DNA from: Macrostomum lignano
Taxonomy: Eukaryota
DNA length: 64,000 bases
Assembly (NCBI GenBank): GCA_002269645.1
Contig: NIVC01000408.1
Location: 1 to 64,000, forward strand
Reading direction: 5' to 3'
In this document: positions 1 to 64,000 of the stretch, piece after piece
Layout: every line of letters begins with the position of its first letter
Numbering within the stretch: the first letter of the stretch is position 1
Program-made: the position numbers and the translations under genes
Notes under the pieces: generated by a model
Database searches by the model: none
The model's input: the letters and a program-made list of their open reading frames with translations, nothing else
What the model was told of the DNA's origin: nothing

Positions 1-73
1 CTGCCGCATCAGCAGGGGGTCTCGGGGCCCTCGATTTGCAGGCCGCTCATTTCCGACAGCGAAAACTGATGAG

Positions 74-184
74 TCAGCATGTCCTGGCGAAGCTGCTCGC
101 ACAGATGCACCATCGGCGGCGTGGCAGGCGGTGGTACAGCAGGGATGCAATGAAATCCACCGCTGCTGACACCTCTCTGTGCAT
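74..184 (-). pseudogene. Tob: Tob/BTG-family N-terminal fragment, apparently frameshifted/truncated
   Basis: Minus-strand ATG at 184 gives MHREVSAAVDFIASLLYHRLPRRR, matching the Tob N-terminus (M-x-x-E-I-x-V-A-L-N-F-I-I-S-Y-L-Y-N-K-L-P-R-R-R). The frame stops at 74-76. Weaker Tob-like pieces (VHLCEQLRQDML, SFRC, RDPLL) continue in other frames toward the window start. Confidence 0.55.
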
Positions 185-189
185 CCTCG

Positions 190-856
190 CTGTCTGCCTC
201 TGGGCTGTCTGCCTCTCTCAGCTGGGCTGTCTGCCTCTCTCAGCTGGGCTGTCTGCCTCTCTCAGCTGGGCTGTCTGCCTCTCTCAGCTGGGCTGTCTGC
301 CTCTCTCAGCTGGGCTGTCTGCCTCTCTCAGCTGGGCTGTCTGCCTCTCTCAGCTGGGCTGTCTGCCTCTCTCAGCTGGGCTGTCTGCCTCTCTGCTGGG
401 CTGTCTGCCTCTCTGCTGGGCTGTCTGCCTCTCTCAGCTGGGCTGTCTGCCTCTCTCAGCTGGGCTGTCTGCCTCTCTCAGCTGGGCTGTCTGCCTCTCT
501 CAGCTAGGCTGTCTGCCTCTCTCAGCTGGGCTGTCTGCCTCTCTCAGCTAGGCTGTCTGCCTCTCTCAGCTGGCTGTCTGCCTCTCTCAGCTGGGCTGTC
601 TGCCTCTCTCAGCTGGGCTGTCTGCCTCTCTCAGCTGGGCTGTCTGCCTCTCTCAGCTGGCTGTCTGCCTCTCTCAGCTGGGCTGTCTGCCTCTCTCAGC
701 TGGGCTGTCTGCCTCTCTCAGCTGGGCTGTCTGCCTCTCTCAGCTGGGCTGTCTGCCTCTCTCAGCTGGGCTGTCTGCCTCTCTCAGCTGGGCTGTCTGC
801 CTCTCAGCTGGGCTGTCTGCCTCTCAGCTGGGCTGTCTGCCTTTCTCAGCTGGGTT
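190..856. repeat. 22-bp minisatellite (CTGGGCTGTCTGCCTCTCTCAG)n
   Basis: About 30 tandem copies; explains ORFs 36-551 and 179-862. Confidence 0.95.
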
Positions 857-1740
857 GTGTAGCTGTGTAGCAGGATATTTTCTCATTATTTATTTCCCCA
901 TCTCAGTTGCTCCCATCCTCTCCCTCCCCTCCCCCCACAGCCAGTTAGCTGAGGCATAGAAGCGGGACAAGTGCAGATCAGTCAGTCGCATCAACGCCCC
1001 AGTTGCTGGAGTCTGTGTTTACCCAGTGTCATACCGTACATCATTCACTGCCAAAAACACCTGTGCCACTTGTCAGTTTGGTGTAGCGAGGCCTCAGATG
1101 CGAGTAGAAAGCTGTGGAATCAGGTCTGTTACATTTCGCGCGTTTGCTTTACTTCATTCTTATTCTTTGCTGCATGCTTATCAGCTGGATAGAATCGGGC
1201 CAATAAGGCAATATCTCCGCATTTGTGAGGCTTGTCAGCATTGCACATTGAAACACACAGGGGAAAATAACCGCAGAAGCCTTACGCTCGTATGGCTATG
1301 CCAGATCTCTGCAAGATCTCGGTGCAGAGGTTGGAGGTTACTCCTAGTCCCGAACTCATGGCTGCCAAATCCTTCAGTGCTTATTGATGAAGCCGGCAGA
1401 TGGCAGCTCAGCTTCCCCCCTCCTTTCTCTCTCTCTTATCTCCCAGAGCCTCTTCATCTGGAAAAGGGAAAAAAACAGTTGCAGCTTGCCTACATTCGGT
1501 GCAGGAGGTGCTGCTGATGACGCCACGCCGCCTTGGCTTTAGAAAAGTACTGTATTTTGAAAAAACAGAATGCATATCACTTTGCCACAAAATATGCATG
1601 CTTTCAGTTACTACATTTAAAGAAACTACATGTTTTTGTAAAAAATGTATTAGATATTACTTTAGCTCTTAAAACAGATTTATAATTGTAAAATTAGACA
1701 GCTCTTGAAATTCTGAGCTTCTACCCTCCTTGATGCAAAC

Positions 1741-2082
1741 TTTCTCCGCTGACAACTTTCCGGCTGGCAACTTTCTCAGCTGGCAACTTTCTCAGCTGGC
1801 AACTTTCTCAGCTGGCAACTTTCTCAGCTGGCAACTTTCTCAGCTGGCAACTTTCTCAGCTGGCAACTTTCTCAGCTGGCAACTTTCTCAGCTGGCAACT
1901 TTCTCAGCTGGCAACTTTCTCAGCTGGCAACTTTCTCAGCTGGCAACTTTCTCAGCTGGCAACTTTCTCAGCTGGCAACTTTCTCAGCTGGCAACTTTCT
2001 CAGCTGGCAACTTTCTCAGCTGGCAACTTTTTCAGCTGGCAACTTTCTCGGTATTTTCCGGCTGGCAACTTTCTCGGCTAGC
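1741..2082. repeat. 16-bp minisatellite (CTGGCAACTTTCTCAG)n
   Basis: About 20 near-perfect tandem copies. Confidence 0.95.
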
Positions 2083-2581
2083 AAAATTTGTGCTTTCGAG
2101 AATTTGAATTTTCCGTCAAACGCTACTTACAGTAGCTCAGAAGCAAATAGTTATTAATATAAACCGCTCGCAATCGCACGCTTAACTCTTAGATTACATG
2201 CAGATTTGAGAACGGCAGCAAAGGAAAATGCCCAAGCTTTCCGTTCCATGCAAAACCCAGTTAGGCCTCTCAACTTCCATGCTCCGTCAGAGCTGCCGCC
2301 TCGAGGATAATTGGATCGGATTATCGGGCTGAAGAACGAAAAAAATGGAAATCTCCAATTACCCAGAGCTGGGTTGGAGGGCTGGGATACATAAACAGCA
2401 GTCTCGGACAGATATCAGCCCAGGCGTGAGGCAAAATATTTTATAGACGCTGACAGCATTTGACAAGGGACCCTGGGCGACTGTTGACTCACCCTGTAAT
2501 TTTCTGCTGCTATTTAATACTGCTTGCTAGAAGCCGAGGCTCAGACCTCCGATTCTGTCTTCTGATCTGCTTTCGCTTGCA

Positions 2582-5500
2582 ATGGATCGCGAAGAGTTTC
2601 GCCGTCAGGGCAAGGCGATGGTGGACTTCATCGCCGACTATTTTGCCAGCTTCCGCCAGCGCCAGGTGGTCCCGGACGTCCGGCCGGGCTATCTGCGACC
2701 GCTGATCCCAGCAGAGCCGCCACAGGCTGGGGAACCGTTTGAGAACGTCATGGCCGACTTGGAGCGGGTGGTGCTGTCCGGGGTGAGACTGGAGTGTCTG
2801 CTCTCACCTAGCTGGTGTGTCGGGGGTGAGACTGGGGTGTCTGCTCTCAGCTAGCTGGTGTGTCCGGGGTGAGACTGGAGTGTCTGCTCTCACCTAGCTG
2901 GTGTGTCCGGGGTGTGTCTGCTCTCAGCTAGCTGGTGTGTCCGGGGTGTGTCTGCTCTCAGCTAGCTGGTGTGTCCGGGGTGAGACTGGGTATCTGTTCT
3001 CAGCTAGATCTTGTCAACTGAGCGTCAATCAACCCGTGCTCACCCCACGCCCAGGTGACAAACTGGCACCATCCGCAGTTCCACGCCTACTACCCGACGG
3101 CCAACACTTTTCCGTCAATTCTGGCCGACATGCTGAGTGACGCCATTGGCTGCATTGGCTTCTCCTGGGTGCGTTTGTGCAGCTGTTTTCATGGAAAATA
3201 GCCTTGCTTGACTGTATTTTTCTACTATAAGTAGGCTTGTTAGTGAAGATAGACGAAAACAGAACGAATTTTAAGAAAAATGCATCATCACTGAGGTAGC
3301 CAGCGCAGTTTGGTCCCAAGGGGGTTTGTATGTAGCCTTGGACTCACGACCTGAAGGTCGGGGGTTCGATTCCGGATCCCTCTGGAACAATCTGTGTCCT
3401 TGAGCAAGACACTTAACTCTGCATTGCTTCAGCTCACTCAGCTGTAAAATGGATGCCAGCATTAGCTGGGGTAATTGAGGGTGTGTGGCGACCCCCAGTC
3501 CTTGGACTGAACAGCCGTACGCAGCCTTCAGATGCGCCGAGCAATAGCTGCGGCTGAGCTGTCGGTTGCACATCTGCCTATTAGGGCAGGTGTAATCATG
3601 TAATCTGGATCATGGTGTTATCATGTATCATGTATAAGGCTAAGCTAAGCTGGTTCAAAGAAGAGACAAAGCCTTAATGATCCAGAAAGTCCTATTTAGG
3701 AAATTAAAAAAAATGTGTTAAATTAGAATTAAGTGAACCGAATGTACAACCTGCACTCAGATCGCCAGTCCAGCTTGCACGGAACTTGAGACTGTCATGA
3801 TGGACTGGCTGGCCAAGGCTCTGGGCCTGCCCGATCACTTCCTGTTCCCAGCTGGCGGCGGCAGCGGCGGAAGCGGCGGCGGCGGCGTGATCCAGGGCTC
3901 GGCAAGCGAGGCCACCTTGGTGATCTTCCTGTCAGCCAGGAACCTGGCCATCCAGCGCTTGCAGGCGCAGCAACCGGAGGCGCAGCAGCAGCCGAGTCTG
4001 GCGCTCTCGCGGTTGGTGGCCTACGCCTCCGATCAGGTGAGTGGCTGGTGATTTTGCGTCCGGTCATGAGGGATTCGCTTCCGGTCATGAGGGATTCGCT
4101 TCCGGTCATGAGGGATTCGCTTCCGGTCATGAAGGATTCGCTTCCGGTGATGAGGGATTCGCTTCCGGTCATGAGGGATTCGCTTCCGGTCATGAAGGAT
4201 TCGCTTCCGGTGATGAGGGATTCGCTTCCGGTCATGAGGGATTCGCTTCCGGTCATGAGGGATTCGCTTCCGGTCATGAAGGATTCGCTTCCGGTGATGA
4301 GGGATTCGCTTCCGGTCATGAAGGATTCGCTTTCGGTCATCAGGGATTCGCTTCCGATCAAATTCTGACAAATTCTGAAAAATTCTGACAAACATGTTCG
4401 CCCTATCAATGCAGGTGGTTCTTCAAAAGATTAGTGGAAAAAATTACTCGAAATTGCCTGTCGAAGTGCCTTCAAATTTTCTTAAAAATTTTTGACCTTC
4501 CGCTCGAATTCTTAATTGTGATTTGCGTCCTTTTTTCAACATCTGCTTTCAAAAAAACATTATTTTTTCAAAATCTGCTTTCTCAGAGCCACTCTTCGGT
4601 GGAGCGGGCCGCAATGCTGGCTTTTGTGCAGTTGCGCAAGCTGCCTACAGATGGCAAGCGCTCGCTGAGGGGCGACACCTTGGCCCGAGCTGTGGCTGAA
4701 GACCGGGCCAGAGGACTCGAGCCTATTTTGGTTGGTGCAGCCATGGATTTTGGATTTTGGAGAGGTGCAGGGAGTGAATGAGGTGGTTGCAGTGGTGAGG
4801 GGTTCGGAGGGGCAGGGAGTGAGGTGGCTGCAGTGGTGAGGGGTTCGGAGAGGCAGGGAGTGAGGTGGCTGCAGTGGTGAGGGGTTCGGAGGGGCAGGGA
4901 GTGAGGTGGCTGTAGTGGTGAGGGGTTCGGAGGGGCAGGGAGTGAGGTGGCTGTAGTGGTGAGGGGTTCGGAGGGGCAGTAAAACTATTTTGTTGGCTTA
5001 ACCGCAATTCGTAATCAAAGAGTGAGAATCCTAAGTCAATGCAATAACACACAACAATCCAGCTGATTACTACGCTAGGCACAACGAACTCGTGCGCCTT
5101 CGACAACTTGGCTGAACTGGGCGAAGTCTGTAAGCCACCGAGTAGTTTCAGCAAACTCTGATGGAGTTAAATTACACAAACGAAACAATGTCTTACTTGA
5201 TACATAAAATTTTTCGCCGCAGGCCAGAGCGAAGGTCTCTGGTGTCACGTGGACGCAGCCTACGCCGGCGCATCTCTGATCTGCCCCGAGTACCGACACA
5301 TCGCCAACGGAATCGAGGTATGGATGGACGCTACTAACAGTAGTTAAGACGTATCAAATTGAAGGGAAAAATTTGCTGTTGAGTCTTGAGTACGTTACCG
5401 ACCTGTGGCAGAGCAGCTCAGAGGTAAACGCGTCCGACTGTGGCACCATCCTTGGTTCGATTTCCCCAAGGCACAGACTGTACATGCCTGACGAATAGGA

Positions 5501-8500
5501 AGTCAGGGCCGCTGTACACCCTATGTGAGCGTGTGTCTGCGACAAACTTTTCAGCGTGCTGAAATGTCGAAGGTCTCGATTATGACGAACGAAAAACCAA
5601 ATACTGCAGACTCCTGGGTGCTTGACTATTCCAGAGTTCGAAAATGCATCTAGCCTTGATTTCACATTCAGCTCAATTAGCTTAAAAGTCCACGCACAGT
5701 TTTCATCCCAAACAGCTGGCCGACTCGTTCAACTTCAACCCGGGCAAGTGGCTGCAAATCACCTTCGACTGCTCGGCCCTGTGGCTGAAGGACTCGTCTA
5801 AAGTAGTCGACACGTTCAACGTTGATCCGCTGTACTTGCAGCACGAGTTCAGCGGCCAGGTGCCTGACTATCGGGTGAGCTTTATTGAAAGTACATTGGG
5901 TGTACTCCTGTTGGTTGTACGTACATTTACGATGTATTTTGGTTTATTCGTAGGATTTATATTGTATATTGGTTGCACATAGGATGTACATTGGTTGCAC
6001 GTAGGATGTACATTGGTTGCACGTAGGATGTACATTGGTTGCACGTAGGATGTACATTGGTAGCACATAGGATGTACATTGGTTGCACGTAGGATGTACA
6101 TTCGGTTGCACGTAGGATGTACATTGGTTGCACGTAGGATGTATATTGGTTGCACATAGGATGTACATTGGTTGCACATAGGATGTACATTGGTTGCACA
6201 TAGGATGTACATTCGGTTGCACGTAGGATGTATATTGGTTGCACGTAGGATGTACATTCGGTTGCACGTAGGATGTACATTGGTTGCACGTAGGATGTAT
6301 ATTGGTTGCACGTAGGATGTACATTCGGTTGCACGTAGGATGTACATTCGGTTGCACGTAGGATGTACATTCGGTTGCACGTAGGATGTATATTGGTTGC
6401 ATGTAGGATGTACATTCGGTTGCACGTAGGATGTATATTGGTTGCACGTAGGATGTACATTCGGTTGCACATAGGATGTACATTGATTGCACTCACTCGT
6501 AAGACAAAGATTGCATTGTACAACTGCAGCACTGGCAGATTCCGTTGGGTCGGCGTTTTCGCTCGCTGAAGATCTGGTTCGTTCTTCGCTCCTACGGCAT
6601 CGAGGGACTGCAGAGCTACATCCGGAAGGTGCGTCTCCCGACGTTGTCCAGCGTAAAATCCTAACAATTAATCAGGAGTCTGAGGCATGAATACTCATAT
6701 TGTCTCCTTTTCAGCATATCCGTCTGGCCAAGCAGTTTGAAGAGCTGGTGACTGCGGATGACCGTTTTGAAATTGTCGAGGAGGTCGTGTTCGGCCTGGT
6801 CTGCTTCCGGCTCAAGGCAAGGCTTGGGCTCTAAAGTCTTGGCTCTAGGGTGAATGGGGCAGAGAGAAGCCAGGGTACCCCGGGTTCGGTTCCATGTGCA
6901 TCCGCATTAATTTGAGGCTCGCGCTGTAAAATCAATTAAATTTTCGTCCGTGAGGGACAACCCCAATGGTGCAGAGTGTGTACGTGCCGCAGATGTCAGG
7001 AAGTCAAGGCCACTGTACACCTGTACACCTGTACACCCTGTACACTCTGTACAAATGTACATCCTTTACGCATTTTGCATCAAAGTGCGCAATCCTTGCT
7101 CTTGTAAGAATGCTCAACCGAGGCGCCTGACGCTGTAAAAATACAGATAATTGGGATGGGGGGGGCAGTGGCGAATTCTAAGGCAAAATGCCTGCAAGAG
7201 GTGATCCAATTTCTACAAGCGAAAGCTGCGGGTCCGCACATGGTGGCACCTGAGCTCCGGTCTCGATTTTTTTGTCTAAATTGCATGAGTAATTTTAATG
7301 ATTTGTGCCTGCCATAATTATTGTTCGCAGCAGCAAAGACAGACTTCTATTGGCAAATAGCAAGGGAGCTGATATAAAAAGTTATTTTTCCTTTGAAGTT
7401 TTCGGCTTTCTTTGACAAGAATCTTTGCTCACCTGAGTCTAGAAAGAAAGAATCGAATCAAGTGCAAAAAGTACCCGTGTGCTTTTGCAAAAGTATACTA
7501 AAAATAAATGTAATTTATATGGAAACCAAATTCTAATTCTCGTCAGGTAGCAGATTTTTCGGTTTTAACGAAGTAATTTTTTCGAAGTTTCCAGTTTTAA
7601 GAAAAGTTTCCAGTTTTAAGAAAAGTTTCCAGTTTTGGGAAAAGTTTCCAGTTTTGGGAAAAGTTTCCAGTTTTAAGAAAGGTTTCCAGTTTTGGGAAGT
7701 TTCCAGTTTTGGGAAAAGTTTCCAGTTTTGGGAAAAGTTTCCAGTTTTGGAAAAGTTTCCAGTTTTGGGAAGTTTCCAGTTTTTGGAAAAGTTTCCAGTT
7801 TTGGGAAAAGTTTCCAGTTTTGGGGTAAGTTTCCAGTTTTGGGGTAAGTTTCCAGTTTTGGGAAAAGTTTCCAGTTTTGGGAAGTTTCCAGTTTTTGGAA
7901 AAGTTTCCAGTTTTGGAAAAGTTTCCAGTTTTGGGAAGTTTCCAGTTTTTGGAAAAGTTTCCAGTTTTGGGAAAAGTTTCCAGTTTTGGGAAAAGTTTCC
8001 AGTTTTGGAAAAGTTTCCAGTTTTGGAAAAGTTTCCAGTTTTGGGAAGTTTCCAGTTTTGGGAAAAGTTTCCAGTTTTGGGAAAAGTTTCCAGTTTTGGG
8101 AAGTTTCCAGTTTTTGGAAAAGTTTCCAGTTTTGGAAAAGTTTCCAGTTTTGGGAAGTTTCCAGTTTTGGAAAAGTTTCCAGTTTTGGGAAAAGTTTCCA
8201 GTTTTGGGAAAAGTTTCCAGTTTTGGAAAAGTTTCCAGTTTTGGAAAAGTTTCCAGTTTTGGGAAGTTTCCAGTTTTGGGAAAAGTTTCCAGTTTTGGGA
8301 AAAGTTTCCAGTTTTGGGGTAAGTTTCCAGTTTTGGGAAGTTTCCAGTTTTGGGAAAAGTTTCCAGTTTTGGGGTAAGTTTCCAGTTTTGGGGTAAGTTT
8401 CCAGTTTTAAGAAAGGTTTCCAGTTTTGGGAAGTTTCCAGTTTTGGGAAAAGTTTCCAGTTTTGGGAAAAGTTTCCAGTTTTGGAAAAGTTTCCAGTTTT

Positions 8501-9558
8501 GGGAAGTTTCCAGTTTTTGGAAAAGTTTCCAGTTTTGGGAAAAGTTTCCAGTTTTGGGGTAAGTTTCCAGTTTTGGGGTAAGTTTCCAGTTTTAAGAAAG
8601 GTTTCCAGTTTTGGGAAGTTTCCAGTTTTGGGAAAAGTTTCCAGTTTTGGGAAAAGTTTCCAGTTTTGGAAAAGTTTCCAGTTTTGGGAAGTTTCCAGTT
8701 TTTGGAAAAGTTTCCAGTTTTGGGAAAAGTTTCCAGTTTTGGGAAGTTTCCAGTTTTGGGAAAAGTTTCCAGTTTTAAGAAAGGTTTCCAGTTTTGGGAA
8801 AAGTTTCCAGTTTTGGGAAAGGTTTCCAGTTTTGGGAAAAGTTTCCAGTTTTGGGAAAGGTTTCCAGTTTTGGGAAAGGTTTCCAGTTTTGGGAAAGGTT
8901 TCCAGTTTTGGGAAAAGTTTCCAGATTTGCGAAGTTTTGGGAAAGGTTTCCAGTTTTGGGAAAAGTTTCCAGTTTTGGGAAAGGTTTCCAGTTTTGGGAA
9001 AGGTTTCCAGTTTTGGGAAAAGTTTCCAGTTTTGGGAAAGGTTTCCAGTTTTGGGAAGTTTCCAGTTTTGGGAAAAGTTTCCAGTTTTGGGAAAAGTTTC
9101 CAGTTTTGGGAAAAGTTTCCAGATTTGCGAAGTTTTCCACTTTCTGGGATGTTTTCCGTCTTTGGAAATTGATTCCCGGTTTTGGTTTTTTTGAGGTTTT
9201 TGCAACGACACGAAGAATTTCCAGTTTTCCTTGATCATTCCGAGAGCATTAGCAAAGGTCAACTTGCTTCCTAGAAGCAGTGCATTTCATCCGCTAAAAT
9301 TATACTTAGCCTAAACCGTCCTAAAATTCAGTTATTGATATTTCCTATAAATTTCAGGGCGCCAACGCACCGAGTCGCGAGCTGTACCGCTGTATTAGGG
9401 AGGACGGCCGGATTCACCTCATCGCCTCCGAGTTCGAGGCCAGCGATACCTTCTTCATTCGGTTTGCCGTGTGCTCCGAATTCTGCGAGGCTGCCGATAT
9501 TCGCTACGCGTATGACGTCATCTCTGAGCTAGCCAATGAAGTGTTGTCCAAAAAGTGA
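2582..9558 (+). CDS. DDC: Aromatic L-amino-acid (DOPA) decarboxylase, PLP-dependent group II, 485 aa
   Basis: Exons 2582-2782, 3055-3168, 3761-4036, 4587-4730, 5063-5129, 5223-5317, 5716-5874, 6530-6628, 6715-6816, 9358-9558 (1458 nt, frame-consistent). Motifs: [83 protein letters not shown] (Gly) points to DDC rather than HDC (IPLSRR). A probable 5'UTR intron lies at 2426-2530. Confidence 0.95.
2776..3006 (+). repeat. ~43-bp tandem repeat containing copies of the DDC exon-1 donor
   Basis: GGG|GTGAGACT recurs at 2783, 2826, 2869 and 2980. Confidence 0.9.
3305..3580 (+). mobile_element. tRNA-headed SINE, family A (in DDC intron 2)
   Basis: Pol III B-box GGTTCGATTCC and a conserved-domain-like GTGTCCTTGAGCAAGACACTTAA. 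Near-identical body to the inverted copy at 46682-46960. Confidence 0.75.
4060..4358. repeat. 21-bp minisatellite (CCGGTCATGAGGGATTCGCTT)n
   Basis: About 14 tandem copies in DDC intron 3. Confidence 0.95.
4770..4979. repeat. ~41-bp G-rich tandem repeat
   Basis: GGGGCAGGGAGTGAGGTGGCTG(C/T)AGTGGTGAGGGGTTCGGA, about 5 copies. Confidence 0.9.
5411..5541 (+). mobile_element. tRNA-headed SINE, family B (internally shortened)
   Basis: CAGCTCAGAGGTAAACGCGTCCGACTG head and GGTTCGAT B-box. The 3' block TGTACATGCCTGACGAATAG.AAGTCAGGGCCGCTGTACACCCT is shared with the copy at 39625-39812. Confidence 0.65.
5962..6486. repeat. 22/23-bp minisatellite (GTAGGATGTACATTGGTTGCAC)n
   Basis: Tandem copies fill DDC intron 7. 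Confidence 0.95.
7585..9138. repeat. 17-19-bp minisatellite (TTTCCAGTTTTGGGAAAAG)n
   Basis: About 1.55 kb of tandem copies in the last DDC intron. Confidence 0.95.
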
Positions 9559-9824
9559 CGCTATTTTTTAGCGTACTTAGGACGTTAATACGCTGATTGA
9601 CCAATCAGGATCCATTTAGCGATGACGTCATCCTGTAGCGGACCAATCAGGCTTCATTTGGCGATGACGTCATCCTTTAGCGGACCAATCAAAGTAGAAT
9701 GAAACAAAGCAACATGCACTTGTTTATCCTTATTTAAACCCCGGGATTCTCCTTGTGAAGAAAAATGATTTGGGAGATTCCTTTTGATTGTTTTATGGTT
9801 AATTTAGCCACACGATGACGTCAT
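9512..9824. promoter_or_regulatory. Cluster of four ATGACGTCAT (CRE/ATF) palindromes interleaved with CCAAT boxes
   Basis: TGACGTCA at 9513, 9623, 9665 and 9816, each within ATGACGTCAT. GACCAATC occurs three times between about 9599 and 9690, forming a ~42-bp duplicated unit. Confidence 0.6.
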
Positions 9825-10274
9825 GTTACTACTGCCTAGTAGCGTCAAATTAGATAATATTATTATAGATAAAAACACGTTTGCAGGTGTTAGAAAATGT
9901 TTAAACTAATGTCATATTCATGGAATAGTTTCAATACATTATATTAATAAGCATTAATAAAACTGTCTGATGATTATTAGCGCTTAATTAGTATTAGCAA
10001 TGGTTTTGTAGTTATTTTTGTATCTATTTTTTAACCAATATGTTCAACACAATATATATAACCTTTGACAGATATCGACTCTACCACCGAAAAATATTGG
10101 CCTGTTTGCTCAATGGACACACAAAACAGGCGGACTCGATTGTGACAGTAAGCTCCACAACAGTGCAGCACAGCAACACCACCTCTACAATTGGAGAGTT
10201 AAAAATACATTAAACAGTTATACAAGAATTTCTTTTGAGGAGACGGCAGGGTGGTGACCTTATAGTCGGCGAGT

Positions 10275-12678
<2,404 letters not shown>

Positions 12679-12744
12679 TGCGTTTGGTTGGGTGTCTGGG
12701 AGTTGCTGGGACGGCGGCCTGCGATTCTTCCCATCACCCGCTCG

Positions 12745-12800
12745 TATTTATATGGAAACGGGAACAAAGTCGCGAGACCCGACAACGCCTGGCCAATGGC
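12745..12800 (-). promoter_or_regulatory. Putative Not core promoter (TATA box plus CCAAT box)
   Basis: TATAAATA on the minus strand at 12745-12752, about 70 nt upstream of the ATG at 12678. CCAAT at about 12793. Confidence 0.5.
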
Positions 12801-13039
12801 TACCTGGGATACTGGGAGTAATTACCAAAGCGCACAGGAAAATTGTCCTCAGATCAAAGCCATGGAAACCCCCCCCAAATCCCCATTAGCTATTTTATCC
12901 TCTCAGAATCTTATCGTAGGCTGTATTACATGTACGAGTATTAACAGAAGCCTACGCACATTGTAAGCTCTTACTGAGCACTCAGAAAATCTGGTTTTAG
13001 CAGTTGGCTACTCATATTTGCCATAGACTGCAGACAGAT

Positions 13040-13885
13040 TACTGAGGCTCATGGCCCTCAACCCTAACCCTAGGGTAAGTGCAAACCATGCATTTAGATT
13101 ACAGATAATTGAGGCTCATGGTCCTCAACCCTAACCCTAGGGTAAGTGCAAACCATGCATTTAGATTACAGATAATTGAGGCTCATGGCCCTCAACCTTA
13201 ACCCTAGGGTCAGTGTGGACCATAGACTGCAGATAATTGAGGCTCATGGCCCTCAACCCTAACCCTAGGGTAAGTGTGAACCATGCATTTAGATTACAGA
13301 TAATTGAGGCTCATGGTCCTCAACCCTAACCCTAGGGTAAGTGTGGACCATGCATGTAGATTACAGATAATTGAGGCTCATGGCCCTCAACCCTAACCCT
13401 AGGGTCAGTGTGGACCATAGACTGCAGATAATTGAGGCTCATGGCCCTCAACCCTAACCCTAGGGTAAGTGTGGACCATGCATGTAGATTACAGATAATT
13501 GAGGCTCATGGCCCTCAACCCTAACCCTAGGGTAAGTGTGGACCATAGACTGCAGATAATTGAGGCTCATGGCCCTCAACCCTAACCCTAGGGTCAGTGT
13601 GGACCATAGACTGCAGATAATTGAGGCTCATGGCCCTCAACCCTAACCCTAGGGTCAGTGTGGACCATAGACTGCAGATAATTGAGGCTCATGGCCCTCA
13701 ACCCTAACCCTAGGGTAAGTGTGGACCATGCATGTAGATTACAGATAATTGAGGCTCATGGCCCTCAACCCTAACCCTAGGGTCAGTGTGGACCATAGAC
13801 TGCAGATAATTGAGGTTCATAGCCCTCAACCCTAACCTTAGGGTAAGTGCGGACCATGCATTTAGATGATTAGATAATTGAGGCT
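13040..13885. repeat. 61/67-bp minisatellite with a telomere-like CCCTAACCCTAGGGT core
   Basis: About 13 copies of GATAATTGAGGCTCATGGCCCTCAACCCTAACCCTAGGGT(A/C)AGTG... Confidence 0.9.
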
Positions 13886-14469
13886 GCGCTTTGGGGCCGT
13901 ACGGTCAGCTCTCTTCGCGCTGACGTCATGCCTCACGACATCGAACCGATTCGGAAACTGGAAAACTGAAAGCACTTCGTACAGCTAAAACCGGAGTTCC
14001 TTTGCTGGGAGGGGTGGCAGGTGCGGCGGTAGCACAAAAGCGGCCACTCTGCAACCCAGGGAGCAACTGGATTCGTGTTAATAGTCTTCCAATAATTTTC
14101 GATCAAAGGCTTGCCTTGCAGGTAATTTCACCTACTGTAAGGCGGCGGGAACTGGGCAGAGCGGTGCTCGACTGAGGCTTCGTCACTCAGGCAGGTCAGC
14201 ACACAAGCCAATCTTTGTCTGAATGCTCAAAATCGCCTCAGTAAACCGGAATGACAAAAATGGACGGCTGGAAATCACAGAAGAGACCATCTGCTTATTT
14301 AGTTACGTAAATGCAGCAGTTCAAAGGGCGTAAGCATTCACTGTTCTATTTCTAGTGCAGCAAAGACTTACATGTACTTAAATGCATGTGTCTTCTTAAT
14401 GCGACTTGAGCCGTTTATTCGGCTTTCCTGACCACCATAACTCGCCTGAACCATCGATCATTGACTCTT

Positions 14470-15737
14470 GCGGCGCCCTCTCCAAGACAACCCACAATCG
14501 GCATCCCTGTCTCTTGGTGGGCGCCCTCTCTAAGACAACCCACAATCGGCAGCCCTACATGTATCTCTTGCTTGGCGCCCTCTCCGAGACAACCCACAAT
14601 CGGCATCCCTGTCTCTTGGTGGGCGCCCTCTCCAAGACAACCCACAATCGGCATCCCTGTCTCTTGGTGGGCGCCCTCTCTAAGACAACCCACAATCGGC
14701 AGCCCTACATGTATCTCTTGCTTGGCGCCCTCTCCGAGACAACCCACAATCGGCATCCCTGTCTCTTGGTGGGCGCCCTCTCCAAGACAACCCACAATCG
14801 GCATCCCTGTCTCTTGGTGGGCGCCCTCTCTAAGACAACCCACAATCGGCAGCCCTACATGTATCTCTTGCTTGGCGCCCTCTCCGAGACAACCCACAAT
14901 CGGCATCCCTGTCTCTTGGTGGGCGCCCTCTCCAAGACAACCCACAATCGGCATCCCTGTCTCTTGGTGGGCGCCCTCTTCAAGACAACACACAATCGGC
15001 ATCCCTGTCTCTTGGTGGGCGCCCTCTCCAAGACAACACACAATCGGCATCCCTGTCTCTTTGGTGGGCGCCCTCTCCAAGACAACACACAATCGGCATC
15101 CCTGTCTCTTGGTTGGCGCCCTCTCCGAGACAACCCACAATCGGCATCCCTGTCTCTTGGTTGGCGCCCTCTCCGAGACAACCCACAATCGGCATCCCTG
15201 TCTCTTGGTGGGCGCCATCTGCAAGACAACCCACAATCGGCATCCCTGTCTCTTGGTGGGGCTCTCTCCAAGACAACCCACAATCGGCATCCCTGTCTCT
15301 TGGTGGGCGCCATCTGCAAGACAACCCACAATCGGCATCCCTGTCTCTTGGTGGGCGCCCTCTCCGAGACAACACAAAATCGGCATCCCTGTCTCTTGGT
15401 GGGCGCCCTCTCCAAGACAACCCACAATCGGCATCCCTGTCTCTTGGTTGGCGCCCTCTCCAAGACAACCCACAATCGGCATCCCTGTCTCTTGGTGGGC
15501 GCCCTCTCCAAGACAACACAAAATCGGCATCCCTGTCTCTTGGTGGGCGCCATCTGCAAGACAACCCACAATCGACATCCCTGTCTCTTGGTGGGCGCCA
15601 TCTGCAAGACAACCCACAATCGGCATCCCTGTCTCTTGGTGGGCGCCCTCTCTAAGACAACCCACAATCGGCATCCCTGTCTCTTGGTGGGCGCCCTCTC
15701 CAAGACAATCCACAATCGGCATCCCTGTCTCTTGGTG
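14470..15737. repeat. 48/54-bp minisatellite
   Basis: GCGCCCTCTCCAAGACAACCCACAATCGGCATCCCTGTCTCTTGGTGG tandem copies; source of the repetitive ORFs at 14406-15789. Confidence 0.95.
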
Positions 15738-16334
15738 GAGGGTCACTGATTTTTTTACTATAATATTGAGTTCCATGAATCTCTGCTGAAAAAAATTGGG
15801 ACATTGTTTCTCTATGGTTTGTGCATCATTATATTGATGACGGTATTGCTTGTACAGTCACGCCCATAGACATTTGTGCTACAGCATCGCTGCACTCCCA
15901 GCCGTGCTTTTAGTTCCGCATTTATTTATAGAACCAAACAACTTGGGGAGGTAGACCATTGAAGTAGGGTAATAGAAAACTTTATTAAAAAGTTAAACAT
16001 ACGGGCATGCCCACTGCCCTACTGTCACAAGTAGCAACATTTGCTTGTGCTTCGTAAAAAAATAGTTCAAAAAATAAAGAACAGCTTAGATCAAAGCATA
16101 CGCTTTAGATTCCGCGTCCAAGTGCTTAAAAAGCTAATTTGGGAACTTCACACGTCGATGAAAAGTCGAATAACACGAAAGCGTAAAAATTAAGAGACTG
16201 TTTCCGCATCACTTATTTTACTGAGGTAACTTAAAGTCAAAACCTTATCATGTTGCGATAGAAAATTGTAACAATGACTGATGCAAATTGCAAAACTGTC
16301 TGATCATACAGGTAATTTTAAAATTGGAGTCGCC

Positions 16335-18525
16335 ATCATGACTCACTGAAACAATTTGAGTCATGATCTGATCATGAGTCACTGATACAATTTGAGTCAT
16401 AACCTGATCATGAGTCACTGATACAATTTGAGTCATGACCTGATCATGAGTCACTGATACAATTTGAGTCATGACCTGATCATGAGTCACTGATACAATT
16501 TGAGTCATAACCTGATCATGAGTCACTGGTACAATTTGAGTCATGACTTGATCATGAGTCACTGATACAATTTGAGTCATGACTTGATCATGAGTCACTG
16601 ATACAATTTGAGTCATGACCTGATCATGAGTCACTGATACAATTTGAGTCATGACCTGATCATGAGTCACTGATACAATTTGAGCCATGACCTGATCATG
16701 AGTCACTGATACAATTTGAGTCATGACTTGATCATGAGTCACTGATACAATTTGAGTCATGACCTGATCATGAGTCACTGATACAATTTGAGTCATGACC
16801 TGATCATGAGTCACTGATACAATTTGAGCCATGACCTGATCATGAGTCACTGATACAATTTGAGTCATGACCTGATCATGAGTCACTGATACAATTTGAG
16901 TCATGACCTGATCATGAGTCACTGATACAATTTAAGCCATGACCTGATCATGAGTCACTGATACAATTTGAGTCACTGAAACAATTTGAGTCACTGAAAC
17001 AATTTGAGTCACTGATACAATTTGAGTCATAACCTGATCATGAGTCACTGATACAATTTGAGTCATTACCTGATCATGAGTCACTGATACAATTTGAGTC
17101 ATGACCTGATCATGAGTCACTGATACAATTTGAGCTATGACCTGATCATGAGTCACTGATACAATTTGAGTCATGACCTGATCATGAGTCACTGATACAA
17201 TTTGAGTCATAACCTGATCATGAGTCACTGGTACAATTTGAGTCATAACCTGATCATGAGTCACTGATACAATTTGAGTCATAACCTGATCATGAGTCAC
17301 TGATACAATTTGAGTCATGACCTGATCATGAGTCACTGATACAATTTGAGCCATGGCCTGATCATGAGTCACTTATACAATTTGAGTCATGACCTGATCA
17401 TGAGTCACTGATACAATTTGAGTCATGACCTGATCATGAGTCACTGATACAATTTGAGTCATAACCTGATCATGAGTCACTGGTACAATTTGAGTCATAA
17501 CCTGATCATGAGTCACTGATACAATTTGAGTCATGACTTGATCATGAGTCACTGATACAATTTGAGTCATGACCTGATCATGAGTCACTGATACAATTTG
17601 AGTCATGACCTGATCATGAGTCACTGATACAATTTGAGCCATGACCTGATCATGAGTCACTGATACAATTTGAGTCATGACTTGATCATGAGTCACTGAT
17701 ACAATTTGAGTCATGACCTGATCATGAGTCACTGATACAATTTGAGTCATGACCTGATCATGAGTCACTGATACAATTTGAGTCATGACCTGATCATGAG
17801 TCACTGATACAATTTGAGTCATGACCTGATCATGAGTCACTGATACAATTTGAGTCATGACCTGATCATGAGTCACTGATACAATTTGAGTCATGACCTG
17901 ATCATGAGTCACTGATACAATTTGAGTCATGACCTGATCATGAGTCACTGATACAATTTGAGTCATGACCTGATCATGAGTCACTGGTACAATTTGAGTC
18001 ATAACCTGATCATGAGTCACTGATACAATTTGAGTCATGACTTGATCATGAGTCACTGATACAATTTGAGTCATGACTTGATCATGAGTCACTGATACAA
18101 TTTGAGTCATGACCTGATCATGAGTCACTGATACAATTTGAGCCATGACCTGATCATGAGTCACTGATACAATTTGAGTCATGACTTGATCATGAGTCAC
18201 TGATACAATTTGAGTCATGACCTGATCATGAGTCACTGATACAATTTGAGTCATGACCTGATCATGAGTCACTGATACAATTTGAGCCATGACCTGATCA
18301 TGAGTCACTGATACAATTTGAGTCATGACCTGATCATGAGTCACTGATACAATTTGAGTCATGACCTGATCATGAGTCACTGATACAATTTGAGTCATGA
18401 CCTGATCATGAGTCACTGATACAATTTGAGTCATGACCTGATCATGAGTCACTGATACAATTTGAGTCATGACCTGATCATGAATCACTGATACAATTTG
18501 AGTCACGACTAATCATGAGTCACTG
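16335..18525. repeat. 36-bp satellite (TGAGTCACTGATACAATTTGAGTCATGACCTGATCA)n
   Basis: About 60 highly homogeneous copies, with two TGAGTCA per unit. Confidence 0.97.
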
Positions 18526-19537
18526 CAAGAATCAAAGACATGACCCGCAGCCTACATGACTCACAATGGATTAATACCAACCTAAAACATTGGTGGGTGC
18601 AGTTTGTGAGGCAAGTACCAGCAAAAGTTAATCCTCAACGGAGGGCTGCACAAGAAAGTAATTATTGGCGTTACCGGGCACGCTGGCAGCTGTCACAGGA
18701 GGTAGAGCAGTACAGATAGACTAACTGAGCGCAATTGAAAGCCAAGTTCGGGTTACGCCAGACGGACTAACAGATACAAAACGTAGTAAAAACGTATGAA
18801 AATACAGAAATGAAAGCGGACAAAAACTTTGCATGGCATTAAGATTGATCTGTCCATAGCGGATTCAGTTTTGCACTCAGCTTTCACATGTGGCGCCCAC
18901 ACACAGGAATTGCACCAAATGCACCGCGCATAGCGAAGTTCGTTCAACAAGCACGTATTTTATATCCTCTGGCTTATAAGGCTGACCTGTATGGGAGCTT
19001 CCTGGGGAGAAGAACGATTCTATTTTTAGAATATTTCACAAGGTAAGCAAATCCCCAAGAATAATCCGAGGGAGAAACAAAGAGGAAAACAAATTTGAAG
19101 AAGTTTAGAATATGTCAAACAAGAAGGAGACCGACTTAAAGTCGAATAAGTGAGGACAGAGATTGCAGTTATGGCCATGGACGTCTATGGTAAAAACCCA
19201 TTCAGCGCTACACTGTGCGTTCTCTAAAGAGCAAATAAAACGAAAGAGACAAATATGCGTTCCCTACAGGCCGCCAGATGATTTCTTAGAAAATCGCTGT
19301 CATCTAAATTATGGAGACTTTAGCTTACAAATCAAAGCAGATTTCAAACCCTTAATCTATTTAATTTGATATTTTCTAGTGGGTTTTCTTATGGTTTCTC
19401 CAAGAATAACTCTCTTCTAAATATGGTCTATGCCTGAACCCTATTTGATGCAATGTAACCAAAGTGGGTTTTTAAATTAATTTCCAAAAATTTAAACAAA
19501 TAAAATTGCAATAGAAAACAAGGAAAGTCGGCAAATC

Positions 19538-20485
19538 TCAGGAAAGACAGCCGGTTTCGAATGCTGAGGCTGCGGCGGCGTCTCCAGCGGCGGCAACGGT
19601 GGCGGCGGCGGTGGCGCAGGCGGCCTCGAGGCGCCAGTCGTGCTCGCTGAGCAGCTCCCGGCAGGCGTCCCGGTCGGCCAGGCCTAGCCGGAACAGCTGC
19701 TCGACCTTCAGGTAGCGGATGGCCGCCTCCGAGTCCCAGCGGTGCAGGCTGAGCGCCGCGTGGCTCTCCTCCTCCGTGACGCCGAACACCTGCTCGGTGA
19801 CGCTGCGGACCAAGTCCATGGGGGTCCGGCCGGGGCCGTAGGTCCTTTGCTCCGGCTTCAGCGGCGGCGTGGATTCCGCCCCGTCCACGGTGGACTCCGC
19901 CGGCGACGAGACCGACGGGAATAGCAGCAGCTGGCGTCGGCGCTTCGACCGGGGCGGTAGCACCCAGAAGAGGTCCTCGGAGATCTGGCGGCCGCCGCGC
20001 AGGATCGGGTGGATGCGCGGCCGACTGAGGGACGCGGCCTCTGCTGCGGATATTGGTGCTGACGTAGCTGGACTCATTGCTGCTGCTCTTCGCATTATCG
20101 GCGGCGGCGGCAGCGGCGGCGGAGATGGCGCCACCGGCGAGGTTGTCGGCGAAGAGGCTGCCGAGCGCAGCAGCGGCGAGTCGAACTCGGCTAGCGGGGC
20201 GCCAAACGCGGCCAAGGACGTGCCGAGGCTGGACAGGGAGGAGCCGAGGGAGAGGCGGCTGCTGCCGGCGCTGCGGGGCGACGCCGGCAATGACAGACAA
20301 CGTGCACCTCCATCGCTGCCACCGCCGCCGCCGCCGCTAGCGTCGCTGCTGCCTCTGACTAGTAGACAAGGAGTAGGTGAAGACGGCAAGGCAGCAGACG
20401 TCCCCGGACAGCGGCCGGCTGCTGTGCCAGATGATGCGGCTGCTTCAGCATCCGGGCTGGTCGGCTGTGAATCCCGATTGCCCAT
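19538..20485 (-). CDS. Ack/TNK2 C-terminus-like protein (Pro-rich, Mig6-homology segment, UBA region) with no kinase domain visible, 315 aa
   Basis: VFGVTEEESHAALSLHRWDSEAAIRYLKVEQLFRLGLADRDACRELLSEHDWRLEAA matches the ACK1 C-terminal UBA region. PRIHPILRGGRQISEDLFWVLPPR matches the Mig6-homology/EGFR-binding segment. An acceptor lies 19 nt before the ATG and a donor at 21008; no kinase exons were found up to 25124. Confidence 0.8.
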   Translation of the reverse strand: MGNRDSQPTSPDAEAAASSGTAAGRCPGTSAALPSSPTPCLLVRGSSDASGGGGGGSDGGARCLSLPASPRSAGSSRLSLGSSLSSLGTSLAAFGAPLAEFDSPLLRSAASSPTTSPVAPSPPPLPPPPIMRRAAAMSPATSAPISAAEAASLSRPRIHPILRGGRQISEDLFWVLPPRSKRRRQLLLFPSVSSPAESTVDGAESTPPLKPEQRTYGPGRTPMDLVRSVTEQVFGVTEEESHAALSLHRWDSEAAIRYLKVEQLFRLGLADRDACRELLSEHDWRLEAACATAAATVAAAGDAAAASAFETGCLS

Positions 20486-20614
20486 GCCGCTGCCCGGCTG
20501 CCGCCTGAGGGAAGATGAGATACGGCACGATCAGTTCCGGGTTCAGGTATCCTAGAAGTTTGTCGCGTGTACTTGACTATCCCCGCCTCTGCTTATCATT
20601 TTTGTTAGATTTTG

Positions 20615-20865
20615 TTAGAAATGTTTGAGTCAGAGGTCCTTGAGTCGGAGCTGTTTGAGTCAGAGTTCCTTGAGTCAGAACTGCTTGAGTCGGAACTGCT
20701 GGAGTTGGAACTGCTTGAGTCGGAAATGTTTAAGTCAGAGTTCCTTGAGTCGGAGCTGTTTGAGTCAGAGTTCCTTGAGTCGGAGTTCCTTGAGTCGGAA
20801 CTGTTTGAGTCGGAACTGATTGAGTCGGAACTGTTAGAGTCTGAAGTTTTTGAGTCGGAACTGTG
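20615..20865. repeat. Degenerate 15-bp repeat (TTGAGTCGGAACTGC-like)
   Basis: Lies in the intron upstream of the Ack-like exon. Confidence 0.8.
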
Positions 20866-22444
20866 TGCTTGCGGCCTTCAAACCAATTAGGACTAACACA
20901 GAATTTTATCGCACTCTGGTAATTCTTTAATTCACCATAAATATTGAGTGTGTCAACTACACGTCAATGCTATTTAATTCTTAATTACAGTATTGAGAAG
21001 TTACTCACCTAACGCAGCAGTTATCTCCTGCGATAGGATCTTAATCGCTCTATAACCTTTGTCAAAACAAATTTATTATCCCCATTTTGATGGGAATAAA
21101 TCGCGAAGGCCGGCACATTTCAGAATGAAACGATCTAGGCTGTTTCAGGGAGAATCCAAAATTTTAGTAGTAGTGGACTAGCACGCACGCCCCCCTTCGT
21201 CTGCCCTGTCTCCGTTTGACTTTGCTCCTTAGTCTGTCACGTTCTCCCTCTCTTTAAAATTAGGTGAATGCGGCACATAGGGGAGGGGCGGAGGGGGAGA
21301 GGGCGATCTGGACGGAAATCAGTTTAGACTGGATGAACTTTCCCGATGGTCACTCCCCCCTCAGTGTCTCTCAGCCAATGGCGGCCCCGGAGAGGTCCGT
21401 ATGCTGTACAGTCCTTTTGCCTGAATGGGCAAAAGCTGTTCAGGCCGAGACAGTAGACGTTCGCGTGTTTTTTTGTTGAAAAAAATGCTTCTTAGATGTA
21501 CACACACCCACGCCTCTCTCTCTCTCCGCCTCTGTCCCTCTCTCTAGCCTTTTTTGCTACCTATTTTGCTCCGCCGTTTGGCTTACCGCCATGTGACTCT
21601 ACTCTCTGACTCGGCAGCAATGGGGTGGCAAACACACTATTAGCTATTTTTTGGAGTTTTTCTCTTGTCATAAATGGCCGTGCGAGAGAAGTGCGAAACA
21701 GTAAAACAAAACTGTCAACAACGAAAAGGTGAATGTTTTCACACACACACACATGGGACAGACTTTGTTGATAATAAAACAGAGAAAAACAGGCTTTGTT
21801 TATCGCAAAAGCCCACTTTGACACTGATATTTATTGTAACTATAACTACTTCAGTAAATGTATATTGCTTACATAAGGAAGTGTACGGAAATTGCTAATC
21901 TGCATAATAATATATGCTTTTTGTGGAAATAAAATAAGTACAATACCATATATAGAAGTCTACAGACTAGATCCGGAGCCCATATGGTCCTGACAAAAAC
22001 TTTGTGAGTGAGTACATTAACATATAATATTCAACTAAATCAGCTGTAAATAGCGGTGACTCACACAGAAATTTAGAGTCTATATGCTATGAGAACTAAG
22101 GCTTAGTCTAAAACCCTTTTTCCCCAACCGTACATCACAGAAACAACAAGGGTCGGTTGCTGTCCCGCCTACGCACCCACGGGGATGGACAGAAGGCGGC
22201 GGCCTAACAAGCAGTCTGTCCCCCCATCTCGTCTCTGTAGCCTTGTCTGTCTTAGGCATGAATCAACAATGCTAATGCTTTATCCGTGCTGTACGCCAGG
22301 TTTTGCGTGGGAAGTTTAGCATGGAAAGAAGAATTGAGGGATATCAAGTGAAGGGAGATGCGTCATAATGAGTATAGGATTGGTGATTCAGAGCTTTATA
22401 AATACCTGATAGTTGATTAGTTTTTATCTGCAAAATGAGATTTC

Positions 22445-23290
22445 CATTGTGTCTCTAGAGCGTCCGATGTGTCTCTAGGGCGCTGAAATGGGTCTCTAGG
22501 GCGTCCAATGTGTCTTTAATGCGTCTCTAGGGCGCCGATATGTCTTGGGCGCCGATATATGTCTCTAGGGCGTCGATATCGAAATGTGTATCTAGGGCGT
22601 CCAATATGTCTCTAATGTGTTTCTAGGCCGCCGATATGTGCCTCTAGGACGTCAAATATATCCCTAGGGCGCCGATATGTGTCTCTAGGGCGTCAAATAT
22701 ATCTCTGGGGGCCCCAATATGTCTCTAAGGCGCCGATATGTGTCTTTTGTACGCCCAACTGTAGCTGGTCCCGTGTCCACTCTGTGGCTGGCGCCCCTCT
22801 GTTGCTGACACCCAACTGTTGTAATGTGTTTCTAGGGCATCCAATTGTGTCTCTAGGTCGTCAAATATATATCTGGGGTGACAATATGAATCTACGGCGC
22901 CGAAATGTGTCTCTTGTACGTCCAATGTGTCTCTAGGGCGCCCAATGTGTCTCTAGGGCATCCAATGTGTCTCTAAGGCGCCGAAATGTGTCTCTAGGGC
23001 GCCGATATATGTCTAGGGCGTCCAATGTATCTCTAGGGAGCCCAATGTGTCTCTAGAGCGCCGATATGTAACTCTAGGGCGTTGATATGTACCTCTAGGG
23101 CGTCTAGTATGTCTCTTTGGCACCCAATGTGTCTCTATGGCGCATAATGTGTCTCTAGGGCGCAGATATGTGTCTCTAGGACGTCGAAATGTGTCTCTAG
23201 GGCGTCCAACGTATCTCTTGGGCGCCCAATGTGTCTCTAGGGCGCCGATATGTGTCTCTAGGGCGCCTAAATGTGTCTACAGGGCACTTA
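22445..23290. repeat. Degenerate ~21-bp repeat (TGTGTCTCTAGGGCGCCGATA-like)
   Basis: Many diverged tandem copies. Confidence 0.85.
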
Positions 23291-23865
23291 ATGTAATGAC
23301 TAATGCGTCTCCATAGCGCTACACCCCAAAACGCCAATCTGCTCTTTAGTCGTTGTGCTAAGCTCATCAATCTCACCCTCTGCACAGCTATTTATAAATC
23401 CCATGTCACCTTGGAACTCAGCCAGAAATATTAGTCCCTCATTTTGATCCCAACTGGCGCAAAGTTTCCATCATTTTTGCATGCACAGATGCAGGAAACA
23501 GTGAATGAATGCTTGGCATGGCACCCCAAGCTCTCCCAAGCCCAGTTGGCGACCGGTTCATGCCCAATCCTGCATTCCTTTTGGCAAGCCTTCCCCTTAC
23601 CCTCCCACTTAGTGGCCTCCAATGTACTTTAAACTGACACTGAAATGGTAGAGCGTAATCAGCCCCAGTCATCGGGGTTTATCCAGTTGTCTGAGTCACG
23701 TGGCTTCATTCAGCCATGATTAATAGATTTTCTGCTAAGCCATCGAAAACAGGAAAACAGACAAATATGGCATTTGAATAACTGGGCTCTGAGTATAAAT
23801 ATTTGATTTATTGTCATTTATGTTTAGGGCAAAACAGTCCACGAATTTATAGCCTTCGGATCCCC

Positions 23866-24288
23866 AGATCTCAGATCCCCAGACCCATTAAGCCAGTCAT
23901 GACCTTCCCAGATCCCCAGATCAAGCCAGTCATGACCTTCCCAGATCCCCAGATCAAGCCAGTCATGACCTTCCCAGATCAGATCCCCAGATCAAGCCAG
24001 TCATGACCTTCCCAGATCCCCAGATCAAGCCAGTCATGACCTTCCCAGATCACCAGACTAAGCCAGTCATGACCTTCCCAGATCCCCAGATTAAGCCATT
24101 CATGACCTTCTCAGATCACCAGACTAAGCCAGTCATGACCTTCCCAGATCCCCAGATTAAGCCAGTCATGACCTTCCTAGATCACCAGACTAAGCCAGTC
24201 ATGACCTTCCCAGATCCCCAGATTAAGCCAGTCATGACCTTCCCAGATCACCAGACTAAGCCAGTCATGACCTTCCCAGATCACCAAT
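23866..24288. repeat. 33-bp minisatellite (CCAGATCCCCAGATCAAGCCAGTCATGACCTTC)n
   Basis: About 12 tandem copies. Confidence 0.93.
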
Positions 24289-25123
24289 AAAAGATCACCA
24301 ATAAAGGATCTTGCAATAAAAGCACATGTCATTTGTCAAAATGATAAAAAGTAAAGATTAATTAAAATTGATTATCAATTTAAAGTATATATATATATAT
24401 ATTTAAATAATTTGCAGTCTCATCAGGAACTAATTACATATATTATATAATATATATATGTATATTAGTTAAAAAAGCAGCATTAGACTCCTTTGAAATA
24501 AAAAATATTTAAGCTTCAAAATATCAAGTGAGTGAGTAACAACACAGTAATTGTATTGCTTTTTAGTTTGATTGTGTGAACTACTATGAGTAGTGGCAGT
24601 GTCTTGAGTTTTACACGACAGTTATACAGCAGACGAACAATAACAAAAAATATCTTTTAAGAGTCGTGGATTGCAAAAAACCTTTCAAATTCGATTTACA
24701 AAAAGGATTTAAAATTGTAGTCAAAGATATTTATAAATAATTAACATTTAAAAGAATTAGTAATAATAACCGAGACTGGCATTAGCTCGGGAAGAGTATA
24801 TATAGTCACACACTACTGCGTCGTCAATAGTATTGATTTTTAGTATATGAATCGATAGATATTTATAAACAATAATAGTAAATAACAGTTGTGCACTTGT
24901 GCATTATTAAAAAGATAGATAGTTAAAGACACGACAGCCAAAACTAAATAAAAATGAGATATGTTAGCTTGATTTGATAAAACAGAACAGTTTGTTTAAA
25001 CAAATAATAAGTAATCGGCAGGAGCAGCTATAGTTTAGTTATTCAGAATAAACACCTCGACACCTAAGTAGTCAGTCTTGCATGGCGCTACTAATTCAGA
25101 ACACGACGCCGGCAAAGGCGCAA

Positions 25124-57379
<32,256 letters not shown>

Positions 57380-59668
57380 GGCGCTGCTGCTGCTTAGACG
57401 CTGGTACCGCTAGCTTTTTGTGCTTGTGCTCGCTTGTTTAGGTCAAAATCGTTTCTTTGCAAAGCATAAAATATGTGAGATGGGTTTTGTAAAACATCAT
57501 GTAATATATGGATAATGTAATATATTCTATATGCATTTATGTGTAGTGTCTCTAACATGGCAAATATTAGTCCAATATTTAACAAAAAGATAACTTGAGT
57601 TGTCATAAGCAAAAATATATATTTGAATTAATTTTTCTCATTATTATCTCTACATGTAAAAATCGAAATATGGATATATTAGACATTTTTTTAACATTTC
57701 ATATTTTGCCGTTTATAACTACTAAAAATTAACTTACATGTAACTTATTAGCAATGTTTAAGTAAAACTTATAGTTGAATTAGAAAAACTAACAGTTGAA
57801 ACGATAATACATGTATTAGTTGTGACTAAAGTCTAATGCACATATAGTGCATACATTTGGTTATTGTGACCTAGTAACTTTCTAGTGACTATTTCTAAAC
57901 AGTAAAATGTTCCTGTTTGAAATAAGTAGGCCTATTTATTATCATGCAGTCATGTTAGCTACCGAATGTATTACAAACGCAAAAAGTTTTGTAAAACCCT
58001 GAAATTGCTTCAATAGTTGCAGATTTAGTTATATAGAACAAAACGGAGGATATTCGTTCCATCGAACCGGCGTTATGCTTAATCAGAATCAGAGAAGTAT
58101 TTAAGGATTGAATGATTTTAGAAACGGACAAAAATATGGAGCTAATCGATTGGCAAACTGCTGGTCAAAGCAAACTGTAGAATAAAAAGCACAGTTTGAA
58201 GTCTTGTTATCACACAAAGCTCATTATGATATGCAGAAAACTAGCAGTCAGAATCCAGTATTTCCATTATATGATGTTTGCTGCTTGTTTTGCTTGAGTT
58301 TAAAAACGTGTGCACAGTAAAATCCCCATGTTAAATGTATGTTAAATATACGTTGTGTTTATAGTAACTGGCTATTGAAATATTTTTAAAAAAGCTTAAG
58401 TAAATATATTTTACTTTTATGTGTTTTTATCAACTTAAATGATAAGTTCTACATTGGCTGTTAGCATATTTTAAATATTTTGTTGTACCTTTTGCCATTT
58501 ACGAAATAAAATTTATCCGACGTATAGCTTTCTCCAGACTTCAAAAAATGTTTGGCTTATTTACGCTCTCTGAAAGACTTGTGTACGGCTTTTCGCTTTC
58601 ATTTTAAAAATAAGTTTCAAGTGCTAATTCGCACTGTTGTACTTCATGTTGTTTAGCCTTTGAAGTCTTTCAATCGTAATTTTTTATTCACACCTATTAG
58701 TCACTGGAACGGATTTTATTTTTTAAAAATTCTCATGGCTACGCCTTCAGGATGCCCAAATCAGATTTGTGACTATGACTTTTAACTAATATCAAATATT
58801 GTCTTGTTTTTTACTGCTTATGCGAGAGAATTTGGTACATTTATCTTGCGTGTAATAAATTCTGCATGTACAGTTATGTACTGTAACATTGTGGAGCATT
58901 AAATACATTCAGTAGCTGCTTCATGTGTATATGTTTAGTCGGGCCGTCTATAAGAAGCTGCCAAATCGATAAAATTAAATTATACGAATGCAACTACAAA
59001 ATATCTACTACAATGAACTTTTATTTGATGCTCTGTATTACTGTATTTGTAGACAATAAGGAAAATGCACAATAACAAAAATGCATGTACATGTAATCTA
59101 TAAAATATACTCAGTTCATGCATATGCTTTCCTTGAGTATGCATGAATATTTACCCGAAATCGAGTTGACCATCTGCGTAGTTTTTAAGTGCAAGCTTGC
59201 TTTCATTGTGGGCGTAGTGTCTACGAACACTGCAGTTGCAAAAAGTTATATAATTGTATTTTTTCGTCGATATTCTTAACTCGTAGCGCCCATCAGATTA
59301 ATTTGAAAATCAGTTCATGCTTGCACATAAAATTACCAAACATGGGTTGGCGAGCGTAGTTCTATAGAATTTCTATCTTCCTAATGCGTTTGTGCATTCG
59401 TACGACAAACTTGGGTACACCCGTGTCGTGCTGTTCAAATAAATTTTTACGCATACACCTCAATGCAAGGAATCAGCTACGACGAATGCCCGATTGGACC
59501 ATGGGTGCAGCTGTGTGTACTAAACTGATAATTTGTTGGAAGCGGGCGGTCGTGGCGGGAAGTCTCGTACACATGGAACCGCCAAGTAAAGCAAGATAAA
59601 AATGAGCTCGATAAAACCTGACTGGCTTCGAGCAGCCAGTTGAGCATACCGAATTCTGAGCAGGAAAG

Positions 59669-63078
<3,410 letters not shown>

Positions 63079-63389
63079 GTAAGATGAAAGCAATTTTGTC
63101 CACGGCTAAACTCTGACTTTAAGACAATTTACTGCAGTGACAATTGATTGTCTGTGACATTTGACTGCCAGTGACAATTTTACTGTTCTATTTATAAAAT
63201 TAAGATTTGTAGTTATGAATTTTTTTTGGTGAACCAAATGCTCCATCGAAGTGCAGGGGTTATTATTGCTGATAGTCAAGTTTCACTGGCAGTGAAATCG
63301 CTGGCAGTAAAATTCAGGCAAATGAAATGACGATATCCCATGAACTTGTCTTATTTGTTCTAAAAATAGACCAATTGTCCGCAGCTGAA

Positions 63390-63650
63390 TGCACATAGAT
63401 GTACAGTCAATCGGCAACAAACCTCTTACCGTCAGTCGTTATTTTAAAAATAGCCCTCCTAGTGCTGTTAAGTGTTCGTCTCCTAAATGTACATTGATGT
63501 ACATGCACTCGTAAACAAACCTCCTACCGTTAGTCGTCATTCTAAAAATAGCCCTCCTAGTGCTGTTAAGTGTTCGTCTCCTAAATGTACATTGATGTAC
63601 ATGCACTCGAAAACAAACCTCCTACTGTCGTCAGGTTATTCTAAAAATCG
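63390..63650. repeat. ~100-bp direct repeat, 2-3 copies
   Basis: AAAAATAGCCCTCCTAGTGCTGTTAAGTGTTCGTCTCCTAAATGTACATTGATGTACATGCACTCG occurs twice. Confidence 0.8.
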
Positions 63651-64000
63651 CACTCTTAGACCGGTTAAGAGTTTGCTTGGTGTACAAATTGGTGTACAAA
63701 TTGGTGTACATACGAGCTGAATAGTCATTTTAACGGTTCTAAAAATGACTCGTACCAGAGTATATATCTCTTTACCAAATTTATAATCCAATTATGCTCG
63801 TAATTGCTATTCACGCCTGCTCCTCATTTTTCTATCTCAAATTTGCAGTTGTTAAAAGTTTTAGTATCAAAGCGACGCAACCCTCCATTTTACCGAGCTT
63901 AATAGGTTAATTAAGCAGTCATTTATTGCGTTAATATTTCAGAGTCGTTTTGTCCAACGCCTAATAATGATTATACTGCACCTTCTGATAATGACTTTCG

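What the first reader, a model, noticed from the sequence alone, without database searches (positions are those of the whole stretch)
19538..21010. Kinase-less Ack derivative resembling an invertebrate Mig6-like EGFR inhibitor
Seen: a 315-aa ORF with an MGNRDS start (MGxxxS), PPPLPPPP, a Mig6-homology segment (19949-20020) and an Ack-type UBA region (~19610-19822). Only a short upstream exon (donor 21008) and repeats lie between it and the previous gene; no kinase, SH3 or CRIB exons were found. The ACK1/Mig6 phospho-tyrosine pair (HYY) is replaced by LFW. Established: vertebrate Mig6/ERRFI1 is a kinase-less Ack relative that blocks the EGFR kinase through this segment. Inference: an independently evolved, myristoylated, non-phosphorylatable EGFR/RTK antagonist or ubiquitin-dependent sorting adaptor.
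Basis: partly seen in the sequence, partly recalled or inferred. Interest (0 to 1): 0.7.

Follow-up and report, generated by a model that had tools for sequence, protein, structure and literature searches.

The report
Kinase-less Ack-derived adaptor gene in a flatworm
This is a real gene of the flatworm Macrostomum lignano that keeps only the tail of the Ack tyrosine kinase (a Mig6-like kinase-binding hairpin plus a ubiquitin-binding domain) behind a lipid-anchor signal, so it resembles the vertebrate EGFR inhibitor Mig6 but arose separately, and its function is untested.

Summary
The window is Macrostomum lignano (Mlig_3_7). ORF 19538-20485 (-) encodes 315 aa starting MGNRDS. It has PPPLPPPP (aa 122-129), a segment homologous to the Ack/Mig6 "segment 2" hairpin (aa 154-182; profile E=6e-7 against the six-frame window; the same profile hits ERRFI1 in PDB 4ZJV at 5e-10), and an Ack/TNK1-type UBA (aa 222-292; E=1.5e-12 to human ACK1 UBA; predicted fold TM 0.88 to TNK1 UBA). 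Mig6 H393/Y394/Y395 align to L172/F173/W174.

No kinase, SH3, SAM or CRIB sequence occurs anywhere in the 64 kb. An unrelated LRR-Roc-COR-TIR gene lies upstream on the same strand, and there are no assembly gaps.

The gene is not a lone relic. M. lignano has two further diverged paralogue groups (299 and 296 aa, three copies each). All have an intronless CDS, start MGN[RK]xS, and carry the hairpin and UBA. dS exceeds 1, with dN/dS of 0.18 (hairpin) and 0.38 (UBA). Kinase-less single-exon counterparts exist in a trematode and a cestode.

"Kinase-less Ack derivative" is therefore well supported. "EGFR antagonist" is only an inference: Mig6 segment 1 is absent, and only this paralogue lacks the tyrosine. 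RNA evidence for the 5' end and the status of a full-length Ack in M. lignano remain open.

The parts
19538..20485 (-). Complete CDS, 315 aa plus stop (P0001). It sits in a single exon.
   Evidence: ORF list and translation. An identical 315-aa gene model is present on NIVC01001610.1 in GCA_002269645.1. An in-frame TGA lies at 20531-20533 upstream of the ATG (read from the sequence).
20465..20485 (-). N-terminal MGNRDSQ, which fits the N-myristoylation consensus G-{EDRKHPFYW}-x(2)-[STAGCN]-{P}.
   Evidence: Direct reading of the sequence. The motif is conserved as MGNRESS (P0002) and MGNKLSS (P0044). Codons differ synonymously (GGC/GGC/GGA, AAT/AAC/AAC, TCA/TCT/TCC) while the next ~150 aa are unalignable.
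20285..20302 (-). R62-C-L-S-L-P67, a possible 14-3-3 mode-1-like site (R-x-x-S-x-P). Tentative.
   Evidence: It aligns with PRCLSLP, CCVSLP and FC[KR]SLP in Ack C-termini of other animals in alignment A2. No statistical test was run.
20099..20122 (-). PPPLPPPP (aa 122-129), the counterpart of the conserved Ack PP[LIV]PPRD(Y) proline motif.
   Evidence: Column alignment in A2. AF2 pLDDT is about 79 here, against less than 50 in the flanks.
19940..20026 (-). Ack/Mig6 'segment 2' hairpin, aa 154-182 (SRPRIHPILRGGRQISEDLFWVLPPRSKR). L172/F173/W174 stand in place of Mig6 H393/Y394/Y395.
   Evidence: HMM E=6e-7, the only hit in the six-frame window. The profile hits 4ZJV chain C (ERRFI1) at 5e-10. 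hhalign probability 96.5%. AF2 predicts a beta-hairpin with pLDDT 85-94. dN/dS is 0.18 against paralogue P0002.
19610..19822 (-). Ack/TNK1-type UBA domain, aa 222-292.
   Evidence: PDB 8tha E=1.5e-12 and 7tcy 5e-6. Pfam UBA_4 E=1.2e-6. AF2 pLDDT 94-97. Foldseek best match is the TNK1 UBA 7tcy_A, TMt 0.88, rmsd 1.3 A. 30 of 35 consensus positions are kept. GC3 is 0.99.
20505..21008 (-). Putative 5'-UTR intron (GTGAGT donor at 21008, acceptor AG ending at 20505). It contains a 15/45-bp minisatellite at 20622-20863. Alternatively it is an outron removed by SL trans-splicing at the same acceptor.
   Evidence: These are the only GTRAG donor and the only YYYNCAG acceptor in 800 nt. TRF shows the minisatellite. 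Paralogue L002 has the same layout: GGTGAGT about 440 nt upstream and ...ctcgcag 16 nt before the ATG. No RNA data were available.
21009..21200 (-). Putative non-coding leader exon. Its 5' limit is unknown. It carries an in-frame TAA (21041-21043) and a short uORF.
   Evidence: Translation of the spliced leader shows stops in the CDS frame before the ATG at 20485. This part is inferred, not shown.
19360..19365 (-). ATTAAA, a candidate poly(A) signal 173 nt after the stop codon.
   Evidence: Pattern scan.

Best explanation
The locus is a bona fide Macrostomum lignano gene whose whole CDS sits in one exon. It encodes a non-catalytic descendant of the Ack (TNK2/ACK1) family that retains only the C-terminal regulatory module.

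The protein has five parts in order:
- an N-terminal myristoylation signal (MGNRDS);
- about 120 residues of disordered Ser/Ala/Pro-rich linker;
- the Ack proline motif;
- the Ack/Mig6 'segment 2' beta-hairpin;
- the Ack/TNK1-type UBA domain.

It is one of at least three old paralogue groups in this species (seven gene copies in the assembly). It probably belongs to a flatworm-wide set of kinase-less Ack-tail genes.

Proposed mechanism (inferred): Gly2 is myristoylated, which tethers the protein weakly to membranes. The hairpin occupies the substrate-binding cleft of a tyrosine-kinase domain, either an EGFR-family receptor or Ack itself. Because Phe173 replaces the acceptor tyrosine, it would act as a pseudosubstrate that cannot be phosphorylated. 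The UBA binds ubiquitin on the receptor or on sorting machinery. The protein would then work as a membrane-proximal adaptor or decoy that damps or reroutes RTK/Ack signalling. This makes it a functional analogue of vertebrate Mig6 and of the non-catalytic half of ACK1, not an orthologue.

Shown here: gene integrity, domain homology, absence of kinase exons, paralogue conservation and purifying selection. Inferred: myristoylation, the binding partners and the direction of the effect.

The confidence of 0.85 refers to 'a real, kinase-less, Ack-derived gene with this architecture'. My confidence that it is specifically an EGFR/RTK antagonist is about 0.3.
For: Identity and integrity:
- The window is M. 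lignano Mlig_3_7, and the 315-aa model is present in that assembly's gene set.
- The GenBank annotation of this assembly was built from RNA-seq/transcriptome models with TransDecoder ORFs (PMC5730564).
- There are no gaps in the window.

Homology:
- UBA: E=1.5e-12 to ACK1, and a fold match to the TNK1 UBA with TM 0.88.
- Hairpin: profile E=6e-7, linked to ERRFI1 segment 2 in 4ZJV at 5e-10, hhalign 96.5%.
- Nearly all listed hits of the 155 in the exhaustive search match over the Ack-type UBA. Most also carry the hairpin motif. Those I could name are Ack/TNK2 or TNK1.

Kinase-less status:
- tblastn with 21 full-length Acks finds no kinase, SH3 or SAM sequence in the 64 kb.
- The next upstream gene on the same strand is an unrelated LRR-Roc-COR-TIR protein.
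- There is an in-frame stop upstream of the ATG, both in the genome and in the only plausible spliced leader.

Conservation:
- Paralogues P0002 (Mlig008990g1-3) and P0044 (Mlig027856g1/g2, Mlig007452g1) have the same length, the same start (MGN[RK]xS), the hairpin and the UBA. The CDS is intronless, and neither has a same-strand kinase match in its 10-kb flanks.
- Between P0001 and P0002, dS exceeds 1, with dN/dS 0.18 (hairpin) and 0.38 (UBA).
- P0001 keeps 30 of 35 consensus UBA positions, more than its paralogues.
- GC3 is 0.92-0.99 in the conserved blocks.
- Single-exon kinase-less counterparts occur in Calicophoron and Mesocestoides. The five flatworm proteins group together in an NJ tree: 85% for the M. 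lignano trio, 52% for all five.

Mechanistic precedent from the literature:
- Mig6 segment 2 occupies the EGFR substrate site.
- The ACK1 Mig6-homology region binds the EGFR kinase domain and is proposed to autoinhibit Ack.
- The ACK1 UBA binds ubiquitin and p62 and affects EGFR trafficking (PMC10047419; PMC8306081).
Against: - No RNA reads, long reads or SL-read maps were available, so the 5' structure and expression of this particular copy rest on the annotation's provenance and on conservation.
- Mig6 segment 1 (M346/F352/Y358) is not detectable. PF11555 gives no hit, although bona fide invertebrate Acks also miss it.
- Per the literature, unphosphorylated segment 2 binds EGFR very weakly and Y394/Y395 phosphorylation is critical. 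Here the pair is F-W.
- All three M. lignano groups also changed the conserved T-H to [ED/KD]-[LIF], so the hairpin's target may have shifted.
- A myristoyl group alone, with no nearby Cys or basic cluster, gives only weak membrane affinity.
- The first ~60 codons and codons 106-150 have low GC3 (0.45-0.65), so they are weakly constrained.
- I could not determine whether M. lignano has a full-length Ack.
- The window copy has no near-identical homeologue in the protein collection, unlike its paralogues.
Confidence: 0.85

Rival explanations
1. Trans-acting regulator of Ack rather than of EGFR. The free hairpin-plus-UBA module binds the kinase domain of full-length flatworm Ack, as the Mig6-homology region is proposed to do in cis in ACK1. 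Alternatively it competes with Ack for ubiquitinated cargo or p62-like partners. Either way it tunes Ack signalling.
For: - The ACK1 Mig6-homology region is proposed to autoinhibit its own kinase domain, with segment 2 modelled in the Ack substrate site (PMC10047419).
- The segment here resembles invertebrate Ack far more than it resembles Mig6.
- Schistosoma mansoni, another flatworm, has two Ack-family kinases (PMC3135232).
Against: - In ACK1 the key autoinhibitory residue cited (F821) lies in segment 1, which is absent here.
- The presence and architecture of Ack in M. lignano were not established.
- There are no binding data.
Confidence: 0.25
2. Product of gene fission. In the flatworm ancestor the Ack gene split, or a 5'-truncated retrocopy of its 3' half was made. 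The tail module now works as a separate subunit with essentially ancestral Ack-tail functions (ubiquitin- and receptor-linked endocytic sorting). It is not a new inhibitor.
For: - The CDS is intronless in all three M. lignano groups, in Calicophoron and in Mesocestoides.
- Among proteins whose names I could look up, every flatworm protein carrying this UBA is kinase-less. Full-length Acks with hairpin and UBA occur in molluscs, nemerteans, echinoderms, a hemichordate, amphioxus and a crustacean.
- The five flatworm proteins cluster weakly (52%).
Against: - The 52% bootstrap on 94 columns may reflect long-branch attraction.
- I could not examine whether flatworm Ack kinases lack the tail.
- The myristoylation start is new and is not universal. 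It is absent in Mesocestoides.
Confidence: 0.3
3. The ORF is only the 3'-terminal exon of a conventional full-length Ack gene whose kinase exons lie outside the window, or it is a decaying gene fragment.
For: - A good acceptor sits 19 nt upstream of the ATG, and the reading frame is open across it for 6 codons.
- GC-rich sequence produces long ORFs by chance. Overlapping ORFs of 290 and 228 aa exist in other frames.
Against: - There are no kinase, SH3 or SAM exons in the 43.5 kb upstream, and an unrelated gene on the same strand intervenes.
- The only donor upstream leads from a leader with an in-frame stop.
- The transcript-based annotation calls a 315-aa CDS.
- Two other paralogue groups start at the same MGN[RK]xS methionine with synonymous codon differences.
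- The blocks are under purifying selection, and the UBA is the best preserved of the flatworm set.
Confidence: 0.04

Closest known systems
ACK1/TNK2-family non-receptor tyrosine kinases (C-terminal Mig6-homology region plus UBA), especially lophotrochozoan and deuterostome invertebrate Acks
   Same: It has the same three C-terminal elements in the same order: the PPxPP(RDY) motif, the I-x-P-[IV]-x-x-[DNG]-G-x-Q-x-S...[YF][FWY]-[LV]-[LI]-P hairpin, and a five-helix UBA (52% identity to the Argonauta Ack UBA by tblastn). By sequence this is the parent family.
   Different: It has no SAM, kinase, SH3 or CRIB/GTPase-binding domain. It has gained an N-terminal myristoylation consensus. The CDS is intronless. 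The conserved T-H-Y triad has changed to D-L-F.
Vertebrate Mig6 / ERRFI1 (Gene 33, RALT)
   Same: Both are kinase-less relatives of the Ack C-terminus, and both share the segment-2 core that sits in the EGFR substrate cleft in PDB 4ZJV (profile E=5e-10). Both are largely disordered adaptor-type proteins.
   Different: Mig6 has segment 1, which is not detectable here. Mig6 also has a CRIB domain, and no CRIB is detected here. Mig6 has the phosphorylatable Y394/Y395 pair and no UBA. It is described as restricted to vertebrates (PMC8306081). The flatworm protein keeps the UBA, has F-W at the tyrosine pair, is myristoylation-competent, and gives no PF11555 hit. It is an analogue by parallel truncation, not an orthologue.
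M. lignano paralogues BOX15_Mlig008990g1-3 (PAA62148.1 etc.) and Mlig027856g1/g2 and Mlig007452g1 (PAA88438.1 etc.), annotated 'hypothetical protein' or 'UBA domain-containing protein'
   Same: They have the same architecture, the same MGN[RK]xS start, a similar length (296-299 aa) and an intronless CDS. P0002 also has a similar 5' layout.
   Different: Identity is only 32-39% overall, and the N-terminal halves are unalignable. The paralogues retain the first tyrosine (IYW, FYW) where the window gene has LFW. Each paralogue group has three near-identical copies, while the window gene has one.
Kinase-less Ack-tail proteins of parasitic flatworms (Calicophoron daubneyi CAL8078387.1, 515 aa; Mesocestoides corti VDD84340.1 and A0A5K3FX40, 471/494 aa, auto-named 'Activated cdc42 kinase 1')
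   Same: They are single-exon genes with PPPPPR, hairpin and UBA. No kinase exon lies in the flanks available (10 kb and 6 kb upstream). They group with the M. lignano genes at 52% bootstrap.
   Different: They are longer and keep the canonical T-H-Y-W. Only the Calicophoron protein starts with an MG...S motif. They are very divergent (E about 1e-4 to the window protein).

Membership tests
Ack (TNK2/ACK1/TNK1) non-receptor tyrosine kinase family | Tyrosine kinase catalytic domain (PF07714) | tested here: not met
   Pfam finds no kinase domain in the protein. tblastn of 21 full-length Acks finds none in the 64-kb window on either strand. The positive control P0003 gives PF07714 at E=8e-85.
Ack (TNK2/ACK1/TNK1) non-receptor tyrosine kinase family | N-terminal SAM, SH3 C-terminal to the kinase, and CRIB/GTPase-binding domain | tested here: not met
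   No PF22931, SH3 or PF09027 hit in the protein. No tblastn match to those parts of Ack in the window.
Ack (TNK2/ACK1/TNK1) non-receptor tyrosine kinase family | C-terminal Mig6-homology hairpin (segment 2 core) | tested here: met
   HMM E=6e-7. hhalign probability 96.5%.
Ack (TNK2/ACK1/TNK1) non-receptor tyrosine kinase family | C-terminal Ack/TNK1-type UBA | tested here: met
   PDB 8tha E=1.5e-12. Foldseek 7tcy_A TMt 0.88. UBA_4 scores above Pfam's cut-off.
Mig6 / ERRFI1 (Pfam PF11555 Inhibitor_Mig-6) | Match to the family model PF11555 | tested here: not met
   No hit at E<=10. The model also misses genuine invertebrate Acks and hits only the vertebrate ACK1 proteins in the list, so this test is weak.
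Mig6 / ERRFI1 (Pfam PF11555 Inhibitor_Mig-6) | Segment 1 (EGFR C-lobe docking; M346, F352, Y358) | tested here: not met
   Nothing upstream of aa 154 aligns to any conserved element except the PPxPP motif. There is no PF11555 hit. No direct alignment to the Mig6 segment 1 sequence was run.
Mig6 / ERRFI1 (Pfam PF11555 Inhibitor_Mig-6) | Segment 2 core with the phosphorylatable tyrosine pair (Y394/Y395) | tested here: inconclusive
   The core is present, but the pair is F173/W174. The paralogues have Y-W.
Mig6 / ERRFI1 (Pfam PF11555 Inhibitor_Mig-6) | Binding to and inhibition of EGFR-family kinase domains | not testable with these tools
   This needs binding and kinase assays or complex modelling with M. 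lignano EGFRs.
UBA domain proteins (ubiquitin binding) | Helical UBA fold with the conserved alpha-3 aromatic residue and the loop G-[VF] motif | tested here: met
   AF2 pLDDT 94-97. The fold matches the TNK1 UBA. Y257 in RYLKVEQ and F-G-V at the HGV/MGF position are read from the alignment and compared with the description in PMC10047419. Actual ubiquitin binding was not tested.
N-myristoylated proteins | Met-Gly start fitting G-{EDRKHPFYW}-x(2)-[STAGCN]-{P} | tested here: met
   The sequence M-G-N-R-D-S-Q fits the pattern. It is conserved in all three M. lignano paralogue groups. The pattern is applied from my knowledge of PROSITE PS00008. The modification itself cannot be tested here.

The most novel reading that the evidence does not exclude
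Flatworms independently evolved a Mig6-like class of regulators by freeing the Ack tail from its kinase, through fission or a 5'-truncated retrocopy in the flatworm ancestor. In Macrostomum the module gained a myristoyl anchor and expanded into three paralogue groups. One group (this gene) has turned the phospho-acceptor hairpin into a constitutive pseudosubstrate (Y to F) that cannot be phosphorylated and is coupled to a UBA. It would then be a membrane-tethered, ubiquitin-reading inhibitor of EGFR and/or Ack kinases. That would be a convergent solution to RTK feedback control in an animal whose stem-cell and regeneration biology depends on EGFR signalling.
Probability: 0.25. Interest if true: 0.75.

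Novelty: new variant of a known kind. Interest (0 to 1): 0.55.

Why it matters
Recent reviews state that Mig6 exists only in vertebrates (PMC8306081). They also state that no protein other than Ack1 has homology to Mig6, and that vertebrate Acks are the only tyrosine kinases with a UBA (PMC10047419).

The searches here show two things:
- The hairpin-plus-UBA tail is ancestral to bilaterian Acks. It is present in molluscs, nemerteans, echinoderms, a hemichordate, amphioxus and a crustacean.
- Flatworms carry stand-alone, kinase-less versions of that tail that are under purifying selection and are so far uncharacterised.

If these proteins regulate EGFR or Ack signalling, they would be a second, independent invention of a Mig6-type regulator. 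They would also be a natural experiment on what the Ack tail does without its kinase. M. lignano is a transgenic, RNAi-amenable regeneration model, so the question can be tested directly. If they do not regulate these kinases, the gene is still a tidy case of domain-module release from a kinase.

Tried and rejected
- **Word-indexed protein search, full ORF:** it returned only the query itself, because low-complexity words swamped the 8000 candidates.
- **Same search, 138-aa C-terminal segment:** it found nothing, not even the query. That search was wasted. The exhaustive HMMER search was what found the paralogues.
- **Six-frame Pfam scan by DNA reference:** I replaced it with tblastn of 21 full-length Acks in a script.
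- **PDB search with the hairpin region alone as a single sequence:** only chance hits. The profile version worked.
- **Looking for a full-length M. lignano Ack:** I queried with the compositionally similar full-length Ack P0049. No M. lignano protein was among the best 120 hits, and P0049's closest named relatives are nemertean. Its contig has no M. lignano spliced leader. The question stays open.
- **Expression data:** the paralogue gene ids do not occur in any paper text or in the two held supplements of PMC5816591.
- **SL trans-splicing at 20505:** considered. The acceptor (CCTCAG) only partly fits the reported [T/C]TNCAG motif. I cannot decide this without reads.
- **Terminal exon of a full-length Ack, pseudogene fragment, or chance GC-rich ORF:** considered and rejected (see rival explanations).


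Full report
**Source and setting.** The 315-aa protein is an existing gene model on contig NIVC01001610.1 (260 kb) of assembly GCA_002269645.1. Several papers identify this assembly as Macrostomum lignano Mlig_3_7. The window has no N runs and is full of minisatellites. The GenBank annotation of this assembly was produced from genome-guided transcript assemblies with TransDecoder ORFs (PMC5730564). An annotated CDS therefore implies at least low-level RNA support. I could not inspect the reads myself.

**Check of the observation.** The ORF 19538..20485 (-) encodes 315 aa beginning MGNRDS.
- An in-frame TGA lies 16 codons upstream (20531-20533).
- A strong acceptor (tctcatcttccctcag|G) ends at 20505, 19 nt before the ATG.
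- Joining 21009 to 20504 gives a leader with an in-frame TAA and a short uORF, so the ATG at 20485 is the first usable in-frame start in that model.
- M. lignano trans-splices roughly 30-39% of its genes to a 35-nt leader (PMC5730564 and PMC8629364). The same acceptor could therefore be a trans-splice site. Either way the coding start is unchanged.

**The C-terminal domain.** phmmer against PDB sequences matches aa 222-290 to the human ACK1 UBA (8tha, E=1.5e-12) and to the TNK1 UBA (7tcy, E=5e-6). Pfam UBA_4 scores above its gathering threshold. An AlphaFold2 model built on a 30-sequence alignment gives pLDDT 94-97 for aa 222-300. Foldseek's best PDB matches are all TNK1 UBA structures (7tcy_A: TMt 0.88, rmsd 1.3 A).

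**The Mig6-like segment.** Pfam's Inhibitor_Mig-6 model does not hit the protein. It also misses genuine invertebrate Acks and appears only on the vertebrate ACK1 proteins, so that negative result says little. I searched the six-frame translation of the entire window with filters off. The only hit is 19940-20026 (-), E=6e-7; everything else has E>=2.9. A 24-sequence profile of the same segment finds ERRFI1 chain C of PDB 4ZJV (...[26 protein letters not shown]) at E=5e-10. It aligns to P0001 aa 154-182 with 96.5% hhalign probability. The homology claim is therefore sound. Specifically, this is the core of Mig6 segment 2, with Mig6 H393/Y394/Y395 corresponding to L172/F173/W174. The AF2 model predicts a beta-hairpin here with pLDDT 85-94. 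The PPPLPPPP run aligns with the conserved Ack PP[LIV]PPRD(Y) motif.

**Is it really kinase-less?**
- tblastn of 21 full-length Acks (906-1582 aa) against the whole window gives hits only to the hairpin and the UBA. Most of these queries contain the kinase catalytic motif.
- The 43.5 kb upstream on the coding strand contains an annotated 3594-aa gene ending near 26311. Its exons encode LRR, Roc, COR-A, COR-B and two TIR domains. It is unrelated to Ack.
- The strongest argument comes from paralogues. The exhaustive HMMER search found P0002 (299 aa, E=9e-34) and P0044 (296 aa), both from other contigs of the same assembly.
- Each of these represents three near-identical annotated genes: BOX15_Mlig008990g1-3, and Mlig027856g1/g2 with Mlig007452g1.
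- Both have an intronless CDS, begin MGNRESS and MGNKLSS, carry the hairpin (SEDIYWVLPPR, TKDFYWVLPER) and the UBA, and have in-frame stops upstream of the ATG.
- Neither has a same-strand kinase-domain match in its 10-kb flanks. L013 gave one marginal opposite-strand match about 8 kb downstream (E=0.001).
- The first six codons are conserved through synonymous differences, while the following ~150 residues cannot be aligned. This argues that this methionine is the start and that the N-terminal motif is selected.

**Selection.** Between P0001 and P0002, synonymous sites are saturated (dS 1.0-1.6). dN/dS is 0.18 for the hairpin and 0.38 for the UBA. The linker is about 0.9, and the N-terminal half is not meaningfully alignable. 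P0001 retains 30 of 35 strongly conserved UBA positions, more than either paralogue. GC3 is 0.92-0.99 in the conserved blocks, against 0.71-0.83 in neighbouring coding exons. The window copy shows no sign of decay. Its first ~60 codons and codons 106-150 have low GC3 and look weakly constrained.

**Wider distribution.**
- Nearly all listed hits of the 155 match over the Ack-type UBA, and most also carry the hairpin motif.
- The full-length kinases whose names I looked up come from cephalopod, bivalve and gastropod molluscs, nemerteans, a bryozoan, echinoderms, a hemichordate, amphioxus, an amphipod and vertebrates. The hairpin-plus-UBA tail is therefore ancestral to bilaterian Ack. This is broader than the reviews suggest (PMC10047419).
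- Two parasitic flatworm proteins are also single-exon, with PPPPPR, hairpin (SDTHYW) and UBA, and no kinase sequence in the available flanks: Calicophoron daubneyi (515 aa, starts MGIHHS) and Mesocestoides corti (471/494 aa).
- An NJ tree on 94 columns groups the M. lignano trio at 85%, P0001 with P0002 at 96%, and all five flatworm kinase-less proteins at only 52%. A single flatworm origin is suggested but not demonstrated.
- Schistosoma mansoni has two Ack-family kinases and four EGFRs (PMC3135232), so the likely partners exist in the phylum.
- I could not establish whether M. lignano has a full-length Ack, or whether flatworm Acks keep the tail.

**Mechanism.** What is known from vertebrates (PMC8306081; PMC10047419):
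- Mig6 segment 1 docks on the EGFR C-lobe, and segment 2 occupies the substrate site.
- Phosphorylation of Y394/Y395 is critical, and unphosphorylated segment 2 binds very weakly.
- The ACK1 Mig6-homology region binds the EGFR kinase domain and is proposed to autoinhibit Ack.
- The ACK1 UBA binds ubiquitin and p62 and influences EGFR trafficking.

By homology, the flatworm protein most plausibly acts as a non-catalytic adaptor or decoy. Its hairpin would engage a tyrosine-kinase substrate cleft and its UBA would read ubiquitin, with weak membrane tethering through a myristoyl group. Phe at the acceptor position would make this paralogue a pseudosubstrate that cannot be phosphorylated. Several points weigh against a simple Mig6-like reading. 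Segment 1 is absent. The T-H-Y triad has changed in all three M. lignano groups. The other two groups keep the tyrosine. These points leave Ack itself as an equally reasonable target. I put about 0.85 on 'real kinase-less Ack-derived gene with this architecture'. I put about 0.3 on 'EGFR/RTK antagonist' specifically.

**Comparison with known families.** The protein fails the defining tests for the Ack kinase family, because it has no kinase, SAM, SH3 or CRIB. It also fails the tests for Mig6: no segment 1, no CRIB, no PF11555 hit, and it has a UBA instead. It is best described as an Ack-tail derivative that parallels Mig6. The genes are deposited only as 'hypothetical protein' or 'UBA domain-containing protein', and I found no paper that discusses them.

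**Verdict.** The structural interpretation is supported and is strengthened by the paralogues. The functional interpretation is a reasonable but untested hypothesis, and in one respect ('non-phosphorylatable') it applies only to this copy. Novelty: a new variant of a known kind. Interest: moderate (0.55).

Noticed in passing
window 26311-40600 (-): The upstream gene on the same strand is a very large (3594 aa) ROCO-type protein. Its exons encode LRRs, Roc GTPase, COR-A, COR-B and two TIR domains (Pfam). Several exons are interrupted or flanked by coding-frame minisatellites, for example the PTPSNTIQHH repeats at 29.9-31.8 kb and the NNPNPTTPMQQPQS repeats at 36.7-38.5 kb. An LRR-Roc-COR-TIR combination in a flatworm may merit its own look.
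   Followed up: partly
window 16335-18525, 20622-20863, 22443-23294, 23887-24322, 25398-26476 and many others: There is an extreme density of minisatellites (units of 15, 20, 28, 33 and 36 bp; up to 43 copies at 96% identity). They generate long spurious ORFs in several frames. In the window and in L013, the stretch just upstream of the acceptor nearest the start codon, which may be a 5'-UTR intron, contains a minisatellite.
   Followed up: partly
P0001 aa 61-68 (window 20282-20305), alignment A2: The motif ARCLSLPAS aligns with PRCLSLPLS, CCVSLPIK, FCKSLPDV and FCRSLPGG in Ack C-termini of other animals. It is an R-x-x-S-x-P, 14-3-3-like site. Mig6 has a mapped 14-3-3-binding domain (PMC8306081), and from memory TNK1 is also a 14-3-3 client. 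No statistical test was run.
   Followed up: no
loci L003-L012 (Logan/ENA contigs, organism unknown): Two further ORFs, of 416 aa (P0010) and 358 aa (P0005), carry PPxPPRDY, hairpin (NTHYWLLP) and UBA but no kinase. They recur on 1.9-2.7 kb contigs from many sequencing runs, with in-frame stops upstream of the ATG. For P0010, most contigs have an intron-like acceptor (cgacag) directly before the ATG, while one contig (L004) has a different, apparently spliced 5' end. Related ORFs (P0029, P0036) start within an SH3 domain. These could be internal-promoter isoforms or separate kinase-less genes in another invertebrate lineage.
   Followed up: partly
P0001 codons 1-60 and 106-150 versus 61-105 and 151-295: GC3 alternates sharply along the CDS: about 0.45-0.65 against 0.8-1.0. 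Paralogue P0002 is uniformly high (about 0.8-0.97), and P0044 is uniformly moderate (about 0.4-0.77). The cause is unknown. Candidates are mosaic origin, local constraint, or biased gene conversion.
   Followed up: no
window 60230-62019 (+): Ankyrin-repeat ORFs (Pfam Ank) look like exons of another multi-exon gene on the plus strand. From the sequence they may belong to a TRP-channel-like protein. This was not examined further.
   Followed up: no
hairpin motif across the three M. lignano paralogue groups: All three groups changed the near-invariant S-x-T-H-Y-[FWY]-L-[LI]-P to [ST]-[EK]-D-[LIF]-[FY]-W-V-L-P. That is an acidic residue at the Thr position and Trp at the second aromatic. They also changed Q-D-G to [RQ]-[GN]-G. 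This looks like a lineage-specific re-tuning of the hairpin, not random drift.
   Followed up: partly
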